Notes under the pieces: generated by a model
What the model was told of the DNA's origin: nothing
The model's database searches: none
Seen by the model: only the letters and a program-made list of their open reading frames with translations
Origin: Patescibacteria group bacterium
GTDB taxonomy: Bacteria > Patescibacteriota > Patescibacteriia > UBA9934
Length of the DNA stretch: 64,000 nt
NCBI GenBank assembly: GCA_041666145.1
Contig: JBAYHK010000001.1
Location: forward strand, 67,810 to 131,809
Direction: 5' to 3'
Shown here: piece by piece, positions 1 to 64,000 of the stretch
Position numbering within the stretch: position 1 is the stretch's first letter
Layout of the letters: the number at the start of each line of letters is the position of its first letter
Translations under genes and position numbers: made by a program

Positions 1-1893
1 AATCGCAGAAAGAAGTGTATCTGAAGCCTTTTGCAAAGCACTTTCCTGGTCAACTTTTGCTTGCGAAGCTTTTCCAACATCATCACCCTTTGCAATTGGC
101 GCCAACACATCGGCGTACGCAATGTAGCCACGAGCAAGGTCGACAGAGTATCGAGGATTATTCGGAGCGAGAAGAACAGCCTCTTGATATGCAGCGATTG
201 AAAATGACGCAGCATCTGCAACAAGCGGCGAGACTTCGCGATAAATATCTCCACGCAATTCCCAGTTTGTTACGTTCGTCGGCCCAAGCTCAGTCGCACG
301 AATCGATGCATTTACCGCAGCACCAATGAGCGATTTGATGAGCTCAGGATTTACATCTGTTTCTTTTGCAAGCGCAGTCACCTTCTGTAACAAGGCACTT
401 CCGAGATTTCTGTAATACACGTCGCTCCACCTGTTCGCCGATGCCGCACCATCAAGAGCAATGATCACGTCATCAATTCGTCCACCTCCAGCGCTCAACG
501 CAACGGCTCGAGCGAAAATAATATCGGCACGATATTTTGAAACCGTCGTAAATGCTACCGTTAAAATAAATACTGACGTCACTACAAAAATAAGTGCAGC
601 AATAAAACTTGCCCGTGGAGAACGATCCAATGAAAATGTCCTACGAGAAAAAACGATCGAACGAAGCGTTAATGCGAAAAGGATCCAGAAAAGAACGGTC
701 AATGTAAAATTCTGCGGATACACAAACCATGCGGCAAAAATAACCAGCCAGCCAATTAACCCTGGCAAATCTTCTGGATGTTGCGTTCGACGATATGCCA
801 AAATCGCAAGAATCGATACGGCACCGAATCCAAGAATAAATGCGATAGTCGCAAGAACACCAAATGTTGGAAGCGTTGTAAGCATTCCAGAAGATGCGCG
901 ATCAAAACGAGTGTCCCAAAATGATGTTGTGTTCAAATCTGCGCTATGAAACTTTGCAAAATCTGCAACATACGTTCCTGGACCAGTGCCAAAAAGCCAA
1001 TGCCCGTCCTGTAATGTTTCCGTTGCAATCTTCCAAGAACTTGATGTGTTCAATGAAACTTCAGAAACAAAAGGATTACTTACTAGGGTTGGAAGAATAG
1101 AAAAAAACAACCCGCTTACCAAAAGAATCATCGGAAGAATGAAACGTGTAGGGCGCGTTAAGAGCACCGGGTGGACCAAAGCGAGCGCGAAAAGCGCAGC
1201 ACTCCCAAAAATGGCAAGCCCCCAAAGCACAACATAATCAACTGCAAGCAATGTCATCAACGCCGTTATCGAAACAATTACGGTGGAGACAATCGCCAAG
1301 GTTCGCTGCAATGGAGAATCATAATTTCCAATCATGACCGCGGCAGAACCAACCAAAGACATTACAATAAGATAAACTGCCAATGCGTTTGGCATGCCAA
1401 CAAGATTCATCGGCAATACGTCAGAAGAAATACCAAAAAATGTTAAAGATGCAATAAAACCTACAAACGCCGCTCCAGCTACTGCAGCAATAGTCATTCG
1501 TCGAACTGTGCGGCTATCGAGCATCTGCGAACCAACATACGCAAGCGCTATTCCAAAAAATATCGTCACAACGCTTGTGTATTCCTGATTTGCCTGACCA
1601 AAAATACTCGTATACGAATCTGGAGAAAACACTGCGGAAAGTACTGCGCATCCAAAAAAGATTACACACGGAATCCATACCTTCCCAAAATTTACCTCAA
1701 CAGTTCGAACGAGCAGCGCTCGGCCAAGCCACGCCAAAATTGCGATAGTCGCAAGAAAATAAAAGAGTGCCTGTTTGTTGATTTCGAGCGGACTGACCGT
1801 CCACGGAAGAACAAGGACGGGTACAAGGAATGCAATCCCCTCAAATGTACGTAAAACAATAGCCCGAAGAAGAGACGGAAAATCAATTCGCAT
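1..1893 (-). CDS. Polytopic membrane protein, O-antigen-ligase/Wzy_C-like with soluble C-terminal domain; partial, runs off the window start
   Basis: Minus-strand frame is open from the ATG at 1893 to position 1 (not in the ORF track because there is no in-window stop). Translation begins MRIDFPSLLRAIVLRTFEGIAFLVPVLVLPWTV and shows more than 10 hydrophobic helices. The plus-strand ORFs here (461..1588) are low-complexity shadows. Confidence 0.6.
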   Translation of the reverse strand, partial: MRIDFPSLLRAIVLRTFEGIAFLVPVLVLPWTVSPLEINKQALFYFLATIAILAWLGRALLVRTVEVNFGKVWIPCVIFFGCAVLSAVFSPDSYTSIFGQANQEYTSVVTIFFGIALAYVGSQMLDSRTVRRMTIAAVAGAAFVGFIASLTFFGISSDVLPMNLVGMPNALAVYLIVMSLVGSAAVMIGNYDSPLQRTLAIVSTVIVSITALMTLLAVDYVVLWGLAIFGSAALFALALVHPVLLTRPTRFILPMILLVSGLFFSILPTLVSNPFVSEVSLNTSSSWKIATETLQDGHWLFGTGPGTYVADFAKFHSADLNTTSFWDTRFDRASSGMLTTLPTFGVLATIAFILGFGAVSILAILAYRRTQHPEDLPGLIGWLVIFAAWFVYPQNFTLTVLFWILFALTLRSIVFSRRTFSLDRSPRASFIAALIFVVTSVFILTVAFTTVSKYRADIIFARAVALSAGGGRIDDVIIALDGAASANRWSDVYYRNLGSALLQKVTALAKETDVNPELIKSLIGAAVNASIRATELGPTNVTNWELRGDIYREVSPLVADAASFSIAAYQEAVLLAPNNPRYSVDLARGYIAYADVLAPIAKGDDVGKASQAKVDQESALQKASDTLLSAI

Positions 1894-1902
1894 ACAGAAA
1901 AA

Positions 1903-4900
1903 TTATAGAGCACCCTCGACAGAAGGAGAAACCGGATCAATATTGCTTGAAGTTTCTGGTGCAACAGGATCGGCAACAATAGGAGCTATAGGAGCTTGCG
2001 ATTCTTCATGAGACAAAATTTCCGACTCGACAACTTCAGAATCGACGACTGGGACAACCGCGTCTTCGCCAATAACACCATCAACAACTCCGTCATCAGC
2101 AACCGCAGGAGACTCTACAGCGTCATCAATCCCGTCCTCTGGCTCGGGAATCGGATTCGCCTCTCCCGATGTATTCGCTCCACCGGTCTCAATAACGGGA
2201 GCAGGAACTATCTCGTCAACTTCATCCTGCAAATCTTGAGACGGCGCAAAATCTCGACGATACGCAATGACTATCCAATCAACATCAACTCCGCTTGATG
2301 CCGTACCAGATTCAACAATATCAAATCCATCGACTGTTCGATTCGTAACATAAAGAGATCCAGTTGCTCCGTATGGTGTTACCAAGGCTCGATATGTTGG
2401 GTTGATGTCGATAATAGATACGAACTTCGGATCGATGTCGGAGAATCGAACAGAAGCACGGCCATGATCGAGTGCGACTGTGCCAGAAAGCTGCACAGTC
2501 ATTTCTCGAGATGCCGCAGCGTACGTCTCAACATTTTCGCCAGATACAGACTGTACTAACTGAATTAAACGCCCAGACGTTACAAGATCGCCGCTCGACT
2601 CAAGTCGCCACGAACCAGAAGATCCAGCCAATGATCCAATTGCAAGAAGTTGACCGCCATTAAAATTCAACACTCCAGACGTATCAAAATTCTCAATATC
2701 TTGAGTAAGCTTAGAAATAGAATTTTCTGCGCCTGGTCCTTCTTCAACTGGTGTACCGGCGTAATATGAAACATTGACGTAAACAACGATCGATCCAGTT
2801 ATGCCAGAGAATGATTCAGCTGCATATCCAAGAATTGGCCCGGCTTCGGTAGCTCTCATTGCAAAGCCTGGCATAGATGCTGTTGTGAGTGGGTCACCAA
2901 TGTGAATCGCGCCATTTTCTGTAGAGACAAATGTTGGCACACGACCGGCCAATGCAATAGGATAACTACCAGCGCGATTTTCTCCAGCAAGGAATCCTGG
3001 CTTTGTAGAAACAATTCCAGCGACTATTTGGCTATACGTCTCACCAGTCGATCGTTTTACATACTGGCCCTCATCACCAAAAACAACGACTTCTCCTGGC
3101 TGGAGTCCATCTCTTGAGGCAAACATTTCAGCGAAGTCATATGAACCCGTTGCCCAGCCAGAAGAATTTGTTCGCATGAAACTTCCACCAATACCAGCTG
3201 AACCATCGTAATAAATATATGCAGAATCCTGGACTGCCCCACGATCTGAAGGATAAAATTTCCCCGCGAGTGACAAATCTCCGGAATGACTAATCGAGGC
3301 GACTTCAATTCCATCATTATTCGTTACAGACAGCCGATAATCATCTGCCGCAGCAACCGTAGTGCGCAATGACATTTCCCGCGTCTCCGCAAATGCCCCG
3401 GTCCATGCAGATCCTCGAAGTTCAAGATTCGCCGAGTTCATGGCAGAAGTCGCGCTCGTTGCTGCCGTTACTGCAGCAATCGCAAGACTTCCAGAAACCT
3501 GAGTCGCGGATCCATTCTTGGTAAAAACATCTCCCGCATACCAATGCGGCTGAACAAGAACACGAATTGTTCCGGAACCGCTCAAAAGCGACTCAAGAGC
3601 AAAACCAATAATGCGTGTTGGGCCATTTGCTTTAGCGCCATATCCCTCAACTGTCGTTGATACTGCAATTGGATCGCCAACAGAAATCGCGCCATGATCT
3701 GTATTCACCTTTGTATCAATCTGCCCAACAAGACCAACCAAGCGATACGCAGGATTATTTCGCAAGTCTTCTGCTCCATCTCCAACAATATTTCCAATAA
3801 ATGCTGGATTTGTAGAAATAACACCAAGAACATTTTGCGCTCCTAAAGAACATCTCTCAACATGACTCGGATTTAACGAATCTGTACAAGCGAGCAATGA
3901 CGCCTGTAGCAATCCATCTGTTGTTGAAAAGTATTCAGCAAAGTCAGCACCAGCACCAGAAAATGCACCATCTGCATACACATCACCAGCACTTGTTATG
4001 CGGAATTCAGTGTCTGACGCAGCCCCGCCACTCGCAATACCAGAACGAAGTATTACCGCGTCATCCGCACTAGGATCTTCAAAAATGTCTATAACCAAAG
4101 CGTTATTGCCAGTATCATCCGCAACATGTGCACTTGTAGTATTTTGAGTAATAATAAGGCCAATTGAACCCGTTCCACCTTTATTACTAATCTTGAGTAC
4201 ATCTCCAGAACCACCGCTCGTATCCAAATTCTCCAATGAAACCAATGTTCCGGAATATTCTGTGGGACCAAGGTCGTCGCCTCGAGTAATGTTTAACGCA
4301 GAGCCAGACGTTAATGAATTCAACGTCCACTCCGATGCATTCTCTGTAGTAACAGCGGAAGTAAAAGAAATCTCAGAAAAGCTGCTTGCACTTCCAAGCG
4401 TTAACATTCCTTCTGCATCTAAAGAGCCAAGAAACATCGCATCTCCTTCGGCATCAACGGTAAATCTATCCACGCTACTCACACTAACACCAAAAAGCAT
4501 TTCATTAGCCACAACTCCAGCGACGTCTGGATTTACAGATAATGAAGCACCAGTTCCCGCCGAAGTCTGCGGCGCACCTGTAATGACTAAATTACCAAAA
4601 CTATTAAATGCAGGAATCATCTTCACCGTAGATCCAATAATAGTAGAATCCATTCCGTCAAGAACATCGGCGTTCATTGCGTATGGCGTAGCAAGCATTT
4701 GCTTGCGCGGCAGCAATGATTCTCCGTTAACCGTTACCTGTAAATAAACGCTTGCGTTCTCTGAAAAAACTTCAGAGCCTATGGCCGCATAGTCCCCGCC
4801 ACCAAGCGCCTCAGAAAATAATCCGGCATTAAGTGTTACGTTTCGGGCAGCAACAGACGCGCAAGTTGCAGAATTATTCGACCATAAACACGTTCCTGCC

Positions 4901-5139
4901 GTTGGGTCAGTATAAAACGCAAACGACATAAGCATCGAGGTATCAGACAAAGGAACGTTATTGCTATTCAATAAACGCCCTTGATACATCACGATGCGCG
5001 GTGGAGCAGCGGGAGTCGCCTGAACACGCGCAATGCCAACATATCCACCCGCCACAAGAACACATGCAAAAATAAAGCTTGCAAAGAGACGCTTTGCAAA
5101 CATTGAAAAGGAAAAAATCTTCACATCCCCCCTGGTCAT
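1903..5139 (-). CDS. Large secreted surface protein (1078 aa): signal peptide, G/S/T/A-rich, two internal ~130 aa repeat modules, acidic C-terminal tail
   Basis: N-terminal signal peptide (FAKRLFASFIFACVLVAGG). Internal repeats GVISTNPAFIG...GAISVGDPI...YAG and GIVSTKPGFLAG...GAIHIGDPL...YAG, each preceded by a D[FY]AE[YM]F motif. Last gene of a 4-gene operon, with ATGA overlap to the upstream gene. Confidence 0.75.
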   Translation of the reverse strand: MTRGDVKIFSFSMFAKRLFASFIFACVLVAGGYVGIARVQATPAAPPRIVMYQGRLLNSNNVPLSDTSMLMSFAFYTDPTAGTCLWSNNSATCASVAARNVTLNAGLFSEALGGGDYAAIGSEVFSENASVYLQVTVNGESLLPRKQMLATPYAMNADVLDGMDSTIIGSTVKMIPAFNSFGNLVITGAPQTSAGTGASLSVNPDVAGVVANEMLFGVSVSSVDRFTVDAEGDAMFLGSLDAEGMLTLGSASSFSEISFTSAVTTENASEWTLNSLTSGSALNITRGDDLGPTEYSGTLVSLENLDTSGGSGDVLKISNKGGTGSIGLIITQNTTSAHVADDTGNNALVIDIFEDPSADDAVILRSGIASGGAASDTEFRITSAGDVYADGAFSGAGADFAEYFSTTDGLLQASLLACTDSLNPSHVERCSLGAQNVLGVISTNPAFIGNIVGDGAEDLRNNPAYRLVGLVGQIDTKVNTDHGAISVGDPIAVSTTVEGYGAKANGPTRIIGFALESLLSGSGTIRVLVQPHWYAGDVFTKNGSATQVSGSLAIAAVTAATSATSAMNSANLELRGSAWTGAFAETREMSLRTTVAAADDYRLSVTNNDGIEVASISHSGDLSLAGKFYPSDRGAVQDSAYIYYDGSAGIGGSFMRTNSSGWATGSYDFAEMFASRDGLQPGEVVVFGDEGQYVKRSTGETYSQIVAGIVSTKPGFLAGENRAGSYPIALAGRVPTFVSTENGAIHIGDPLTTASMPGFAMRATEAGPILGYAAESFSGITGSIVVYVNVSYYAGTPVEEGPGAENSISKLTQDIENFDTSGVLNFNGGQLLAIGSLAGSSGSWRLESSGDLVTSGRLIQLVQSVSGENVETYAAASREMTVQLSGTVALDHGRASVRFSDIDPKFVSIIDINPTYRALVTPYGATGSLYVTNRTVDGFDIVESGTASSGVDVDWIVIAYRRDFAPSQDLQDEVDEIVPAPVIETGGANTSGEANPIPEPEDGIDDAVESPAVADDGVVDGVIGEDAVVPVVDSEVVESEILSHEESQAPIAPIVADPVAPETSSNIDPVSPSVEGAL

Positions 5140-7079
5140 ACGGGCTTTTTCCGCTCAAGCGGAACATCAACTACCATCGGCTCAGGCTCACGCTTCTGTC
5201 GGTAATCAATCGGACGAACAGTCCGCTCTTCATATCCGGCCTTATTCGTAGTCACGAAATATTCGTTTGGACCAACAATGAAACTATACCGACCAAGCGC
5301 ATCAGAAATCGTTGATTCCACAAGTTTATTATACTTTGGTTCAAAGAGTCGAATGATCGCATTGCCCACAGGACGCCTTGTTTTCACATCATAAACAACG
5401 CCCCAACCTCGAGGCTTCTTTGGCCGAGCAAGGCGCCAGAATAAAATGAAAACTATAACCTGAAGAACAACGAGCCCGATGGTGAACAATGAGGGCGACA
5501 AGAAACAGGCAACAATGGAAAGAAACGAACCGGAAAGTGAAAAAACAAACTGTAATCTTCGCAAAAGCCTTCTACGGAAAATGTATTTTGGCTCTTGTAT
5601 TTTCTGATCTTGCGCAACGTCAAGCGGAATGTTCGCTGCAATCGTCGCGTCTCTATCAGTAACTTCAACAATTTGACCCGTATAGACATCAAGAAAAACG
5701 CCGTCATCCTTCACTCCAGTTAAATACGTACTCGGAAAAATAAATCCGTTTCTCGTAACGGCAACCCTATACTGTCCGGGGCTCGCAACGAAAAAATATT
5801 TTCCGTCAACGCCAGTAACCATTGAGTTCAAAAGGCGTCCTGTAGCAATATTGTATAAACGAACGATTGCAAGATCGACAGGAACTTTTGTCACCGCATT
5901 GTAAACAATACCAAAAGCCCTTCGTCTCCTACGAGAAATGAACAGGAATGGCGAAGTGAAAAGAAATTGCAAATACGAAAATAAATTAAACGACGTTGCA
6001 AGAATTGCTATTGTTGCGACCGCGGCAGCAAGCCCCAAGGGAACTGCAACATCTACTACTGCAGTTCTGATATCTAACAAAACACGATCTTCTTGCACTT
6101 CCTCTACAGTTACCGATTCTACTATCGGCGGCAGAGAAAGCTCTGGCTCTTCTGACTCAAAAATAGGCTCCTCTATTGGCAACACCGGAAGAACTTCTGT
6201 TCCCTCCTCTTTAACAACGTCAATAACCTCATTACCGACGTCTTCCAAAAAATCCTGTAAAACATCTGGAACGTAAGCACTGCCTTCAGAATTATCTGAA
6301 GGTGATTCCTCATAAAAGTTATCTGGCGGATAGCCAGGGACTTCCGGAACCACAGGAATCTCTGCTACAGGCTCTTCGTCTATTGGTACCTCTGGTACAA
6401 CAGGAACAACAGGAACCTCGGGCCCCTCATCCGATTCTTCTTCTGGAAATGGAACATATCCGCCGTCTGGGCGGTCTCCTCCACCGCCACCAGGAGACAA
6501 CTGGGTTGGCACAGTCGCACCAACCGTCGGTCCTCCAGTTGATGTTATCTCCAAAATAAGAGAACCATGATTTCCGATCAAACCACTTTCGCCTTCTTTT
6601 AGTTTTATAAAATAGGAATTCACCACTGACGGGTTTGTAATCCGGTTTATTCCGGAACCAAAAGTGTGAGCATTCGTTCCGACTTCAATAGTCACGACGC
6701 TTCCTGTCGCTATAGACCCCCCATCCCCAGCACATATTCCCAAGCTCAGATTCTGACCCGTGACTGTTACGGAAACATTATCAGACGCAAGGCAATCAGA
6801 AGCTGTTGTGAGTTGAATATAGTCATCTGCAATGTCAACGTCATCTTCGGTTATTGCCGCTAAGTCAAACCCCACAGGAAAGGTAAACAAGACGGAAGAT
6901 CCCTCGGGAATGTTCGTGACTGTAGTAAAAACAAATTTATGGTTTGATCCCATCGATGCCTGCATGCTCGTTGGCTGATCTGTAAAGTCTATAACGGTAG
7001 CAGCGAAAAGCTTACACGGAAAAAATGCGATAAAAATCGCAAAGAAGAAAATAACATTTTTAAAAATAATCCTCCGCAT
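5136..7079 (-). CDS. Membrane-anchored surface protein with Pro/Glu-rich linker and two carboxypeptidase-regulatory-like (CarboxypepD_reg / PEGA-like) domains
   Basis: Signal peptide MRRIIFKNVIFFFAIFIAFF. Linker PEVPVVPVVPEVP. Two TM segments, each followed by the pattern G.VY...T..PV..A.V.L.......T..DG.Y.F....G.Y.V...K.G. Confidence 0.7.
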   Translation of the reverse strand: MRRIIFKNVIFFFAIFIAFFPCKLFAATVIDFTDQPTSMQASMGSNHKFVFTTVTNIPEGSSVLFTFPVGFDLAAITEDDVDIADDYIQLTTASDCLASDNVSVTVTGQNLSLGICAGDGGSIATGSVVTIEVGTNAHTFGSGINRITNPSVVNSYFIKLKEGESGLIGNHGSLILEITSTGGPTVGATVPTQLSPGGGGGDRPDGGYVPFPEEESDEGPEVPVVPVVPEVPIDEEPVAEIPVVPEVPGYPPDNFYEESPSDNSEGSAYVPDVLQDFLEDVGNEVIDVVKEEGTEVLPVLPIEEPIFESEEPELSLPPIVESVTVEEVQEDRVLLDIRTAVVDVAVPLGLAAAVATIAILATSFNLFSYLQFLFTSPFLFISRRRRRAFGIVYNAVTKVPVDLAIVRLYNIATGRLLNSMVTGVDGKYFFVASPGQYRVAVTRNGFIFPSTYLTGVKDDGVFLDVYTGQIVEVTDRDATIAANIPLDVAQDQKIQEPKYIFRRRLLRRLQFVFSLSGSFLSIVACFLSPSLFTIGLVVLQVIVFILFWRLARPKKPRGWGVVYDVKTRRPVGNAIIRLFEPKYNKLVESTISDALGRYSFIVGPNEYFVTTNKAGYEERTVRPIDYRQKREPEPMVVDVPLERKKPV

Positions 7080-7083
7080 GAAA

Positions 7084-7899
7084 TTATCGTCGACGAAGTA
7101 CCAAGATCACGCCACCGACCGTACCAGCAAAGAAAACGAGCGGAATCCAACGGATGCCAGCATCAACGTCTGAACATGACGATGATAAAAAATCTGTCTC
7201 AAAGGAAAAATGCATCGGACCAAATGCCCACCACGGCACCGATAGTTCGTCACTCGTCCAAGAACGTGTCTGGCCAGCAAGTACACGACGGTGAAGAGGA
7301 TTGCTTTCTATCGCTGAAAACGCAATGTCGAATGGCCCTTTAAGCACGATTTTACCCTCATCGTACAGTATACCCTGGCCCTCATTTTGCAGCGTAATAT
7401 TAAAAGATCCATTTTGATTTTTAGAAAAGCTTTTACAGATAATCAATGGAGCTGGAGACCCGACCGTGATAAAGACTAAAGTCGCAGTGCCGTGTGCAAA
7501 AGAAATTGCCCCCTCTATTACATTAGTAACAAGGATTGCAAATACATATGACCCAGATTGAACGCTCGAATCAGGGTTCACGATAAACACAAGATCGCTA
7601 AAAGTCTCCGACTCAATATTCGCATTTGACTTCGAAAACGAGATCCACGAAACATCATCAGCGGCCGAACCAAGATTCGGAGATCCGTCTTCCGCAAACG
7701 AAACATGAACAATCGAAAACCTTGCATCAGTAGACTTCAAAATGGTCTTTTCAACAGGTAGCGTAAAGGTCTTCTGATCACCCTGAAAAACACTAACGTC
7801 TATCGCCGAAGGAGCAGGGGAAGCTAACACCAAACCTGGAAAACCCAAAAAAATAAAACACGTCAACACGATAGTTTTAATAAATCGCTCAAAGCGCAT
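7084..7899 (-). CDS. Secreted hypothetical protein with C-terminal TM helix plus RRR anchor
   Basis: ORF-track 7084..7992 trimmed to the internal Met (MRFERFIKTIVLTCFIFLGFPGLVLASPA, a signal peptide), which avoids overlap with the upstream gene. C-terminus ...IPLVFFAGTVGGVILVLRRR. Confidence 0.6.
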   Translation of the reverse strand: MRFERFIKTIVLTCFIFLGFPGLVLASPAPSAIDVSVFQGDQKTFTLPVEKTILKSTDARFSIVHVSFAEDGSPNLGSAADDVSWISFSKSNANIESETFSDLVFIVNPDSSVQSGSYVFAILVTNVIEGAISFAHGTATLVFITVGSPAPLIICKSFSKNQNGSFNITLQNEGQGILYDEGKIVLKGPFDIAFSAIESNPLHRRVLAGQTRSWTSDELSVPWWAFGPMHFSFETDFLSSSCSDVDAGIRWIPLVFFAGTVGGVILVLRRR

Positions 7900-7903
7900 A
7901 TCC

Positions 7904-8833
7904 CTAGTACTCTCCAACAAAAATCGCCGTAAGAACCTGACTATATCTTCCGCCTGCTTGCGACGAAGAAATCCCAACCTTAAGCGTAACAAAACCTGGA
8001 ATTACAAACGGGTGAGCAGATTCGCTAGCAACGAGAAGCGGAGTCGATGAAAAGGCCGTATCCTGAGTGTCGAATGTCGACAATGATAATGAAGGATCCG
8101 AGGAACGCCCTCCATATTCGCTCGACCCCGATGAAACTGATCCATCTGTAACTCCGGGAATAAAATCCGAATCGGAACGAAGGTCTCCGTCGGAAAAAAT
8201 ATAAACAGAATAGCCATCATCTACGTCCGCAGTTGCTGTCCATCCAATCGTGTGAGTGGCGACGCTGGAATTCAATAAAGTACCAAAATTAATGGACGAA
8301 GAAGTCCCCATTCGGTAAACATAGTCGTTTACGCCATCAATAGTAGGGATAGGACCAGCTAATGGAACTGGGATTGTAATCACCGGACTAGAAATCCCAG
8401 AAGCCTGAACCATTGTCGTCACCTGGTCTTCCCCCTCATCCTGAACAACTAAAATATAATCGCCTGCAGAAAACTCTGAGGTTGAAGTAACAGTAATCTC
8501 TCCTCCTCCTACCAGTGGTGTGTACCGAAGAGCGGCGACCTGCGTGCTCCTATCTTGAATATAAGGGATATAGCTAATAACGCGATTGTAAACGCCAGCC
8601 CGAAACCCCTGAGAAATTGAATAACTGTCAGAGGAAGCCGTACTCGATGCCGAATCCGAAATGCTCCCCCGTAAATTATAAGAAGTCGACGAAGAGTCTC
8701 CTCCTCCTGAAGAAATCTCATCCCATTGAATCTGATAATTCGTAGAAGTCATTCCAGCTAAAACAAAGCTAGATCGAAAAGTGCAAAATATTGCAAATAT
8801 AAGCAAAATAAATACTATCTTTTTTCTAAACAT
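7904..8833 (-). CDS. Secreted hypothetical protein (first gene of surface-protein operon)
   Basis: 309 aa ORF with signal peptide MFRKKIVFILLIFAIFCTFRSSFVLAG. Ser/Thr/Gly-rich. No recognisable catalytic motif. Confidence 0.6.
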   Translation of the reverse strand: MFRKKIVFILLIFAIFCTFRSSFVLAGMTSTNYQIQWDEISSGGGDSSSTSYNLRGSISDSASSTASSDSYSISQGFRAGVYNRVISYIPYIQDRSTQVAALRYTPLVGGGEITVTSTSEFSAGDYILVVQDEGEDQVTTMVQASGISSPVITIPVPLAGPIPTIDGVNDYVYRMGTSSSINFGTLLNSSVATHTIGWTATADVDDGYSVYIFSDGDLRSDSDFIPGVTDGSVSSGSSEYGGRSSDPSLSLSTFDTQDTAFSSTPLLVASESAHPFVIPGFVTLKVGISSSQAGGRYSQVLTAIFVGEY

Positions 8834-9018
8834 AATCTTAGCCGTTCTCTATAAACTCCATAATGCGTCATGTGAGAATTGAAAACAACGCAAAAGAACA
8901 CACTCTGTGGATAAAGTATGGATATCCCTGTTTATATTCGGTGTCTATGTTAATAATACATATTTGTCTACACCTTTGTAGACAAACTTATTCGATGAAA
9001 TCGGAGTTTATCAACAAG

Positions 9019-9032
9019 GTTTCACGTGAAAC
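9019..9032. promoter_or_regulatory. parS: parS site 1 (perfect palindrome GTTTCACGTGAAAC; matches ParB-binding consensus tGTTNCACGTGAAACa)
   Basis: Exact 14 bp palindrome, extended gGTTTCACGTGAAACat. Confidence 0.7.
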
Positions 9033-9243
9033 ATCGAAAATATAACTCTCTCTCCGGCCTTGCAGCCGGGGTTTCTCGTGCTAATCGATCGTTCGTTCTC
9101 GCTACTCATCTTGAAGCGAGCTCGAATGGAGACTGCATCCTCGACCTAACGGTACGAGGCTTTACGCTGGACGAATAAAAACTAAACGAGAAATCCAGGA
9201 GCAAAATTGCCCTAAGGCGCCATTTTCACAAATCCTAAAAACT

Positions 9244-9257
9244 GTTTCACGTGAAAC
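9244..9257. promoter_or_regulatory. parS: parS site 2 (TGTTTCACGTGAAACA)
   Basis: Exact 16 bp match to the firmicute-type parS consensus. Confidence 0.7.
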
Positions 9258-9466
9258 ATTAAAATCGGATGACGGCAAATCTCTAGACGGCAAACCAATT
9301 CAAAAATCTCCTTTTAAGGGTTTTCCTCGCAGCTTGCTGCGTTTCCACTCTTAGGCAGAAGAAGCTAATCAATTGAGCCCCGATGCCTCGCCGAAGCTCT
9401 GCGAGGGCACAGCTTGCTGCGAGGAGGTTCATCGATAATTTCCGAACAAATCAATTCAACCCATTT

Positions 9467-9480
9467 TGTTTCACGTGAAA
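9467..9480. promoter_or_regulatory. parS: parS site 3 (core of 22 bp perfect palindrome TTTTGTTTCACGTGAAACAAAA)
   Basis: Exact palindrome lying between an intergenic spacer and the tRNA-Ala 3' end. Confidence 0.7.
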
Positions 9481-9512
9481 CAAAACACCCGCACTTTACA
9501 TGCGGGTGTTTT

Positions 9513-9588
9513 GTGGTGGACCTGAGCGGATTCGAACCGCTGGCCTCTGCAATGCGAATGCAGCGCTCTACCAACTGAGCTACAGGCC
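9513..9588 (-). tRNA. tRNA-Ala (anticodon CGC)
   Basis: Reverse complement reads GGGCCTGTAGCTCAGTTGGTAGAGCGCTGCATTCGCATTGCAGAGGCCAGCGGTTCGAATCCGCTCAGGTCCACCA. G3:U70 Ala identity pair, cloverleaf folds cleanly, CCA encoded. Confidence 0.9.
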
Positions 9589-9684
9589 CAAATTTTGACC
9601 TTAGGCGAGATTTAAATCTCGAACTCCTTTCTTTTTCAGAACCAAATCTGAAAATCAATAGTCTCGAAGCCCATTCCAAGATAT

Positions 9685-9698
9685 GTTTCACGTGAAAC
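9685..9698. promoter_or_regulatory. parS: parS site 4 (core of 22 bp perfect palindrome ATATGTTTCACGTGAAACATAT)
   Basis: Exact palindrome between tRNA-Ala and tRNA-Arg. Confidence 0.7.
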
Positions 9699-9745
9699 AT
9701 ATCTTTACATCCAATTCTTCAACTAAAAAATTTCAGATCAAAACC

Positions 9746-9822
9746 TGGTGACCTCGGCGGGAGTTGAACCTGCAACCTTGTCCTTAGGACGGACCTGCTC
9801 TATCCAGTTGAGCTACGAGGTC
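9746..9822 (-). tRNA. tRNA-Arg (anticodon CCT), with one mismatch each in anticodon and T stems
   Basis: Reverse complement reads GACCTCGTAGCTCAACTGGATAGAGCAGGTCCGTCCTAAGGACAAGGTTGCAGGTTCAACTCCCGCCGAGGTCACCA. Perfect acceptor and D stems. Anticodon loop GTCCTAA. Confidence 0.65.
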
Positions 9823-9925
9823 TTAATCCACGCCTATGTGTCGTAAAATACTTTTACGAAGCGTGCTATACTTATCAAACACGGAAAAAGTATAAACGTG
9901 GAGGACCCCACAGTCAAACAAAAAT

Positions 9926-11041
9926 ATGGACTATTCATCACTTCTCATAATGGCAATCGGCTTTGCCGCAACCATCGGAATATTAATCTGGCTCCAAACT
10001 CGCAAACAAGACGATTCTGGAGTGTCGCAAAATCTTATAGCCGAAATAGCCCGTATTCGTGAAGAATTTCTTCGTGTTTCAACAGAACAGCGCCAAGAAA
10101 CACAACAACGCCTTGATCGCGTTAACGACCAGCTCTACCGAGGCATCGCCGACTCACAAAAAACCATGCAAGATCAATTCAGCCAAACCTCACGCATCAT
10201 CCAAGAGGTAACAACGAAACTAACAACTCTCGATGCAACAAATAAACAGGTCCTTGATTTCTCTTCACAACTAAAAAATCTTCAAGATATTCTCAAGAAT
10301 CCAAAACACCGCGGAATCCTTGGAGAATATTATCTTGAAACACTTTTAAAAAATGCGCTCCCACCAGAGCACTATGCAATGCAATATCGGCTAGGAAAAG
10401 ACGAGGAAGGAAAAGATTTAATTCCAGATGCGGTTGTTTTTGTAAAAGAAAAAATCATTCCGATTGATTCGAAGTTTTCTCTTGAAAATTACAACCGAAT
10501 CACCGAAGAACAGGACGCGACGGAGCGAGGAAGACTTGAGAAGCTCTTCGTAAATGATCTGAAAAATCGAATTGTCGAAACATCAAAATACATTCATCCA
10601 GAAAAAGGAACCATGGACTTTGCATTCATGTTTATCCCTCATGAAGCTATTTATTACGATCTTCTCGTGAATAAAATTGGCGGGTCGCAAGAAGATAACG
10701 AGAACCTTATCCAGCGCGCTGCAAGCAAATATCACGTCATTATCGTCTCTCCAACATCATTTCTTGCGTATCTTCAAACTGTCCTACAGGCCCTACATGC
10801 AATGAAAATCGAGGAACGCGCACAAGACATTATTAAAAATGTCTCAGACCTTGGAAAGCATTTCAGAGCGTACTCCGAATTTCATCTCAAAGTAGGGAAC
10901 AATCTCACCACTGTCGTGAACCAATACAATCTCTCAAGCAATGAACTAAAAAAGTTCACGAAGGATATGATAAAAATAACGAACAGTTCGAGCGACGAAA
11001 TCATCGAAATCGGAATGCTGGAAAAACCACAGATTGAATAG
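9926..11041 (+). CDS. rmuC: DNA recombination protein RmuC
   Basis: N-terminal TM plus coiled coil. Conserved block GILGEYYLETLL...PDAVVFVKEKIIPIDSKFSLENY...FAFMFIPHEAIY is typical of the RmuC family. Confidence 0.8.
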   Translation: MDYSSLLIMAIGFAATIGILIWLQTRKQDDSGVSQNLIAEIARIREEFLRVSTEQRQETQQRLDRVNDQLYRGIADSQKTMQDQFSQTSRIIQEVTTKLTTLDATNKQVLDFSSQLKNLQDILKNPKHRGILGEYYLETLLKNALPPEHYAMQYRLGKDEEGKDLIPDAVVFVKEKIIPIDSKFSLENYNRITEEQDATERGRLEKLFVNDLKNRIVETSKYIHPEKGTMDFAFMFIPHEAIYYDLLVNKIGGSQEDNENLIQRAASKYHVIIVSPTSFLAYLQTVLQALHAMKIEERAQDIIKNVSDLGKHFRAYSEFHLKVGNNLTTVVNQYNLSSNELKKFTKDMIKITNSSSDEIIEIGMLEKPQIE

Positions 11042-11105
11042 TACAACTCAACCAACCCAGACAACACAAAATCGAGCCATGAGCTCGATTTTGTTTATTG
11101 AGAAA

Positions 11106-11381
11106 TTATTTCTTTGCCGCGATTACCTTGTTCAAGGCAATCATTGTGCGCGACTTTACACGAGAAGCCGTATTCGCCTTCACAATTTTCTTCGTAACCG
11201 ACTTATCGATTGCTTGATTCAGCTCGCAAACTAACTTCTGCGCCTCTTCAATGCTTCCAGCTTCTAGAAGCTTTTTGAATGCACGGCGCATGCTGTCGAT
11301 ATGAGCCTTAACATTGGCGTTTCGCACGGCACGAACGTTGCTTTGCTTGAGCGCTTTCTTCGCGTTTTTGAGATTTGGCAT
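11106..11381 (-). CDS. rpsT: 30S ribosomal protein S20
   Basis: MPNLKNAKKALKQSNVRAVRNANVKAH..., 91 aa, basic, S20 signature. Confidence 0.9.
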   Translation of the reverse strand: MPNLKNAKKALKQSNVRAVRNANVKAHIDSMRRAFKKLLEAGSIEEAQKLVCELNQAIDKSVTKKIVKANTASRVKSRTMIALNKVIAAKK

Positions 11382-11410
11382 ATAAGAATGCGCAAATATT
11401 AGCGGAATCT

Positions 11411-12397
11411 TTATGAAGCGTCAAGCAATGCCGCTACAAGACGATCTACTGCGATTTCTGGAGCAACTCCACGCTTCATCCCAACATCTAACTCTGCCGC
11501 AAGCAGATGCCAAGCTTTAATCTTCGCAAAATCATGTCGTTTTGCTTCTGCAAGAATCTTTTGCGCGACGAATGGATGAATTCCAAATTCTGTCGCAATG
11601 TCCTGTTTTCCTGCGTTTGGCCGATCTTCAAGAAGCGCCTTAACCTGCAGTAACAACCGAATCTGCCGAACAAACATGCCAAAAAGAGGGAAGTCTTCTG
11701 CTCCAGCCGATCGCTCCTGCGCCAGCTTTCGCAAAGCAAATTCTGGCCTTCCGCCCGAAACAGAATCAATCATTCCAAAAATGTCCTCAGAATATTCAGA
11801 AACAACGATCATCCGAATCATGTCCTCATCAATCGGAGCGTCCCCTGCATGCGCTGCAAGCTTCGCAATCTCTGTCTCTAACCGCCATGTGTCATTTCCG
11901 ACTCGGTTTATAAGAGAATCAGCAACGTCCGGGACAAGAACGGCCCCGTGCGTCTTTGCCCGCTGCTGCACCCAAGTTCGCAATTCCGATCCTGTAAGCA
12001 TCGAAATGGGATAGAGATGTACGTCTGATAATCCAGAAAGTCGTTTAAACAACTCTATTTTTTCGACTTTCTCCGTTCCCACTACGTCAACAAGAACTAC
12101 AATAGTTGACGAAGGGATCTTCGAAAAAACATTCGCCCACGGCTCTGCGTCTGGTTTTGTTGTTACAAATGAAAAAATTCCGTCGACTCTAACCATCCGC
12201 TTATCGGACAAGAATGGGGAAGCAGTAACAACATCGGCAACATGAGGCAAATCAAGATCATCTTTTTTGCTAAACACAATTTCATCAACGTTCATCCGCG
12301 CTGGATCGTATTTCTCAACAAATTTTGTGACGAATTCTCTTCCGCGCTCTTTCACCCGAAATGCATCGCCGCCATATACAATTAACAACATATTCAT
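11411..12397 (-). CDS. holA: DNA polymerase III delta subunit
   Basis: 328 aa protein of HolA length and motif pattern (LLIVYGGDAFRVKE...), immediately downstream of polA and overlapping its stop. Confidence 0.75.
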   Translation of the reverse strand: MNMLLIVYGGDAFRVKERGREFVTKFVEKYDPARMNVDEIVFSKKDDLDLPHVADVVTASPFLSDKRMVRVDGIFSFVTTKPDAEPWANVFSKIPSSTIVVLVDVVGTEKVEKIELFKRLSGLSDVHLYPISMLTGSELRTWVQQRAKTHGAVLVPDVADSLINRVGNDTWRLETEIAKLAAHAGDAPIDEDMIRMIVVSEYSEDIFGMIDSVSGGRPEFALRKLAQERSAGAEDFPLFGMFVRQIRLLLQVKALLEDRPNAGKQDIATEFGIHPFVAQKILAEAKRHDFAKIKAWHLLAAELDVGMKRGVAPEIAVDRLVAALLDAS

Positions 12398-15051
12398 TCC
12401 ATGTCACCCCAAGATTGTTTACACGCCACGTCAACAGTAAGAGGAACTTCCAGCATCGATGCGAGCTTCATGTGTTCCTTTACTCCAGCAGACAAGGCGT
12501 CTACATCACCGTCTGCCACATCAAAAACTAATTCATCATGCACCTGAGCAATCATCTTTGCATCAAGACTGGTCGAACGAAGCCACACGTCGATAGCAAT
12601 CATCGCTTTCTTGATGACGTCCGCTTGAGTTCCCTGAATTGGCATATTAATCGCCATCCGTTCCGCAGCAGCGACCAACTGCGGCATGCCGGAATTGATA
12701 TCCGGAAGATATCGTCGCCGACCGTATAAAGACGTAACAAATCCCTCCTCATGCGCCTGCAGCTTCATCGCATCCAAATAGATTCGAATCCCCGGATGCG
12801 CAACAAAATATCGATCAATAAAATCCTTTGCCTCTTCAATTCGTACTCCTGCACTCCGTGAAAGTGCTCTGGCTCCAATCCCATAAAGAATCCCGAAATT
12901 AATCGCCTTTGCAGCTTGACGCTGCTCCTTTGTTACTTCTCCCTCTGAAATGTCCCACATTTCCGCCGCAGTACGCTTGTGAATGTCTGCACCATCTTTA
13001 AACGCATCAATAAACGAAATATCTTTCGCAATAGACGCCACAAGTCGAAGCTCAATTTGAGAATAGTCGGCGCTCACCAATTTTCGACCTGACGGAGCAA
13101 TGAATGCTTTTCGTATTTCTCGTCCAAGGTCTGAACGAATGGGAATATTCTGCAAATTCGGGTCAGAAGATGAAAGTCGGCCAGTCGCCGCAATACATTG
13201 ATTAAATCTCGCATGAATCCTGCCGGCCCCATCAACAAGCCTCGGAAGCGTATCTGCATACGTTCCTTTCAACTTCGCAAGTTCACGATACTCAGAAATC
13301 TTTTCAATAATTGGATGGACATCCACGATCTTCTCAAGCTCTGGAGCTGCTGTAGAAAATCCGCTTTTTGTCTTTTTAATCCCCTTTGTTGGAATCCCAA
13401 GATCTTCAAACAAAATCTCCGCAAGCTGCGATGGGGAATTCACATTAAACTCACGGCCCGCATCAATATAAATTGACTTCGTAAGTTCCTGAAGACGATC
13501 GTCAAATTTCTTTGCAAGTGCACCAAGTCGATCACTATCAACCGCGAATCCAGACTCTTCCATTCGAAATAAAACTGGAATCAATGGCATCTCGATCTCT
13601 TCCGAAAGAAGTTTCATGCCCTCCACCTCAATTTTTCGCTCAAGCGTTACCGCTAATGGAAGGAGTGCGCCGATGCGGTCGCCAGCGCTTCCGTCGATAG
13701 GAACATTCGCGCCAAGATACATCTGCACAACATCTTCATACGCAAACTCACGATCGCCAGATGCTAAAAGATACGCAGCAACTAACGTATCAAACATCGG
13801 CACAATTAAAAGATTCTCAATCGCAATATCGGCCTTGGCAAAAACATGAAACATCGACTTTACATCATGCCCAACATAAATCTTTGACGCTGAAAGAAAC
13901 TTCACAATCTTTTCAATGTCACTTTTCGAAGGATCTTTTATTGAAAACGTATTTCTTCCGTCCGTCACCGCAATCGATGCAATCCCACCACCAAAAAGAT
14001 CTTGTGCTTTTGTTTCGATCAATACTCCAACGCGATCAAGCGAAAGGTCACCGAGTGAAGCGTGAGGCAACGAAGCATGACGCTTTGACGTAAATCCAGT
14101 GCCCGTCGATTTCGGCTGAGCCACGCTTCGACTCTCGCGTCTTTCCTCTGGCGACTTTTCATACTTTCTTAACAACGTCTTAAACTCAAAATCTCGCAAC
14201 ATTGGAAGCAGCTCTTCTTCTTTTACTTCTCGAACCTTTGCATCATTAACCAAGAAATCCTTCAACGGCACATCTCGAACCACCGTCACCAGTCGCTTCA
14301 TCTGCGCCGCATTCTTTTCTTGCCCTTCAAATTTTCTTGCAAACTTTTCCAACAGTTCGCCACGCTTTAACGCAGCAAAAATTCCATCGACTGTTTCATG
14401 CTTCAGTAAAAGCTCAAGCGCGGTCTTCTCACCAATCCCAGCAATGCCCGGAAGATTGTCCGACGTATCTCCGACTAATGTTTTGTAATCAATAAGTTGC
14501 GTTGGCAGCAATCCATATCGCTCTTTCACTGCGTCGATGGTGTATCGCTTGGTCACCGAAAGTCCTTTCACGAAAAATACAACCTCTGTGTTCTTTGAAA
14601 CAAGCTGCAGCGAGTCCAAATCCCCGGTCACGATTAACGTCTTCATTCCATTCTTTTCATTCATCGCGCTGATGGTTCCCAAAATATCATCGCCCTCGAA
14701 CCCCGGCACCGATAGTGATGGAATACCGTACGGCTTCAATAATTCTTGAATCATCGGAATCTGGTCATAGAGCTCCTGGGCCTTCTTTTCCCGCGTTGCT
14801 TTGTACGGTTCGTATTCCTCATGCCGAAACGTCCCGCCTGGTAAGTCCCATGCCACAGCCATGAAATCCGGCTTCAATTCCACTCGCATCTTTTCCAAAA
14901 CCATCGCAAATCCATATACCGCATTCACTACTCGTCCATCTGCAGTCGACAGTGGCGGTATGGCATGCCAAGCGCGATGCAAAAGCGCATTTCCGTCTAA
15001 AATAACAAAGATTTTTTGGTCCGTAGACATATGCCGCCATTGTATCGGCAA
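12394..15051 (-). CDS. polA: DNA polymerase I (5'-3' exonuclease + 3'-5' exonuclease-like + polymerase domains)
   Basis: 5' nuclease N-terminus (ILDGNALLHRAWHA). Polymerase motif A (ADYSQIELR), motif B (RRAAKAINFGILYGIGARALS) and motif C (QVHDELVFDV). Confidence 0.95.
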   Translation of the reverse strand: MPIQWRHMSTDQKIFVILDGNALLHRAWHAIPPLSTADGRVVNAVYGFAMVLEKMRVELKPDFMAVAWDLPGGTFRHEEYEPYKATREKKAQELYDQIPMIQELLKPYGIPSLSVPGFEGDDILGTISAMNEKNGMKTLIVTGDLDSLQLVSKNTEVVFFVKGLSVTKRYTIDAVKERYGLLPTQLIDYKTLVGDTSDNLPGIAGIGEKTALELLLKHETVDGIFAALKRGELLEKFARKFEGQEKNAAQMKRLVTVVRDVPLKDFLVNDAKVREVKEEELLPMLRDFEFKTLLRKYEKSPEERRESRSVAQPKSTGTGFTSKRHASLPHASLGDLSLDRVGVLIETKAQDLFGGGIASIAVTDGRNTFSIKDPSKSDIEKIVKFLSASKIYVGHDVKSMFHVFAKADIAIENLLIVPMFDTLVAAYLLASGDREFAYEDVVQMYLGANVPIDGSAGDRIGALLPLAVTLERKIEVEGMKLLSEEIEMPLIPVLFRMEESGFAVDSDRLGALAKKFDDRLQELTKSIYIDAGREFNVNSPSQLAEILFEDLGIPTKGIKKTKSGFSTAAPELEKIVDVHPIIEKISEYRELAKLKGTYADTLPRLVDGAGRIHARFNQCIAATGRLSSSDPNLQNIPIRSDLGREIRKAFIAPSGRKLVSADYSQIELRLVASIAKDISFIDAFKDGADIHKRTAAEMWDISEGEVTKEQRQAAKAINFGILYGIGARALSRSAGVRIEEAKDFIDRYFVAHPGIRIYLDAMKLQAHEEGFVTSLYGRRRYLPDINSGMPQLVAAAERMAINMPIQGTQADVIKKAMIAIDVWLRSTSLDAKMIAQVHDELVFDVADGDVDALSAGVKEHMKLASMLEVPLTVDVACKQSWGDME

Positions 15052-15160
15052 TCGATAGAAAGCGGAACGAGCTTTACAAATCTCTCTCTTTTGCTTATAT
15101 TTACCCGTCGAAAGACAAAACTCAACGACTCAAAAACCACACTTCCGCAGGAGAAACATC

Positions 15161-15772
15161 ATGATCGTACAAAAGTTCGACTACCGTGACCCAAGTTCGA
15201 TTCCTCAAAAGAAAATGTTCATTCACATAGCGTTCGGAGACGCAATTCCACAAATTCTTTTCTACAACAGCCAAAACTCCGAACCCTCGAAACAAGACTT
15301 GACGATGATCGGAAGGGCTTTCTTTCCCTCAGGAACAGAACTCTACGGTCGCGTCCTTACTATCCCCCACGATCCCGCCGAGGGCCGACCGCCGCGACGT
15401 GGCTTGAAAAGCTTCAACGTCATCTGCGTCATTCATCCAAGCGCGATTCACTACGAATTCACGCTCGAAGATGGACGAACCTGTCATCTTCTTCAGGCGA
15501 GTTCTGAGATGTTGGGTAGTATCAACTTCATGGACCTCTGGGGTCCAAGCCCGCAGGATCCGATGGGAGAAGTCGATTTGAGTGGTCTCAATGTGGATGT
15601 TATAGTCATGGCCCATGGCGAAGGAGGCCTCGTGCCAACGGAGAGGTTCAACAACTTCGCGTCCGTCGACAACGTTCGGACGCCAGAACCTAAGGGTCCT
15701 TCGCCCTCCGAACCGCCTCGTGCAAACTGGTTCGCGCGAATGATCGCATGGATCCTCGTCGGGACCGGATAA
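15161..15772 (+). CDS. Hypothetical protein in a GC-elevated ~0.7 kb segment; coding strand uncertain (a competing 180 aa ORF lies on the minus strand, 15329..15871)
   Basis: Overlapping long ORFs on both strands. Composition differs from neighbours. No recognisable motifs. Confidence 0.3.
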   Translation: MIVQKFDYRDPSSIPQKKMFIHIAFGDAIPQILFYNSQNSEPSKQDLTMIGRAFFPSGTELYGRVLTIPHDPAEGRPPRRGLKSFNVICVIHPSAIHYEFTLEDGRTCHLLQASSEMLGSINFMDLWGPSPQDPMGEVDLSGLNVDVIVMAHGEGGLVPTERFNNFASVDNVRTPEPKGPSPSEPPRANWFARMIAWILVGTG

Positions 15773-15980
15773 CAACTCGAGCGTGTTCGGCAAGGAACAG
15801 AAAAGAGCGCCCCGGCGCCATTCTGCTCCTGCCGGATGCGCTCTTTTCTTTTGAGCTGATTCACTTCTCATTTCCCAAAAAAACTGCTAAACTCTCCCGG
15901 AAAAGAAAGTCGGTGCCGTGTGGCAAAAGGTATTAAGTTTGGTTAGCGACTACGAGGCTAACCAAACTTGGATACCTTTT

Positions 15981-16057
15981 GCCCTGGTAGCTCAGTTGGA
16001 TAGAGCAGGGGACTTCTAGGCCCAAGGTCAGTGGTTCGATTCCACTCCAGGGCACCA
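15981..16057 (+). tRNA. tRNA-Arg (anticodon TCT) with a defective anticodon stem (only 3 Watson-Crick pairs); possibly a pseudo-tRNA
   Basis: GCCCTGGTAGCTCAGTTGGATAGAGCAGGGGACTTCTAGGCCCAAGGTCAGTGGTTCGATTCCACTCCAGGGCACCA. Perfect acceptor, D and T arms. Anticodon arm GGGGA/CTTCTAG/GCCCA has mismatched terminal pairs. Confidence 0.6.
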
Positions 16058-16104
16058 GACTTTCTACACAAACAAAAAACCTCCCGAATAGGGAGATTTT
16101 TTAA

Positions 16105-16179
16105 TGGGGCGACTAACGGGGATCGAACCCGTGTAGCCGGGACCACAACCCGGTGCTCTACCATTGAGCTATAGCCGCC
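16105..16179 (-). tRNA. tRNA-His (anticodon GTG) with encoded G-1
   Basis: Reverse complement reads G-GCGGCTATAGCTCAATGGTAGAGCACCGGGTTGTGGTCCCGGCTACACGGGTTCGATCCCCGTTAGTCGCCCCA. Extra 5' G pairs with discriminator C. Terminator hairpin aaaaacctcccgaatagggagatttttt lies between this and the convergent tRNA-Arg. Confidence 0.85.
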
Positions 16180-16224
16180 ACAATCGTCGAACGAACGGCA
16201 AAATACCACGAACAATACACTCAA

Positions 16225-17199
16225 TCAAGCTTTTGTAGCTCCTTTGTCATGAAACTTCTGATGAACTCTCTTCAATTCTTTATCCGTAACATGCGTATAA
16301 ACCTGTGTCGTAGTAATCGACTCATGGCCAAGGAGCGACTGGACAGAGCGAATATCGGCGCCATTTCGGAGAAGATCGGTAGCAAAAGTGTGACGAAGGG
16401 TATGAGGGGTGACAGGTTTCGTAATGCCGGCAAGTCGCGCGTAGCGGTCAACAATACGCTGCACCGATCGAGGAGTAAGCGGAGCCGCTTCTGGTGCCTG
16501 ATTCTTTGCTCGATCGTGACGAACAAAAAGAAACTGCGAAACGTCATGACGGTGATCGATATAAGCTTTCAGGGCTCGCTTCGCTGCGTCGGAAACAAAA
16601 ACAATTCTGTGCTTGCTTCCTTTTCCTTTGATTGTGAATTCATCACGTTTTAAGTTCACTTGTTCTATCAGAAGCCCTGCACATTCAGAAACACGAAGAC
16701 CCGTTGAAAACAAAAGTTCAAGGATCGCCTTGTCGCGCAGTCCAACGATCGTTTCATCTTCACTCGGCCCAGACAAGAATCGAGCAAGCTCTTCTGGTTC
16801 AAGAAACATCACGTGACGTGATCCTTGTTTTGCGAGTTCGATTTTATCTGCAGAAAGCGTCTTTATGTCTCGTTTTGCAAGATATTTCAAGAATGCTCGA
16901 AGAGCGATGAGATGATAGTTCTGTGTGTTTTTCTGCAGCGACTCTTCATCTCTTCCCGCGATTTCGCGATTCAAATACAGCCGATACTTTCGAACCATCT
17001 CTAGTGTTATTTCTCCCGGATTTGGGTCTTTTGCCCAAGTAGCAAATCGATCGAGATAGAAATGATAGTTCCGCGTGGTTTTTTCACTCCTTCCGCGCTC
17101 AATCTCAAGATACTCACAAAATTCCTTCATTAACGTTCGCATTCCCTTTGCCATATTCTCTATTGTACCGCTTTTGCGACACAAAGTAGACGAAGCCAT
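16225..17199 (-). CDS. Tyrosine site-specific recombinase, XerC/XerD family (probable start at internal Met near 17154)
   Basis: N-terminal SAM-like core-binding domain (FCEYLEIERGRSEKTTRNYHFYLDRF). C-terminal catalytic motifs HTLRHTFATDLL and LLGHESITTTQVYTHV. Confidence 0.85.
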   Translation of the reverse strand: MASSTLCRKSGTIENMAKGMRTLMKEFCEYLEIERGRSEKTTRNYHFYLDRFATWAKDPNPGEITLEMVRKYRLYLNREIAGRDEESLQKNTQNYHLIALRAFLKYLAKRDIKTLSADKIELAKQGSRHVMFLEPEELARFLSGPSEDETIVGLRDKAILELLFSTGLRVSECAGLLIEQVNLKRDEFTIKGKGSKHRIVFVSDAAKRALKAYIDHRHDVSQFLFVRHDRAKNQAPEAAPLTPRSVQRIVDRYARLAGITKPVTPHTLRHTFATDLLRNGADIRSVQSLLGHESITTTQVYTHVTDKELKRVHQKFHDKGATKA

Positions 17200-17280
17200 T
17201 GATCAATATAGGCATTTTGTGCTAATCTCATCCGTCCTCATGACTCCAACATACAACACGAACAGAGAAAGGAAGGAACA

Positions 17281-17685
17281 TTGGGAGAAAAGACCATTGT
17301 CACCCATGAGCTTTATAAAGAAAGGCGCGTGGCTATCTTTTCCGGCGTAAAGCTCAACAACCACAACGGAATAGTCAGAATAGGAATACAAAGAGTCACT
17401 CAAGACAAACTCTGTGGCATAAGAATACTCGCCCCGGGCTGCAGCAAGGAACATGACATCGCCTTCGAAAAAGTAAGAATTGATCGCGGACTAATCGACG
17501 GAAGGTGCCACTTCGACCTAACCGGAGCCAAAAACCTCGATGACCCATACACCTGGGCGATTAACTTCATTGGAACGCTTGTCTTCTGTATAAAAGATGG
17601 TGAAATAGCAGCAAAATTCACTATCTTTAGAACAGAGTTCTGGCTTAAAAGTCCAGAATTTGAAGAGTTCTTGGCCCGGACCTGA
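17281..17685 (+). CDS. Hypothetical protein
   Basis: 134 aa ORF between the integrase and the toxin-antitoxin pair. No motif recognised. Confidence 0.4.
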   Translation: MGEKTIVTHELYKERRVAIFSGVKLNNHNGIVRIGIQRVTQDKLCGIRILAPGCSKEHDIAFEKVRIDRGLIDGRCHFDLTGAKNLDDPYTWAINFIGTLVFCIKDGEIAAKFTIFRTEFWLKSPEFEEFLART

Positions 17686-17792
17686 TCCTGTGACAAGCGA
17701 GGAAGTGCGGGGAAATAAAATCCACCGTCACAACGCAACGCGTCCAACTGCAGAAGCTACTACGGCTTCACGGTCTGGGCGCGTTTCTGTTT

Positions 17793-18128
17793 TTAAGAAA
17801 GGTCTGACATTCCGAAAATTTGATGGAGATTTTGATGAATTGTTTTACGATATTGATCTTCGACAGTTCCGATTCGACCGATGGCACAGCGAGTATCAAG
17901 TGTAGAAAGTTTTGAAAGGCAGAGAACGGAATCTACTCGTAAGCCGTTTTCTTCAGACTTCAGAATGCTCACATCAAACTCGCCAATCTTTTTCACCTTC
18001 GACGTCAAAAATGCCACCACCATGTCTCCCTGTTTTTCGTCAACGAATAAGACGAGCGCCGGTCGAACTTTCTGGCCAGAAAGATCGGAAAAGGGAAATG
18101 GAGTCAGTACAATGTCCCACCTAAACAT
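17793..18128 (-). CDS. Type II toxin, PemK/MazF-family mRNA interferase
   Basis: Characteristic PemK-like segment VRPALVLFVDEKQGDMVVAFLTSKV. 111 aa. Start overlaps the stop of the upstream antitoxin. Confidence 0.75.
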   Translation of the reverse strand: MFRWDIVLTPFPFSDLSGQKVRPALVLFVDEKQGDMVVAFLTSKVKKIGEFDVSILKSEENGLRVDSVLCLSKLSTLDTRCAIGRIGTVEDQYRKTIHQNLHQIFGMSDLS

Positions 18129-18372
18129 AAGCCTCTTTTACATCGTCACGCGAATACAGGTCTGGTTCGTCCTTAAGAAAGTCGAAACTCGACGAATTCG
18201 CGTTAATATTTGTAATATCGCTCAAAGATTTATTGTAATGTTCCGGGAATCTGATAATGATCGCATCGTGATGACTGTGCCTGCCAACAACAAAGACTTC
18301 GTTTTCATGCCTAACCTCGTCAATGATCTGTTTAATATTTTTTCGAGCAACTGTTGTGCTGACAACTTTCAT
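18121..18372 (-). CDS. Type II antitoxin, Phd/YefM family
   Basis: MKVVSTTVARKNIKQIIDEVRHENEVFVVGRHSHHDAIII is the canonical Phd/YefM N-terminus. 83 aa. Translationally coupled to the downstream toxin. Confidence 0.75.
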   Translation of the reverse strand: MKVVSTTVARKNIKQIIDEVRHENEVFVVGRHSHHDAIIIRFPEHYNKSLSDITNINANSSSFDFLKDEPDLYSRDDVKEAYV

Positions 18373-18373
18373 A

Positions 18374-18388
18374 TGTACAAAATGTACA
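18374..18388. promoter_or_regulatory. Tandem TGTACA motifs abutting the antitoxin start codon; candidate YefM-type operator
   Basis: Sequence TGTACAaaaTGTACA. TGTACA hexamers form the core of the E. coli yefM-yoeB operator palindromes. Confidence 0.4.
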
Positions 18389-18523
18389 AAAGAATGAAAC
18401 CAATGTCAAATCCTTGCGCCTTTTCCATTTTTCCGCTACCCTTAGCCGCGTCAATCATATCGTTCGCCTAGGTTTGAGGATTGAGCTCCTCGTTCTCAGA
18501 CGATCGAATAACTTTTCACTACT

Positions 18524-18790
18524 ATGCTCGACAAGTCAGCGAAGGAAAAACTTATCAAGAAGTTCCGCACTCATGACTCAGACACTGGATCGCCACAGGT
18601 ACAGATCGCGATTCTCAGTGCTGAAGTGAAGGAGCTTACCAAGCACTTAAAGACTCACCGCAAGGACTTTAGTTCCCGCCGCGGCTTGGTCAAGAAAGTT
18701 GCAGAGCGCCGTCGTTTGCTCAAGTATCTCGAGCGTGAAAACGCCGTAGCGTACGCAGAGCTCATTGAAGCGCTTGGATTGAAGAAGTAA
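18524..18790 (+). CDS. rpsO: 30S ribosomal protein S15
   Basis: HDSDTGSPQVQIAILSAEVKELTKHLKTHRKDFSSRRGLVKKVAERRRLLKYL is the S15 signature. Confidence 0.95.
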   Translation: MLDKSAKEKLIKKFRTHDSDTGSPQVQIAILSAEVKELTKHLKTHRKDFSSRRGLVKKVAERRRLLKYLERENAVAYAELIEALGLKK

Positions 18791-18886
18791 CATTTTCCCC
18801 GTGCCGATGGCGTCGTGATACGATGTTCAGCGGCACGGGTTTTCAGTAACATTCACCATTTTTTATTATCTTTTTGCCAATTTTTT

Positions 18887-19618
18887 ATGGCACTCCTTGA
18901 TACCTCGTCTCGCCGCGTCGGCGTTTTCATCGACGTTCAAAACATGTATTACAGCGCACGAAATATTTACGCCGCAAAAGTAAATTTCGGCGCGATTGTG
19001 CAGTCTGTCGTCGGTGATCAAAATCTTATTCGGGCAATCGCCTACACAATTTCTACCAAAACTGGAGAGGAACGTCCCTTTTTTGAAGCGTTGCAAAACA
19101 TCGGTCTTGAAGTCAAAACCAAAGAGCTCCTTGAATACGATAGTGGCCACAAAAAAGGGGACTGGGACGTTGGAATCACCATCGACGTCGTTCGTATGCT
19201 GGACATGCTCGACGTTGTTGTGATGGTTTCTGGAGATGGCGATTACTGCGCGCTTGCTGAATATGTTAAAAATCACGGCCGGATTTTCCACGTAGCCTCA
19301 TTCCGTGAATCAACATCAAGCATGCTCGTAGAGGCTGCAGACATTTACACAAACCTTTCTGCGGAACAAAAAGTCTTCCTTCTGCGCGACGTCCATCATC
19401 GAACTCCGGAACGACGCATCGGCTCAACAACAGACACCTTCGACGATGTCATTGCGGAACAATTCGCGAATAAAGCCATTCTCGTTCCAAAAGTCGAACC
19501 AAAAAAATCCCCATCCACATCAACGGCGCCAATATTCACTCATTCATTCAAGAAAGGTTCGTCAGAAACAAAACGTCGTGGTCGACCGCGAAAACAAAAC
19601 AACCAAAATCAAGGGTAA
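18887..19618 (+). CDS. NYN-domain (LabA/YacP-like) putative RNase with basic AT-hook-like C-terminal tail
   Basis: VGVFIDVQNMYYSA and VVMVSGDGDY match NYN/PIN-like nuclease patterns. C-terminus KRRGRPRKQNNQ. Inserted between rpsO and pnp. Confidence 0.7.
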   Translation: MALLDTSSRRVGVFIDVQNMYYSARNIYAAKVNFGAIVQSVVGDQNLIRAIAYTISTKTGEERPFFEALQNIGLEVKTKELLEYDSGHKKGDWDVGITIDVVRMLDMLDVVVMVSGDGDYCALAEYVKNHGRIFHVASFRESTSSMLVEAADIYTNLSAEQKVFLLRDVHHRTPERRIGSTTDTFDDVIAEQFANKAILVPKVEPKKSPSTSTAPIFTHSFKKGSSETKRRGRPRKQNNQNQG

Positions 19619-19792
19619 CGCTTGAAATGGTCGAAGGATCTCGAACGCGCCCACCGTATGAAGCGGGAGCGCTCGAGATCCTTCCTCACGTGAGGACGTC
19701 ATCTCTATTCTTTAATTCTTCCGGCATAAAACATCGAGTACTTCATCGCCAAGGCGCGATTGAGTCCTTTGGTTTTTTGCCGGCATCACAAT

Positions 19793-22000
19793 ATGACACA
19801 ACACCCAACGTTCACCGTTGACTTCGGCGGCAAGCCACTCACTATTCAGATCGGAAAGTTCGCACGCGCATCAAATGGAAGCTGCACCGTGCAGTACGGA
19901 AACACCGTTGTTCTTGCAACCGTAGTCATGAGCAAAGACATTCGTCCGGGAATGGATTTCTTTCCGCTCATGGTCGAGTTTGAAGAAAGGCTCTACGCCG
20001 CAGGACGCATTAAAGGCTCCCGCTTTATTAAGCGCGAAGGCCGTCCAACCGACGAGGCCGTTTTAAACGCACGATTTATTGATCGTGCCATTCGCCCGCT
20101 CTTTGACGAACGCATACAAAATGACATTCAAGTCATCGTCACTGTTCTTGCATTCGACGGAGAGAATGACGCAGACATTCCTGGCCTTATCGCAGCATCA
20201 TGTGCATTGCATATTTCCGACATTCCGTGGAATGGCCCAATTGCTGCCGCTCGAGTAAATAGCATCGAAGGTCAACTCATCGTAAACGGCTCATATGCAC
20301 AACGTGAACTCTCAACATTCGACGTTGACGTTGCCGGTACGCCAGAAAAACTTCTCATGATGGAAGCAAGTGCAAACCAAGTCCCAGAGGCAGAAATTCT
20401 TTCCGCTATCGAGTTTGGCCAAACACAACTTGGTGGCATTATCGACTTATTAAATAAAATTCGCGCAGAGGTCGGAAAAGAGAAGATAGACCTGTTCACA
20501 CCAAAAACTGAAGCTGCAATTGCCGCATTGGCACACAAAGACGACATCATCGCCAAAGCAAAGACGATGACACTTCCTCTCATCGATGAACTTTTCTACA
20601 GCGCACCAAAAGCATCAAAGCTAGAGCGCGCAATCGCAAAAGATGAAATGAAAAAACGGCTCATCGACGCATGTAAAATCGCTGGAATGAACGATGACGA
20701 TATTCTCATCGCGAAAGGCACGGTTCGCAACACACTCGACGAAGAAGTCTCTCGACGAATCTTGGAGGAAGGGAAGCGTGTGGACGGACGAGGACTTGAT
20801 GAGATTCGTCCGCTTCTCTCTGAAGTCGCACTCCTGCCATGCGTTCATGGAAGTGGTCATTTTATGCGCGGCGAGACACAAGTTCTCTCGGTATGCACCC
20901 TCGGCGCTCCTGGAGACAAACAAACACTCGATGGTATGGAGCTGACTGGAGAAAAACGGTTCATGCATCACTACAATTTCCCTCCATTCTCCGTTGGTGA
21001 AGCAAAACCACTTCGTGGAACAGGTCGACGGGAAATTGGTCATGGCGCACTGGCGGAAAAAGCTATCGAGCCAGTTCTTCCAGACGCAGCAACATTCCCA
21101 TACTCAATCCGCGTTGTTTCGGAAGTTCTTGGTTCGAACGGATCAAGTTCAATGGGCTCAACTTGCGGAACAAGCCTTGCGCTTATGGATGCCGGCGTTC
21201 CGATCACAGCTCCAGTTGCAGGTATCGCTATTGGTCTTGCAAGCAATGGGAAGAAATACCAAGTGATTACTGATCTTCAAGATCTTGAAGACGGCATTGG
21301 TGGAATGGATTTCAAAGTCACCGGAACCGAGGCCGGAATCACCGCGATCCAGCTCGACACAAAAACCGACGGACTTCCACGCAACGTCGTTATTGAAGCA
21401 ATAACAAAAGCGCGAATCGCGCGCGTACAGATTCTCGATGTCATGAAGTCTGCAATCGCAGCTCCACGCCCAGAACTCGCACCAAATGCGCCAAGAATTC
21501 TTAGTCTTCGCATCAATCCAGAGCGCATTCGTGACGTTATTGGCTCTGGCGGAAAAGTCATTAATGAAATCATCGCAAAGACCGGCGTTACTGCCATCGA
21601 TATCGAACAAGATGGCTTAGTGATGATCACCGCCATAAATGGCGAAAGCGGAAAAGCTGCATATGACTGGGTTTTCAATCTCACCCGAGAAGTCGTCGCA
21701 GGCGAGCTTTTCGACGGAGAAGTGGTTCGTCTTATGGACTTTGGTGCATTCGTTCAAATCCTTCCGGGAAAAGACGGCATGGTTCACGTATCTGAGCTTG
21801 CGCCGTGGAGAGTAGAAAAGGTTAGCGACGTGGTAAACGTTGGTGACAAGGTGAAGGTTAAAGTTATCGAGATCGACGAGAAGGGTCGCGTGAACCTATC
21901 AATGAAACAGGCCGAAGGAAATAACTATACCGACGAAATGCGCGCAAAGGCGGCGCAGAAACCACAAGGCGCAAAACCAGCAGCAGCTCCACGACACTAA
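19793..22000 (+). CDS. pnp: Polynucleotide phosphorylase
   Basis: Two RNase PH domains, KH and S1 domains (GEVVRLMDFGAFVQILPGKDGMVHVSEL). Typical rpsO-pnp synteny. Confidence 0.95.
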   Translation: MTQHPTFTVDFGGKPLTIQIGKFARASNGSCTVQYGNTVVLATVVMSKDIRPGMDFFPLMVEFEERLYAAGRIKGSRFIKREGRPTDEAVLNARFIDRAIRPLFDERIQNDIQVIVTVLAFDGENDADIPGLIAASCALHISDIPWNGPIAAARVNSIEGQLIVNGSYAQRELSTFDVDVAGTPEKLLMMEASANQVPEAEILSAIEFGQTQLGGIIDLLNKIRAEVGKEKIDLFTPKTEAAIAALAHKDDIIAKAKTMTLPLIDELFYSAPKASKLERAIAKDEMKKRLIDACKIAGMNDDDILIAKGTVRNTLDEEVSRRILEEGKRVDGRGLDEIRPLLSEVALLPCVHGSGHFMRGETQVLSVCTLGAPGDKQTLDGMELTGEKRFMHHYNFPPFSVGEAKPLRGTGRREIGHGALAEKAIEPVLPDAATFPYSIRVVSEVLGSNGSSSMGSTCGTSLALMDAGVPITAPVAGIAIGLASNGKKYQVITDLQDLEDGIGGMDFKVTGTEAGITAIQLDTKTDGLPRNVVIEAITKARIARVQILDVMKSAIAAPRPELAPNAPRILSLRINPERIRDVIGSGGKVINEIIAKTGVTAIDIEQDGLVMITAINGESGKAAYDWVFNLTREVVAGELFDGEVVRLMDFGAFVQILPGKDGMVHVSELAPWRVEKVSDVVNVGDKVKVKVIEIDEKGRVNLSMKQAEGNNYTDEMRAKAAQKPQGAKPAAAPRH

Positions 22001-22014
22001 ACTCAGCATTCTTT

Positions 22015-23238
22015 GTGGAACAGTTCCTTCATATCGCGCTCGCACAAGATCCCACCCGCCAAACATTCTGGCGGGTGGTTCGCGTTTTTGGTGCTATTTT
22101 CTGCGTCTGGATTGGCGTAATTGGCATATATCGCCTTCTATTCACTTGGAACGCCGTTGTTCCAATAGAACGCTCAACCCACATTCGAATCATAAAAACC
22201 GAAAAGAACATCGCAAATTCTCGAATTGTTACAAGAGGACTTGAGGTTATTCCCGGCATTCCCACGTCTATAACCGATTTTCTCAACCAAAGCTCACGAG
22301 TACTAAACATCAGCGTTGCCCATGACGGCACAGTCACCGTAATCCTCGATCGAAAAATCTCAGAAGCTGAAAGCGCTGCATTCGTCGGGTTTGGCGCGAG
22401 TGTATCAACGAGAAATAACGAAACGATTCTCACGAATGCATCGACAATTCCGGAGATTCGTCACAGCTTCTTTTCAGGTCTCGTTTCAACGCTGTTTCTC
22501 AATGACGATGGAATCATCACAACAACAGAAGGATCGTCAAATATCTCCGTCGACACAAATACAATTACCATCGATCATCTTGTTGCGCTTACTCCACCAG
22601 AGATCGACACGGTCATAACTGCAGACACGCTGTTATTCGCATCCTTCTCCCCGAAAGACATCGAGGGGCTAACAAGTAAAGTCTTTACGCAAAATACGCC
22701 AGGACTTCTTTCGCTCTTCACCGCGGCAACGCACAATGGCCTTTCCGCAATACTCCGCGGAACAACAGACTCTCTCCGTTACACATTTGCATTTCCAATA
22801 ACTGAAAACTCTCGAGAATACGTTAGCGAGATGTCACTTCGTGCTGCAGCAAAAGAACTTGTAGAAATTCCTTCCATTAACGGAATCGTCGACTATCTTA
22901 GCGACGGAAGCAGAACCATTGCACTTCGATCACGAGAAGAGGCGACTCTTGTTTTCCGAGATGAGTCACCATATCGATTCCTTACCGCTACGTCATTAAA
23001 CAACTCGGTGACTATGACAGAAACTCCTGCGTTCCTCACAATAAGCAACGACGCTTCTGCAACAAATCTCGCGACGCAACCACAGTGTCTCTCGAATGCG
23101 GTCGCATTTGTCACTCCAAAAGCACTACAAACTCTCTATCCAGAACAAATACTTTTTACTCCACAAACTTTTTTTAAGCTTTTTTCTCGCGCATCAGCCA
23201 TTGCGAGTTCGACGTCGATGACGCGCATGTGTTTATAA
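22015..23238 (+). CDS. Hypothetical membrane-anchored protein
   Basis: 407 aa. N-terminal TM (VVRVFGAIFCVWIGVIGIY). Ser/Thr-rich extracellular part. Confidence 0.5.
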   Translation: MEQFLHIALAQDPTRQTFWRVVRVFGAIFCVWIGVIGIYRLLFTWNAVVPIERSTHIRIIKTEKNIANSRIVTRGLEVIPGIPTSITDFLNQSSRVLNISVAHDGTVTVILDRKISEAESAAFVGFGASVSTRNNETILTNASTIPEIRHSFFSGLVSTLFLNDDGIITTTEGSSNISVDTNTITIDHLVALTPPEIDTVITADTLLFASFSPKDIEGLTSKVFTQNTPGLLSLFTAATHNGLSAILRGTTDSLRYTFAFPITENSREYVSEMSLRAAAKELVEIPSINGIVDYLSDGSRTIALRSREEATLVFRDESPYRFLTATSLNNSVTMTETPAFLTISNDASATNLATQPQCLSNAVAFVTPKALQTLYPEQILFTPQTFFKLFSRASAIASSTSMTRMCL

Positions 23239-23679
23239 ATAAAATGTGTATAAAGAAATCGCGTATACTAAAAGCAGCTCTTTCTACAATCCCTTTGAAT
23301 GATGAGGGGGAAATCTTCCGAAGCTTCATAAAGTTTCGGGAGGTACCTCACTGCTGTACGAGCATAAGAAGCATTGGGTGTCCGTGGTGAGACTGGAATG
23401 TACATTGCCAACCCACGCTAACCCGTTTGCTGGTAGAGCAGACAACTATGGAGAACGTCATTGCATGACGTCTGTGCGGTGTTGAGCACTGTTGATCATC
23501 CTTGTTATGATCGACCAATGCCCAACGCCCCCACAAGACCGATTCTCAATCTCCAACTCCCAAGCGGGCGTACCCAGGAATAAACTCTGCATCTTATGCA
23601 ATGTTCACAAGCCTGAAGGACGCCCTCTTGCTATTTTTACTCATCTTCTCTATCGTAAATAGATATTGTTAATAAACGT

Positions 23680-24048
23680 ATGAAAGCTGCATTCTTGAAA
23701 GAAATGGAAACCACTCTTCGAACAGAGCTTGAAAAGCTAACTGGCGAGCTTGAACGTGTTGCGCCTCAAGTCACAAAAACTGATGCTTTTGATGCAGACT
23801 ACAACACTCTCGGCGACAAAGAAGATGAGAGCGCAGACAAGGCCGCAGAGATTGGCGACAATCTTTCCTTAGAGAATGAACTTTCTTCCGCAGTTCGAGA
23901 TATTCATTCCGCACTGAAGGCAATCCAAAACGGAACATACGGAACGTGCAAATACTGCAAGCAACTCATCGATGAAGCGCGCCTAAAGGTAAGACCAACA
24001 TCAACATCGTGCGTCGCCTGTAAAAAAACTCTCACCCAAGAAATCTAG
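23680..24048 (+). CDS. DksA/TraR-family C4 zinc-finger protein
   Basis: Coiled-coil N-terminus. C-x2-C-x17-C-x2-C (CKYCKQLIDEARLKVRPTSTSCVACKK). Confidence 0.65.
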   Translation: MKAAFLKEMETTLRTELEKLTGELERVAPQVTKTDAFDADYNTLGDKEDESADKAAEIGDNLSLENELSSAVRDIHSALKAIQNGTYGTCKYCKQLIDEARLKVRPTSTSCVACKKTLTQEI

Positions 24049-24088
24049 ATTTCACCACACATCGAGCGAAGAGCTCGATGTTTGATCT

Positions 24089-24547
24089 ATGCGAAAGAGC
24101 ACTGTCGTTCTCACACTTGGTGCAATATCTACCATCGCGCTCATCGATGGCGCCTGTAAATATTTCGCGCTCACAACGTTCTCCGATGGCTCTACGCGGA
24201 ATACACAATCAGTGATCGCCTTCGTTCTGCACAAAAATCCAGGCATTACATTCGACATTCCTATTTCCATTTTTATTCTTGCTCCGATAACTTTAGCGAT
24301 TCTCTTTGTTCTTGCAAAAAAGGCTCTGGAACTCAAAAAAGAACAGCCACTCATAGCACTTTCGATCGTATCGATAATCGTTGGCGCGACAGACAACTTC
24401 ATTGACCGAATCATTCATGGATTTACTACTGATTACATCATGCTTTTTCAAACATCCATCATCAATCTCGCAGATATACTCATTCTTGTTGGGGCGATAA
24501 TTATTCTCGTGTACTATAAAAATACTCCCCAAAAGCGACCCGCCTAA
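24089..24547 (+). CDS. lspA: Lipoprotein signal peptidase (signal peptidase II)
   Basis: 4 TM helices. Conserved GATDNFIDRIIHGFTTDYIML...NLADILILVGA motifs. Confidence 0.8.
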   Translation: MRKSTVVLTLGAISTIALIDGACKYFALTTFSDGSTRNTQSVIAFVLHKNPGITFDIPISIFILAPITLAILFVLAKKALELKKEQPLIALSIVSIIVGATDNFIDRIIHGFTTDYIMLFQTSIINLADILILVGAIIILVYYKNTPQKRPA

Positions 24548-24564
24548 ATCCAAAGCTCCCCGCT

Positions 24565-26091
24565 TTGATTATGGGATCATTTTGCACACATTCAGCAGCG
24601 CTCTTTGGCTTATCCGTTACACCAGTAACCGTTGAAGCAGACATTTCTTCAGGACTACCGCGATTTCATATTGTCGGGCTTCCAGACGCTGCAGTCTCGG
24701 AAGCAAAAGAGCGCGTAAGAGCGGCATTGAAAAATTCTGGATTCAGTTTTCCGCGCACATCCGTTGTTATTAATCTCGCACCGGCAGACACCAGAAAACA
24801 AGGACCAGCATACGACCTTGCAATTGCGCTCGCGATTCTTGGAGCCCAAGGCGCGCTTCAAAACTCGGAGGCGATAGAGAAACACATCGTTCTTGGTGAG
24901 CTAAGTCTTGACGGCAGCATTCGCTCAATTCGCGGGGCGCTCCTTGCTTCTGCAATGACGAAACGCGAAGGATTTTCTGGCATCATCGTTCCGGAAGTAA
25001 ATGTCCTGGAGGCGCATCTCGTTGAACACGTGCCCGTCTTTTCCGCATCAACGCTCCATTCGCTCGTGGAATCTATCGAGTCTCGATCTTTCATCGAAGC
25101 TCCGAAGTCACATTCTGTCGCATTAGAGTCCATCGATACCGGTACTGATGACTTCTCGTTCATCGCAGGGCAAGCGCAAGCAAAGCGTGCTCTTGAAATT
25201 GCCGCGGCAGGAGGACATAACATCCTTCTTTCTGGCCCACCAGGAAGCGGAAAAACCATGCTCGCTCGAGCTTTTCGCTCCCTTCTTCCTCCTCCAACCA
25301 TCGAAGAGTCACTTGAAATTACTGCGATTCATTCTGTTGCGGGACTTTTGCCACGCACCGGTCGAATTGCAACGCGCCCCTTTAGAGCACCGCATCACAC
25401 CACAAGCGGAAGTGCACTTGTTGGCGGAGGTGCACAACCAAAGCCTGGAGAAATTTCACTCGCACATAGAGGAGTTTTATTTCTCGACGAATTTCCAGAA
25501 TTTTCTCGTGCTGTTTTAGAAAATTTACGACAACCGCTTGAAGACGGAACTATCACCGTATCGCGTGCAGCAGGAAGCGTAACGTTCCCTGCACGCTTCA
25601 TGCTCATTGGATCAATGAATCCCTGTCCATGCGGCTTTGTAAGCGACCCGGCAACCGCATGCACCTGCACACCAGGAACAATTCTTAAATATCAACAAAA
25701 AATCTCTGGCCCGCTTCTTGATCGTATTGATCTACGAGTCGACGTGCCCCGCGTCGCGTTCGACGAGCTTACTGCTTCGAAAGCTGAAGAATCATCGGCG
25801 GTAATTCGAGAACGAGTAACACGTGTTCGACTGCTTACCACTGAGCGCTATAAAGAATTCGGCATTTTTACAAACGCAGAAATCCGCACAAGCACACTCA
25901 AAAAATTCTGCATGCTCACCAACGATGGCCTTGCACTTATGAAGTCTGCCATGGATCGCATGCGACTTTCTGCGCGCTCTTACGGACGAATTCTAAAAGT
26001 TGCACGAACCATTGCTGATCTTTCACAAAACGAGATGATCCTTGCGGACCATCTCGCCGAAGCACTTCACTACAGAATTATCACAACCTAA
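24565..26091 (+). CDS. comM: YifB/ComM family Mg-chelatase-like AAA+ ATPase
   Basis: Lon-like N-domain. Walker A GPPGSGKT. LFLDEFPEF, sensor and zinc-ribbon CPCG motifs. Confidence 0.9.
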   Translation: MIMGSFCTHSAALFGLSVTPVTVEADISSGLPRFHIVGLPDAAVSEAKERVRAALKNSGFSFPRTSVVINLAPADTRKQGPAYDLAIALAILGAQGALQNSEAIEKHIVLGELSLDGSIRSIRGALLASAMTKREGFSGIIVPEVNVLEAHLVEHVPVFSASTLHSLVESIESRSFIEAPKSHSVALESIDTGTDDFSFIAGQAQAKRALEIAAAGGHNILLSGPPGSGKTMLARAFRSLLPPPTIEESLEITAIHSVAGLLPRTGRIATRPFRAPHHTTSGSALVGGGAQPKPGEISLAHRGVLFLDEFPEFSRAVLENLRQPLEDGTITVSRAAGSVTFPARFMLIGSMNPCPCGFVSDPATACTCTPGTILKYQQKISGPLLDRIDLRVDVPRVAFDELTASKAEESSAVIRERVTRVRLLTTERYKEFGIFTNAEIRTSTLKKFCMLTNDGLALMKSAMDRMRLSARSYGRILKVARTIADLSQNEMILADHLAEALHYRIITT

Positions 26092-27551
26092 CGAATGTAT
26101 TCCAATGGATTTCGATAATCACTTGAGCCATTCGGACCAATAACTTCAAAATGCAGATGTGTGCCGCTTGACCATCCTGTTGACCCACATCGCGCAATCG
26201 GTGTTCCCGCAGTAACAATCTGACCAGTGGTGACATAAAGTGAGTAATTGTGGCCGTATCGCGTCTGAAGACCATTGCCATGGTCGATAATAACCAGATT
26301 TCCGTATCCACCATTTGGGCCAGAGAACCTTGGACCAGCGAACGTCACAACACCGTCTGCTGCAGCATAATTATCGTCAGTCGATGTGCCATTTGCGTGA
26401 CCATTACAGTCAAGATCAACACCGGTGTGATACCAGCTCAGCCCCCGAACAACATAATGAGCGTCACTTGGCCAGAACATACGAGACGACGAGCTAACCG
26501 GAGCGGTTCCCGCTGTTTTTGGAGCTGGAACAAAAACATTTCGAATACTTGATGATGTCGGCTTCGCCGGAATAACTGCCGGAGGCGTCCCGCCAGGAAT
26601 CATTAACTTTTGCCCCACAACGATCGCGCTTGAGTCACTCAACAAATTCGCCGCAAGAATTGCAGATGACTCTGCGTGATACGTACTCGAAATCTTCGTA
26701 AGCGTATCTCCGCTCTTTACGGTATGTACAACTCCGGAAGTTTGAAGAATCGTTAATTCTTGTCCGAGCTTTAACACACTTCTCACCGACAAATTGTTTG
26801 CCCAGAGAACGGTGTTCACAGAAATTCCAAATCGAGAAGCAATGGTAGAGATCGTATCTCCCTCAGCAACAACGTATGTTTCAATTCCTTCACGAGGAGC
26901 AATACTTGCACTTGCGCTTGCAATAATCGGCACAGCTAAGGCGCCTCCACCAGCCAACGACGCCGAACTTGATATTGACGATGCATCATTGTCCATTGCA
27001 CCAAGCGGAACAGATAACGACGCAGAAGAAAGATAGCTCGTTGCACCGCTACGAAGCGAAGCCACGTCTGTATCTGCATATTCCTCAACAATAGGAGAGT
27101 CTTGTTGCGTAACCACCGCGTACGCAAGACTCTTATTAAACGCATCCAAAGTTTCCGCACGAACCGTATCCATGGAAAGGTTAATAACGGCAGTGCTCAT
27201 AACTACCGCAGCAATCGCAACGTGCATTACCGCACGATTCGTAAGAAAAAACATGACCCGATTTTTCGCCGGCCCATACCACGACGTCGCCTGACGACGA
27301 AACGCAAATCCAAGGCGATACACCGGAATAAAAACAACTGACATGACTACTTTCGCAATTGGCCGAAATACGACGGAGAAAAGCCGTAAAAATCGGAATG
27401 CAGACGCCTTCGCCCAAACAAGGGCGCGTACAACGAGCAATCCGCATCGCACAAAAAATTGAGAAAATTGGCTACTCACAGCAAGCGCATCATACCGTCG
27501 CCGCTCATTCAAGACAAGAAAATTTACACGTTTTTCGCAAATATTGGCCAT
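26088..27551 (-). CDS. LysM-domain M23-family murein endopeptidase
   Basis: Two LysM repeats (YVVAEGDTISTIASRFGISV..., HTVKSGDTLTKISSTY...). M23 motifs HTGVDLD and GTHLHFEV. Confidence 0.85.
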   Translation of the reverse strand: MANICEKRVNFLVLNERRRYDALAVSSQFSQFFVRCGLLVVRALVWAKASAFRFLRLFSVVFRPIAKVVMSVVFIPVYRLGFAFRRQATSWYGPAKNRVMFFLTNRAVMHVAIAAVVMSTAVINLSMDTVRAETLDAFNKSLAYAVVTQQDSPIVEEYADTDVASLRSGATSYLSSASLSVPLGAMDNDASSISSSASLAGGGALAVPIIASASASIAPREGIETYVVAEGDTISTIASRFGISVNTVLWANNLSVRSVLKLGQELTILQTSGVVHTVKSGDTLTKISSTYHAESSAILAANLLSDSSAIVVGQKLMIPGGTPPAVIPAKPTSSSIRNVFVPAPKTAGTAPVSSSSRMFWPSDAHYVVRGLSWYHTGVDLDCNGHANGTSTDDNYAAADGVVTFAGPRFSGPNGGYGNLVIIDHGNGLQTRYGHNYSLYVTTGQIVTAGTPIARCGSTGWSSGTHLHFEVIGPNGSSDYRNPLEYIR

Positions 27552-27606
27552 ATTATTGACCTTTTTTCACCAAACGCTATACTGTGCAAACTTGAATCAA
27601 CCCCCT

Positions 27607-28896
27607 ATGGCACACACCATTGAAACGACCGGCGAAAACATGGTTAAAGTCACAGTAACGGTTTCAAAAGAAAAGGTGGCGGAAGCAATGCAGGAAGCTG
27701 CAAAACATATTGCCGCAACAGTAAACATGCCAGGATTTCGTCCAGGAACTGCCACGTACGAAGTAGTAAAACAACGCGTTGGCGAAATGAAAATCCTTGA
27801 AGAGGCCGCAGAAGACCTTATTCGCGCATCCTTTGCGTCTGCAATGATCGACGAAGACCTCGACGCTGTTGGGGCACCGCATTTCAGCATGGACGTTATG
27901 GTTCCGGGCGAAGACCTCATTTACAGCGCAGAAGTTGCGCTCATGCCAAAAGTAAAAAAACTTGCAGACTATACAGCGCTCACCGTTACAAAAGAACCGA
28001 CCGAACCAACGCCAGAAACTATTGAGCAAGCAAAGGCGGACATTGCAAGAATGCAAACCAAAGAAACTCGCGCGCTTGCCGGGCACACACTGCAAAAAGG
28101 AGACAAAGCTGTTCTCAATCTCACCATGAAAAAAGGCGGAGTCGTTCTTGAAGGTGGCGAGAGCCAAAATCACGGCGTGTACACCAACGAATCTTATTAC
28201 ATCGACGGATTCGTCGAACAGATTCTTGGCCTTGCAGAAGGCGCAGAAAAAACATTCGCGCTCAAGTTTCCAGCAGATCATTATCAAAAACATCTTGCCG
28301 GCTCAGATGTCGACTTTACCGTGCGCCTCAACGAAATCTTTACTCTAGAAATTCCTTCAATCGATGATGAATTTGCAAAGCGCCTCGGACTAGACAACGT
28401 AGCAAATCTTGAAATCAAACTCAAAGAAAATCTTGCGCTCGAAAATGTCACAACAGAAAAGCGAAGACAAGAACGTGCATGTCTTGATCTTCTTGCAAGC
28501 AAATCCGAGTTCGATCAAATCCCAGACGTGCTCGTCAACCAAGAGATCGAACGAATGCTTCAAGAGCTTGAACATTCAATCGGTGAAAATGGGATGGAAT
28601 TAAAAGAATATCTGAAGTCCATCGGAAAGAGCGTTGCAGAAATAAAGCTCGACTTTACGCCAACTGCGCTTACTCGCGTAAAAATTGCTCTCCTCATTCG
28701 CGAAATCAGTAAAAAAGAAAACGTCACCATCGATGCAGCTCTAGTCGATGCCGAACTCGACAAGATTGCAGAACGCATGGGTGAAAACAAAGAATATCGT
28801 GATCGAGTTTACGAGCCAGAATATCGTGAGTTTGTAGAGTTCCAAATGCGTAACCGCGCAGTCGTCGACAAAATCATGGCAGCAATGGTGAAGTAA
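27607..28896 (+). CDS. tig: Trigger factor
   Basis: N-terminal ribosome-binding domain with GFRPG motif, FKBP-like middle domain and C-terminal arm. ORF-track start trimmed to MAHTIETTGENMVKV. Confidence 0.85.
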   Translation: MAHTIETTGENMVKVTVTVSKEKVAEAMQEAAKHIAATVNMPGFRPGTATYEVVKQRVGEMKILEEAAEDLIRASFASAMIDEDLDAVGAPHFSMDVMVPGEDLIYSAEVALMPKVKKLADYTALTVTKEPTEPTPETIEQAKADIARMQTKETRALAGHTLQKGDKAVLNLTMKKGGVVLEGGESQNHGVYTNESYYIDGFVEQILGLAEGAEKTFALKFPADHYQKHLAGSDVDFTVRLNEIFTLEIPSIDDEFAKRLGLDNVANLEIKLKENLALENVTTEKRRQERACLDLLASKSEFDQIPDVLVNQEIERMLQELEHSIGENGMELKEYLKSIGKSVAEIKLDFTPTALTRVKIALLIREISKKENVTIDAALVDAELDKIAERMGENKEYRDRVYEPEYREFVEFQMRNRAVVDKIMAAMVK

Positions 28897-28910
28897 CCCA
28901 GACATCAAAC

Positions 28911-28939
28911 GGCCCCGACTCTCGTGTAGAGTCGGGGCC
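28911..28939. terminator. Bidirectional intrinsic terminator hairpin GGCCCCGACTCtcgtgtaGAGTCGGGGCC (copy 1 of 4 near-identical copies)
   Basis: 11 bp perfect stem with 7 nt loop, followed by gtgagttt. Serves tig (+) and the convergent small gene (-). Confidence 0.8.
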
Positions 28940-28979
28940 GTGAGTTTGTCGAAACGCTTCAATGGCCTCGACAGACGTC

Positions 28980-29186
28980 CTAATTTAGAGGAGTTGTTTT
29001 AGAAACAAGACCCGCGATACCAATTTGCAGGACCAAGAGCCCGAAAACTGGCAAGGACACGGATACGCATCCAAAAGACGCGATACTAGTTGATACGTCT
29101 CTTGGATCATAGACCCAGGAGCAGAAGATAAACGCGGCTAATCCAAGAAACACTAACGCCCAAAAACCGATTCTCTTGACCGTCAC
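28980..29186 (-). CDS. Small two-TM membrane protein, cassette-array paralog 1 (68 aa)
   Basis: Start codon, basic N-terminus, two hydrophobic helices. RBS agagaggtg upstream. Paralogous to the next three ORFs. Confidence 0.6.
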   Translation of the reverse strand: MTVKRIGFWALVFLGLAAFIFCSWVYDPRDVSTSIASFGCVSVSLPVFGLLVLQIGIAGLVSKTTPLN

Positions 29187-29471
29187 TATTCACCTCTCTT
29201 TTCATTACGAAGCTTGGTGGTTGTTTTCAGATCAAGCGCATCTTCGCAGTTTGTGCTTGAACGGGGAATAATGGCACAAATTAGCCAAAAGAACAAGACG
29301 ACGATTTGGGTGAAATATTGATCAGTTCCCAGAAGATTTCATGTTTGAGCTTACCGTAAACGAGTTGGAATCTTAAGGTGCCAAATTGGTACCTCAAGTT
29401 GGGGCGGTCAACGATTGCTCATTGATGATTCAGAAAAGCCGAAAATCGGTTTCAAGAAAAGATAATCAAAC

Positions 29472-29500
29472 GGCCCCGGCTCTCGCGTAGAGTCGGGGCC
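29472..29500. terminator. Terminator hairpin copy 2 (GGCCCCGGCTCtcgcgtaGAGTCGGGGCC)
   Basis: Near-identical to copy 1, immediately 3' of the minus-strand small ORF 29545..29739. Confidence 0.75.
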
Positions 29501-29544
29501 GTGAGTTTTTTGGGCGTGCCGAAGGCCTCAATGGAAACCCTGAC

Positions 29545-29739
29545 TCATCTCCTTGGGGGGGAAAGGCAGAAACCCAAAAGACCAACAGCGATGCCCATGA
29601 GTCCGCCGAAAATGCCGATTACTCTCGTAACAAAGATCACCGCTGCATCAGAACTACCTACTGGCTCGTAAAAAGCGAAAGATACGAGCAACACGAGCCC
29701 AAAAAGAATCACCAGCAAATAACGGAATCTTCGACTCAC
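29545..29739 (-). CDS. Small two-TM membrane protein, cassette-array paralog 2 (64 aa)
   Basis: MSRRFRYLLVILFGLVLLVSFAFYEPVGSSDAAVIFVTRVIGIFGGLMGIAVGLLGFCLSPPRR. Confidence 0.6.
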   Translation of the reverse strand: MSRRFRYLLVILFGLVLLVSFAFYEPVGSSDAAVIFVTRVIGIFGGLMGIAVGLLGFCLSPPRR

Positions 29740-29876
29740 AGTTCACCTCTCTCTTTCCACGGAGTTTGAAGGTTATTTTCAATTCAAGCCCATCTCCGTA
29801 GTTTGTGCTTGAACGAGGAATAATGGCACAAGTTAGCCAAAAGAACAAGGCTAAAATCATTCGAATGACATCAAAC

Positions 29877-29905
29877 GGCTCCGACTCTCGTGTAGAGTTG
29901 GGGCC
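29877..29905. terminator. Terminator hairpin copy 3 (GGCTCCGACTCtcgtgtaGAGTTGGGGCC)
   Basis: Same hairpin with compensatory C/T and T/G changes, 3' of ORF 29952..30143. Also forms the 3' end of a conserved plus-strand 27-codon ORF (29823..29909, MAQVSQKNKAKIIRMTSNGSDSRVELGP). Confidence 0.75.
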
Positions 29906-29951
29906 GTGAGTTTTTTGAAGCGTTTCGAATCTCTCGATAAGCACCCTGACC

Positions 29952-30143
29952 CTATCTTCTCGAACGAAACAGGCCGAAAAGGCCAACGGCAATGCCTACC
30001 AGCGAACTGAAGACGCCGAATACTTGCACGACATACATCGTCGCCACATCAGCCGAGCCATCTTTTGGCCCATAAAAACCAAAGAAGATAAGACACGCCA
30101 ATCCGCAAAGAATCAGCAACAAAGAACGGATTCCTCTAAACAT
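29952..30143 (-). CDS. Small two-TM membrane protein, cassette-array paralog 3 (63 aa)
   Basis: MFRGIRSLLLILCGLACLIFFGFYGPKDGSADVATMYVVQVFGVFSSLVGIAVGLFGLFRSRR, about 50% identical to paralog 2. Confidence 0.6.
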   Translation of the reverse strand: MFRGIRSLLLILCGLACLIFFGFYGPKDGSADVATMYVVQVFGVFSSLVGIAVGLFGLFRSRR

Positions 30144-30281
30144 TATTCACCTCTCTCTTTTTTGCGAAGTTTGAAGGTTGTCTTCGAATCAAGCGCGTCT
30201 CCACAGTTTGCGCTTGAACGAGGAATAATGGCACAAGTTAGCCAAAAGAACAAGGCTAAAATCATTCGAATGACATCAAAC

Positions 30282-30310
30282 GGCTCCGACTCTCGTGTAG
30301 AGTTGGGGCC
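30282..30310. terminator. Terminator hairpin copy 4 (degenerate downstream T-tract)
   Basis: Same stem-loop. The flanking ~110 bp is about 95% identical to the copy-3 region. Confidence 0.6.
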
Positions 30311-30335
30311 GTTCGTATTTGCTGGGAACCTATTT

Positions 30336-30581
30336 CTAATTCGGATGTTTCAAGCTCCTCTGTCTGCAAAACGTCCGAACTTCTTCAAATCCAGCCGCCA
30401 TGGCCAGAAGCCAAACAACGGACAAGAGAACACAGAGCGCGATTGCAACAAATGGATGCTCCCTCCACAGTACAAAACGGCTCCTCGTTCCATGATCGAG
30501 CAAAATCGCCATCACAAAAAAGCTCGTGACGCTCAATGCCGCATAGAAAAACACCCTCAACCAAAGTAGCCGACTGGACAC
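30336..30581 (-). CDS. Small membrane protein, divergent cassette-array member 4 (81 aa)
   Basis: MSSRLLWLRVFFYAALSVTSFFVMAILLDHG...VAIALCVLLSVVWLLAMAAGF. Two TM helices. Same position and orientation as the other array members. Confidence 0.5.
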   Translation of the reverse strand: MSSRLLWLRVFFYAALSVTSFFVMAILLDHGTRSRFVLWREHPFVAIALCVLLSVVWLLAMAAGFEEVRTFCRQRSLKHPN

Positions 30582-30752
30582 GAATCACCTCCATGTAAAT
30601 TTGTCACCCACGTCATCAAGCTCGCCTCGCTGGCGTTCGCCTGAGTAAAGGACGGTGACATAAATTAGCGAGGAAATCAAGCCTACAATGCAAAAATCAG
30701 GCAACGTGGAAGTGAACCACGACGCCTGATTCGTTAAGAATGGCTTGAATAA

Positions 30753-31313
30753 CTAGAGTCTTGGTATCCAACTAAAGCCAACGAGCGCCTTCGGCGATCT
30801 CGACTCTAAGTCGTAAAGCGGAGCTGCCCAGACATCGAGACTCGGCCTCGACAAGGAGTAGCCGATTCGAGGGCCGATGCCGTCGAAACGCTGCGCAAGC
30901 ACACCGATCGTAACGGGTTCCGCCTTGTACGAGGCCGAAACTTTGTACCAGGGCCCGCTTCCACCGTACTCAGCAATGCCGAGGAAGCTGAGCTTTTTGT
31001 TACTTATCGACGAATAGGCCATTACTCTCCATGGAGCATCGGCGGACTCGATCCCGCCGGCGATGCCGAGAGAGATGCTCTTTTTTGGGCTCCAGGTCGG
31101 GCCGACATACGCCTCGCTCCAATTAGGCGACACAACGAACGTCGCAGTCACCGAAAGATCATGAACGGCCGGAATGTCGACGATCGCCTTGGCTCGCGGG
31201 GTTACGGCTCCCGCAACATCGATCTGATTCTCTGAGGCAAGAAGGACGAAGGGATCGGAAGCGGAGGCGGAAGCAATAACGAGAGAAGCGACGGTGACGA
31301 CGAGAGCGGACAT
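30753..31313 (-). CDS. Secreted hypothetical protein (beta-rich, signal peptide)
   Basis: MSALVVTVASLVIASASASDP signal peptide. GC-elevated. C-terminal ...ALVGFSWIPRL. Confidence 0.55.
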   Translation of the reverse strand: MSALVVTVASLVIASASASDPFVLLASENQIDVAGAVTPRAKAIVDIPAVHDLSVTATFVVSPNWSEAYVGPTWSPKKSISLGIAGGIESADAPWRVMAYSSISNKKLSFLGIAEYGGSGPWYKVSASYKAEPVTIGVLAQRFDGIGPRIGYSLSRPSLDVWAAPLYDLESRSPKALVGFSWIPRL

Positions 31314-31398
31314 GAAAGTCTCCTATATTGTTCAAGTTTCCTGCCGACAATCGGCGATCACTCTCGAACAAACAAGAATAGCAAAAATTGCACATTCT

Positions 31399-31415
31399 GT
31401 CCACAAGCTGTGGAC
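31399..31415. promoter_or_regulatory. Perfect inverted repeat GTCCACAagcTGTGGAC (two inverted DnaA-box-like TGTCCACA half-sites) upstream of the TrmB-like regulator gene; a second TTGTCCACAA lies at 31478..31487
   Basis: Seen directly in sequence. Candidate operator or DnaA-titration site. Confidence 0.35.
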
Positions 31416-31505
31416 TCTTTAAGCTCTGGAAGCCCGTATCATAAGGCATTTTCTGCTGTTGATGAGTTATTGACAACTTGTCCACAATGTTGATATTGTC
31501 GCTCA

Positions 31506-32267
31506 ATGTCTCGAGCAATGCTTGGAAAACTTGGATTCAGCGAAAAAGAAATCGAGGTCTATCTCGTGCTTCTTCAACATGGGAAAATGTCACCGGCGGA
31601 AGTCGCTAAGCTCACAAGAATCAGCAGACCAACGGTGTATAGCGTCGCGAAGGAATTGGTAAGAAAAGGCGTCGTCCTTGAAGATCTGGGCGGATCATCA
31701 CGTTCGCTCATCGCAAAACAACCAGAAGACCTCGCAATACTCGTTAATCGAGAACAAAAGGTACTCGATGCGAAAAAGACGCTCGTCGAATCTGCAATCA
31801 CAGAACTGCAAAAAGTCGCACAAAGCTCAAAATATTCAATCCCAAAAATCGTTTTCATTCCAGAAGAAGAAATCGATAACTATCTCTACAAACAAACTCC
31901 TATCTGGGACGCAAGTATTAAAAAAACGAAAACGTTTTACTGGGGCTTTCAAGATCCAAGTCTTGTTGAACACTACCAAACCTGGATTGACTGGTACTGG
32001 CAACGACCGGAAACGGCGGCATTGCGACTTCTTACAAATCAATCAAATATCGAAGAAACAATGTCGACAAAAGGGTACGCGAAACGTGAAATTCGACTCT
32101 GGTCTGGGGCGTCCTCATTCACTGCAACAACGTGGGTCATGGGGGATTATGTTGTTATGATCAACACAGGAAATCATCCTTTCTATCTCGTCGAGTTCCA
32201 TGATGCAATGATGGCGGAAAACTTACGGCAACTCTTTAGCGGAATTTGGAACACGCTTAACACATAA
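31506..32267 (+). CDS. TrmB-family transcriptional regulator
   Basis: N-terminal wHTH LGFSEKEIEVYLVLLQHGKMSPAEVAKLTRISRPTVYSVAKELVRKGVV is typical of the TrmB family. C-terminal effector-like domain. Confidence 0.7.
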   Translation: MSRAMLGKLGFSEKEIEVYLVLLQHGKMSPAEVAKLTRISRPTVYSVAKELVRKGVVLEDLGGSSRSLIAKQPEDLAILVNREQKVLDAKKTLVESAITELQKVAQSSKYSIPKIVFIPEEEIDNYLYKQTPIWDASIKKTKTFYWGFQDPSLVEHYQTWIDWYWQRPETAALRLLTNQSNIEETMSTKGYAKREIRLWSGASSFTATTWVMGDYVVMINTGNHPFYLVEFHDAMMAENLRQLFSGIWNTLNT

Positions 32268-32270
32268 TCT

Positions 32271-33116
32271 ATGCGTTTTGGAGCACATGTGTCTTCATCT
32301 GGTGGACTTTGGAAGGCGGGGCTGGCGGGAAAGAAGCTTGGGTGCGAAGTCATTCAGATCTTTTCTCGTTCACCACAAATGTTCGCCGTTAAACCCATAT
32401 CGGACGAAGACGCGAAAAAGTTTCGAATCTCAATGAAGGAAAATGGAATAAAAGAGGTTTATATCCATGCGCCGTATATCATCAATCTTGCCTCTGCAAA
32501 AAACACTACTCGATTCGGCTCAATAAAAATTCTTCGAGAAGAACTTGATCGCGGAACACAGATCGGAGCAAGGGCGCTTATGTTTCACCCGGGCTCTGCA
32601 AAGGAGCTCGGACAAAAAGAAGGCGCAGATGCTGTGATCGATGGGCTCGATCGAATTCTAGATGGCTACAAAGGAACATGCCAACTTCTCATCGAAATCA
32701 GCGCCGGGGCAGGAGAAGTAATGGGAGATACGTTCGAAGAAATCGCCGACTTCATCAAAGGCGCAAAACGTGGGAAGGAAATCGGAATCTGCCTAGACAC
32801 TCAACACGCGTTCGCCTCTGGCTACGATTTGCGAACGAAGAAAGCAGTCGATGAAACGTTAAAACGATTCGACAAACTTATCGGTCTCAAAAAACTCATC
32901 GTCATTCACTGTAATGATTCAAAAACCGAACTCGGAAGCCACAAAGATCGCCATGAGCATATCGGGCGGGGCCTCATCGGCGCCGAAGGATTCGAGGCCA
33001 TTGTTCAGCATCCGAAACTCAAACACGTCGATTTCATTATTGAAACGCCTCTTGATAAATCGGGAGATAAAAATCGAAAAGCGGATCTTGTGCTCCTGAA
33101 AAAATATTACAAATAG
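32271..33116 (+). CDS. nfo: Endonuclease IV (AP endonuclease family 2)
   Basis: HAPYIINLAS, HPGS, ICLDTQHAFASGYD and HCNDSK...DRHEHIG metal-binding motifs. Confidence 0.9.
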   Translation: MRFGAHVSSSGGLWKAGLAGKKLGCEVIQIFSRSPQMFAVKPISDEDAKKFRISMKENGIKEVYIHAPYIINLASAKNTTRFGSIKILREELDRGTQIGARALMFHPGSAKELGQKEGADAVIDGLDRILDGYKGTCQLLIEISAGAGEVMGDTFEEIADFIKGAKRGKEIGICLDTQHAFASGYDLRTKKAVDETLKRFDKLIGLKKLIVIHCNDSKTELGSHKDRHEHIGRGLIGAEGFEAIVQHPKLKHVDFIIETPLDKSGDKNRKADLVLLKKYYK

Positions 33117-33119
33117 AAC

Positions 33120-33416
33120 CTACGCGTCTACCGTTGCTCCGTCGTCAAAATAAGGAACGCCCGGTTTGATCTCACAAAAACCGGTCTCTTCATTGTAAAT
33201 AAGCGGCACCTTGAGCGGCTCTTCACGATAGGGAATGGAAGGGCAAATACACCCTCCGTCAATAAATGTTCCGCCTGTCATTCTACAAAACGTGCCCATT
33301 TTTCCGCTCTCCTCCTCATCAAAATTCTTGTCAAAATGCGGAATGCAAAGCCAGACAGCAATAATAGCCAAGAGGAGAATAAGGATGGTAACTCCGACAA
33401 TGAAGATTCGTTTCAT
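33120..33416 (-). CDS. Small Cys-rich membrane-anchored hypothetical protein
   Basis: 98 aa. N-terminal TM (IFIVGVTILILLLAIIAVWL). Six Cys. Confidence 0.45.
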   Translation of the reverse strand: MKRIFIVGVTILILLLAIIAVWLCIPHFDKNFDEEESGKMGTFCRMTGGTFIDGGCICPSIPYREEPLKVPLIYNEETGFCEIKPGVPYFDDGATVDA

Positions 33417-33437
33417 AGACTTTTTTCAGTATACGCT

Positions 33438-33674
33438 ATGAAAAGCTCAAAGATATTCGTAGAAATAGAAGTAAAAACGAATGGCAAGGAGCAGAAGGTC
33501 GAACTGGTCGAATCGCAAATCAAAGTCTCTCTCAAGTCGTCACCAATAGACGGGAAAGCAAACATCGAGCTCATTCGACTTCTTGCGAAACATTTTCATG
33601 TGCCGCAAAATCGAATCATCATCAAACAGGGAATAACGAACAAGAAAAAACGTATCGAAATTCTAGAAAGTTAA
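33438..33674 (+). CDS. DUF167/YggU-family protein
   Basis: IKVSLKSSPIDGKANIELIRLLAKHFHVPQNRIIIKQGITNKKKRIEI matches the YggU pattern. ORF-track start trimmed to MKSSKIF. Confidence 0.75.
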   Translation: MKSSKIFVEIEVKTNGKEQKVELVESQIKVSLKSSPIDGKANIELIRLLAKHFHVPQNRIIIKQGITNKKKRIEILES

Positions 33675-33689
33675 TTACGACATCGATTC

Positions 33690-33929
33690 TCACGGCTTAT
33701 CGATTCCGCCCTTTACCCACGGATGGCACCGAAGAACGCGCCACGTTCCTTTCAAAATTCCTCGAACAACGCCGTCTTTCACAATAGATTGTCGACAGTA
33801 TTCAGAACAACTCGGATAAAATGGGCAGAATCCGTATGGATACATGCGCTTCATTGGCCCATGATCGTAAGAAAGCGTTTTTTGATAAAGAACAATCGGC
33901 CATGTCGCGATATCACGAAGGCGGATCAT
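33690..33929 (-). CDS. yidD: Membrane protein insertion efficiency factor YidD
   Basis: YPYGFCPFYPSCSEYCRQSI...VLRCHPWVKGGIDKP. Confidence 0.9.
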   Translation of the reverse strand: MIRLRDIATWPIVLYQKTLSYDHGPMKRMYPYGFCPFYPSCSEYCRQSIVKDGVVRGILKGTWRVLRCHPWVKGGIDKP

Positions 33930-34264
33930 AATAACTTTGCTCGATAAAGCGCACTTCGAAGTTTTTTTTCTTTTTCTGCGTAATCTAAACCGAGCGCTGG
34001 CTTTGCTGTAAGAAGTAAAACATCAAAACCTGGTTTTATTTCTTGTATCGACTTCTGCAAAATATCCCTGTACTGCCGACGAATGCGATTTCGATCAACC
34101 GCCTTTTTACTTACTTTTATTCCAACAACCACAGCAAATCTCGACACATCCAATCCATTCTTCGCCATCTTTACCCCGCACGCCGAATCAAAAGCACCAA
34201 GCTTTGATTTCAAAACTCTCGCAATCTCCATTGATTTTCGTAACCGATATTGGGCCGAGAGCAT
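33926..34264 (-). CDS. rnpA: RNase P protein component
   Basis: RLRKSMEIARVL...RFAVVVGIKVSKKAVDRNRIRRQYRDIL signature. Lies between rpmH and yidD. Start trimmed from ORF-track 34354 to MLSAQYRLRK. Confidence 0.85.
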   Translation of the reverse strand: MLSAQYRLRKSMEIARVLKSKLGAFDSACGVKMAKNGLDVSRFAVVVGIKVSKKAVDRNRIRRQYRDILQKSIQEIKPGFDVLLLTAKPALGLDYAEKEKKLRSALYRAKLL

Positions 34265-34576
34265 AAAAGAGATCAAATTGAGACCGGACAAGACAAGGTC
34301 AAGCTGTACAAGGCTACTGAAGCGACGAGATGAAAGCGAGACAGGAAAGGACAAGACGCGGTGAAGCGTTTATTTTCGGTCAGTTTCGGTGCGCGACCAG
34401 CGAAGCTCGCGATCCCACTTCACTAAAGTTTCGTGGGATGCCTCCGAAGCTTTAGCGGAGGGGCAAACGTACTTAACGGTACGTTGAACGAATTTGCGAT
34501 GACGCAAGCCGAAAATGGCCAAAATAAACGCTTCACTCATCATAACAAAAATCCGACACTCGTCGGATTCTGTTTT

Positions 34577-34729
34577 CTAACGCGGGCGTGCAGTGACGGT
34601 AAGACGCTTCCGGCCCTTTGCACGGCGACGCTTGAGAACAATGCGGCCGTCCTTAGACTTCATGCGCTTGCGGAACCCGTGCACTTTCGCGCGCTGCCGC
34701 TTTTTCGGCTGGTACGTTCGCTTAGGCAT
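34577..34729 (-). CDS. rpmH: 50S ribosomal protein L34
   Basis: Minus-strand translation [50 protein letters not shown] (50 aa; not in the ORF track because it is under 60 aa). Confidence 0.9.
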
Positions 34730-34904
34730 ATGTGGCGAAAAGGGTACGCGCAACCGTTTGACATGTCAATAAAACAGCGAAGACTAGAAGAAAAAATGCG
34801 TCTTTGAGAGACCCAATTTTTTAGAAACGGCTTCAGACATCCACACCAAAAACAAAAACCGAACACGAAGGTCTTTTCTAGAAAATGTGCACAAGTACCC
34901 CCGC

Positions 34905-35002
34905 TTATCCACTCTTTTTGCCACCTTATCCACACTTTCATCCACTTTTCGACAAAATTGACGGCCTTTACACCTGTGGACAATTGGCTATGCTGTGGCC
35001 AA
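34905..35002. promoter_or_regulatory. DnaA-box cluster in rpmH-dnaA intergenic region (TTATCCACT, TTATCCACA, TCATCCACT, TGTGGACAA, TGTGGCCAA)
   Basis: Five boxes within 100 bp, including one perfect consensus. Classical oriC / dnaA promoter context. Confidence 0.7.
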
Positions 35003-35056
35003 TCGTCACGTCTGTCAGGGGATTTACGCCCTGTCACGTTGGTTGCCATCGAGACT

Positions 35057-36448
35057 ATGAATACCCACGAGCTTTGGGAGGCTGTTCTAGGAGAATTGGA
35101 GCTTGTTGTTAGCAAGGCGCATTTCACTACGTGGTTCAGACATACGTTCATCTGTGACTACAAGAATGGGGAAGTTGTTATTGGCATTCCGAATACCATT
35201 ACCCAACAATGGATCAGCAAAAAGCATCATCGAGACATCATTGAGAGCATCCAAAACATCACCAACCAATCCGTTCGTAGTCTTACCTATCGTGTCGCGA
35301 TAAAAACAAACGCTACGCAGCCACTCATTATTGAAGAAAAGAAGCCGCTCATTCCAGAGGCGCACGAAGATTACGGATTCATCCCAACCGGAGGCTCTGC
35401 GGAGGGCGCCACAGGAACAGGAACGATCACAGTAAATCCTTCATACACATTCCAGACCTTCGTTGTTGGCAAACAGAATGAGCTCGCTCATGCAGCCGCA
35501 CAAGCAGTGGCAGCACAACCAGGCGGCGCCTATAATCCGCTGTTCATCTACGGAGGCGTCGGGCTCGGCAAAACGCATCTTCTTCACGCCATCGCAAACG
35601 AAATGCGCCGCCGCAATCCAAGCGTTCGAATTCTTTACGTCACCTGTGAACGCTTCACCAACGACTTCATCAACGCGATTCGTTCAGGAAAGGGAAAAGA
35701 ATTCAAAGACCGCTACCGCAACGTCGACCTTCTTCTTATTGATGACATTCAGTTCATCACAGGAAAAGAAGGAACACAGGAGGAATTTTTCCACACATTC
35801 AACGCGCTTCACCAAGAACAGCGTCAAATCGTCATTTCGTCAGACCGTCCACCAAAATCCATAGCAAGTCTTGAAAAGCGACTGCAGTCACGACTCGAAT
35901 GGGGAATGCTTGTAGATATTGGAATGCCAGATCTTGAAACGCGCATCGCCATTTTGCAAAAGAAATGCATGGAGAAAGCCTTTCAACTCGATCGTGAAAT
36001 TCTTCATTACGTCGCATCGAACATCTACTCGAACATTCGCGAGCTTGAAGGCGCACTGAACAAAATCATCGCCATCCACCAATTCCGCAACATCGAACCA
36101 ACTCTCGAAAGCGTAAAGCCGATCATTACAAGCTTTGAATCTGAAAATGTTCGGAAGACCGTTACTCCACGCCAGCTCATCTTAGTAGTCTCTGAATATT
36201 TCGACATCACCATTGAAGACATCCTTGGAAAGTCTCGCGAAAAAAAGCTCGCCTTTCCACGCCAGATCATCATGTATCTCATGCGTGAAGAGATGAAAAC
36301 GTCATACCCTGCGATCGGAAACGAACTTGGCGGACGCGACCACACCACTGCAATGCACGCCTACGGCAAAATCGCGAACCTCTTAAAAGAGGATGAAAAA
36401 CTTCAAAAGGATCTCGAACTTATAAAACAGAAACTTTACGCGGGATAA
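35057..36448 (+). CDS. dnaA: Chromosomal replication initiator DnaA
   Basis: AAA+ Walker A GGVGLGKTHLL. Box VII and C-terminal DNA-binding domain. ORF-track start trimmed to MNTHELW. Confidence 0.95.
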   Translation: MNTHELWEAVLGELELVVSKAHFTTWFRHTFICDYKNGEVVIGIPNTITQQWISKKHHRDIIESIQNITNQSVRSLTYRVAIKTNATQPLIIEEKKPLIPEAHEDYGFIPTGGSAEGATGTGTITVNPSYTFQTFVVGKQNELAHAAAQAVAAQPGGAYNPLFIYGGVGLGKTHLLHAIANEMRRRNPSVRILYVTCERFTNDFINAIRSGKGKEFKDRYRNVDLLLIDDIQFITGKEGTQEEFFHTFNALHQEQRQIVISSDRPPKSIASLEKRLQSRLEWGMLVDIGMPDLETRIAILQKKCMEKAFQLDREILHYVASNIYSNIRELEGALNKIIAIHQFRNIEPTLESVKPIITSFESENVRKTVTPRQLILVVSEYFDITIEDILGKSREKKLAFPRQIIMYLMREEMKTSYPAIGNELGGRDHTTAMHAYGKIANLLKEDEKLQKDLELIKQKLYAG

Positions 36449-36734
36449 ATTGTGCATACATTGTGACAGTGCTGTGAACTGTGGATGCAGTGGGGAAAAG
36501 GCAGTGGAGTGATGGGTGTATTTCCATGTGGAAGAGGGTAGGATAAACAGTGATCAAAAACAGTAAACAATGAGGTCGACAAAATACTCCACACCAACGT
36601 CACCGACGTCGCCTCAATTCATCCACGGAAGGAAATTCAAAATCGCACTGGCACTAACCGCAATAATCGCTTATCCCCGCCATCCACACCCCTTACTGTT
36701 ACTACTGTTTGGAATAAAGAATTAAATCCTGAAT

Positions 36735-37868
36735 GTGAAGCTCTCTTGTACGCGAGAAAACTTATATCAAGGTCTTTCCATTACCAGTCATACCGGAGGA
36801 AAGAATGCGAACCTTCCGATTCTTAATAACATTCTTCTTCGAGCAGACATCGGCGGCTTAAAGCTCACCGCGACAAACCTCGAGTTAACGATTACCTGTA
36901 CGATTCGAGGGAAGGTAGACCAGCCTGGCGAATACACGCTTCCAGCAAAACTCTTTGTTGATTACGTTTCCCTTCTTCCAAATGAGCGCGTTGATCTTGA
37001 TCTTCTTGACCATGCGCTTTCAGTAACGTGCGATAAAACAAAAACAAAAATCAACGGACTTCCGGCGAATGAATTTCCACTCATCCCTCCAGTCACGGGA
37101 GGGGTCAGGTTCGTTGTTCCGGCCTCTGCGTTCGACGCAGCGCTCGGAAACGTTCTCTTTGCCGTTGCGACGAATGAAGCGCGTCAGGCGCTCACTGGAG
37201 TCTTCATGCATTTTGACGGGCTGAATGATCAAGTCGTTCTTGCTGCAACGGATAGTTATCGACTTGCAGAAAAAATTATTCCTCTCGCAGAGCGTGTAGA
37301 GGGCGAGCGCAAGACGATCGTTCCGTCGCGAACGCTTGCAGAGCTTCGTCGTATTTTGAGCGTGCTTCGAGACAACGCAGACGCGCCAGAGAACGTAGAT
37401 ATTGAGCTTACGGAAAGTCAGATTGTCTTTCGATATGGAACCGTTGAGCTTTCATCTCGTACTGTTGAAGGCGTGTACCCAGATTATCGACAGATTATCC
37501 CGAAGTCGGCATCAACAGAGATCACGGTCGATAAGGGCGCCTTTGCTCAGGCAATTAAGCGAACAAGTCTTTTTTCTAAAGCTGGACTTTTCGATGTGAA
37601 GCTTGAAATTAATCCAGTCGATAAAAATATTACACTTTCTGCTGCAGATGTCGGACGTGGCGAGAACACGGTTTCGATCGAAGGCGACGTCACGGGGATT
37701 GCGAGCGCCGCTGTTCTGAACTTTCGCTATTTACTCGACGGTGTGAATGCGATGTTGTCAGATCGAGTGGTTTTGAAGTTTATCGACGCGATGAATCCTT
37801 GCGTGGTGGTTCCTGAGAATCGTCCAGGAGATAAATATCTTTACATTGTGATGCCAATTCGGCAGTAG
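36735..37868 (+). CDS. dnaN: DNA polymerase III beta subunit (sliding clamp)
   Basis: 377 aa. Three-domain clamp pattern. Follows dnaA. Confidence 0.9.
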   Translation: MKLSCTRENLYQGLSITSHTGGKNANLPILNNILLRADIGGLKLTATNLELTITCTIRGKVDQPGEYTLPAKLFVDYVSLLPNERVDLDLLDHALSVTCDKTKTKINGLPANEFPLIPPVTGGVRFVVPASAFDAALGNVLFAVATNEARQALTGVFMHFDGLNDQVVLAATDSYRLAEKIIPLAERVEGERKTIVPSRTLAELRRILSVLRDNADAPENVDIELTESQIVFRYGTVELSSRTVEGVYPDYRQIIPKSASTEITVDKGAFAQAIKRTSLFSKAGLFDVKLEINPVDKNITLSAADVGRGENTVSIEGDVTGIASAAVLNFRYLLDGVNAMLSDRVVLKFIDAMNPCVVVPENRPGDKYLYIVMPIRQ

Positions 37869-37920
37869 GGATTAAAAAACGTCCTAATTCTCTTTCGAGT
37901 TTTGGGACGTTTTTGTTATT

Positions 37921-38012
37921 TCGTCATTGCGAGGAAGGTAATCCTGACGAAGCGATCCAGGCCAGGCTCACATAAAGATTGCTTCGTTAGGATTACCTTC
38001 CTCGCAATGGCT
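37921..38012. repeat. REP/MITE-like element copy A: 29 bp inverted repeat CATTGCGAGGAAGGTAATCCTGACGAAGC / GCTTCGTTAGGATTACCTTCCTCGCAATG with 27 nt spacer
   Basis: Seen directly. The same about 40 bp motif recurs at 52401 and 60240, always just after a terminator. Confidence 0.7.
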
Positions 38013-38034
38013 GACCTCTAATCAGTGAGCGAGT

Positions 38035-40920
38035 TTATTGTATTGCTGGAATGCTTGTTGATACTGGTGTCGTAACAGTGACGAGAGCAGGATTTGCTTC
38101 GACGGTTGTGCCGTCTGGCTTCGATGCTCTGGCGGTGAGTTGATATTCCGCGTTGCTTCCCATGACCCAGTTTATTGTGGTTATCGCGGTTGGATTTGTG
38201 GTGTTGCCAATGACCGTTGTTTCGCCAGTCCAGAGATTTTTGGCGGTTACCTCAAGATAGGTAATGTCTGAAGCACTCGGAACCTCGATAATTACCATGT
38301 AAGTAGCCCCGGTATTTTCGATGGTTTGATTCGGGAACGGATTTGTTATGTGAAATGCCGCTTCATTTCCTGATGATTCAGACACTGAAATCGACACAGC
38401 GTCTTCGCCTTTGTTTTCGTTGCTGTCGTAAATGGTGGCGGTGAGCGTGTGCATTCCGGTTGTGACCCATGTTGGGAGCGTGAGTGTATTACCATTCATG
38501 CTTTCTCCAGTCGCAATGTAAGCGCCGTCAATTGCATAGTCGACTCGTGAGAACGATCCATGAACTTCGCTTTCAAGTTCTGTTGTGAATGTTCTGCCAA
38601 GAGATTGATTATTATTCGGCGATCGGAATCGAATTGAAGGTGCCGAATCTGCAGTATGCGAATCGTCGTATTCGGTTGGGATGTCTTTGCAGGTTATGAA
38701 TTCAGTCTCGCCATCTTTAAGTGACGCATTGTGATTCGTGATCCATGCTTGAACCGCATCTTCCCATGGTTGATAGTACGAATCTGATTTTGGATCTGTC
38801 GGAACCTCGCCTCGAGGGTCGTCTTTGTTTACGTACGTAAGAATTGTGTGATATTCGCCGCATGTTTTGGTTTCTCTGTAGCGTTCCGGTGTATATTCTG
38901 TGGCTAATTTCCCGCTTGTGGAATCGATGGTGTATGTGGTTGTTGGAATGTTTCCATCGAGCATCGCCTTGCCGGTCATGTCGATTGTTGGCGTTGGAAA
39001 GTTTTCGACCGGCGTTCCTTCAAGCGCTTTCTGCATGTATTCCTTCCAGATTGGCGCAGCAATAAATACAGCTTCTGCATTTTTGTTCATTTGTGTACCG
39101 TCCGTATTTCCCACCCAGACGCTTGTGGCGAGTGACGGTGTGTAGCCCATGGTCCACGCATCATTGAAATCGTTTGTGGTTCCGGTTTTTGCTGCCACTG
39201 GTCGGCCTCCAAGCTGAAGTGCGCTTCCGGTTCCGAAAATGTATGCACGGGCATTATTGTCGGAAAGAACATTGCTTACTGTTGCGGCAAGATTTGATGA
39301 GATGGCCTGATTGCCAAGATGTTCTTCCGCCTTCCATTCTTGGAGCACGACACCCTTCGGATCTTCAACCTTAAGGATTCCGGTTGTTTCCTGCTGTAAT
39401 CCATTGTTTGCAAAGGTTCCGTATGCACGAAGATGGTCTGCCATTGTGACTTCCGCGCCGCCAAGAACAAGCGAGAGACCGAAGCGAGATCGGTCGCCGA
39501 GCGTGGTGTATCCCATGCGTTCTGCAAATGTTATTGCGCTATCGATACCAACCAGATACATGGTTTTTACCGCTGGAATGTTTAACGATCCTTGAAGTGC
39601 CTTTCGCATGGTGACGTATCCATGCTCGCCATTGTCGTAGTTTCTTGGTGAGTACACGCCGGTTTCTGTGGAGAATGTAGTATTTACGTCCCAAAGAATT
39701 GAATTTGGAGTGTAGCCCTTTTCCCATGCTGCAGCGTAGATAATCGGTTTCATACTGCTGCCAGGTTGGAGCGGCTGTTGCGTGACATTCACCTGTCCTT
39801 GGATTTCGTCATTGTTGTAGTCGACGCTGCCTACCATGGCGAGAATTTGTCCGGTCTTTGGGTCGATCGAAAGAAGACCAGCGTTATTGAATCCGTATAC
39901 TTCTCCCTTCCCATCGATTCCAGTTGCTATTGCCGCTTCTGCTGCCATCTGTTTTTCGTAGTCGAGCGTGGTGATGACTTTAAGTCCACCAGTTTCCACT
40001 TCGCGTTCCGTGTATTCGCTTTCAAGCTGTTCTTTTACCCAGAGAACGAAGTGTGGCGCGGTAATGTTGCTCAGTTTTACGACGACTGGAGTTTCTTGGG
40101 CGAGCGCTGCAGCAACTTCGTCTGATGTGGCGTATCCGAGTTCTCCCATGTTTGTCAGGATCCAATTGCGCCGTGCCTTGAGGAGCTCTGGGTCGCGAAG
40201 ATATCGGCTTGGCTGTTTTGGCATCGCAGCAAGCGTTGCGGACTCTGCAAGTGTTAATTGCGAAACTGTTTTTCCGAAATATGCCTGACTTGCAGACTCG
40301 ACGCCGTAATTTGTAGATCCGTATCCGATTTGGTTGAGATAAAGCTCGAGGATCTGGTCTTTTGTGAACTTGTCTTCGACTGCATAAGACAAGAGAACCT
40401 CTTTGATTTTTCTTGTATATGTTTTATCGAGCGTCAAAATGACGTTTCTGACCATCTGTTGCGTAAGTGTCGAGGCGCCTTGTGCCTTGCAGCCGCATTT
40501 GATGTCTTCGTAGATTGATCTGGCGATGCTGAGATAGTTAATTCCGTGGTGGTTATAGAATTGGCGATCTTCTGCGGTGATTGTTGCGTTGATAAGGGTT
40601 TGTGGCATCGAAGAAATGGGGACAATGGTCCGTTTTTCGTTTTCCGCGATTTCGTAGAGGAGATGTTCACCAGTTCGGTCGAAGATTTTTGTGGATTGTG
40701 CGACATCGCGATTATTGATGTCGTCGGCGCTTGGAAGTGTGCTCGCGAACCAGAGATATCCAAGAAAAATGACGAGCGCGCCAAGAAGCCCAACGGCAAT
40801 AAGGCCGAGGAGAAGGTTTTTGAAGAGTGATCCGCCGGTAATAGCTTTTACTCGATGAATGATCGCGGCAATAAAGCGATTCTTATGAAGCGTCGATCGA
40901 TAATGTCCGTATTGTTGCAT
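38035..40920 (-). CDS. Class A penicillin-binding protein (PBP1A; GT51 transglycosylase + transpeptidase) with ~300 aa C-terminal extension
   Basis: N-terminal TM. GT51 motifs (EDRQFYNHHGIN, GASTLTQQ). Transpeptidase motifs SxxK (SSMKP), SLN and KTGT. Start at MQQYGHY. Confidence 0.9.
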   Translation of the reverse strand: MQQYGHYRSTLHKNRFIAAIIHRVKAITGGSLFKNLLLGLIAVGLLGALVIFLGYLWFASTLPSADDINNRDVAQSTKIFDRTGEHLLYEIAENEKRTIVPISSMPQTLINATITAEDRQFYNHHGINYLSIARSIYEDIKCGCKAQGASTLTQQMVRNVILTLDKTYTRKIKEVLLSYAVEDKFTKDQILELYLNQIGYGSTNYGVESASQAYFGKTVSQLTLAESATLAAMPKQPSRYLRDPELLKARRNWILTNMGELGYATSDEVAAALAQETPVVVKLSNITAPHFVLWVKEQLESEYTEREVETGGLKVITTLDYEKQMAAEAAIATGIDGKGEVYGFNNAGLLSIDPKTGQILAMVGSVDYNNDEIQGQVNVTQQPLQPGSSMKPIIYAAAWEKGYTPNSILWDVNTTFSTETGVYSPRNYDNGEHGYVTMRKALQGSLNIPAVKTMYLVGIDSAITFAERMGYTTLGDRSRFGLSLVLGGAEVTMADHLRAYGTFANNGLQQETTGILKVEDPKGVVLQEWKAEEHLGNQAISSNLAATVSNVLSDNNARAYIFGTGSALQLGGRPVAAKTGTTNDFNDAWTMGYTPSLATSVWVGNTDGTQMNKNAEAVFIAAPIWKEYMQKALEGTPVENFPTPTIDMTGKAMLDGNIPTTTYTIDSTSGKLATEYTPERYRETKTCGEYHTILTYVNKDDPRGEVPTDPKSDSYYQPWEDAVQAWITNHNASLKDGETEFITCKDIPTEYDDSHTADSAPSIRFRSPNNNQSLGRTFTTELESEVHGSFSRVDYAIDGAYIATGESMNGNTLTLPTWVTTGMHTLTATIYDSNENKGEDAVSISVSESSGNEAAFHITNPFPNQTIENTGATYMVIIEVPSASDITYLEVTAKNLWTGETTVIGNTTNPTAITTINWVMGSNAEYQLTARASKPDGTTVEANPALVTVTTPVSTSIPAIQ

Positions 40921-41110
40921 AGAATCCTTTGAAAATTTTTCGTTATTTGCATGATACGTCGACCTTGAAAAAGTCGCAAAAAATGCCACCGTAAAAATGG
41001 CTAATATTGGCGAAAAAACGTTGAAAACGCGTGACAAAAAGGCTAAAAAATGGTATCATTCTTTGCGTGAAATACTTCGGCGCGAGCCGATGTTTTTATT
41101 TCCGAGCCCT

Positions 41111-41626
41111 ATGAAGAATTCTCTTAAAACTTTGGTCAAGCGTTCGCCGTTTGAGGTTGCTACTCTTGGCGCCATTGTTGCCCTTAGCCTTTTCTTCGTG
41201 CTCCCAACTGCTGCCCGAGCTACTGCCGATGCTTTTGTTGTGACTCGTGCAACGGAACTTGAAGTCGCTGCAGCACAAAATAGACATAAGCCGTTTGGTG
41301 CGCTTCCGGTTGCTGGTTTGGGTGACCCAACATATACAATGACCGTGACTGCGACTGCCTATAATAGCGACCCTGCACAAACAGACGACACGCCGTTCAT
41401 TACGGCTTCTGGAACTCATGTTCGTCAGGGTGTTCTTGCGGCAAACTTCTTGCCAATCGGTACCTTGGTTAAAATCCCGTCACATTTTGGAGACCAGATT
41501 TTTATCGTGGAAGACCGTATGAATCCACGATATGACAAGCGTATCGACATTTGGATGGAAGAGGGCCCAGAGGCCCGTCAGTTCGGTGTTCGAACGGTTG
41601 CCATTGAAGTCTATAAAGCGAAATAA
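41111..41626 (+). CDS. 3D-domain cell-wall-binding protein (MltA/YabE-like)
   Basis: TATAYNSDPAQTDDTPFITASG...IVEDRMNPRYDKRIDIWM is the 3D domain. N-terminal TM anchor. Confidence 0.75.
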   Translation: MKNSLKTLVKRSPFEVATLGAIVALSLFFVLPTAARATADAFVVTRATELEVAAAQNRHKPFGALPVAGLGDPTYTMTVTATAYNSDPAQTDDTPFITASGTHVRQGVLAANFLPIGTLVKIPSHFGDQIFIVEDRMNPRYDKRIDIWMEEGPEARQFGVRTVAIEVYKAK

Positions 41627-41713
41627 TCATTCAATCACCCCGCGAGCAATCGTGGGGTGATTGTTTTTTTGAAGCCTTTTCCAATCCTCGATTTCCCATT
41701 ATGCTCCTGACAT

Positions 41714-42256
41714 ATGAAGAATATCTTTGTCTCTTTGGTTCTTGGCGTTCTTGTTTTGACCGGCGCCGGTTGTGCGGCATCCGGAGTGCTTTCATCACTA
41801 TCGGGAGATTCGAATGTTGAGGGGAAGTGGAAGTTGGCGTTTGACCTTCCAGAAGGATGGGCGATGGTAAAAGAATATGACGAGCCTCGAACAGATGCGG
41901 TAACGCCTTCTCAAGAAATAACGCACGACATCTCTACGGTCATCCTTCAAAATACAAGCAAGGCGATTGTTGAGGGTGGGCTGCCAAAGGATTCCGTTGC
42001 TCCAGATACGTACGTTACATCGGCGTACACCATGATTCGCGTTGATCGTCTTGATCCGCGACGAGTTATCTCGAAGGATGCAGAAGACCTTGGAAACGGC
42101 TTTTCTGTTGCAGAGGGAAAGTATTATTTTCAGTCATCAACCGGAGAGAAGTATCAATTTGTTGTAACGAACAATGGAGGTAGCGAAGAAACAGCGAAGG
42201 CGATTATTCTCTCTGCAAAAGTCGTGACTGTTTTTACTGACGTGAAGGCGAACTAA
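41714..42256 (+). CDS. Putative lipoprotein
   Basis: Signal peptide ending LTGAGC. Confidence 0.5.
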   Translation: MKNIFVSLVLGVLVLTGAGCAASGVLSSLSGDSNVEGKWKLAFDLPEGWAMVKEYDEPRTDAVTPSQEITHDISTVILQNTSKAIVEGGLPKDSVAPDTYVTSAYTMIRVDRLDPRRVISKDAEDLGNGFSVAEGKYYFQSSTGEKYQFVVTNNGGSEETAKAIILSAKVVTVFTDVKAN

Positions 42257-42352
42257 GTTAGTCACTAACTTAGTTTCGCGTGTTTCTAGCCCCGTGCCAC
42301 GGCACGATTCTGAGACGATGAAAAAAATACCTCGATTGCTCGAGGTATTTTT

Positions 42353-42428
42353 TTGGAGGCCGTGGCCAGAGTCGAACCGGCGAATCGCGGTTTTGCAGAC
42401 CGCTGTGTTAACCACTTCACCACACGGC
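42353..42428 (-). tRNA. tRNA-Cys (anticodon GCA)
   Basis: Reverse complement reads GGCCGTGTGGTGAAGTGGTTAACACAGCGGTCTGCAAAACCGCGATTCGCCGGTTCGACTCTGGCCACGGCCTCCA. Discriminator U. Terminator hairpin aaaatacctcgattgctcgaggtatttt immediately 3'. Confidence 0.85.
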
Positions 42429-42497
42429 CAAAAGTTGCGAAGAGAATGTATCAGAAAGGTGTGTTTCAGGCAAAAATCCTTACGATATACTTGGCGC

Positions 42498-44273
42498 ATG
42501 AAAAAGGAGGGGAAGAGACTTTCATGGGCGGTATTTTGGTCTATTGTCGGCCCAGCATTTCTTGGAACGCGATGGCGATATGCGCTCATTATATTTTGTA
42601 TTGTTGTTACTGCGCTTGCTCAGGTTGCCGAGCCGGTACTTTTTGGAAGGATTATTGATGAGATCGGGTTCGGAACGGCAACATTACTCGAGCGCGTCAC
42701 CCCGATACTTCTTTTTTGGGTCAGTGCTTTTGTAGTGAAAATTGTTGTTGGGCAGGGTGCTATGTGGTTGAGCTGGGAAGCTGGAAATGTTGTCGACCTT
42801 GCATTCCTTCGTATTATTTTGCGTCGGATGATTTTTTGGGATCCGGATCGTTTTGGCAAGGAATCGAGTGGGGCGATTGCAAAAAGAGTAGACCAGGTCT
42901 GGGACAAGATGGATGATTTTTCAGGAAGAATGCTCGTTGACGTGTTGCCGCAGGTTATAGGATTTGTAGCAGTTTTTATTGCAGGAATGGTGATTAATTG
43001 GAAGATGACGCTTGCATCGCTTGTGGTCATTCCTATTATCGCTCTTGTGACATTGGTTGTTTATACAAGGACGCATGAGAAGCAAGAAAAGTTGGCCGTC
43101 TTTTGGGAGGGGCTTTCCGCACAAGTTTATGAGACCTTGTCGAACATTCTTCCGATCAAGATTTTTTCTGGTGAAGAACGAGTGTTAAAAGATCTTGATT
43201 CGCGTGCTGAAAAAGTAATTCGACAACAGAATGAGCTTAATCGTGTTTGGGGAGCTTTGGAAACTGGATCGGGGCTTCTTCGGCTTTGCGCACGGATCAT
43301 TGTTATTGGTTTTGGTATTTATCTTATTAGCAATGGGGAGATCACGCTTGGTGTTCTTACGACGTTCCTGGGGATGCTTAATCAAATGCTTTCTCCATTT
43401 GATTATCTTTTGGCTGATGTTTTACGAAGAGCGCGAAAAATTCAAGGAGCCTTTGGACAGTTGTCGAAAGACTGGGATGAAAAGAATCTTATTGAAGAAG
43501 TTCCTTCGCCGGTGCGACTTCAAAATGCGGCAGGAGCGATTTCGTTTAAAAATGTTTCGTATACATATCCCGGAAAGTCGCAGTATGCATTGAGGAATAT
43601 TTCATTGACTGTTCCTGCTGGAAAGAGCTTGGCTCTGGTTGGTCGATCGGGAAGTGGAAAGTCGACGTTGGTAAAGTTTGTGAATCGTTTCTTGGATCCG
43701 TTGTCTGGAGCTGTCACTATTGACGGCGTTGATCTGCGACGGGCGAAGATTCAAGATGTTCGTCGATCGGTTGGTGTTGTGCAACAAGATACGGTGTTAT
43801 TCAATGACACGATTTTTAATAATATTCGTTTCGCGAATCCGAAGGCGACGAGGAAAGAGATTGAGGCGGCGTGTAAATCAGCCCAAGCGCATGAGTTTAT
43901 TTTGAAATTGCCAAAGGGATATAACACGCTGGTCGGAGAACGCGGTGTGAAGCTTTCTGGTGGCGAACGTCAGCGATTAAGTCTTGCTCGTGTATTCTTG
44001 GCAGATCCCCCAATCTTGATTCTTGATGAGTCGACAAGTGCGCTCGATTCTGAAACAGAAGCGAATGTGCAAGGGGCGCTCGCGAAGGCGATGAAGCAAC
44101 GAACAACGATTGTGATCGCGCATCGATTGTCGACGGTGTATTCGGCGGATAGGATTGTTGTGCTTGATCAGGGAAGGATTGTTGAGCAGGGAACACACGA
44201 AGAATTGCTGAATGACGGTGGGGTTTATGACAAACTTTGGCGGCTGCAGTCAGGCGGATATTTGCCGGAATAA
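42498..44273 (+). CDS. ABC exporter, fused permease/ATPase (MsbA-like)
   Basis: 6 TM N-domain. Walker A GRSGSGKST. Signature LSGGERQRLSLAR. Walker B ILILDE. The ORF-track N-terminal extension overlaps tRNA-Cys and is rejected. Confidence 0.9.
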   Translation: MKKEGKRLSWAVFWSIVGPAFLGTRWRYALIIFCIVVTALAQVAEPVLFGRIIDEIGFGTATLLERVTPILLFWVSAFVVKIVVGQGAMWLSWEAGNVVDLAFLRIILRRMIFWDPDRFGKESSGAIAKRVDQVWDKMDDFSGRMLVDVLPQVIGFVAVFIAGMVINWKMTLASLVVIPIIALVTLVVYTRTHEKQEKLAVFWEGLSAQVYETLSNILPIKIFSGEERVLKDLDSRAEKVIRQQNELNRVWGALETGSGLLRLCARIIVIGFGIYLISNGEITLGVLTTFLGMLNQMLSPFDYLLADVLRRARKIQGAFGQLSKDWDEKNLIEEVPSPVRLQNAAGAISFKNVSYTYPGKSQYALRNISLTVPAGKSLALVGRSGSGKSTLVKFVNRFLDPLSGAVTIDGVDLRRAKIQDVRRSVGVVQQDTVLFNDTIFNNIRFANPKATRKEIEAACKSAQAHEFILKLPKGYNTLVGERGVKLSGGERQRLSLARVFLADPPILILDESTSALDSETEANVQGALAKAMKQRTTIVIAHRLSTVYSADRIVVLDQGRIVEQGTHEELLNDGGVYDKLWRLQSGGYLPE

Positions 44274-44340
44274 TGAAGAAGGTTAGGAAAAATATCATCA
44301 AAGACTTGATGATATTTTTGTTGTAGTATGCAAAGTACTT

Positions 44341-46068
44341 ATGCTGCAAATCGATGCAATCGACATTCTCAAAACTGGCGCAAATGTTTTTCTTACCGGC
44401 GAACCTGGCGCTGGGAAAAGTCATACCGTTCGTGAATACGTGAAATATCTTCGCGCTCATGATGTTTCGATTGCGCTAACAGCCTCGACTGGAATTGCTG
44501 CAACACACATCGGTGGTATGACGATTCATTCGTGGAGTGGAATTGGAATTCGAAAATTCATTACACGGCGTGAATGCAAGGAGCTTGCAACGAACAAGAA
44601 TCTTCGTCGACGTGTTTGCAATGCATCGGTACTCATCATTGACGAGATTTCAATGCTTGATGCTGCGACGATTGATGCAATCGACATGATTTGCCGCGTG
44701 CTTCGAGAAGATGATCGTCCGTTTGGTGGTGTGCAGGTGGTTTTCGTTGGTGACTTTTTTCAGTTACCGCCAGTTTCTCGTCAGGGCGAGGCGCCAACAA
44801 GATTCGCTTTCGATTCTCGTGCCTGGGCCGATGTTGATCCAACGGTTTGTTATCTTTCAGAACAATATCGGCAGGAAGACCCCGCATTTCTTGAAATTCT
44901 TTCTGCGCTTCGTTCCGGCACCATCGACCAAGAACATGCTGATCGACTGCATGCCCGTCGACTCACAACAGATTCGCATGACATCACAAAGCTGTATTCG
45001 CATAACATCGATGTTGATCAGATGAATACCAAGAAATTGCGCACGCTTCTTGGAAAAGAAAAAACATATACCATGACAAGTTCTGGAAATCCAAAGCTTG
45101 TTGAACAAATGAAGCGCGGGTGCCTTTCTCCGGAAAAGCTTGTATTGAGAATTGGCGCTCGAGTGATGTTTACACGAAATAATCCTATCGAAGGGTATGT
45201 GAATGGGTCGCTTGGGGACGTGGTCGACTATGACCAAGAAACAAAGTTTCCGATCGTTCAATTGACGTCTGGTCGTGTGATTACTGCCGAGCCTGGAATG
45301 TGGAGCGTTGAAATTGACGGAACTCCGCTAGCGACTCTTCGTCAGCTTCCGCTTCGGCTCGCCTGGGCAATGACCGTGCATAAAAGTCAGGGCATGACGC
45401 TCGATTCCGCGTTTATTGATCTTGGCCAGGCCTTTGCGTATGGGCAGGGATATGTGGCGCTTTCTCGGGTTCGATCGCTTGAAGGACTTTTTCTTGGCGG
45501 TTTGAATTCTCGAGCGCTAGAAGTTGATCCTGTTGTTTTGCGAAACGACGAAATTTTTCGTACAAAATCTCTTGCGACTGAATCGGCATTTTCGTCTCGT
45601 CTTGCAGAAGACCGCGCCGAACGCGCGCTTGAGTTTATTCGAGCGTGTGGCGGAAAGAAGGAGGCGAGAGTTATTGAAACCATCGATGCCTTATCTGCTT
45701 ACTTTCCAACGAAGCCGGCAAAGAAAGCGAAAGAGCCGAAGTGGGCACCAACAGTCGCGCTCATCATTGAAGGAAAATCGATCATGCAAGCTGCAAAGGA
45801 ACGCGCTCGAACCGTTGGAACTATCGTCGACCATCTTGCGGAAGCTCAATTGCTCGAAAAGCTGCCGAGTAGTGCATTCGATCGATTACGCGACGCAGCA
45901 AAAGACATTTCAAATGTTGTTCATCCGGTTATGCGTGAATTAAAAACAAAAGGCCGATTTTTGCGGCCAGTGTTTGATGCATTCCAGGGAAAATATTCGT
46001 ACGATGAGCTGAGAATCGCGCAGTGGTTGTTTGACGAGGAGAAAGGGAAGAAGAAAAAGTCAGTTTAA
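44341..46068 (+). CDS. PIF1/RecD-like 5'-3' DNA helicase (AAA_30 family)
   Basis: Walker A GEPGAGKS. VLIIDEISM. DFFQLPPV motif. C-terminal UvrD_C-like domain. Confidence 0.8.
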   Translation: MLQIDAIDILKTGANVFLTGEPGAGKSHTVREYVKYLRAHDVSIALTASTGIAATHIGGMTIHSWSGIGIRKFITRRECKELATNKNLRRRVCNASVLIIDEISMLDAATIDAIDMICRVLREDDRPFGGVQVVFVGDFFQLPPVSRQGEAPTRFAFDSRAWADVDPTVCYLSEQYRQEDPAFLEILSALRSGTIDQEHADRLHARRLTTDSHDITKLYSHNIDVDQMNTKKLRTLLGKEKTYTMTSSGNPKLVEQMKRGCLSPEKLVLRIGARVMFTRNNPIEGYVNGSLGDVVDYDQETKFPIVQLTSGRVITAEPGMWSVEIDGTPLATLRQLPLRLAWAMTVHKSQGMTLDSAFIDLGQAFAYGQGYVALSRVRSLEGLFLGGLNSRALEVDPVVLRNDEIFRTKSLATESAFSSRLAEDRAERALEFIRACGGKKEARVIETIDALSAYFPTKPAKKAKEPKWAPTVALIIEGKSIMQAAKERARTVGTIVDHLAEAQLLEKLPSSAFDRLRDAAKDISNVVHPVMRELKTKGRFLRPVFDAFQGKYSYDELRIAQWLFDEEKGKKKKSV

Positions 46069-46523
46069 AGTTCGATTGTTGCATTTTTTGCGGTGACATT
46101 TCCAGAAAGGACTTCGCGGACATGATCGCTACACTGTTCGAGGTATGCGCGAAAATGCGGAGAGAGATTGAGTTTGAGCGCATCGTCGAACGTGAACCAG
46201 TCAAGCCGCTGCCCTTCACTTGCGAGACGAACTTGGCTGTACTCCGTCTTGTTGAGGTGGGCCGCGAATCGATGGACGACTTTTCTGTCTGTATACACGT
46301 CTATCCCTATTGATTCGAGCTTGCCTGGCACGATGTCGAGCTCTTCTTTAAGCTCTCTAAATGCTGCATTGAGCGCGGATTCATTTTCTTCAATCCCTCC
46401 ACCTGGCATATTCCAACAATTTGGATATGGAATATTGGGATTGTTGTCGCGTTGAACGAGTACAAACTTTTTTTCAAAAATGACGAAAACTTTGGCTCCC
46501 GGCTTGGCCATATTAGCTTTCAA
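46065..46523 (-). CDS. NUDIX hydrolase
   Basis: Nudix box GGGIEENESALNAAFRELKEELDI. Confidence 0.85.
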   Translation of the reverse strand: MKANMAKPGAKVFVIFEKKFVLVQRDNNPNIPYPNCWNMPGGGIEENESALNAAFRELKEELDIVPGKLESIGIDVYTDRKVVHRFAAHLNKTEYSQVRLASEGQRLDWFTFDDALKLNLSPHFRAYLEQCSDHVREVLSGNVTAKNATIEL

Positions 46524-46923
46524 GCAAAATTCGCATTACAACGGGCAGATCCATGGCACAGAGATTTTTTGGAATGATTGAGGCGCAGCGAGAAACGATT
46601 GAATGGTCCATTGCCGCGATGAGCTGTTCGCGATTTACTTCTGGGACGCAGACCGTGACAACGGTGAAGCCCTCTTTTTTTAATGCGAGTTCAATTCGTT
46701 TTGAAACTTTTTTTCCGAGCGCAGAAAGCTGTGAAGCCTTGAGTGCATCAAAGTCGTTCTGTTCCGGAACTGTTACGCGGATATCGTCGATTTCCTCTAC
46801 GTTTCGATTGAATGCCGAAAGAATCCGAGCGCGTTCAGTATTTGTGAGCACAATGAGTGTTTTTTCTGTGAATGGCGAATAGTGCTCCGAGAACTCCATA
46901 TACGCAGATTTTAGCACGATCAT
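46513..46923 (-). CDS. Host-attachment-protein family (PF10116-like, bacterial eRF1-like fold) protein
   Basis: KTLIVLTNTERARIL resembles the family N-terminal wIVvaDgsrARlf motif. Start chosen at MIVLKSAY. Assignment tentative. Confidence 0.45.
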   Translation of the reverse strand: MIVLKSAYMEFSEHYSPFTEKTLIVLTNTERARILSAFNRNVEEIDDIRVTVPEQNDFDALKASQLSALGKKVSKRIELALKKEGFTVVTVCVPEVNREQLIAAMDHSIVSRCASIIPKNLCAMDLPVVMRILLES

Positions 46924-47647
46924 GATAAAATACCTGCATATGTTAGGAGGAGTTTGGAGGAAATTGCGAGAAAATGTGCGAGACGTTGTTTTTGGCTTAG
47001 AAGATAGCCTTGTTTCGACGTTGGGAACCATTACGGGGGTTGCGGTCGGTACGCATGACGTTTTTTACGTTGTTCTTACCGGCGTGGTTTTGGTCTTTGT
47101 TGAGGCCATTTCTATGGCGGCGGGGAGCTATTTGTCATCAAAATCAGCTTATGAGCTTTATCGCGAAAGGGCGAAACAAGACCATTCCCGAGTTTTACAT
47201 GAACGCGTTTCTGATAAAGAGTCACTTGCGGAGCTTTTTTTGCGAAAAGGATTTTCAAAACAAGACACCGCTTTTGCGGTCGAGGCTATTGGTAGGGAGC
47301 GAGCATTATGGTTGAAGGAAGTCGCACGTTGTGAGTACCGTCACACACCAAATCCGAGCGCAACACCGATTACCGCAGGGATATTCATGGGGGGCTTTTA
47401 TCTTTTGGGTGGATTTTTTACGTTTTTGCCGTATCTTTTTGTTTCAATTGAAATTGCAATTCCGCTGACTGTCGTTGCCACGCTTATTGCGCTTTTCTTT
47501 GTTGGCGCACTTAAGGCAAAACTTACGGGAGTGAACGTTTTACGTTCCGGATTTGAAATGTTTGCCGTTTCTACGGCGGCCGCGGCCATTGGTTATGGTC
47601 TTGGAGCTTTCGTTCCGATGGCATTTCACGCTGTAGCAGCTATGTAG
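46922..47647 (+). CDS. VIT1/CCC1-family iron/manganese transporter
   Basis: GLEDSLVSTLGTITGVAVGT plus C-terminal TM bundle. Confidence 0.75.
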   Translation: MIKYLHMLGGVWRKLRENVRDVVFGLEDSLVSTLGTITGVAVGTHDVFYVVLTGVVLVFVEAISMAAGSYLSSKSAYELYRERAKQDHSRVLHERVSDKESLAELFLRKGFSKQDTAFAVEAIGRERALWLKEVARCEYRHTPNPSATPITAGIFMGGFYLLGGFFTFLPYLFVSIEIAIPLTVVATLIALFFVGALKAKLTGVNVLRSGFEMFAVSTAAAAIGYGLGAFVPMAFHAVAAM

Positions 47648-47650
47648 TTT

Positions 47651-48646
47651 ATGCGAATGTCGACGTTAAGAAAAAAAACCGCACCAGAATTTCCAGATGG
47701 ACTTACTTGGATGAATTCTGGCGTTCGAACCATGGCGGCGCTTCGGGGCAAGCCTGTTCTTGTTGATCTTTGGACGTATTCCTGTGTGAACTGCGTTCGT
47801 TCGGTGCCACGAATTCAAATGTGGCATGAAAAATATAAAAAAGCTGGACTAACAGTTATTGGCATTCATTCTCCGGAGTTTGATTTTGAAAAAGATGAAA
47901 AGAATGTCGCTCGTGCCATCTCTGCGCTTGGAATAACGTATCCCGTTGTTCTTGATCCGGAATTCATAATGTGGGAAGGCTATTCAAATAAATACTGGCC
48001 GCACACGTTTCTCATCGACCATCACGGCGCGATTGTTTACGATCATGCCGGAGAAGGCGCGGCGAGCGAAACGGAACAGGCAATTGTGTCTGCGCTCCAG
48101 GCTGTTGGCGCAACAAAGCTTCCGCCGATTGCTCCAGAAGTGTCGCTGCATGACGGTTCTTGCTATCGACCAACGCCAGAACTTTATCTTGGATATCTTC
48201 GTGGCAGCATTGGAAACGCAGTCAATGTATTACCAGAAACTGAAGAGGCTCTTACTGATTCCGGCAAACATGAAGACGACATTCCTTATCTTCATGGCCA
48301 TTGGAGAATTTCCGGTGAATATATTGAACATACGCGAAGTCTTCCTGTTGCATCTGAATATATTGCGCTGAAATATCATGCATTTTCTGTAAACCTTGTT
48401 CTTGGAGCGCTCGATGATCGCGAAGTTGTTGTCGACGTGACGTTGGATGGAGCGCCGATTCCTGCGAATATGGCGGGTAAGGACGTTGTTATTGATCGTT
48501 CTGGAAACACGCATCTTCATGTCTCCGTGCACCGCATGTACAACATTATTCACGCAGACAATTACCACAACGCCGCTCTTAAGCTTTTGGTGAAAAATGC
48601 GGGAGTGAAATGTTATGTGTTTACTTTTGGTGGCTGTAAAGCGTAA
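47651..48646 (+). CDS. Thioredoxin-fold thiol:disulfide oxidoreductase (TlpA/DipZ-like) with C-terminal beta-domain
   Basis: WTYSCVNC CxxC in a redoxin-type context (GKPVLVDLWTYSCVNCVRSVP). About 150 aa extra C-terminal domain. Confidence 0.7.
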   Translation: MRMSTLRKKTAPEFPDGLTWMNSGVRTMAALRGKPVLVDLWTYSCVNCVRSVPRIQMWHEKYKKAGLTVIGIHSPEFDFEKDEKNVARAISALGITYPVVLDPEFIMWEGYSNKYWPHTFLIDHHGAIVYDHAGEGAASETEQAIVSALQAVGATKLPPIAPEVSLHDGSCYRPTPELYLGYLRGSIGNAVNVLPETEEALTDSGKHEDDIPYLHGHWRISGEYIEHTRSLPVASEYIALKYHAFSVNLVLGALDDREVVVDVTLDGAPIPANMAGKDVVIDRSGNTHLHVSVHRMYNIIHADNYHNAALKLLVKNAGVKCYVFTFGGCKA

Positions 48647-48648
48647 TT

Positions 48649-49791
48649 ATGTCTCGTATTTATCTTGATTACGCCGCGGCAACTCCGCTTTCGCCTTCTG
48701 CCTGGATGGCGATGGAGCCATTTTTGTTAAATGAATACGGGAATCCGTCGAGTCTGCACTTAGAAGGCGTTCGAGCACGAAGGGCGCTAGACAAGGCGCA
48801 CGCCGTTGTTGCTGAGTGCATTGGCGCTCATGCCGACGAGATTATTTTTACATCTGGAGCGACAGAGTCAATAAACTTAGCAATTTTTGGAGCACTAAAG
48901 GCCGGTGCTATAAAAGGGAAGCATGTTGTAACTATCGCAACAGAGCATGCTGCGGTTTTGAATGTTTTTCGTGCTGCCGGGGCTGACGTTACTTTGGTTC
49001 CGGTTGATGAGTATGGCCGAGTATTGATTGCTGATGTTGTAGAGGCGATTCGTAATAATACTGTGCTCATTTCGCTCATGATGGTGAATAATGAGATTGG
49101 TGTTGTTCAGGATATTCATGAGATCGGGAAAGCGGTTGATGCGTGGAGAAAATCTAACGGCGCGGTGTATCCGTTGCTGCATACTGACGCGAGCCAGGCT
49201 CCAAATTATCTCGTTGTTGATGTTGAAAAACTTCACGTTGATTTATTGACTCTGTCGAGTCCGAAAGTTTACGGACCAAAAGGAATGGGCGCGCTGTATA
49301 TTCGGAGGAATTCGCCGTGGGAGTCGGTGTTTAGTGGTGGTAAGCAAGAAGGCGGTAGGCGGCCGGGAACAGAAAACGTAGCAGGAGCTGTTGGATTTGC
49401 TTCGGCGCTTTTGGAAACAGTGAAGATGCGCGAAAGAGAGTCGTCTCGTGTTTTTGCGCTTCGCGAACAGTTTATTGAAGGTCTTATTGCGATTGAAGGT
49501 GTGAAATTAAATGGAGATCGCATTCATCGTGTTGCGAATAATGTGAATGTGTCTTGCGCTGGGATTGATGCGGAGGAATTGGTGCTTCGTCTTGATGCTG
49601 CCGGGATTGCAGCATCGACTGGTTCGGCTTGTGGTCACGGCGATGAGCCAAGTCATGCGTTGTTGGCGTTAGGGCTTCCTCTTGACGATGTTCGATCGAG
49701 CATTCGTTTTTCGCTTGGGCGTTTGACGACAAAAGAAGAAATTGAGAAAACTATTAGCACCGTTCAGGAGATCATTGCCGCCATGCGGTAA
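48649..49791 (+). CDS. Cysteine desulfurase (NifS/IscS family)
   Basis: PLP-lysine region SSPKVYGPKGMGALYIRR. Active-site Cys loop SACGHGDE. Class V aminotransferase. Confidence 0.9.
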   Translation: MSRIYLDYAAATPLSPSAWMAMEPFLLNEYGNPSSLHLEGVRARRALDKAHAVVAECIGAHADEIIFTSGATESINLAIFGALKAGAIKGKHVVTIATEHAAVLNVFRAAGADVTLVPVDEYGRVLIADVVEAIRNNTVLISLMMVNNEIGVVQDIHEIGKAVDAWRKSNGAVYPLLHTDASQAPNYLVVDVEKLHVDLLTLSSPKVYGPKGMGALYIRRNSPWESVFSGGKQEGGRRPGTENVAGAVGFASALLETVKMRERESSRVFALREQFIEGLIAIEGVKLNGDRIHRVANNVNVSCAGIDAEELVLRLDAAGIAASTGSACGHGDEPSHALLALGLPLDDVRSSIRFSLGRLTTKEEIEKTISTVQEIIAAMR

Positions 49792-49824
49792 GTTCGGTAC
49801 GCTCTTTCCAGTAATTTTTCTTCT

Positions 49825-50088
49825 ATGAAGCTTCGAATCGTTGTGGATCCAGATTTGTGTATTGGTGCAGCAAGTTGCGTGACTATTGCTTCAGATACTT
49901 TTGTCATGAACACGGAGAATAAGGCTGAAGTCATCGACCATGGCGAGGCGATCGGTGCTTCGACCAATGAGCGCACTATCGAGGTGACCGAAGAAGAAAA
50001 GGCGAACATTCTTTTAGGCGCTCAGTCCTGTCCAACGCTTGCAGTATCGATTTTTGATGAAAACGGAACGCAAATTTATCCGGCATAA
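49825..50088 (+). CDS. Ferredoxin (mono-cluster, 3Fe-4S/4Fe-4S type)
   Basis: VVDPDLCIGAASCVTIAS...CPTLAI pattern. 87 aa. Confidence 0.75.
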   Translation: MKLRIVVDPDLCIGAASCVTIASDTFVMNTENKAEVIDHGEAIGASTNERTIEVTEEEKANILLGAQSCPTLAVSIFDENGTQIYPA

Positions 50089-50091
50089 CGT

Positions 50092-51273
50092 ATGGAAAAT
50101 GTTGTCATTCTTGGCGGCGGCATTGCAGGAACAAGCGCGGCAGAAGAGCTTCGGAAGCTTGATGTTGATGTGAACATAACACTCGTTGAGCAAGAACATC
50201 ATCCGCTCTATTCTCGAGTCATTCTTGGGCACTATGTCATGGGAAAGGTTCCACGGGAAAAGGTTTTTTTGAAAACATGGGAGTGGTATGAAAATCAGCG
50301 CATTGATGTCATGCCAAGCGTTCGTATCGAGGCCATTGATTGTGTAAACCGCTTTGTGAAAACGAGCGAAGGGCGTGAGCTTCCGTTCGATGCTCTTGTC
50401 ATTGCAGCGGGAAGTGAGTTGAACACGATTGGTGGTGAACCGCGTGGCGTTTCGTATTTACGAGGAATTGATGATGCGGATGAATTGATTGCATTGATTC
50501 GTGAAGTAAAGATGCGGCCGAAGGAAGAACAACGAGCTGTAGTCATCGGCGGAGGATTTATTGCTTTTGAATACATCAACATTTTTGCGCACTTCAATAT
50601 TCCTTGTGACGTTGTTTTGCGCGGGAAAGGATTTTGGTCGCATGTATTGTCTGAGCATGCGCAAGATGTGCTTATGAAGAAAGCGAAGGCGAATGGCTTG
50701 GCTATTCATACGAACGTAAAAGAGTTTGAACTTATTGGAGCGAAAAATATCGAAGGCGTGAAGCTCGCCGATGGCACGTTTTTGCCAGCGGCGATTGTTG
50801 GCGTTGGCATTGGCACACATCCAGAAAAGTCGTTCTTTAAAGAACAGGGATTCGATGTCGAGCGCGGCATTTTGACGAATGAATATCTTGAAACAAAGTA
50901 TCCAAGTGTTTACGCGGTCGGAGATAGCGCAGAATTCTTTGATGTGCTTGCTGGTCGATCTGTTTGCTACGGAAACTGGATGAACGCGCAGATGCAAGGA
51001 AGAGCTGTTGCAAAAGCGATAGCGGGGGAGCGCTCTGTGTTCGAACTTGTTTCAAGTTATTCGACGAACCTTTTTGGTCTGCAGATGGTGTTCGTTGGTG
51101 ACCTTGATCGTGCCGCTGCTGAAGAGACAAAAATGATCAAGGCGACGGGCGATGCTTCAGTTGAGGTATTCTTGAGAGGAGGAAAAATTGTTGCGGCAAT
51201 TTTGATTGGAGACGTGTCTGAACGTGCTGCAATTACAGCGCAAATTCGTGAAAATCATTTTTTGCGAATGTGA
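50092..51273 (+). CDS. FAD-dependent pyridine-nucleotide-disulfide oxidoreductase, ferredoxin/rubredoxin reductase-like
   Basis: VVILGGGIAGTSAAEEL (FAD GxGxxG). VVIGGGFIAFE (NAD GxGxxG). AVGDSAEF. Confidence 0.8.
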   Translation: MENVVILGGGIAGTSAAEELRKLDVDVNITLVEQEHHPLYSRVILGHYVMGKVPREKVFLKTWEWYENQRIDVMPSVRIEAIDCVNRFVKTSEGRELPFDALVIAAGSELNTIGGEPRGVSYLRGIDDADELIALIREVKMRPKEEQRAVVIGGGFIAFEYINIFAHFNIPCDVVLRGKGFWSHVLSEHAQDVLMKKAKANGLAIHTNVKEFELIGAKNIEGVKLADGTFLPAAIVGVGIGTHPEKSFFKEQGFDVERGILTNEYLETKYPSVYAVGDSAEFFDVLAGRSVCYGNWMNAQMQGRAVAKAIAGERSVFELVSSYSTNLFGLQMVFVGDLDRAAAEETKMIKATGDASVEVFLRGGKIVAAILIGDVSERAAITAQIRENHFLRM

Positions 51274-51286
51274 TAGGATAATCCAC

Positions 51287-52351
51287 ATGAACCTCGATCA
51301 CAACAAAACATACGCAACGTTGGATGCTACAGACATCCGTTTTGGCATTGAACATTTGCCAGAGCAAATTCGTATTGCGTGGCACGAAACGCGAGAACTC
51401 ATTCTCCCGGAATCATTTCGTCGTGCATCGAATATCGTCGTTGCCGGGATGGGCGGCTCTGCACTTGGTTCGCACATGTTGGCGACTGCATTTTCTGATC
51501 GTTTGAGCGTTCCCATTTCTATCGTCAATGACTACCACCTGCCAGCATGCGTCACAAAAAAGACGTTGGTGATTCTGTCGAGTTTTTCTGGAACAACTGA
51601 AGAAGTTCTCGCATGTTCTTTTGAAGCAGAAAAAATCGGCGCGATGATTGTGGTTATTGCTTCAGGAGGTGAGCTCGCAAAACGAGCAACGAAAAAGAAG
51701 TGGCCACTTTATCAATTTGATCCAGGAGAACTTGCTCGTCAGCCGCGCATGGGAACGGGTTTTTCACTTGCTGGAGTGCTCGGCATTCTTGAGCGCGCAA
51801 GGCTTATGAAGATTTCAGATGCAGAAATCGACAGGATGGTTATTGCGATGGACGAGGTTATTGATACATGCGCAGTGGATGTTCCAGCAAAAGAAAATCC
51901 AGCAAAGACTGTTGCAAAGTCCATGAAGGATTCAGTGGTTTTTCTCATAGCCGCAGAGCATCTTGTTGGTGTTTCTCACATGTTTACAAACTGTATTCAT
52001 GAAACTGCAAAACAATTCGCTGTACATTTCCCGCTTCCAGAATTGAATCACCACTTACTTGAGGGATTGACGTATCCAAAGTCTTTCTCATCAAAAGCGG
52101 TTGCATTCATGATGCAATCGTCGCTGTATAGCGAGCGCATTCAAAAGCGCATTGTTGTGACAGCAGACTCTCTTGAGCGCCAAGGCTTAACGGTCATTGA
52201 TTACGAAGCGCACGGAACGGATCGTTTAGAAGAGGTGGGTGAAATGTTGCAGTTTGCCAGCTTTGTTGCGTATTACATGGCCATGCAAAACGGCGTTCAT
52301 CCAGAAGAGATTCCATTCGTCGATGCATTCAAGAAAGAAATGGCGAAATAA
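51287..52351 (+). CDS. Bifunctional phosphoglucose/phosphomannose isomerase (SIS domain, archaeal-type PGI/PMI)
   Basis: VAGMGGSALG and ILSSFSGTTEE SIS motifs. Size and architecture of PGI/PMI family. Strong terminator at 52353..52392. Confidence 0.75.
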   Translation: MNLDHNKTYATLDATDIRFGIEHLPEQIRIAWHETRELILPESFRRASNIVVAGMGGSALGSHMLATAFSDRLSVPISIVNDYHLPACVTKKTLVILSSFSGTTEEVLACSFEAEKIGAMIVVIASGGELAKRATKKKWPLYQFDPGELARQPRMGTGFSLAGVLGILERARLMKISDAEIDRMVIAMDEVIDTCAVDVPAKENPAKTVAKSMKDSVVFLIAAEHLVGVSHMFTNCIHETAKQFAVHFPLPELNHHLLEGLTYPKSFSSKAVAFMMQSSLYSERIQKRIVVTADSLERQGLTVIDYEAHGTDRLEEVGEMLQFASFVAYYMAMQNGVHPEEIPFVDAFKKEMAK

Positions 52352-52400
52352 AAAATTCCCTCTCAGAAAGTGAGAGGGAATTTTTTTTATTTCGTCCTTT

Positions 52401-52494
52401 GTCATTGCGAGGAGGTAATCCGACGAAGCAATCTTGGTTTGTTCGTGTAAAGATTGCTTTCTGGCCATGCTGGATGCTGCGCTCGCGATGACGG
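52401..52494. repeat. REP/MITE-like element copy B (GTCATTGCGAGGAGGTAATCCGACGAAGCAATCTTGG plus degenerate inverted arm)
   Basis: Same motif as copy A. Follows the PGI/PMI terminator. Confidence 0.65.
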
Positions 52495-52520
52495 ATAAGT
52501 ATCTTTTTGTGAGCTAATAG

Positions 52521-52760
52521 CTACTTGAAAAGTTCGTCTCGTTTTACTTTCGCGATAGCGAACAGATAAATGATTTCTAGAATTCCCATCGTGTTTACAA
52601 GAAGAAGCACGATGAACCACCACGGCTGCTTTCGTTTTGCAGAGTGCCAGAGTGCGAGGCCTTTCCAGAAGAAGGACCACACAAGAAGAATAATAAATGG
52701 CCCAGTAATCGCAACCGGAAGTCCAAACCCCACGTTGAGTGACTGAAGAGTGTTCATCAT
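52521..52760 (-). CDS. Small two-TM membrane protein
   Basis: 79 aa, two hydrophobic helices. Confidence 0.45.
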   Translation of the reverse strand: MMNTLQSLNVGFGLPVAITGPFIILLVWSFFWKGLALWHSAKRKQPWWFIVLLLVNTMGILEIIYLFAIAKVKRDELFK

Positions 52761-52855
52761 ATGGTGTAAGCATGCACTTTTTCAAAAGACTTGTCGATCA
52801 TGCATTCTTTCTCATTTGCATAATATAATGCATACTTTGTTCGATCTTTATCCTG

Positions 52856-54121
52856 ATGATTTTTATGAATTTTATTGCTTGGATACGCCGTTTTTCTCTT
52901 TCATGTTTTCTCATTCTTTCACTATTCGGATTCGCGGCCGCTCCGATGTCTGTCTTTGCAGTATCGCTGGAAGACGCTCGAATTGTTGACGCGTACTTTT
53001 TTTGGGGTGACGGATGCCCACACTGTGCAAAGGAGGAGATTTTTTTGTCACAGTTGGAGGATGAATATCCAACATTGGCAATGCATCGATTTGAAATCTT
53101 TTATAGCCGAGAAAATGCAGCGTTATTACAGAGTGTTGGGTCATTGCTAAAAAAAGATGTTACTGGGGTTCCGTTCTTGGTCATCGGTAATGAGTCATTT
53201 GCTGGATATTCAGAAGGATCCTCCGATCGTCTTATCGAGGCGCGTATTCAAGAATGTGCTCAGTCATTATGTTCAGACTCTGTTGCTGCAATTGTTTCGC
53301 CAACCGATTCTGCAAATATTCCACATTCGATTGACGCCGAACCCACACTCGAGCATTCGATAAACGATTCTGCGAGTTCGGTGAGCGTGCCTTTTTTTGG
53401 AGATGTTTATCTGACCGAGCTTTCGCTTCCGATTCTTTCGATTGTTCTTGGCGTACTTGATGGTTTTAATCCGTGTGCAATGTGGGTGTTGATTTTTCTT
53501 ATTAGCATGTTGATTGGAATGAAGAATCGTTCGCGAATGTGGGCGCTGGGCGGAGCCTTTATTGTTGTCTCTGCTGCGGTTTACTTTCTTTTCATGTCTG
53601 CATGGCTTGAGCTGATTCTTTTCTTAGGATTCATTAGTGCCATTCGAGCGATTATTGGCCTGGTGGCGTTGGTTGGTGGTGGATACAGCCTTCGAGAATA
53701 TTTTGTGAATAAAGAAGCGGTCTGTAAGGTCGGTGACGCGCAAGGACGGAAAAAGACGATCGATCGAATAAAGGAAATCGTGAGCGAACGATCATTTCTT
53801 GTTGCGCTGGTTGGCATTGTTGCGCTCGCATTTGCCGTCAATCTTGTTGAGCTTGTTTGTTCGGCGGGATTCCCAGCAGTCTTCACGCAGATCTTGTCGG
53901 AGAATGACCTTCCACGATGGCAATATTACGGCTACATCTTTCTTTACATTTTCTTCTTCATGATAGACGACCTCTTTGTTTTCTTTGTTTCGATGATTAC
54001 GCTGCAAACAACAGGACTCACAACGAAATACATTCGTGCCTCCCGTCTTATCGGCGGAGTTCTCATGTTGGTTATTGGTCTTCTTCTTTTGTTCCGTCCA
54101 GAATGGTTGATGTTTGGTTAG
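52856..54121 (+). CDS. Thioredoxin-domain fused to CcdA/DsbD-like transmembrane disulfide transporter
   Basis: N-terminal signal-anchor plus Trx domain WGDGCPHC. Membrane domain with conserved Cys in LDGFNPCAMWVL and VELVCSAGFP. Confidence 0.75.
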   Translation: MIFMNFIAWIRRFSLSCFLILSLFGFAAAPMSVFAVSLEDARIVDAYFFWGDGCPHCAKEEIFLSQLEDEYPTLAMHRFEIFYSRENAALLQSVGSLLKKDVTGVPFLVIGNESFAGYSEGSSDRLIEARIQECAQSLCSDSVAAIVSPTDSANIPHSIDAEPTLEHSINDSASSVSVPFFGDVYLTELSLPILSIVLGVLDGFNPCAMWVLIFLISMLIGMKNRSRMWALGGAFIVVSAAVYFLFMSAWLELILFLGFISAIRAIIGLVALVGGGYSLREYFVNKEAVCKVGDAQGRKKTIDRIKEIVSERSFLVALVGIVALAFAVNLVELVCSAGFPAVFTQILSENDLPRWQYYGYIFLYIFFFMIDDLFVFFVSMITLQTTGLTTKYIRASRLIGGVLMLVIGLLLLFRPEWLMFG

Positions 54122-54788
54122 CGTTACAATGTTTGCATATTCTTTCTCATCTTTTATGTCGCGATTCGCTTCACCGTTTCGAGATTATCTTTTAATGGAT
54201 GCCAATTGGGTTATTAAGTTTCTTACAATTTCTGACATCTTTCTCACCGGCGCTCGAGGATTTCTTACTCCAATCTTTGCAATCTTCGCGGTCGAAGCAA
54301 TCTCTGGAGCGACTGTAGAAACCATCGGTATCGGTACGACGATTTTTCTTGTAACAAAGAGTCTTTTTCAGGTTCCAGTTGCTTCGCTCATGGATAAGAT
54401 TCGGGGGGAGCGCGATGATTTTTTGATGCTGATTATTGGATCGCTCGTTTCCTCATTATTACCTTTGTTGTTTTTGGTCATGAAGACGCCGGCGCATTTT
54501 TATACAATTCAGTTTTTTGTTGGCATCTCATATGCGTTCATGTTCCCGTCGTATATGGCGATTTTTACTCGACATATTGATCGAGACAGGGAGAGCACAG
54601 AATGGGGAACGTATTTTACGTTGGTCGATCTTGGTTGTGCGATTGCGGCTGCGATTGGTGGCGTTCTTGCTGTTACGGTTGGATTTCCAATTGTGATTAT
54701 TATGACGTCAGTGATTTCATTTTTAGGAACCATTCTTATTCTGCCAATCAGGAAACACATGAGAATGCCGGAGAAGGCGAAGAGATAA
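54114..54788 (+). CDS. Six-TM membrane protein resembling the C-terminal half of an MFS transporter
   Basis: 224 aa, about 6 TM helices. Overlaps the upstream gene by 8 nt. Possibly a half-size transporter or a fragment. Confidence 0.45.
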   Translation: MVSVTMFAYSFSSFMSRFASPFRDYLLMDANWVIKFLTISDIFLTGARGFLTPIFAIFAVEAISGATVETIGIGTTIFLVTKSLFQVPVASLMDKIRGERDDFLMLIIGSLVSSLLPLLFLVMKTPAHFYTIQFFVGISYAFMFPSYMAIFTRHIDRDRESTEWGTYFTLVDLGCAIAAAIGGVLAVTVGFPIVIIMTSVISFLGTILILPIRKHMRMPEKAKR

Positions 54789-54847
54789 ACAAAAGCACAT
54801 CCGGAGAGCGGCGAGCCAGATGGCTCTTGCCGCGCGGATGTGCGCGT

Positions 54848-55585
54848 TTACTCGACCTCGACGACTTCGACCTCGACCCGTAGGTCTTCGAGGACGTCGT
54901 AGGTAGTGATTCGTTCTCCAGAAACTGGGTCTGTCCAGACCAGGTTTTCAACTCGTACCAACAGGCTCGTTCCGGGTGGCGTTCCCGTGCTGTCCCACGT
55001 GATCTTTACTCTGCGCTCTTCGATCGCAGGAACGGTTACTGTCGGAATCGTGATTGGACAAGGGGCCCCTGATCCATCGTCCCAACAGTATCCAATCGTC
55101 CTATCTTCGGCGCCGGTCATAATAGGGTCATTGCTTCCGAAGTTTTCTGGAGGCTCGAGAATTTCCATCGTGGCGCCACCGAGCATGCTCGGATTTTTCA
55201 TCCACGCATAGTCTTCCTCACTGGAGGGTATTTCTTTGTTCCATACAACCATGTAAGCATGATTGATCTTGATGGGGCCGCATCCGTCATATGACCGAAG
55301 GTCGAACTCGATCACGACGTCGTCGCCAGGGTTGATGGTGACCGTCATTGGGCTCATCAGGATGTAGGACAGGAAGGTGTTTGTGGTTACTCCCACTTGC
55401 ATTCCTTCGTCATCAAACTCTCCGTTCCAAACCCAGAATTCACAGTCTGCTGAGGCTTCGGTCTCGTCGACCGCCTCTTCATCGACAGTTTCTGTTGGCG
55501 TGACCTGCGCTGTGTTGGCGCTGGTGTCTTCTTGTTGCGCTGTGCAGCCCATAAGGAGGGCAAACAGGATTGTGGCAGTGGCCAT
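54848..55585 (-). CDS. Hypothetical lipoprotein
   Basis: Lipobox LLMGC. Acidic linker. GC-elevated. Confidence 0.55.
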   Translation of the reverse strand: MATATILFALLMGCTAQQEDTSANTAQVTPTETVDEEAVDETEASADCEFWVWNGEFDDEGMQVGVTTNTFLSYILMSPMTVTINPGDDVVIEFDLRSYDGCGPIKINHAYMVVWNKEIPSSEEDYAWMKNPSMLGGATMEILEPPENFGSNDPIMTGAEDRTIGYCWDDGSGAPCPITIPTVTVPAIEERRVKITWDSTGTPPGTSLLVRVENLVWTDPVSGERITTYDVLEDLRVEVEVVEVE

Positions 55586-56027
55586 GACTTCCTCTCTTTC
55601 TTGTTTTTGGCGATTATCGCCAGTGGTTAAATCGAACGGTGGAAACTAACAGAGAAGTGTAGCAGAAAATGTTTAAACTTTCAATGTTTCGTTCGAATGC
55701 AAAAGGAGGAACTCAAAAAGTCTAAGAAGGCGATGACGTCGTTGCTCAATGAATTAAGAGAAGCGGTCAAGAAGCCAGGAGTTTTTGGTGGTGGATTACA
55801 GACAGCTGTTAGCGCAATCTTGGAAAGAAAAGGGAAGAAAAAGTAATGGTTGTGCGAGTAATACAAAACGACTCAGTGATGAGTCGTTTTGTAGTTGCAG
55901 CGATTGTTGATTTCTTTGTAAGAGCGAAGTGATGCTACTTTTAGGGAATATGGATGCAGTAGTTTGCGAGCTGAATTAAAAATGCCGCCCGTCGTATGTG
56001 ACGACAAGCGGCAGTATGGGCGAGCTT

Positions 56028-56927
56028 TTATCCGCGATTGAGCCATGTGGCGCATTCGGGGCCGAGTTCACGTGTTGCCGTCGTTTCGTAGCTTGAGATG
56101 TCTTCGGCCGTAAGTATGTCTCGCCAGCGACCATTTGTACCTTTATGCATGAACGTTTGAGCTCCTCCGCTCCAGAGGGTGCCGTTGAGGGGAACTATTT
56201 TTGTGCCGTGTGACTTCATATGGTCAAAGCTGCAGTGCAACAGTATGGAATCCCACGAGGTTGGGTCTATCTGGATTTCTAGAAATTTCGCGACTTGATG
56301 GATTGACTTTGGGAGGTCAGTTTTCAAGTCGTGATAGTGAAGAAGCTGAACGTTCGGAAGGTTCCGGATGTCCCACCACGTTTTAACATTTTCCCAAAAT
56401 GGCCACCAAGGATGTCCATTCTTTTCGAGCCAATCCAGAAAGTATTGTCGTACATCTTTTGTTGGGGACTCGATTGGTGGTCCAATTCGATCTGGAGTGT
56501 CGTTGAGTAGGCTGTAATATGCTTCGTTGCCGCTAGCCTGGTGGTTGTGCATGCTCCACACCACATCTCGTCCGTCTCGAGCAATGTAGAGATACTTCAT
56601 GCACGGCGAAAAAACGAGAGCATCGACTGGCAGGTGGGTCTTCACAAAGCGACGGTGCGTCTGCGCTTCGATTTGTGCGAACTTTTCTTCTTTGGTTGGC
56701 ACGCGAAGGTCGATCCATGGCGACATGTCAGCAACCGGAATATCGTCGGCTCCGGAAAAAATGAGCTGAGCAACGATCTGTTGGAGCCAAGTGGTGCCAG
56801 ATTTGGCATACGACGCGATGCAGATATCGTCTTCTCGGAACGGGAATCCGTTCCACATACGAGAGTCGAAATGGTGGTTTCGGAATTCTCGTGTTTTTTG
56901 CGGCCAGTGAATCGAATTTTCAGACAT
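56028..56927 (-). CDS. Cytosolic-type sulfotransferase (Sulfotransfer_1 family)
   Basis: 5'-PSB motif YAKSGTTW and 3'-PB motif RDGRDVVWS for PAPS binding. Confidence 0.85.
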   Translation of the reverse strand: MSENSIHWPQKTREFRNHHFDSRMWNGFPFREDDICIASYAKSGTTWLQQIVAQLIFSGADDIPVADMSPWIDLRVPTKEEKFAQIEAQTHRRFVKTHLPVDALVFSPCMKYLYIARDGRDVVWSMHNHQASGNEAYYSLLNDTPDRIGPPIESPTKDVRQYFLDWLEKNGHPWWPFWENVKTWWDIRNLPNVQLLHYHDLKTDLPKSIHQVAKFLEIQIDPTSWDSILLHCSFDHMKSHGTKIVPLNGTLWSGGAQTFMHKGTNGRWRDILTAEDISSYETTATRELGPECATWLNRG

Positions 56928-57035
56928 CGGATCCTCCTATTTTGCGAAAGAAATTCGCTGAATGAAGGTACGCGAATGAAATCAGGATGAATTATTGATC
57001 ATAAAAAATATGACTAGTAAATCAATGCAAAACCC

Positions 57036-57785
57036 TTGACTGTTCGCGATTTGGCTGTCATAATTATGATGACTATGCTCGGAATTTATTTGGCCAAGCT
57101 TGGCCTGCCAAAAAACACAACAAAAGTATTTGAATCATTGCTTCTATTGGGTGAAACAAAAGCTTCAGACATTATTAAAAAAACCGGCTTACACCGGCAC
57201 CTCGTTTATGAGGCGCTAAAAGATCTTGAAGCGCGGGGGCTTGCAAAACGTTTAGTCAGAAATGATGTGGCGCATTTTCGTATTCTTAGTGCAGATCCGT
57301 TGATTAAAGAAGCAGAAGATCGATACGCTGCCGCCACGGAGATTGCGAGATTGCTTCGCGAAAAGAAAGAAAAGATAGAAAGTACCGTCACTTTTTTTGA
57401 AGGAGTTGAGGGCGTAAACGCCTTTACTGAGCTTGTTTTAGCACAAGGACAAGATTTGGATGTTTTAGGCGGCAACGCTCGATTCAGACAGTTTTATTCA
57501 GAAATTTTTGATCACTGGAATGATCGCAGAATCGAAAAGAAGATACGTTTTCGAGTCTTGGCGCCTAACGAGGTCACCGATGCTCATTTGTATGGAGCGG
57601 CAGAAGTAATAATTCGACGATATGACGCTCGACTATTCCCGGGCGTGGTTTGGATTTTTGGTGATTATTTAGCGCACATTGTTTGGAAGACCAAACAAAA
57701 TACAGAGATCATTCTTATAAAGCAGCCAGATTTGGCCGAGCAGCATCGTGAACTTTTTTCTGCTCTTTGGAAGGTGGCGAAGTAG
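57036..57785 (+). CDS. TrmB-family transcriptional regulator (paralog of 31506..32267)
   Basis: N-terminal wHTH with TrmB-like spacing (KVFESLLLLGETKASDIIKKTGLHRHLVYEALKDLEARGL). C-terminal domain aligns with the first paralog (WIFGDYLAHIVW vs WVMGDYVVMINT). Confidence 0.65.
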   Translation: MTVRDLAVIIMMTMLGIYLAKLGLPKNTTKVFESLLLLGETKASDIIKKTGLHRHLVYEALKDLEARGLAKRLVRNDVAHFRILSADPLIKEAEDRYAAATEIARLLREKKEKIESTVTFFEGVEGVNAFTELVLAQGQDLDVLGGNARFRQFYSEIFDHWNDRRIEKKIRFRVLAPNEVTDAHLYGAAEVIIRRYDARLFPGVVWIFGDYLAHIVWKTKQNTEIILIKQPDLAEQHRELFSALWKVAK

Positions 57786-57906
57786 CGGACGCTTGATTTG
57801 CAACAAAACGACCTATTAAAAGGTCGTTTTGTTGCCGAACATTTGTCGTTCTTTTTGTTATTTTAGCTCCGTGAGCGATCCCCAACATAGCGCTAAGAGT
57901 GAGGTG

Positions 57907-58000
57907 GGATGGCGGTGCCTATGGGTTTAGTATCAGAATCTCGAGAGTTTTTTGAGGATTTTTCGAATCTTTGTTGAGCGACGATTTTGAGGCACGTAGT
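57907..58000. repeat. Dispersed ~95 bp repeat R1 (GGATGGCGGTGCCTATGGGTTTAGTATCAGAAT...GATTTTGAGGCACGTAG)
   Basis: Related copies at 62066..62160 and 63374..63470. Confidence 0.6.
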
Positions 58001-58004
58001 TTAG

Positions 58005-58583
58005 TTATTTGCTCCTACCATTTTTTGACCGATAGAGGATCAGAATGATGCAGCAATTTGTAGCCGCCCAATACAGGGGAAAGGCAATCGATGAGATAGA
58101 CGGTGTCCGTATTGCTGAAAAACTTGTAAGGGCATTGAACAGGCCCGTGGTATATGCGAGCGGGGTTTCAGACTTGGGATGGGTCCATGCTTTGAGGACG
58201 GTAGGGGCTGTTGCGAACGCGTCACTTAGTATGGCAAATGTGATCGCTACAATCGGCTCCCGCGTGGCGTACCAAAGGATGAGCGCAAGAATGGAGCAAA
58301 GACCGCATAAGTAATCAAAGGTTTCTAGTCTCCAGTAGGCCTGTCGGTTCGTAAAAGATGCAAGCAGAACCAATGCGGCACTCGACCCAGAAATGATCGT
58401 AGGAAGCGCAGCCCAGCCGGCTCCATCCGCCAATGCAGCGACCCCAGCAATTAAGGGGGCGATTGACCACATTAGCCAGGTTACTTTGTTTGGCTTTGTT
58501 TTTCCTTGCAGCGTTTCTTTCAGGTATGCTGCGATACCGACAAGCTGGACGACCGCTCCGAGAAGTACAAGGTATTGCAGCAT
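58005..58583 (-). CDS. Hypothetical polytopic membrane protein
   Basis: 192 aa, 5-6 TM helices. Confidence 0.5.
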   Translation of the reverse strand: MLQYLVLLGAVVQLVGIAAYLKETLQGKTKPNKVTWLMWSIAPLIAGVAALADGAGWAALPTIISGSSAALVLLASFTNRQAYWRLETFDYLCGLCSILALILWYATREPIVAITFAILSDAFATAPTVLKAWTHPKSETPLAYTTGLFNALTSFSAIRTPSISSIAFPLYWAATNCCIILILYRSKNGRSK

Positions 58584-58713
58584 AGCGATTCTATTTTACC
58601 TCAACAAAACAACCCTACGGAGGGTTATTTTACTCATCACTTTTACTCATTGTTCGCGCTCGGAGCTTCGGGGGACCATCCCCCATAGCCCGACAAAGTC
58701 GGGCGACGGGGGA

Positions 58714-58804
58714 TGGCGGAGAGGGAGGGATTCGAACCCTCGATACCCTTTCGGATATACATGATTTCGAGTCATGCGCGTTCGACCAGCTCTGCCACCT
58801 CTCC
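58714..58804 (-). tRNA. tRNA-Ser (anticodon CGA), long variable arm
   Basis: Reverse complement reads GGAGAGGTGGCAGAGCTGGTCGAACGCGCATGACTCGAAATCATGTATATCCGAAAGGGTATCGAGGGTTCGAATCCCTCCCTCTCCGCCA. Confidence 0.85.
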
Positions 58805-58887
58805 AGGTGCTGGTAACGGCAGTAGGATATAGGTTTTTTTCAGGAGAATCAAGGCGGTGGCCGGGGCGCAATGTATACTCGAGACAT

Positions 58888-59361
58888 ATGAAAACATCTC
58901 AAAAAATTCTTCCGTATCTCCTTGGCGTTGTGCTGTGTCAGGCGGCTGGAATCTTCGGTTCGTTTTTTACAATTTCAGAGATTCCAACTTGGTATGCGGC
59001 ACTAAATCAGCCAACGTGGCAGCCGCCGAGTTGGTTGTTTGGTCCAGTTTGGACCTTCCTTTATATATGCATGGGCATCGCTGGCGCTCGGATTTGGATG
59101 AAAACAAAGAGCGGCGACATGCTTCGGAGAATTTTCATTGGGCAGCTTTTCTTGAATGCGCTTTGGACTCCAGTCTTCTTTTTCGCGCACAACGTCGTTG
59201 GAGCCCTGGTGATCATCGTCGCGCTCGATATCTGTGTCGGGATTTTGACCTGGAAGCTTCGTTCCGTTGATAGAACCGCGACGATCCTTCTGCTCCCGTA
59301 TCTCGCCTGGATCCTCTTTGCAACTGCGCTGAATACTGCAATACTGATTTTGAATCCTTAA
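58888..59361 (+). CDS. tspO: TspO/MBR tryptophan-rich sensory protein
   Basis: WYAALNQPTWQPPSWLFGPVWTFLYICMGIAG is the hallmark motif. The ORF-track N-terminal extension overlaps tRNA-Ser and is rejected. Confidence 0.9.
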   Translation: MKTSQKILPYLLGVVLCQAAGIFGSFFTISEIPTWYAALNQPTWQPPSWLFGPVWTFLYICMGIAGARIWMKTKSGDMLRRIFIGQLFLNALWTPVFFFAHNVVGALVIIVALDICVGILTWKLRSVDRTATILLLPYLAWILFATALNTAILILNP

Positions 59362-59373
59362 AACACTGCCGTT

Positions 59374-60189
59374 ATGCAGTACAAGCACGCAACGCTCCTC
59401 CTCTTCATTGTCTTTATTGGCACCGGTATTTTGACGGTTGCCGTTTTTGAGCGTCGTTCTGCGCTTGAAGAGATGGAAGAGCTTGCGGCAATCCAGCTTG
59501 ATGAAACGGCTGCTGGAGACGGTTTGCCTATAACGTATCAATCCTTGGATATCGACTTTAATGGAGACGGAACGAGTGAAAAGGTTGTTCTCACGATTGT
59601 GGAAGATGATATAAACGGGAATGTTGTGACGTTGTCTGTGAACGAATCGAGTGTAGAGGTGGACGGAAATAATTCGCAGGGATATTTCAGTCTTGTTGAC
59701 TTGAACGCTACGGATTCATGGAAGGAGATCGCGATTTCAGATCTTGGTCCAAGCTCCGATTTCAGCACAGAGTTCTACCGGTTCGATGGCTCGAAGTTAG
59801 TAAAGATCGGATCGACTCAGGGGTTGTTTGAAGACATGGTGTTTGATGGAGCGGGGAAGTTAACGACGACCACTCGAGGATCAATTCTTGATACCTGGTT
59901 CTTTGCCGATGATTACATGCTGATTGATGGAGAATTACAGCATGTCGATAAAGACTTTTATCCGCGACTTGATGACATGAAGGTGACGATGTCGTCGGTA
60001 ATGGATTTCCAGATATCGCCAGCAGACCCGTTGATTGCATTTTCTACAGTCGCTAATGACGTCATCACCATTGTTGGTTGCGATAATATCGAGTGGTGTA
60101 AGGCAAAAAATACGTCGAATGTTGAAGGATGGTTTTCGGTAAAGACCACAGATCTCTCTGTGTTCGAAGGACTATCAACCGCGGATTAA
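59374..60189 (+). CDS. Hypothetical membrane-anchored extracytoplasmic protein
   Basis: N-terminal TM. Acidic Asp-rich extracellular domain. Confidence 0.5.
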   Translation: MQYKHATLLLFIVFIGTGILTVAVFERRSALEEMEELAAIQLDETAAGDGLPITYQSLDIDFNGDGTSEKVVLTIVEDDINGNVVTLSVNESSVEVDGNNSQGYFSLVDLNATDSWKEIAISDLGPSSDFSTEFYRFDGSKLVKIGSTQGLFEDMVFDGAGKLTTTTRGSILDTWFFADDYMLIDGELQHVDKDFYPRLDDMKVTMSSVMDFQISPADPLIAFSTVANDVITIVGCDNIEWCKAKNTSNVEGWFSVKTTDLSVFEGLSTAD

Positions 60190-60239
60190 GTAATTGATTA
60201 CGATGAAAAATACAGCTCTACATTTGAGCTGTATTTTTT

Positions 60240-60280
60240 GTCATTGCGAGGACGGTAATCCAGACGAAGCAATCTTGGTT
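60240..60280. repeat. REP/MITE-like element copy C (GTCATTGCGAGGACGGTAATCCAGACGAAGCAATCTTGGTT), single arm
   Basis: Follows terminator aatacagctctacatttgagctgtatttttt. Confidence 0.65.
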
Positions 60281-60935
60281 ACAACGTTGGACTGTCTTGT
60301 TTCAGTGTTTCTTTGTTGACTTCTTTTGCTTGCCAGAGGACTTGAGTGATCGTATGGCCAAGATGCGTGACTCCCATATCGTAATTACTAGGGTTACGAG
60401 GATTGGTAATGGGCTTGATTCTTCCATACTCTTCGGATCCGATGTATTTCGCGGTAGTACTATCGAAATTAAAGACGGGGCTGACGTTTCTTACGGATGG
60501 AAAGCCGTATTCAAATGGAACTGATCCCTGTTTTAATTCAGCGGTGTGTATTTCACACGAATCTTCTCCTGTTGTTAGCGCAAAACCAGGGTATTCCATA
60601 AGCCCCTTTAATTTTTTTACCGCAAGAGGATCAACGAAGAAAATGTGGTTTGCGATCGGTTGCAATTTATACGTATTGTCATCCTCATCATCCATTCCCG
60701 GAAACTTTGGCTGGAATCGCAAGCATGACCCGTCATGAAGAACAAAATAATGTGATCCATTTTCTGTTCGGAATATAGAAGAAAAGCGTTCTTTTTCTTT
60801 AAGCAGCTGCTCAAGAAGCTTGTCGACTCCCTTTTCGTCATAGTCGGATTCGCAGATTTTTTCTTTGAGCCCTTCTCTACTTATTGGAGATAGCTTCGGT
60901 TTTTCTGCGGTGAATTTTTCAAATGAATTCGACAT
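60279..60935 (-). CDS. Hypothetical cytoplasmic protein
   Basis: 218 aa. No motif recognised. Confidence 0.45.
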   Translation of the reverse strand: MSNSFEKFTAEKPKLSPISREGLKEKICESDYDEKGVDKLLEQLLKEKERFSSIFRTENGSHYFVLHDGSCLRFQPKFPGMDDEDDNTYKLQPIANHIFFVDPLAVKKLKGLMEYPGFALTTGEDSCEIHTAELKQGSVPFEYGFPSVRNVSPVFNFDSTTAKYIGSEEYGRIKPITNPRNPSNYDMGVTHLGHTITQVLWQAKEVNKETLKQDSPTL

Positions 60936-60998
60936 ATATTTGTTTCATTGTAACAAAACAACCCCGTAGGAGAGGTTGTTTTGTGGAACGGTCGAGTG

Positions 60999-61343
60999 TT
61001 ATTTCTTATGCGCCTCTTTATGTGCCAAGTTCCAGAGTTCTCCAATGACGTATCCCACGATGTAACCAATGATTCCTGTTACAAGAATGAGGAGGATTGC
61101 ATTGCCGAGTGCGAACGGAAGAATGGAATAGTCCATGGCCATGAAATGCAGACCAAGAATCCAGTCCATGAATGGCTGAGCGACTTTTCCAAGAACCATG
61201 AGCGCCCACATTGCGTGCAAAATAGCGAACGTTCCTCCACACACTAATCCCACTTTATGCGAATGAACTTTGTTCATAGCAATAAAATAAACGTGACTCA
61301 TGAGTGAAGTATATAGCAGGGATGGTGGCTGAGAGCGCGTCAA
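60999..61343 (-). CDS. Small hypothetical membrane protein
   Basis: 3 hydrophobic helices. Confidence 0.4.
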   Translation of the reverse strand: MTRSQPPSLLYTSLMSHVYFIAMNKVHSHKVGLVCGGTFAILHAMWALMVLGKVAQPFMDWILGLHFMAMDYSILPFALGNAILLILVTGIIGYIVGYVIGELWNLAHKEAHKK

Positions 61344-61346
61344 ATA

Positions 61347-61955
61347 TTAGTCGATAATATATTTTCTTACGAAGACAGGTTTGCTCTGCGCGAGTGCCTT
61401 ATCGATCGTGTCTTGAGTGCCTTTGCTTTCATTAACCTGAAACCCGAGAAGTGCGTCTGCGGCTTCGATGACTTTTGTATTTCGTTCGAAATATGTCGTT
61501 GGATCTACGGAGGTATTTAGCGCATTCTCGATGATCGCTGATGGATTGCGTTTCTTCACTTCTTCAAGTTGTTTGATCAACGTTTCGGCCTGATCTTGAG
61601 TAATTACTCCTTCTTCTGCACGCTTTCGATAATGAGTTGCATATCGTTCTAATGTAACAGGAAGAAAGATTTTAATGTGTTCAGCTGTCGGGTCGAGTAG
61701 TAATGCTTCGTCGGTAGCAAAGAAGTCGACAGATAGTGCTCCGCCGGAAACTATTCCGCCGTTGTGAAGATAGATTTCACGAACCGATTCTCTGACGTCG
61801 TGTTCGATCTCTTCATTCGTTTTTGCCCAGGTTCCAGCAATACCGAACCACAAAGTCGATTTTTCTGATTTTCTCTCAAGCTCAGCGAAGAGCTCATTTA
61901 GAGATCGAATTTCTTTTTGCATAGGATGAAATTTTATTAGTCTGATCGGCGTCAC
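61347..61955 (-). CDS. Hypothetical protein (possible Rossmann/SLOG-like fold)
   Basis: 202 aa. GIAGTWAKT...NGGIVSGGALSVD glycine-rich segments. Assignment weak. Confidence 0.4.
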   Translation of the reverse strand: MTPIRLIKFHPMQKEIRSLNELFAELERKSEKSTLWFGIAGTWAKTNEEIEHDVRESVREIYLHNGGIVSGGALSVDFFATDEALLLDPTAEHIKIFLPVTLERYATHYRKRAEEGVITQDQAETLIKQLEEVKKRNPSAIIENALNTSVDPTTYFERNTKVIEAADALLGFQVNESKGTQDTIDKALAQSKPVFVRKYIID

Positions 61956-62065
61956 TCTTGAGAATATACGCCGTGTACATATATTTTGTCATGATAACAA
62001 AACACCCCCTTTCGGAGGCTATGAACTTGTTCCTCTTCGCTCCTCGCTTGCGCTCAGAGCTCCGG

Positions 62066-62160
62066 GGGATGGCGGTGTCAGCGGGTTTGGCACTGGATTT
62101 ACGAAGGTCTTTGAAGGAGTTTTCGACGGCTTCTCTTTGAATGATTTTGAGGCATGTGGG
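62066..62160. repeat. Dispersed repeat R2 (direct-orientation copy immediately upstream of gene 62141..63211)
   Basis: GGATGGCGGTGTCAGCGGGTTTGGCACTGGATTT...GATTTTGAGGCATGTGGG. Confidence 0.6.
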
Positions 62161-63211
62161 TCGGAGGATGTTGCGACATCGTCGTGGTACGATTTATAAA
62201 ATTATTGTGGTGTTTATGAAAATTGGAGAATTTGGTAGCGAATCAAAAGACGGAGGAATGGCGGAAGCTGAACGATGTGAATTTCGCGTCTGGGAGAGTT
62301 TACGTACAGAATCCGCGCGACGCGAATATGAGGCGCTAACGGAAGAAGAGAGGGCGTATATTAACGGAGCATCGGACGTACTCGCGAATCATGCTCTGGA
62401 CATTACTTTTTTCAGTAAGCCTATTGGCGGGTATGTAGATCCAAGAGTATCGAAAACCCCACCCGAATATAACTGGTCGATTAATTTAGGAGACGGGGGG
62501 CATGATCGGAGCATTGTTGATGCCGTAAAATTGTATCGAAAACGAGAGCAAACTCTTGATCCAACCCTGAGAGATCTTCTTGGCAGCAAGCTGCGTTGCA
62601 ACACAGTCTTTATTCTTGGACTTCCCACTTTGACAGATTTTGGACGTTCGGAAGATGATCCACGTTACCAGTCATATAAAGCGTCTTCAAAAGATGAGGC
62701 AATCGTATTGGCAAAGTTGGCTGCTCCGCCTGGATCGCTTGCAAATATTCAAGAGGAAACACGTGGTGTATTCGCTGATTTTTCCTTGCGTGTAAGATAT
62801 CCTGTCGAAGTGCAGAATATTTTTCTCAGTAAAGAGAATGCGTACTTACTCCATTTTGTTCTCCAGCACGCTGCCATGAAATTTGATCCGGCATACACGG
62901 TATATTTTGACGGATCCTTATCGGGAGAAAAGATGTTCGGAGCGGAAAAAGAAGGTCCCACGATCGTTGTTGTAGATGAAATCAAAATGAAAGTTCTCTC
63001 AGGCGAGGAGCGGAAACCGGCAAAAAGGAATGGATCACGTACCGTGGGAGAGATGTATGAACATATTGCACCGATGGTATCAAGCGGAAGGGCACAGAGC
63101 TTTGCTCCTTGGGTTTGGCAAACGAATAGAGGAAAATTCGACTCCGCTGCACGAGAACGGGCGAACGAATATCCTCGTCCTCCAATCGGTCCGGCAGACA
63201 CAAAAAAGTAG
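62141..63211 (+). CDS. Hypothetical protein flanked by direct repeats R2/R3 (probable start at internal Met ~62216)
   Basis: 356 aa ORF. No motif recognised. Confidence 0.45.
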   Translation: MILRHVGRRMLRHRRGTIYKIIVVFMKIGEFGSESKDGGMAEAERCEFRVWESLRTESARREYEALTEEERAYINGASDVLANHALDITFFSKPIGGYVDPRVSKTPPEYNWSINLGDGGHDRSIVDAVKLYRKREQTLDPTLRDLLGSKLRCNTVFILGLPTLTDFGRSEDDPRYQSYKASSKDEAIVLAKLAAPPGSLANIQEETRGVFADFSLRVRYPVEVQNIFLSKENAYLLHFVLQHAAMKFDPAYTVYFDGSLSGEKMFGAEKEGPTIVVVDEIKMKVLSGEERKPAKRNGSRTVGEMYEHIAPMVSSGRAQSFAPWVWQTNRGKFDSAARERANEYPRPPIGPADTKK

Positions 63212-63373
63212 AGCGCGTGAGCATCAATGATTTCGTGCGAAACTTATCGGAAGATGAGCGTCCAGGTGTACACAAAGCAAAACAACCCCGAAAAGGGTTG
63301 TTTTGTAATCGACAAGGCCCTATTGGTCGCGCCGTGTGCTTGAGGTACTCGGGTTGTCCGATAAGACGTTCTC

Positions 63374-63470
63374 GTGGCGGTGTCTGTGGGTTTAGTACCA
63401 AAATTATACCGAACCTTGAATAGGTTTTTGAAGATTCTCACTTTGGCGATTTTTAGGCAGACGGGTTTGT
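63374..63470. repeat. Dispersed repeat R3 (direct-orientation copy immediately downstream of gene 62141..63211)
   Basis: GTGGCGGTGTCTGTGGGTTTAGTACCAAAATT...GATTTTTAGGCAGACGGG. Confidence 0.6.
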
Positions 63471-63488
63471 GACATTGGTATGACATTC

Positions 63489-63965
63489 TCAACCAGTCGT
63501 GGAATTCTTTTTAACGCCCGAAATGAAATAGTCTTCCAATTTTTTTTTGAAGCTTCCAAAATCTATCTCTTCGCTAAGAGGGAATCTTAGAAGCTCAATT
63601 CTGGAACCGGCCTCTTCGGCCTCTATGACAATCTCGCTACCGCTTGTATAGGCAGTAAACCTTGGATAAAACTCCAAATAACCAAGAGCGTTAAAGAGCC
63701 CGAGCCCATTTGTGTACTTTCGATTTTTTGTATCGATGCCATAGCCGCCTTGTTTAGTAGAGAAGGTGACTGGTTTTAACAAAGCTACAACTTGAGCAAG
63801 AACCTCTTTGATAGCCGCGTCTATCTTTTCAAATAACGCGATTAGGTCTTGCAAATATTTATAATCGTGGCGTTGTTGAATTTGGATTTTTAAATCCCCC
63901 AGTTTTTCACCCGCATCCATATTCTCTTTTGGTGTTTTGGCTGTCGCAACATTCGCCAGCTCCAT
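63489..63965 (-). CDS. Hypothetical protein
   Basis: 158 aa ORF. No motif recognised. Confidence 0.4.
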   Translation of the reverse strand: MELANVATAKTPKENMDAGEKLGDLKIQIQQRHDYKYLQDLIALFEKIDAAIKEVLAQVVALLKPVTFSTKQGGYGIDTKNRKYTNGLGLFNALGYLEFYPRFTAYTSGSEIVIEAEEAGSRIELLRFPLSEEIDFGSFKKKLEDYFISGVKKNSTTG

Positions 63966-64000
63966 TTTTAATGACTCAATGGTCTGCCACCTGTCATTTA

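Follow-up and report, generated by a model that had tools for sequence, protein, structure and literature searches.

The window, a 64,000-nucleotide stretch of DNA from an ultrasmall Uhrbacteria-like Patescibacteria bacterium, contains a unit of five minus-strand genes, g1–g5 (Table 1). An earlier note on this DNA had described an operon of four genes, all with signal peptides, ending in the 1078 aa product of g4. The four ORFs and their junctions were confirmed (4-nt gaps between g1 and g2 and between g2 and g3, and an ATGA overlap of g3 and g4), and each of the four N-termini contains a basic n-region, followed by a hydrophobic core that leads to an A-x-A-like site. The operon does not end with g4, however: g5 also belongs to it. 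Its ATG (position 1893) is separated from the g4 stop codon by 9 nt, and the ORF continues past the edge of the window. In related loci, the gene of 775–790 aa next to g4 is the orthologue of g5 (52–57% identity over 631 aa). The products of g1–g4 are all annotated as "hypothetical". The only sigma-70-like site found by the consensus scan upstream of g1 is weak, with the number of such sites not exceeding the shuffled expectation, and it is overlapped by an inverted repeat with an 11-bp stem (8962–8987).

Table 1. Genes, protein segments and upstream site of the g1–g5 cassette (window coordinates)
Feature	Position	Strand	Description
g1	7904..8833	(-)	309 aa ORF; predicted Pam-superfamily pilin, secreted
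g1 N-terminal extension, aa 27-83	8585..8755	(-)	three S-x-(N/S)-Y-x-(I/L) strand-like motifs
g1 C-terminal pilin (acceptor) domain, aa 177-309	7907..8305	(-)	alignment to NF058581 Pam_pilin_C positions 2-67
g2	7084..7899	(-)	271 aa ORF; predicted two-domain PapD/CsuC-like chaperone, secreted, with C-terminal TM helix + RRR tether
g2 C-terminal transmembrane anchor, aa 252-270	7090..7146	(-)	AF2 helix 252-270, followed by RRR
g3	5136..7079	(-)	647 aa ORF
g3 pilin-type N-terminal domain, aa 27-191	6507..7001	(-)	ends in linker motif V186-G-A-T-V-P191
g3 Gly/Pro/Glu-rich spacer, aa 192-335	6075..6506	(-)	contains PEVPVVPVVPEVP
g3 membrane module, aa 336-647	5139..6074	(-)	TM1 - beta-sandwich 1 - TM2/TM3 - beta-sandwich 2
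g4	1903..5139	(-)	1078 aa ORF; putative tail-fibre-like adhesin, secreted
g4 N-domain, aa 44-170	4630..5010	(-)	conserved, beta-rich, MAT-N-like; immediately after signal peptide
g4 G2-type intramolecular-chaperone module 1, aa 399-536	3532..3945	(-)	starts DFAEYF
g4 G2-type module 2, aa 668-802	2734..3138	(-)	starts DFAEMF
g4 acidic low-complexity tail, aa 946-1078	1906..2304	(-)	31 Asp+Glu vs 2 Lys+Arg in 133 residues
g5, partial	1..1893	(-)	>=631 aa; predicted polytopic membrane protein, ~12 TM segments
sigma-70-like site TCTACA-18-TATTAT	8953..8982	(-)	consensus scan

The gene order of the cassette is kept in ~80 species-level Uhrbacteria genomes, at a constant PolA-HolA-S20-RmuC position near parS/oriC, which indicates that the grouping exceeds chance. 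Among Uhrbacteria-type loci, g2 was present in 76 of 78, and the g3N, g3C and g4N HMMs matched 67/67, 61/61 and 55/55 (eligible) loci, respectively. As the flanking housekeeping genes are also syntenic, the five genes could encode unrelated envelope proteins grouped only by conserved ori-proximal synteny, without a common structure. We consider this improbable, because cassette variants also occur in other metagenomic contigs, and in divergent metagenomic loci the same five modules are found together in altered order and with different neighbours (for instance, with g5 first in the cassette, with extra pilins, or with a g2-g3C fusion in L092). Moreover, the domains of the components are complementary, with an acceptor in g1, a chaperone in g2 and a donor without acceptor in g3.

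The product of g1 matched two NCBIfam models of the Pam pilus of Candidatus Mycosynbacter amalyticus (Troman et al., bioRxiv 10.64898/2026.03.03.709456), namely PamT (NF058579, E=3e-8) and Pam_pilin_C (NF058581, E=0.039). Both scores fall a long way short of the NCBIfam cut-offs (33 instead of 240 bits and 14 instead of 55 bits, respectively). Among 52 members of the g1 family, 45 matched PamT (best E=9e-16) and 23 matched Pam_pilin_C (best 1.3e-8). The superfamily comprises at least 1457 clusters at 50% identity, including ~220-aa PamT-like proteins and ~350-aa two-domain pilins. The N-terminal extension of g1, which has pLDDT <50 in the monomer AF2 model, is common to the ~220-aa PamT-like proteins and contains a series of invariant or near-invariant residues (M28, S30, N32, Y33, W37, D38, G43, G44, Y52, R55, Y71, G76, R78 and G80); it is a candidate donor-strand or partner-binding segment. 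The C-terminal domain also aligns to the C-domain of the PamT-like and two-domain pilins. An extra middle domain is present in g1, and a conserved linker occupies the position at which the two-domain pilins have the donor strand. Judged by these sequence matches, g1 belongs to the CPR Pam-pilin superfamily as a distant relative: its N-terminus is PamT-like, its C domain is of the Pam-pilin type, and it is closer to PamT, the proposed tip subunit, than to the polymerising PamA and PamB. The Foldseek list for the AF2 model of g1 (pLDDT 81) was enriched in chaperone-usher (CU) pilins, with CsuA/B in the lead (prob 0.99, TM 0.51). Single matches were non-significant (E ~1e-2), and the fold predicted from the model is nearest to that of CU pilins.

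Pfam and profile searches gave no sequence-family assignment for g2. The AF2 model (pLDDT 86.6) matched dozens of CU chaperones, the top Foldseek PDB matches being CsuC (2e-9), CfaA, FimC, SfaE, Caf1M and PapD, and g2 is predicted with high confidence to be a chaperone of the PapD/CsuC type, built of two domains and anchored by a C-terminal TM segment. This is the architecture of PamC/PamD, which likewise carry a C-terminal TM helix (10.64898/2026.03.03.709456). The C-terminus of g2 ends with ...IPLVFFAGTVGGVILVLRRR, and the segment of aa 252-270 is conserved in 23 homologues. A TM helix followed by RRR, without LPXTG, had been noticed here before and read as a sortase-like sorting tail; the description stands, but the segment is a membrane anchor of the kind typical of PamC/PamD chaperones. 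A sortase-assembled Gram-positive pilus or wall-anchored adhesin set, suggested by the likeness of this hydrophobic helix and RRR to the end of a sorting signal, is scarcely credible: the predicted fold corresponds to a CU chaperone and not to an isopeptide-bonded pilin, no LPXTG-like motif was found before the helix (best LPXTG_anchor match in the g2 family, E=0.55) and sortase is absent among the operon genes. Hence g2 is not a sortase substrate, and its tail is a plain membrane anchor.

The g2 model was also similar to E. faecium WxLIP (PDB 9i1y and 9i25; E ~1e-6), which was the sole, non-significant PDB profile match of g2 as well (E=0.08). WxLIP of Firmicutes shares with g2 two Ig-like domains, a C-terminal TM helix and the monoderm envelope, and is predicted to complement its partner by insertion of a hairpin strand (PMC10599100); it is regarded as a stable anchor, not a chaperone. 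The cassette could therefore represent a non-polymerising WxL/WxLIP-type surface display, in which g2 would be a permanent anchor holding g1 via beta-strand insertion, g1 would be a PamT-like cap and not a filament subunit, in line with its proximity to the single-domain "tip" PamT, and g3 and g4 would be separately anchored adhesins. We regard this arrangement as possible but unlikely. CU chaperones outscore WxLIP for g2 (2e-9 vs 8e-7), no WxL-domain partner, WxLIP Pfam domain or DUF916/DUF3324 sequence signal was found, and g1 contains the middle domain and the conserved linker at the donor-strand position of the two-domain pilins. Furthermore, the donor-linker motif of g3, described below, makes sense only if a pilin C-domain is its recipient.

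The g3N HMM matched the N-domains of two-domain Pam-like pilins from other loci (E down to 8e-43), and the alignment extends across the two-domain pilin linker QVTVSATVDP, with V190 invariant. The C-domain of the two-domain pilins is replaced in g3 by the spacer (24 Pro and 39 Asp+Glu in 145 residues) and the TM module, and there is no acceptor domain. The spacer of a g3 homologue matches the TonB Pro-rich region. In agreement with the earlier note, a CarboxypepD_reg-like domain (Pfam PF13620, E=7e-14, 2 stretches) comes after each of the hydrophobic blocks of g3, at ~339-378 and ~509-553. The blocks are flanked by RRRRR, RRRLLRR and RLARPKKPR, and a cytoplasmic location is predicted for both beta-sandwich domains. 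The g3C HMM was additionally found in 29 of 36 other loci. Having a pilin N-domain and a donor-linker motif without an acceptor domain, g3 is a candidate terminator/anchor. Like a PapH-type terminator or the PamR anchor, it could in principle donate a strand while lacking an acceptor groove domain, so that growth would stop and the fibre would be fixed at its base; unlike these, g3 is itself integral to the membrane, its spacer is long and rigid, and it carries the two domains with a predicted cytoplasmic location.

The g4 sequence matched Pfam Peptidase_G2 (PF11962) with 33.7 bits, over the 25-bit cut-off, at aa 374-451. The two ~130 aa modules following D[FY]AE[YM]F, recognized previously by eye, are 31% identical (pairwise E=3e-18), and DFAEMF is nearly invariant among the g4 orthologues, which range in length from 984 to >2200 aa. 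The comparison of this region with phage intramolecular chaperones, proposed at that time, was positive: the module profile matches phi29 gp12 at 688-768 (E=8e-6), the g4 sequence DFAEYF is identical to D692-F697 at the gp12 cleavage site, and the cleaved gp12 fragment (PDB 3gqh) starts exactly at that Asp (DFAEYFES). The subsequent "GV(I/V)S..P.F" and "GL.GQ" strands are homologous too (gp12 structures 3gqh, 3suc and 6qz9). By analogy, self-cleavage of g4 is predicted between A398 and D399 and between Y667 and D668. However, g4 has two internal tandem modules of ~135 aa each, whereas phage G2 modules are single and C-terminal (163 aa in gp12), and g4 is cellular and Sec-secreted. For the N-domain, the Bdello_MAT_N model (NF053851) gave E=1e-3 with g4 and 3e-6 to 2e-5 with three orthologues, a similarity that is sub-threshold (19-27 bits vs 60). 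In the MAT (mosaic adhesive trimer) fibres of Bdellovibrio, a conserved cell-proximal N-domain immediately follows the signal peptide (Caulton et al. 2024, PMC10769870). Both proteins combine a signal peptide, a conserved beta-rich N-domain of ~130 aa, a long variable fibre and a phage-type autoproteolytic chaperone in a bacterium living on other bacteria, but the chaperone is of G2 type in g4 and S74 in MAT, and the g4 fibre is encoded within the putative pilus operon. The acidic C-terminal tail was also borne out, with 23% Asp+Glu vs 10% in the remaining part of g4. On the basis of its domain matches, g4 is a fibre that combines an N-domain of Bdellovibrio-MAT-like type with two tandem Peptidase-G2 autochaperone modules.

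Since Peptidase_G2 is typical of phage tail spikes, and one g3 beta-sandwich gave weak phage_tail_N and PHROG tail-fibre matches, we considered a degenerate prophage or tailocin-like remnant, with g4 as a phage tail fibre and its neighbours as phage accessory proteins. This origin is very improbable, given that g1, g2 and g4 matched no PHROG family, that no capsid, portal, terminase or tail-tube genes were found near the cassette, that the cassette occupies its constant position without any GC anomaly found, and that all products carry Sec signal peptides.

With a probability of roughly two in three, the operon encodes a Sec-dependent, usher-less, chaperone-assisted CPR "Pam"-type surface appendage together with a phage-like receptor-binding fibre, i.e. 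a diverged form of the Pam pilus, consisting of a pilin, a chaperone tethered to the membrane and a membrane anchor, plus a phage-tail-fibre-like adhesin, and this appendage is probably an organelle for host attachment. The suggestion of a surface appendage or host-adhesion apparatus, made in the earlier note, is supported by the pilin-like protein, the CU-type chaperone fold, the membrane anchor and the tail-fibre-like adhesin. Its statement that no component matches a named family by eye no longer holds, as profiles and folds gave the CPR Pam models, the PapD/CsuC fold, Peptidase_G2 and Bdello_MAT_N. Features shared with the Pam pilus are the restriction to CPR, signal peptides on all components, a pilin with a truncated Ig-like C-domain, a PapD/FimC-like chaperone with a C-terminal TM helix, the absence of an usher, a membrane-anchored terminating protein and a tail-fibre-like neighbour gene; a "tail fibre-like protein" is reported to be central to pam neighbourhoods (10.64898/2026.03.03.709456). 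The two systems differ in that PamT, PamA, PamB and PamE have their counterpart here in one PamT-like pilin with an inserted middle domain, two chaperones in one, and the RbmA-like anchor PamR in a pilin N-domain with linker, Pro/Glu spacer and 3-TM/two-beta-sandwich module. In addition, the polytopic TPR protein is part of the cassette here, the Uhrbacteria-like lineage is not named in 10.64898/2026.03.03.709456, and all Pam scores obtained here are below the NCBIfam cut-offs. With archaic and classical CU pili (Csu, Cfa, Fim and Pap), the cassette shares the predicted folds of g2 (CsuC, CfaA, FimC and PapD) and of the g1 C-domain (CsuA/B, CfaB and PapA), as well as the acceptor/chaperone/terminator logic. 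In contrast to these pili, the system has neither an outer membrane nor an usher, its chaperone is tethered to the membrane, and with no PapD_N or Usher Pfam match, membership is undetectable at the sequence level.

In the proposed mechanism of the Pam-type appendage, all products would be exported by Sec, as their signal peptides suggest. The PapD/CsuC-fold protein g2, held by its C-terminal helix at the outer face of the cytoplasmic membrane, may cap the incomplete Ig-like C-domain of g1. Donor-strand exchange would then join g1 subunits, the donor being either the linker P163-Y173 just before the C-domain or the N-terminal extension that is disordered in the monomer. By its domain logic, g3 would provide the last strand and terminate the structure, by analogy to PapH or PamR, while the 3-TM module, together with the rigid Pro/Glu spacer, would anchor the structure through the wall. 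The g4 protein may form a trimeric fibre, with folding aided by the two internal G2 autochaperone modules and predicted self-cleavage before D399 and D668; its conserved MAT-like N-domain would be held at the cell or the pilus, and the variable part would touch the host. Finally, g5 is a polytopic TPR membrane protein, with the C-terminal TPR domain falling beyond the window; searches of Pfam, NCBIfam and PDB for g5 gave only TPR matches. It would be an accessory component, speculatively with a role in glycosylation or assembly.

The earlier note had described four consecutive minus-strand genes for secreted or surface proteins. All four ORFs lie exactly where it placed them, their products all have a typical Sec signal peptide at the N-terminus, and the tight packing was borne out by junctions with 4-nt gaps (g1/g2 and g2/g3) and an ATGA overlap (g3/g4). 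The number of genes had to be raised to five: the ATG of a further ORF lies 9 nt past the g4 stop codon, and its visible part shows 52-57% identity, over the whole length, to the gene located after g4 in related genomes, which codes for 775-790 aa. Given this distance and the orthologue at the equivalent place, the unit comprises five genes (g1-g5), encoding in transcription order a pilin, a chaperone, a candidate anchor, a fibre and a polytopic TPR protein, which are presumably co-transcribed.

Proteins identical to those of g1-g4 are on record in "Patescibacteria group bacterium" MAGs (WCT28_00365-00380, WC776_03430 onwards), named "hypothetical protein" throughout. A word-index search returned 157 homologues of g1, exclusively from Patescibacteria or Uhrbacteria, and a one-genome-per-species scan found 108 relatives, 80 of which were kept, with titles mostly referring to Candidatus Uhrbacteria. 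The proteins of the window, together with their orthologues, served to build HMMs, and only loci containing enough sequence were counted in the denominators; in Uhrbacteria-type loci the HMMs detected g2 in 76 of 78, the g3 N-domain in 67/67, the g3 membrane module in 61/61 and the g4 N-domain in 55/55. Synteny extends to the flanking genes (PolA-HolA-S20-RmuC), and this conservation of cassette and flanks, far above chance, argues against a mobile element. A prophage reading was dropped because PHROGs gave just one weak tail-fibre match, in g3.

Coordinates of the features in the window and, where a locus handle precedes the positions, in related metagenomic loci
Feature	Location	Strand	Description
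g1	7904..8833	-	ORF, 309 aa
g2	7084..7899	-	ORF, 271 aa
g3	5136..7079	-	ORF, 647 aa
g4	1903..5139	-	ORF, 1078 aa
g5	1-1893	-	ORF with ATG at 1893, open at window start, at least 631 aa visible
parS TGTTTCACGTGAAACA	9018-9033, 9243-9258, 9467-9482, 9684-9699		consensus chromosomal centromere site
Inverted repeat	8953-8987	-	11-bp stem
dnaA	34958-36448
tRNA-Cys	42354-42429	-	ARAGORN
ORF	42294..44273	+	659 aa, GTG start
Two-domain Pam-like pilin	L089 10662-11771
Two-domain Pam-like pilin	L090 10657-11757
Two-domain Pam-like pilin	L091 10694-11791
Two-domain Pam-like pilins	L100 8273-9376 and 9380-10429
Two-domain Pam-like pilin	L116 3875-4957
Giant proteins ending in Pam-type pilin C-domain	L102 1338-9260; L105 1-3507; L129 5261-10408
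g2-g3 membrane module fusion	L092 10656-14651		1332-aa single frame

The product of g1 was compared with the pilins of Pam, the CPR pilus of Ca. Mycosynbacter amalyticus. In NCBIfam, the PamT model (NF058579) matched 78 N-terminal residues only (E=3e-8, 33 bits; equivalog cut-off, 240 bits), and Pam_pilin_C matched aa 177-242 weakly (E=0.039, 14 bits, under cut-off). Among 52 members of the g1 family, the PamT match was found in 45 (best 9e-16) and that of Pam_pilin_C in 23 at E<=0.01 (best 1.3e-8, with every score under cut-off). These profile matches point to g1 being a PamT relative, not an equivalog, with an extra domain of ~90 aa. An exhaustive profile search widened the superfamily to 1457 cluster representatives at E<=1e-3; its ~220-aa members give two separate alignments to g1, one over the N-extension and one over the C-domain, those of 320-406 aa align to the C-domain, and in all of these relatives the Pam matches are significant yet sub-threshold.

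The AlphaFold2 model of g1 (pLDDT 81) contains two beta domains, and residues 24-81, a stretch carrying many invariant residues of the family, are unstructured in it. PDB sequence searches gave nothing useful and Foldseek of the model against the PDB no single significant match; the Foldseek list is dominated by pilins of chaperone-usher (CU) systems, namely CsuA/B (probability 0.99, TM 0.51), then CS17, CfaB, PapA, FimA and FimG, and the predicted fold appears nearest to these. The strongly conserved segment P163..Y173 lies, in the alignment, at the position of the donor linker in two-domain pilins. Subunits of g1 would polymerise by donor-strand exchange, as do Pam pilins, which have a truncated Ig-like C-domain (10.64898/2026.03.03.709456). 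No second pilin, such as one of the two-domain major type (PamA/PamB: N beta-sandwich, donor linker, C-domain), was detected by HMM scans of the window.

In the AlphaFold2 model of g2 (pLDDT 86.6), two beta-sandwich domains precede a helix at residues 252-270. Foldseek returned 554 matches at E<=1e-3, the best of them to CsuC (E=2e-9) and the next to CfaA, FimC, SfaE, Caf1M, PapD, EcpB and CupB2. With PamC/PamD, g2 shares both the PapD/FimC-like chaperone fold and the C-terminal TM helix. The C-terminus had been likened in the earlier note to a sortase sorting tail; there is no LPXTG-type motif in it, the best LPXTG_anchor match in the g2 family has E=0.55, and the combination of LPXTG motif and sortase gene expected of a sortase-dependent protein was not found for g2 or the operon. 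In view of the PamC/PamD-like architecture the tail is therefore better described as a membrane tether. The main competing explanation is that g2 is a stable anchor resembling WxLIP, not a transient chaperone. WxLIP, a TM-anchored Enterococcus protein with two Ig domains from monoderm WxL clusters (PMC10599100), also matches the g2 fold in Foldseek (E about 1e-6) and was the only PDB profile match to g2, at a non-significant E=0.08; however, Pfam matches to a WxL-domain protein, DUF916 or DUF3324 were absent. By sequence, g2 could be assigned to no family. Profile searches with the g2 family found neither PapD_N, PapD_C nor WxLIP in Pfam (23 homologues, E<=1), and no Pam chaperone, PapD or WxLIP model in NCBIfam. 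We read g2 as a tethered chaperone.

As had been noticed by eye, g3 encodes two CarboxypepD_reg-like beta-sandwiches (Pfam), each located after a hydrophobic block (339-378 and 509-553). The blocks are flanked by the basic clusters RRRRR, RRRLLRR and RLARPKKPR; according to the positive-inside rule, the N-terminal 335 residues would be outside and both beta-sandwiches cytoplasmic. The N-domain (residues 27-190) had no match among PDB profiles or in NCBIfam and aligned to the g1 profile with an hhalign probability of 11%, and the membrane module had no match in the PDB. The kinship of g3 became visible only when a metagenome scan with PamT-like proteins recovered pilins of ~350 aa with a Pam-like C-domain, whose N-domain is matched by the g3 N-domain HMM with E down to 8e-43. 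The alignment covers the entire N-domain and the linker, which reads QVTVSATVDP in the pilins and V186-G-A-T-V-P191 in g3, with V190 invariant; after it, the acceptor C-domain gives way in g3 to a Gly/Pro/Glu spacer of 145 aa and to the membrane module. A strand donor that lacks an acceptor and is fixed in the membrane has the expected look of a fibre terminator or anchor, and g3 is a candidate for this role, which is the most specific new proposal of this work. As a subunit ending the fibre, it would be comparable to PapH and PamR. PamR of the Pam system (RbmA-like 2xFnIII + TM) has no counterpart here, as no FnIII or RbmA-like protein was found, and g3, though a different protein, could do its job.

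The two repeat modules previously noted in g4 were recovered at aa 399-536 and 668-802; they are 31% identical and internal. The Peptidase_G2 family (PF11962, IMC autoproteolytic cleavage domain; G2 below) matched aa 374-451 with 33.7 bits (gathering cut-off, 25 bits). A comparison of the D[FY]AE[YM]F region with phage intramolecular chaperones, proposed in the earlier note, proved productive: the module profile matches residues 688-768 of the autochaperone phi29 gp12 and also the "chaperone domain D4" of another tailspike. DFAEYF (399) and DFAEMF (668) of g4 align with DFAEYF 692-697 of gp12, which reads NTWS-DFAEYFES, and the first residues of the deposited cleaved C-terminal gp12 fragment (3gqh) are exactly DFAEYFES. 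The motif therefore corresponds to the G2 self-cleavage site, and self-cleavage of g4 is predicted between A398 and D399 and between Y667 and D668. Orthologues carry D[FY]AE[YFL]F in module 1 and a nearly invariant DFAEMF in module 2. Catalytic roles were reportedly assigned by Xiang et al. in 2009 to the Asp at P1' (gp12 D692) and to the Glu three residues later (E695). In phi29 gp12 the G2 domain is C-terminal and released after trimerisation, whereas the g4 modules are internal and duplicated.

The N-domain of g4, ~130 aa placed directly after the signal peptide as in the mosaic adhesive trimer (MAT) family of Bdellovibrio, was matched by Bdello_MAT_N (NF053851) with scores that all stay below the cut-off of 60 bits: 18.9 bits for the protein of the window, 24-27 bits for three of its orthologues. 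MAT fibres are trimeric and phage-like, with an N-domain that is cell-proximal and invariant and with tips that vary and are used on prey (PMC10769870), and a protein termed "tail fibre-like" is central in pam neighbourhoods (10.64898/2026.03.03.709456). PDB sequence searches with g4 gave nothing useful. The length of its orthologues varies from 984 to >2200 aa with conserved ends, which fits the expectation for a host-recognition protein, and g4 may thus bind the host.

The fifth product has ~12 TM segments and a C-terminal TPR domain, and TPR was the only match in Pfam, NCBIfam and PDB profiles. A conserved motif is located at aa ~295-345 (WLFG(S/T)GPGTY...FWDTRFDR..S..LT.LPT.G). Together with the 12-TM and TPR architecture it recalls what we take to be the pattern of O-antigen-ligase or GT-C-type protein glycosyltransferases; neither assignment found profile support, and a role of g5 in glycosylation would be a guess from architecture alone.

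A wider survey covered 80 metagenomic loci retrieved with PamT-like proteins. A g2-like gene was present in 48/57, the g3 membrane module in 29 of 36 and the g4 N-domain in 17 of 31; some loci have g5 at the head of the cassette, and some have extra pilins. The two-domain pilins of L089, L090, L091, L100 and L116 are encoded between the PamT-like gene and the g2-like chaperone and combine an N-domain homologous to that of g3 with the QVTVSATVDP linker. The giant proteins of L102, L105 and L129 (1169-2641 aa), whose C-domain matches the PamT-like HMM with E about 1e-40, may be tip adhesins with a design like that of FimH/PapG. In L092, one frame encodes, besides two hydrophobic segments, a g2-like chaperone at aa 26-242 and a membrane module of the g3 type at aa 1005-1310, and appears to be a natural fusion joining the functions of g2 and the g3 membrane module.

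The intergenic region upstream of g1 contains four copies of parS, three exact and one at 15/16, spaced by about 220 bp and interleaved with tRNA-Ala and tRNA-Arg; none occurs elsewhere in the 64-kb window. The exact 14-mer core is found in 46/164 related loci, in up to 14 copies, and where present it is always just upstream of the first pilus-cassette gene. The palindrome was also considered as an operator specific to this operon and as a CRISPR-like array, and both were rejected, as TRF found no tandem repeat and the sequence is consensus parS. The location of dnaA and a change of GC-skew sign at about 37-38 kb place a replication origin within the window, with some 26 kb between it and the operon, and the parS placement may reflect either plain ori-proximal synteny or a functional link to ParB. 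Separately, about 120 nt upstream of the g1 start, the only promoter-like site coincides in part with an inverted repeat, GTTTGTCTACAAAGGTGTAGACAAAT, which is a possible operator.

None of the five products matched Usher or PapC, the outer-membrane usher. The Pam system likewise operates without an usher, with PapD/FimC-like chaperones that have a C-terminal TM helix and with a membrane-anchored fibre terminator; its description dates only from a 2026 preprint, which reports it for Saccharimonadia and Microgenomatia (10.64898/2026.03.03.709456). Compared with Pam, this locus is reduced and divergent, with another anchor and an integrated G2-type fibre, and comes from a lineage not named in the preprint; within a very new class, it is an ordinary-looking member that lacks annotation. 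A joint reading, to which we give as a whole a chance of about one in five, is that the cassette of pilin, tethered chaperone, g3, fibre and g5 encodes an organelle for host capture that is general to many CPR lineages and works unlike CU or Pam systems as described. In this organelle a short donor-strand-linked stalk would end in g3 as an integral membrane platform, whose two cytoplasmic beta-sandwiches could control attachment, or report on it, from within the cell. The stalk would bear a phage-derived trimeric fibre matured by two successive G2 self-cleavages, and the cassette may couple to the upstream parS/ParB centromere array.

Much of bacterial diversity belongs to the CPR bacteria (Patescibacteria), which apparently live attached to other cells; to our knowledge, their attachment machinery is known for just a handful of cultured Saccharibacteria. 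The locus presents a stripped-down relative of Pam in Uhrbacteria-like genomes and suggests three ideas. One is a terminator that is integrated in the membrane and composed of a pilin N-domain plus donor linker; another is that host recognition is probably the task of a phage/MAT-like fibre whose self-cleaving chaperone modules stand in tandem. A third is that the conserved five-module cassette may serve as a search tool for attachment genes in uncultured CPR genomes. The variable g4 fibre could aid host-range prediction.

Elsewhere in the window, the tRNA-Cys gene lies inside the 5' end of the 659-aa plus-strand ORF, the true start of which is probably further downstream.

Follow-up and report, generated by a model that had tools for sequence, protein, structure and literature searches.

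The question raised by this locus is what four palindromes are doing side by side in a non-coding gap among tRNA genes of a patescibacterial chromosome: are they parS sites that load ParB and recruit SMC, as the initial annotation proposed, or do they serve the tRNA genes, the replication origin, or nothing any longer? Below, "the window" denotes the whole 64-kb stretch of DNA that was analyzed. The 14-mer GTTTCACGTGAAAC occurs in it exactly four times (9019-9032, 9244-9257, 9468-9481 and 9685-9698); no extra copy appears when up to two mismatches are allowed, and none of 100 dinucleotide shuffles reached four matches. A search of the window with the 16-mer TGTTTCACGTGAAACA, tolerating up to three mismatches, returns just the same four sites, three of which are exact (starts 9243, 9467 and 9684), and half-site heptamers occur only twice away from them in the whole window, compared with about eight expected by composition. 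All four lie inside 680 bp, with start-to-start distances of 225, 224 and 217 bp. We number these candidate parS sites, which carry no strand, as follows:

9018..9033: parS1, GGTTTCACGTGAAACA, 15/16 to the consensus, 14-bp core exact
9243..9258: parS2, TGTTTCACGTGAAACA, 16/16
9467..9482: parS3, 16/16, inside a 22-bp perfect palindrome at 9464-9485
9684..9699: parS4, 16/16, inside a 28-bp perfect palindrome at 9678-9705

The initial annotation had located these copies correctly within one base, save that the 9467 it gave is the start of the 16-mer, the 14-mer beginning at 9468. It had presented the copy at 9244 as an exact 16-mer, which is right except that three copies are exact rather than one, and it had assigned 22-bp palindromes to the last two copies, which holds for the one at 9467, whereas the one at 9684 is longer. 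parS sites are recognized as 16-bp inverted repeats fitting TGTTNCACGTGAAACA, and this is what the window contains, with three sites at 16/16 and one at 15/16.

The array fills a 1,092-bp gap between the gene for a 309-aa protein and rmuC, the sole sizeable non-coding stretch nearby. Besides the palindromes, the gap and its borders comprise the following features:

7904-8833, minus strand: 309-aa hypothetical gene (hyp309), product secreted-looking, no Pfam match
8906..8914, minus strand: perfect DnaA box TGTGGATAA, 112 bp left of parS1 and 73 nt upstream of the 309-aa gene start
9008-9016: DnaA box with one mismatch, TTATCAACA
9480..9514, minus strand: intrinsic-terminator-like hairpin directly after tRNA-Ala, 14-bp perfect stem, 7-nt loop
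9514..9589, minus strand: tRNA-Ala(CGC), found by ARAGORN; Rfam tRNA 72.6 bits
9746..9822, minus strand: tRNA-Arg(CCT), found by ARAGORN; Rfam tRNA 53.6 bits
9889..9917, minus strand: promoter-like site TTGACT-17-TATACT upstream of tRNA-Arg, 10/12 in a consensus scan
9926-11041, plus strand: rmuC

The two tRNA genes that had been reported among the sites are thus recovered by ARAGORN and Rfam alike. Judging from its sequence, the promoter-like site is likely the start of a transcript that comprises tRNA-Arg, parS4 and tRNA-Ala; the blocks GTCGTAAAA and TATACT between tRNA-Arg and rmuC are kept in an alignment with three of the related loci described below (L003, L004 and L005). parS4 is located between the two tRNA genes, and no terminator was found between them. 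Since a promoter-like site precedes tRNA-Arg, no terminator intervenes and a hairpin follows tRNA-Ala, the common two-tRNA precursor probably includes parS4. The T-run of that hairpin runs on into parS3, which overlaps the end of the U-tract by 3 nt; parS3 probably represents the end of the two-tRNA transcription unit, and parS1 and parS2 probably reside in untranscribed or weakly transcribed DNA.

With respect to the replication origin, the position of the array can be stated precisely, using these reference points:

34800..37100, plus strand: oriC region (reference point), with DnaA boxes on both sides of dnaA
34958-36448: dnaA, 25.3 kb from the last parS site
36735-37868: dnaN; dnaA and dnaN come after rnpA and rpmH

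The cumulative G-C minimum falls at 37096, inside dnaN and 27.4 kb from the array. Because dnaA, dnaN, the flanking DnaA boxes and the skew minimum are found here, oriC is placed 25-28 kb to the right of the array, which lies on the left replichore. The distance of about 25 kb from dnaA proposed earlier is therefore accurate, and the location is origin-proximal, as is typical of parS, whether measured to dnaA (25.3 kb) or to the skew minimum (27.4 kb).

To place the array in an evolutionary context, we compared it with 80 rmuC loci of related Patescibacteria, amounting to about 1.2 Mb in total; in a species-level genome collection, the nearest relatives bear the labels Patescibacteria, Parcubacteria, Taylorbacteria or Paceibacterota. 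Copies of the window sequence also occur in the MAG GCA_041660465.1 (JBAZWH010000005.1), on an ENA contig of 171 kb and among the sequences of a JGI metagenome. Within the 80 loci, 16-mers with up to two mismatches are present only in L003, L004, L005 and L073, which are the closest relatives, and always just upstream of rmuC. This confinement to the rmuC-upstream region in about 1.2 Mb of relatives' DNA indicates that the array is not a generic dispersed repeat; the sites are few and not dispersed both in the window (up to three mismatches) and in the relatives' loci (up to two mismatches), as expected of parS. In L003, whose RmuC is 76% identical, the order is DnaA box, parS, parS', tRNA-Ala, parS, tRNA-Arg and rmuC; the site at 9110 of this locus, separated by some 110-130 bp from the conserved box, is the equivalent of parS1, and the exact site at 9671 lies between the same two tRNA genes as parS4. 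In L004, a parS-like site adjoins the tRNA-Ala terminator hairpin, in the position of parS3; L005 has three sites before tRNA-Arg, and L073 has three sites near a DnaA box and tRNA-Ala. The synteny of hyp309, the tRNAs, rmuC, S20, holA and polA is maintained in L003-L006. However, in the syntenic L006 both tRNAs and the DnaA boxes are present while parS is absent, so the sites, conserved in L003, L004, L005 and L073, were lost there and the cluster is not indispensable at the rmuC-upstream position.

The pattern of divergence around the sites is informative in its own right. In blastn comparisons of the left spacer region, the only conserved block is a segment of 32 nt containing the DnaA box; the parS sites, the tRNAs and the DnaA box persist between genomes, and the spacers have no blastn match. 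As the flanks diverge while the sites persist, the latter can be regarded as conserved islands in fast-evolving DNA. The variant sites of the relatives, e.g. TGTTTCACATGAAACA, TGTTTCACGGGAAACA and TGTTTCCCGTGAAACA, carry changes in one half only, never compensated in the other, which argues for recognition of half-sites by a dimeric protein rather than for a hairpin. On the other hand, the spacing between sites in the relatives varies from 99 to 429 bp, so that the regular 217-225-bp spacing of the window is not a conserved feature.

It has been suggested in the initial annotation that the two spacers between the first three sites, with their GC-rich hairpins, could be small RNAs. The spacers are as follows:

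9034..9242: spacer 1, non-coding, not conserved, with a long-range stem 9066-9079 / 9186-9199
9259..9466: spacer 2, non-coding, not conserved, with a long-range stem 9324-9339 / 9410-9425

The hairpin sequences are present, ccggccttgcagccgg at 9055-9070 and cgcagcttgctgcg at 9328-9341, but the latter does not occur twice as stated: the second copy reads cacagcttgctgcg, and the exact repeat comprises just 12 nt (9410-9421). The two copies pair with each other as a 16-nt inverted repeat (9324-9339 with 9410-9425). The scan for known non-coding RNA families that had been proposed for the spacers was run with Rfam, under both gathering and E-value settings, and returned the two tRNAs and sub-threshold noise, with no known family in the spacers. 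With blastn (word size 7, E <= 0.01), neither spacer could be matched to a related locus, the closest included. ARAGORN with relaxed thresholds detected no credible tRNA remnant in spacers 1 and 2, and we reject the notion that they are tRNA pseudogenes. Their folding z-scores are -1.6 and -1.2 for the minus strand, and -2.9 and -0.5 for the plus strand. With no Rfam match, no conservation, no tRNA remnant and z-scores of only -0.5 to -2.9, the view that the spacers are small RNA genes is not supported, though it is conceivable that they are transcribed. In architecture, a closing stem round a branched core, they resemble a family of long hairpins represented at 34372-34532 (and also in L003 and L006), but they have no sequence similarity to it and are much less stable. 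The idea that the four units of about 220 bp are tandem duplicates was likewise rejected, as MAFFT aligns convincingly just the parS core. Most likely, both the spacing of about 220 bp and the sequences of the spacers are incidental filler.

The motif can also be followed far outside the immediate relatives. A scan of metagenomes for two exact 14-mers 195-225 bp apart yielded at least 120 loci. Among the 120 matches listed, a soj/spo0J homolog is found within the fetched stretch in at least 62, and in 13 of the 16 listed loci with flanks of 3 kb or more on each side; again among the matches listed, the parAB match and the nearest site are separated by a median of 155 bp. The 14-mer motif travels with ParAB. 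At least four exact sites, and up to 27, are found in 66 of the 120 matches listed, mostly in arrays that abut parAB, from which it follows that dense, multi-site intergenic parS arrays are common. The intergenic position, considered unusual in the initial annotation, is therefore nothing out of the ordinary, and the real peculiarity of the array is the absence of parAB nearby.

The statement that parAB are missing from the window has withstood every search that we applied. Neither parA nor parB was found from -17 kb to +64 kb of the array, i.e. in the window together with about 8 kb to the left and about 9 kb to the right of it (about 81 kb). Six-frame searches of the window with the regular expressions GERRxRA, ENxQR and KGGxGKT revealed no ParA or ParB, and tblastn with Spo0J and Soj gave no match in the window and its extensions; these queries are validated by the dozens of matches that they gave in the metagenome loci. 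Profile HMMs built from 42 ParB and 57 ParA matches detected nothing among 7,444 ORFs of the window, the extensions and the 80 relatives' loci, and Pfam analysis of about 30 ORFs of the window found no ParA or ParB. A ParB profile search of a database of 5.8 billion proteins returned Clostridia ParBs only and is uninformative about the genome from which the window comes. No SMC is encoded in the window, where SMC_N matches just one protein, an ABC transporter, with a score under the Pfam threshold. We also considered whether a conserved protein encoded beside parAB-less arrays could be an alternative binder; the neighbor that they share turned out to be the CCA-adding enzyme, whose presence is a matter of synteny and which is no candidate for DNA binding.

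Association with tRNA genes is rare among such arrays, yet recurrent in one group. Among the 120 matches listed, a tRNA gene lies within 300 bp of the array in five, including L105 and L182, where parS sites alternate with tRNA-Pro, tRNA-Val and tRNA-Ala(CGC) and DnaA-box-like repeats are present, too. The NusA protein encoded in L105 is 95-96% identical to proteins labelled by NCBI as Candidatus Paceibacterota or Pacebacteria. In L208, a 600-kb Paceibacterota contig, the order is tRNA-Val, parS, tRNA-Pro, repeats, tRNA-Ala(CGC) and parS. The layouts of L105, L182 and L208 indicate that parS sites within tRNA clusters containing tRNA-Ala(CGC) recur in distant Paceibacteria; altogether, tRNA-Ala(CGC) adjoins parS in L003, L004, L073, L105, L182 and L208.

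From these comparisons we consider it probable that the four palindromes are chromosomal parS sites, i.e. the centromere-like loading sites of a Spo0J-type ParB on the chromosome of this member of the Paceibacteria (Patescibacteria). On this reading it is a genuine, conserved, origin-proximal parS array of an ordinary, well-known type. The parS reading is the best supported one because the match to the consensus, the rarity of the motif, its conserved position upstream of rmuC, the proximity of the origin and the link of 14-mer arrays to soj/spo0J all speak for it.

The lack of parAB from -17 kb to +64 kb, against a median distance of 155 bp elsewhere (among the matches listed), could nonetheless mean that the array is a relic centromere of a lineage that has lost ParB or ParA, in which the palindromes persist as remnants or have been co-opted by a different DNA-binding protein. 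The genomes of Patescibacteria are strongly reduced, which counts in the same direction, as does the loss of the sites from the syntenic position in L006. We find this improbable, as three perfect 16-mers and one perfect 14-mer core would hardly have survived without selection in a region whose spacers have diverged past detection by blastn, and exact sites persist in the diverged Paceibacterota lineages L003, L005, L105, L182 and L208. It is very unlikely that the palindromes are not centromeres at all but serve the RNA or the transcription of the tRNA genes, as processing sites (e.g. for RNase III), as terminators or as operators of some other factor. parS1 and parS2 adjoin no tRNA; the four further tRNA genes of the window have no parS-like site, which led us to reject a general tRNA-associated motif; 14-mer arrays elsewhere are found beside soj/spo0J, with a tRNA nearby in only 5 of 120 (among the matches listed); and what is conserved is the sequence and not the structure, given the uncompensated single-half changes in the relatives. 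Such a role would nevertheless agree with the probable inclusion of parS4 in the tRNA transcript, where it can fold into a hairpin whose stem measures 12-14 bp, with the overlap of parS3 and the tRNA-Ala terminator tail, with the location of sites 4-7 nt from tRNA 5' ends in L105, L182 and L208, and with the two TrmB-type regulators encoded in the window.

There is also a slight chance that the region is or was a replication origin or a DnaA-controlled element, with parS as part of an oriC-type module together with DnaA boxes and tRNA genes. The box at 8906 is one of two perfect DnaA boxes in the window; the sole perfect box of L003, L004, L005 and L006 is in the equivalent place and the same orientation, and in L073 the equivalent box is one of two, so that a perfect box is kept beside the cluster position in all six syntenic genomes, against a background of 0.028 perfect boxes per kb. 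Moreover, the tRNA-associated arrays of L105, L182, L095 and L187 are situated at a local GC-skew switch, in L095 and L187 beside dnaA as well, and L105 and L182 contain the DnaA-box-like repeats mentioned above. In the lineage of the window, however, the array is not beside such a switch: the GC skew is negative on both sides of the 9-kb position and likewise in L003, L005, L006 and L073, and this absence of a sign change rules out the 9-kb locus as the true origin. It is around dnaA, at 34.8-37.1 kb, that the skew switches and that DnaA boxes are more densely clustered, whereas the array has one perfect box and one with a single mismatch nearby. Furthermore, a constant interval of about 72 nt (56 nt in L006) separates the perfect box from the beginning of the 309-aa gene, which makes a promoter role the simplest reading of the box; from its position, it may regulate the promoter of that gene. 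Finally, an origin module would be compatible with the identity of the sites as parS and merely add a role to it.

Taking the palindromes as parS, the events at the array can be envisaged by analogy with characterized ParABS systems (PMC7022226, PMC6399470, PMC4488948, PMC3899335). Each 16-bp palindrome would be bound by ParB dimers, which would then close as CTP-bound clamps and slide outwards along the flanking DNA, and four sites in 680 bp would together act as a single strong zone of nucleation. ParA would move the partition complex thus formed, which, if SMC is present, would also load SMC, leading to alignment of the chromosome arms; ParB loading and SMC recruitment at the array, as the initial annotation envisaged, are what we infer from this analogy. 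In the predicted layout, parS4 would sit within the two-tRNA unit and parS3 at its terminator, with parS1 and parS2 beyond it, towards the conserved DnaA box. It is tempting to speculate that, with sites flanking strongly transcribed tRNA genes, clamps could be loaded both ahead of and behind a transcriptional roadblock.

Among known systems, the array is close to the parS sites of Firmicutes (the Spo0J sites of Bacillus subtilis and, in Streptococcus pneumoniae, four parS near the origin, PMC4488948), which share the same 16-bp consensus TGTTNCACGTGAAACA, are a handful in number and are likewise origin-proximal. They serve in ParB nucleation, spreading and SMC loading, and the same role would be expected here. 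However, the Firmicutes sites are spread over tens to hundreds of kb and often reside inside genes, whereas here four are packed into one 680-bp intergenic gap with no ParB encoded nearby (about 81 kb searched). Non-coding DNA with several exact parS at distances of tens to hundreds of bp is known from Myxococcus xanthus, which has 22 parS near the origin (PMC3899335), and from the metagenomic loci described above; those arrays abut parA-parB, while the array studied here has no parAB nearby and is threaded through a tRNA operon. In Pseudomonas aeruginosa, a member of another phylum, there are likewise four sites near oriC (parS1-4, all of high affinity), of which some are intergenic and overlap promoters, and ParB binding also represses neighboring genes (PMC7022226). 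There, the sites are spread around oriC and parAB, whereas those in the window are clustered within 680 bp.

The array is distinct in three ways, namely its separation from parAB, its interleaving with tRNA genes, which recurs in other Paceibacterota, and the adjoining conserved perfect DnaA box. With regard to the last feature, a parallel may be drawn with Caulobacter crescentus. The parS region of Caulobacter is about 8 kb from the origin, compared with about 25 kb for the array. According to the review PMC6399470, the Caulobacter centromere region contains DnaA boxes, too, and experiments demonstrated that binding of DnaA at parS triggers segregation (Mera et al. 2014, cited therein). The box in the window differs in that it is at a constant distance from the start of the neighboring gene and may simply regulate that promoter.

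One could imagine that Paceibacteria possess a composite centromere module, in which parS sites run through a tRNA cluster with tRNA-Ala(CGC), beside DnaA boxes and uncoupled from parAB, although we consider this rather unlikely. If it were true, tRNA transcription and/or DnaA binding would be coupled to ParB loading, in analogy to the Caulobacter centromere, and in the extreme form the lineage would be devoid of a canonical ParB, with another protein reading the sites. In any case, the location of parS within tRNA clusters and its uncoupling from parAB leave the basic picture of parS function unchanged. On the practical side, the stretch from the parS array to dnaA provides an ori-proximal landmark by which MAG assemblies can be oriented. 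There is practically no description of chromosome segregation in Patescibacteria (CPR), and our search of the literature on ParABS in this group found nothing relevant; the locus analyzed here offers a concrete, conserved candidate centromere for a Paceibacteria chromosome.

The parS cluster upstream of rmuC is adjoined by a perfect DnaA box, which is conserved in related Patescibacteria rmuC loci.

DnaA boxes beside the parS cluster and in relatives
8906-8914, window: perfect DnaA box, adjoining the parS cluster
9008-9016, window: further DnaA box
L003, 8978: conserved DnaA box
L004, 8753: conserved DnaA box
L005, 9353: conserved DnaA box
L006, 9161: conserved DnaA box
L073, 8708: conserved DnaA box

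The start of the hypothetical 309-aa gene to the left of the parS cluster lies about 72 nt downstream of the conserved perfect box (56 nt in L006), and the syntenic loci L003-L006 contain no second perfect DnaA box within 10-21 kb of sequence. In L006, parS is absent and about five DnaA boxes occupy the equivalent place. Near the DnaA box there is a second conserved motif, TTTGTCTACA(C), which is palindromic at window 8963-8986. Outside the four full parS sites, isolated half-parS heptamers (GTTTCAC / GTGAAAC) occur only twice, at window 32582 and 57151, against about eight expected from base composition per whole window; this scarcity may mean that stray ParB half-sites are avoided.

Two of these relatives share with the window a family of almost perfect hairpins of 130-160 nt, in which the apex ACGTACTTNANGGTACGT is conserved.

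Long hairpins
34372-34532, window, minus strand: copy between rpmH and rnpA
L003, 9300-9434: copy in relative
L006, 9497-9625: copy in relative

Their folding z-scores are -4.1, -8.7 and -7.0 in the window, L003 and L006, respectively, and a comparison with Rfam returned no match. The hairpin immediately follows tRNA-Ala in L003 and L006 and has another context in the window; possible identities for the family are a palindromic element that is mobile, a very large terminator or an RNA of unknown type.

Other features were recorded in and beyond the window. The genes for dnaN and a class-A PBP converge, and the 166 bp that separate them hold a 33-nt inverted repeat (37925-38009; arms 94% complementary, loop 19 nt), at most about 1 kb from the change of GC-skew sign. 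At 15981-18450, the gene for a tyrosine recombinase (16225-17199) and those for the toxin-antitoxin pair PemK/Phd (17793-18372) adjoin tRNA-Arg(TCT) and tRNA-His, the latter inverted in L003 relative to the window; a small element may have integrated here, or the recombinase gene could be of the XerC/D type. The stretch 28897-29740, without a match in Rfam, seems to hold a duplication with a unit of about 560 bp: it carries two nearly identical GC-rich hairpins (28909-28941 and 29470-29502), each adjoining a short ORF for a predicted membrane protein (68 and 64 aa), and the motif FWLxCAIIPRSSTN is common to the overlapping ORFs 29186-29296 and 29654-29992. Five tandem small T4SS_pilin (PF18895) genes lie about 4-6 kb past the right end of the window.

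T4SS_pilin gene row
L083, 15869-17889 (about window 68.0-70.0 kb): T4SS_pilin (PF18895) genes

In other Paceibacterota (the metagenomic loci L105 and L182 and the 600-kb contig L208), arrays of 9-10-nt repeats are placed between tRNA genes and parS sites.

Repeat arrays
L105, 3905-4015: 9-10-nt repeats
L182, 1300-1415: 9-10-nt repeats
L208, 8200-8280: 9-10-nt repeats

The units are TTCTGGACA, TGTGGATAT and TGGGGATAA in L105 and L182, where a GC-skew switch lies near the arrays, and of the GGATTCTGTCCGCATT type in L208. These arrays may represent a divergent DnaA-box cluster, i.e. an oriC away from dnaA. The parS arrays of L095, L105, L122, L135, L182, L187 and L208, which lack nearby parAB, are adjoined by the gene for the CCA-adding enzyme (PolyA_pol + HD), and nusA and tig are also common to the neighbourhoods of L105, L182 and L208. 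These genes form a conserved setting of the centromere or origin region in that Paceibacterota lineage.

Follow-up and report, generated by a model that had tools for sequence, protein, structure and literature searches.

A tandem array of small genes for predicted two-helix membrane proteins, embedded in strongly conserved non-coding DNA, in a groundwater Patescibacterium

Between tig and a porin-like gene of a groundwater Patescibacterium, a tandem, head-to-tail array of small genes is encoded on the minus strand, comprising three paralogous genes (A, B, and C) and a fourth, loosely similar gene (D). The genes are separated by a GC-rich 14-bp hairpin that occurs four times in the window, i.e., the whole 64-kb stretch of DNA that was analyzed, and nowhere else in it. 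The locus raises the question of why its non-coding parts are better conserved than its coding parts. A sequence-only reading had attributed this to unusually fast protein evolution and had compared the locus with type I toxin–antitoxin (TA) systems of the Fst/par kind. The tandem layout, the small two-helix protein genes, and the terminator-like shared hairpin were confirmed from the sequence, whereas the fast protein evolution, a conserved plus-strand open reading frame (ORF), and the Fst/par features were not. On balance, the array probably consists of separately expressed genes for helical-hairpin membrane proteins of 63–81 aa, arranged in tandem, with expression signals that are under strong purifying selection. 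In bacteria of the candidate phyla radiation, small membrane proteins account for a large part of the gene content, most of which is unannotated.

The array resides on an island between tig and nfo, approximately 7 kb from dnaA, which is variable and of mobile-element origin; in relatives, the same slot is occupied by HMUDK_hel, ORF6N, and Fic genes instead. A comparison of the small ORFs with the HMUDK_hel and Fic genes of relatives led to the rejection of the idea that they are relics of these genes. Two assemblies made independently (JGI 3300037810 and ENA ERZ27249449) agree at 100% identity over the whole array, which is therefore no assembly artefact. The array is lineage-specific, its host being an Uhrbacteria-like Patescibacterium, and the small-protein family is known from one genome and one 927-nt fragment (L042, a 0.9-kb ENA contig). 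On its upstream side, the array is bounded by the terminator hairpin of the porin-like gene p186 (30694..30731, deduced from folding of 30640–30760), which is homologous to a hairpin in L042.

All four genes are located on the minus strand: gene A (28980–29186; 68 aa, GTG start, Shine–Dalgarno sequence (SD) GAGAGGTG), gene B (29545–29739; 64 aa, GTG start), gene C (29952–30143; 63 aa, ATG start; protein P0001), and gene D (30336–30581; 81 aa, SD GGAGGTG). The earlier description of 63–81-aa proteins with two transmembrane (TM) helices was borne out, as two hydrophobic segments with positive charges at both ends were found for each of them, and insertion into the membrane with an N-in/C-in topology is predicted for A–D. 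The C-termini of A–C read RSRR, PPRR, and SKTTPLN, respectively. For C, the predicted structure is a plain helical hairpin (pLDDT 80), and a Foldseek search with it returned only generic helical hairpins at E > 1. Of the four paralogs proposed, A, B, and C can be retained, but not D, which shares 20% identity in the multiple alignment, has no BLAST match and thus no detectable homology to A–C, and resembles them only in its position, its SD, and a degenerate leader. Each of the four genes has the motif GAGGTG at a distance of 5–6 nt upstream of its start.

The array proteins are ORFans. Word-index searches with C and with D, together with an exhaustive profile search, retrieved only C itself and P0002, a spurious repeat protein, among 1.84 billion representatives; exact look-ups of B and P0001 yielded no record, and gene C is the only array gene present in protein databases. 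Searches of Pfam, PHROGs, NCBIfam, and PADLOC with the array proteins returned nothing above thresholds, and a PDB profile search gave matches at E > 5 only. At the DNA level, viral contigs contained no match to the leader and a phage database no match, while a metagenome scan with the hairpin pattern recovered 23 unrelated high-GC hairpins.

Comparison of the B and C units revealed the distribution of conservation along the array. The coding sequences (CDSs) share 64% nucleotide and 52% amino-acid identity, whereas the flanks (29760–29915 and 30165–30320) are 92% identical and include 103 identical bases extending from the promoter through the hairpin. A protein identity of approximately 50%, as reported before, therefore applies to B and C, but not to A and B (25%) or A and C (34%). 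For B and C, dN was 0.37 and dS approximately 1.0 (dN/dS ~0.37), and the other gene pairs gave ratios of ~0.36–0.53 with dS being saturated. The dN/dS check that had been suggested for the paralogs thus returned values below 1; the non-coding DNA is indeed more conserved than the coding DNA, but the proteins are not evolving unusually fast. The coding parts are old paralogs under purifying selection, and the unusual part of the locus is the strong constraint on its non-coding DNA, not the speed of its proteins. This pattern looks like selection of an ordinary, albeit strong, kind acting on the expression signals, because of which the non-coding DNA would have been conserved.

In A, B, C, and L042 alike, the conserved block extends from CTTGTTC, at the minus-strand −35 box, exactly to the start codon. 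Bounded in this way, it corresponds to a promoter, a 5′UTR of ~75 nt, and the SD, and not to the body of a plus-strand RNA; the promoter assignment and the transcript ends are predictions. In leader A (29187..29297, minus strand), as deduced from the alignment and its identities, the putative −10 box CATTAT (29273–29268) is preceded by TG, and the −35 box TTGTTC is located at 29296–29291. Leader B (29740..29849, minus strand) carries these boxes at 29825–29820 and 29848–29843, respectively, and the parts of leader C (30144..30254, minus strand) are those of leader B shifted by +405. The degenerate leader of D (30582..30690, minus strand) shows partial likeness to the others (ATCAAGC, AAATTAGC, and CAAG). 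The linker that joins the −35 box to hairpin 3 (29850..29874) recurs unchanged upstream of C (30255–30279) and is absent from A and L042. An identity of more than 90% had been stated for the leaders; however, A, B, and C share 83–85% over 114 nt, and only the 36-nt promoter core (CTTGTTCTTTTGGCTAAYTTGTGCCATTATTCC) reaches 94–100%. Outside this core, the 5′UTRs are 75–81% identical among paralogs (B vs. C, 79%). The minus-strand promoter scored below the threshold of the promoter scan, which reported only its plus-strand mirror (TTCGCA-18-AATAAT). In A, B, and C, the −10 boxes AATAAT (plus) and CATTAT (minus) are offset by one base, with reciprocal −7T/−11A positions.

The leaders also contain potential RNA structure, namely the inverted repeat S1 (UUCAAGC/GCUUGAA) and the 8-bp stem S2, in which, for leader B, 29801–29794 pairs with 29764–29757. 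Three of the eight S2 pairs are changed on both sides, i.e., compensatory, which points to selection on RNA structure. Moreover, 90% of the cells are paired, as opposed to 32–44% with the partners slid, and the G·U pairs fit the mRNA strand only. This covariation is drawn from four sequences, and 32 of 500 shuffles were equally good.

Conservation of the leader across genomes supports the regulatory-array model. Of 114 positions, 6 distinguish leader B from its L042 counterpart (95% identity), whereas the adjacent p186 gene is 79% identical at the nucleotide level between the genomes, with a dS of 0.62 (leader conservation versus third-position divergence, P = 8e-14). The small gene of L042, of which the contig covers the first 40 nt, has kept the SD and the GTG start and has a similar N-terminus. 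Regulatory DNA and a structured mRNA leader thus evolve at approximately one tenth of the rate of adjacent synonymous sites, and the proteins drift. The invariant 17-nt spacer and the near-identical hairpins, at a dS of at least 1, exceed the needs of a plain promoter and terminator, suggesting either an additional function (a regulator site or RNA–RNA pairing) or repeated gene conversion. Other assignments of the leader were rejected: a sigma-54 promoter (TGGCAC-N4-TAGC, plus strand) is one base short in its spacing; no leader contains the palindrome proposed as a TrmB operator (GTCCACA-N3-TGTGGAC, from the p186–TrmB intergenic region), and the shared 7-mer AACTTGT is within chance expectation; and homology to the 5′ coding region of ORF6N was limited to 24% identity at the protein level (E 0.11) and absent at the DNA level.

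The hairpin pattern GGCYCCGRCTC-N7-GAGTYGGGGCC was found at 28911, 29472, 29877, and 30282, these being the sole four occurrences in 64 kb, with none expected from shuffled sequences. Hairpin 1 (28909..28941) possesses a perfect 14-bp stem of −29.7 kcal/mol on both strands and, in agreement with the earlier notion that tig shares the hairpin, coincides with the tig terminator (plus strand) and, on the minus strand, with the 3′ end of gene A. Hairpin 2 (29470..29502; 3′ end of gene B) contains one G·U pair on the plus strand and is followed there by GAGTTTTTT, its energies being −29.1 (plus) vs. −24.6 kcal/mol (minus). Hairpin 3 (29875..29907; 3′ end of gene C), with two G·U pairs on the plus strand and the same downstream tract, reaches −24.6 (plus) vs. 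−16.8 kcal/mol (minus), and hairpin 4 (30279..30313; 3′ end of gene D) has a core identical to that of hairpin 3. A perfect bidirectional hairpin, as had been described, is accordingly present in copy 1, but not in copies 2–4, in which the G·U pairs become A·C mismatches on the minus strand. The plus-strand RNA form is the more stable one for hairpins 2 and 3 (by 4.5–7.8 kcal/mol) and for hairpin 4 (by 3.7 kcal/mol). Furthermore, the hairpins score as terminators on the plus strand only, where alone a consensus U-tract follows. In the sense of the array genes, the U-tract is poor (UUGAUGUC), and termination of the array mRNAs is therefore uncertain. The shared hairpin may have an antisense role.

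Two other origins of the cassettes were considered and rejected. Integron attC sites, which are characterized by paired R″/R′ core sites (RYYYAAC...GTTRRRY), imperfect stems containing extrahelical bases, and usually a nearby integrase, do not match: the array hairpins carry a 5-nt loop on a perfect or near-perfect stem, their flanks (ATCAAAC and GTGAGTT) lack complementarity to each other, and no integrase is present in the gene lists; in addition, the cassettes carry genes that are paralogous to each other. For a diversity-generating retroelement, neither a nearby reverse transcriptase nor a pair of template and variable repeats was found, and bases other than adenine differ as well.

Under the favoured explanation, each minus-strand unit would begin with an extended −10 promoter of the sigma-70 type (TTGTTC-17-TGcCATTAT), followed by a structured 5′UTR of ~75 nt, a strong SD, the CDS, a 3′UTR of ~45 nt, and the GC-rich 14-bp hairpin. 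Owing to its near-symmetric −10 box, the promoter would probably fire on the plus strand also, and the hairpin, with its better U-tract on that strand, would halt the short divergent transcript before it could run antisense into the next gene, thus acting as an insulator. At least one recent gene conversion or duplication, as suggested by the 103 identical nt upstream of B and C, may have added to the conservation, while the proteins would need to keep little beyond a pair of hydrophobic helices, charges at the ends, and packing motifs of small residues.

The plus strand is central to the strongest of the rival explanations, according to which the units are type I TA cassettes: the proteins would be membrane toxins, and the short plus-strand RNA of the neighbouring cassette would end in the hairpin of the toxin mRNA and repress it by 3′–3′ pairing or by kissing of complementary terminator loops. 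We consider this unlikely. The array does fit heuristics for such loci (PMC2887945), with small hydrophobic proteins, charged C-termini, a tandem arrangement in one intergenic region, and similarity extending past the CDS. Promoter-like sites are present on the plus strand and face the next gene, the hairpin sequence is unusually invariant, loop included, and the island is of mobile-element origin. However, the convergent 27-codon plus-strand ORF that had been reported in the leader is not conserved: after MAQ(V/I)SQKNK, the tails are unrelated (16, 26, and 28 aa in A, L042, and B/C, respectively), and the first nine codons mirror the promoter. In cassette B, an in-frame stop codon lies 8 codons upstream of this ORF; in cassette A, the central part of the ORF consists of a decayed ORF6N gene. 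The body of the plus-strand RNA is likewise not conserved in A or L042, and both in L042 and upstream of D this RNA would converge on the porin-like gene and not on a small-protein gene. In a duplex search, the RNA body did not exceed shuffled sequences in its complementarity to the mRNAs (z −1.0 to +0.9), the shared hairpin being the only complementary part, and no direct repeats common to the plus-strand RNA and the translation start region were found.

The hairpins are optimized for the plus strand, with good U-tracts, although no plus-strand gene remains, which would suit a TA system; yet this is explicable as inheritance from tig and ORF6N. The ORF6N relic (29312..29463, plus strand) consists of two fragments corresponding to approximately codons 46–74 and 156–167 of the L044 ORF6N gene, and its stop codon TAA (29461–29463) lies 8 nt before hairpin 2, which appears to be the former ORF6N terminator. 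The relic was detected by blastn against the ORF6N genes of relatives (E 5e-8 and 7.5e-6), tblastn recovered NIDQFPEDFMFELTVNE and DDSEKPKIGFK, and in a plasmid database the relic was the only part to be matched, on an annotated ORF6N gene (E 7e-6). The B/C linker was not significant as a further ORF6N relic (577 of 2000 shuffles).

The proteins themselves also argue against type I toxins, since membrane toxins of this type, which have a polar or charged C-terminus, usually possess one helix and fewer than 60 aa (PMC8309996), compared to the two TM helices and 63–81 aa of the array; the size limit of a type I toxin search was set at 70 aa (PMC2887945). The proposed HMM and structure search for type I toxin families (Fst, Ldr, TisB, and Hok) gave no match, Pfam at E ≤ 1 revealed no Fst, Ldr, Hok, TisB, or Ibs match, and the Fst motif is absent from the A–D sequences. 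Rfam 15 at the gathering threshold detected only tRNAs in the window, and a permissive Rfam scan of 28800–30900 gave nothing below E 0.17. The Fst/par-like reading is therefore not supported by the sequence, with no Fst-type peptide, direct repeats, or excess complementarity. It is rather doubtful that the array represents the first type I-like membrane-toxin system in Patescibacteria, with two-helix toxins of 63–68 aa kept in check by a new, strongly conserved and structured 5′ leader, by the neighbour's divergent RNA ending in the shared hairpin, or by both; if true, the cassettes would police one another along the array.

Alternatively, the locus could be a variable cassette array driven by recombination, in which gene conversion homogenizes the leader and the hairpin, and these act as the homology arms by which divergent membrane-protein cassettes, encoding, e.g., surface, exclusion, or immunity proteins of an episymbiont, are duplicated, deleted, and exchanged. 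This, too, seems rather improbable. It would account for the fact that the 103 identical nt upstream of B and C adjoin a 5′UTR of only 79% identity and that identity stops sharply at the start codon and the hairpin end. The sister genome carries a B-type leader directly adjoining p186, where the window has D, so array composition varies between close relatives; L042 ends within the small gene, and both Logan contigs of the strain to which the window belongs (L037 and L038) are interrupted at the repeat, namely at hairpin 4. However, conversion within a genome cannot produce the 95% leader identity across genomes at the dS of the neighbouring gene, unless strains recombine. The compensatory changes in S2 and a dN/dS below 1 likewise speak against it, and no recombinase was present in gene lists reaching ~3.8 kb (tig side) and 6 kb (nfo side) past the array. 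That the small ORFs are not genes at all, but frames open by chance in decaying mobile-island debris or in an array of non-coding RNA genes, is very improbable: the ORF6N pseudogene inside the array, the failure of gene callers to detect A, B, and D (three of the four genes), codon-usage scores of −0.03 to 0.10 bits per codon vs. 0.31 in typical genes, and the lack of homologs among 1.8 billion cluster representatives are outweighed by a strong, conserved SD with the right spacing at every ORF, the same two-helix pattern with charged ends in all four, codon usage that, albeit weakly, ranks the named frame best of six in each case, dN below dS, and the signals retained in the L042 copy.

Slowly evolving regulatory DNA combined with drifting proteins, as proposed for the separately expressed genes of the array, points to tight control of expression, as expected for proteins whose excess does harm. 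Should the array proteins turn out to be toxic, the range of RNA-controlled membrane toxins would grow by one phylum and one protein architecture. Otherwise, the locus calls for caution, as tandem small hydrophobic ORFs, conserved flanks, and two-way terminators would then arise by ordinary duplication in decaying mobile islands.

Among known systems, ldr-rdl, ibs-sib, and zorO-orzO/zorP-orzP of E. coli resemble the array in having copies of a short hydrophobic ORF in one intergenic region (PMC2887945, PMC3919570), each with a promoter and a long 5′UTR, and nucleotide similarity extending past the CDS; they are also lacking in close relatives and frequently escape gene callers. In contrast to the 63–81 aa and two helices of the array proteins, their toxins comprise 18–35 aa and one TM helix, each has a demonstrated sRNA with defined complementarity, whereas no conserved sRNA gene is evident in the array, and they belong to a phylum other than Patescibacteria. 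In par of pAD1 (Fst, RNA I/RNA II) and in fst-Sm/srSm, as possibly in the array, the gene for a small membrane protein meets a convergent transcript at a two-way stem-loop (PMC3543317). However, these systems feature an Fst-type peptide with its motif and direct repeats in both RNAs across the start codon, neither of which is present in the array, where the partner of the plus-strand RNA varies by copy (a small gene, the porin-like gene, or the ORF6N relic). The closest parallel for the promoter is provided by bidirectional promoters based on −10 symmetry (Warman et al. 2021, as summarized in PMC10268837 and PMC12825309), the start sites of which are 18 bp apart. Such promoters share with the array hexamers offset by one base, start sites at a similar distance (predicted to be ~16–18 bp apart in the array), and a short non-coding RNA as the divergent product (putative in the array). 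The array, known from sequence, differs from them in that its paralogs show no variation over the entire 36-nt region, the spacer being part of it, which is more than symmetry alone needs.

Four minus-strand ORFs lie between tig and the porin-like gene p186, namely gene A (28980-29186, 68 aa), gene B (29545-29739, 64 aa), gene C (29952-30143, 63 aa) and gene D (30336-30581, 81 aa). With moderate confidence, they are interpreted as small membrane-protein genes, each under tight control of its own, in an array that would have arisen by tandem duplication within a decaying mobile island. The ORFs alternate with four copies of the hairpin GGCYCCGRCTC-N7-GAGTYGGGGCC (hairpins 1 to 4, at 28911, 29472, 29877 and 30282), no further copy being found in the 64-kb window (0 expected from shuffles), and the units of B and C are both exactly 405 nt long. 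All four ORFs feature GAGGTG 5-6 nt upstream of the start codon and encode two hydrophobic segments with basic residues at each end. In each case, the named frame achieved the top codon-usage score among the six frames; all four scores were low, at -0.03 to 0.10 bits per codon, and the adjacent barrel-protein gene scored similarly low (0.09). Since 6.2 kb including the array were 100% identical between two independent assemblies from different samples, and hairpin 4 is the exact break point of two Logan contigs, as expected for a repeat, the array is real and not an assembly artefact. Public gene calls omit A, B and D and contain two spurious ORFs, L035 6745-7086 (window 30228-30569, plus strand, antisense to D) and L035 7370-7660 (window 29654-29944, minus strand, across the repeat upstream of B).

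The conserved block preceding the genes comprises, on the minus strand, TTGTTC, a 17-nt spacer, TG-n-CATTAT, a 5'UTR of ~75 nt and GAGAGGTG, and reads as an extended -10 promoter followed by a leader with a Shine-Dalgarno sequence. This promoter was assigned by reading the sequence, the promoter scan having returned mirror-image plus-strand sites only. In A, B, C and L042, a 927-nt sister-strain contig found in one of the source samples of the window's array, leader similarity begins at the same base, with CTTGTTC (minus strand), and stops at the start codon. Beyond CTTGTTC the contexts differ, similarity there being common to B and C only: A continues into a decayed ORF6N gene, B and C into a 25-nt linker and a hairpin, and L042 into the p186 terminator region. 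On L042, the leader directly follows the p186 terminator, differs from leader B at 6 of 114 positions and precedes the start of a diverged small gene (MAFQKIGYSLLILF...). The 36-nt promoter core is 94-100% identical in every pair of these four, and outside the core identity amounts to 75-81% among the paralogs and 95% for B versus L042. The p186 ortholog on L042 shows 75% amino-acid and 79% nucleotide identity (dS 0.62); compared to p186 third-position divergence, six mismatches in 114 nt (P=8e-14) indicate strong purifying selection on the leader across genomes.

An 8-bp stem (S2), formed in B by CUACGGAG and CUCCGUGG (29801-29794 with 29764-29757), is retained in all four leaders, with two-sided changes in three of its eight pairs (U-A/C-G, A-U/G-C and G-C/A-U). 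S2 cells were paired in 90% of cases versus 32-44% with slid partners, and G.U pairs are permitted solely on the mRNA strand; the covariation derives from four sequences only and was equalled in 32 of 500 shuffles. The inverted repeat S1 (UUCAAGC/GCUUGAA) at the predicted 5' end is uninformative because it is invariant, and since it overlaps S2/S3, the two folds would be mutually exclusive. Shine-Dalgarno exposure was inconsistent among the predicted full-mRNA folds (0.13 to 0.55), and an Rfam search with leader and hairpin yielded no match. In the minimum-energy folds of the predicted full-length mRNAs of A, B and C, the 5'-terminal UCAAGC pairs with GUUUGA 3' of the terminator hairpin, neither motif varies among the copies, and the pairing may be fortuitous or reflect a 5'-3' closing interaction of the type known from some toxin mRNAs.

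The sequence-only reading had likened the layout to type I toxin-antitoxin loci and noted a convergent plus-strand ORF of 27 codons. The -10 boxes of B (plus AATAAT, 29819-29824; minus CATTAT, 29825-29820) lie one base out of register, a bidirectional promoter geometry with divergent start sites ~18 bp apart (PMC10268837), which makes a short plus-strand RNA of ~85 nt that stops at the next hairpin plausible. This predicted RNA bears little resemblance to a conserved gene, its body being unconserved in A and L042. Of the ORF, only MAQ(V/I)SQKNK is kept, encoded by the promoter sequence itself, followed by unrelated tails of 16, 26 and 28 aa. The best duplexes of the plus-strand RNA with the four mRNAs were no better than shuffles (z -1.0 to +0.9), and no direct repeats linking it to translation start regions were found.

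The hairpins are consensus terminators on the plus strand only, where the RNA form is more stable by 4.5-7.8 kcal/mol (copies 2 and 3) and 3.7 kcal/mol (copy 4). All three stem substitutions are transitions yielding G.U on the plus strand, a bias that is only suggestive because its chance probability is 1/8. The extra ~165 nt of cassette A, between leader A and hairpin 2, contain the decayed ORF6N-domain (antirepressor-like) gene (29312-29463, plus strand). It matches ORF6N genes of relatives at the DNA level (E 5e-8 and 7.5e-6) and at the protein level (NIDQFPEDFMFELTVNE and DDSEKPKIGFK), and a further match is to an annotated ORF6N gene from the plasmid collection. The relic's stop codon is located 8 nt upstream of hairpin 2, and intact ORF6N genes occupy this slot in relatives. 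Hairpin 1 is read as the tig terminator and hairpin 2 as the former ORF6N terminator. The plus orientation of the hairpin family can therefore be a matter of inheritance instead of a sign of a small RNA; the relic likely explains part of it.

Amino-acid identity is 52% for B-C, 34% for A-C and 25% for A-B; the earlier estimate of about 50% is thus confined to B-C. D reaches 20% in the multiple alignment and has no BLAST match, so that its paralogy is not demonstrable. B versus C gave dN 0.37 and dS 1.0, and the remaining pairs dS of at least 1.6 and dN/dS of 0.36-0.53. The coding sequences are taken to be old paralogs under purifying selection, at odds with the suggestion that the proteins diverge unusually fast. 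The non-coding DNA is indeed better conserved than the coding DNA, the flanks of B and C (29760-29915 versus 30165-30320) being 92% identical against the lower protein identity. Hairpins with ~10 nt per side are 85-95% identical across all four copies, and the 114 nt 5' of the start codons 83-85% among A, B and C, so the proposed leader identity above 90% applies to the promoter core and not to whole leaders. This conservation would result from selection acting on the promoter, the structured leader and the two-way terminator, with some concerted evolution. Upstream of B and C, 103 identical nt comprise promoter, linker and hairpin, with the adjoining 5'UTR only 79% identical, which suggests a single recent conversion or duplication event in this segment. 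That recombination drives a set of variable cassettes is improbable; gene conversion confined to a single genome could not give rise to the cross-genome leader conservation. The view of the array as non-coding sequence or debris is very improbable.

Only C is present in databases. A profile of A-D against 1.84 billion representatives recovered nothing credible besides C, and sequence searches of Pfam, NCBIfam, PHROGs, PADLOC and PDB gave no hit that passed threshold; no type I toxin family was recovered. C was modelled by AlphaFold as a two-helix hairpin (pLDDT 80) with generic fold matches. Small-residue spacings favour helix packing and oligomers; the repeated G/S-xx-G and G-xxx-G spacings in the second helix of B and C would favour the same there.

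The relatives found through tig are Patescibacteria (Uhrbacteria-like), most with M23 peptidase, tig and nfo adjacent. The four closest genome records (L001, L002, L004 and L006), titled 'uncultured Gammaproteobacteria bacterium', belong with the Patescibacteria by gene content and by comparison with the other relatives, and thus look like mislabelled third-party assemblies. Between tig and nfo, the window and its nearest relatives contain an island that always includes the p186-TrmB pair and otherwise varies in content (HMUDK_hel, ORF6N, Fic, extra TrmB genes and an IS1595 transposase). Across L001, L039, L043 and L044, the interval shows differing combinations of these genes, a methyltransferase and up to six TrmB paralogs. 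Small genes, leader and hairpin were absent from the relatives' tig-nfo loci examined. Since dnaA and dnaN lie ~5 kb past nfo, where GC skew changes sign (window ~37000-38000; L035 1-2257), the window spans the replication origin, ~7 kb from the array. The p186 product (30753-31313, minus strand; 186 aa) combines a signal peptide with 12 beta strands (AlphaFold pLDDT 92), and its fold matches the same-size outer-membrane porins KdgM and NanC and a designed 12-strand barrel (TM 0.57-0.61). Patescibacteria are not known to have an outer membrane, and such a barrel is unexpected here. Its ~30 homologs all stem from similar lineages, and in every examined locus with a visible flank p186 adjoins a divergent TrmB regulator. 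The perfect palindrome GTCCACA-AGC-TGTGGAC (31399-31415) in the p186-TrmB intergenic region is a likely TrmB operator; an extra half-site (31480-31486) lies in the spacer of a TTGACA-17-ATATTG promoter preceding the TrmB gene. This candidate operator was absent from the cassette leaders.

Separately controlled membrane-protein genes remain the preferred interpretation of the array, and a type I toxin-antitoxin function is considered unlikely. No conserved antitoxin RNA is apparent, and the array departs from Fst/par, the system to which it had been likened, in those defining features that could be tested, although it fits the general heuristics for type I loci (PMC2887945).
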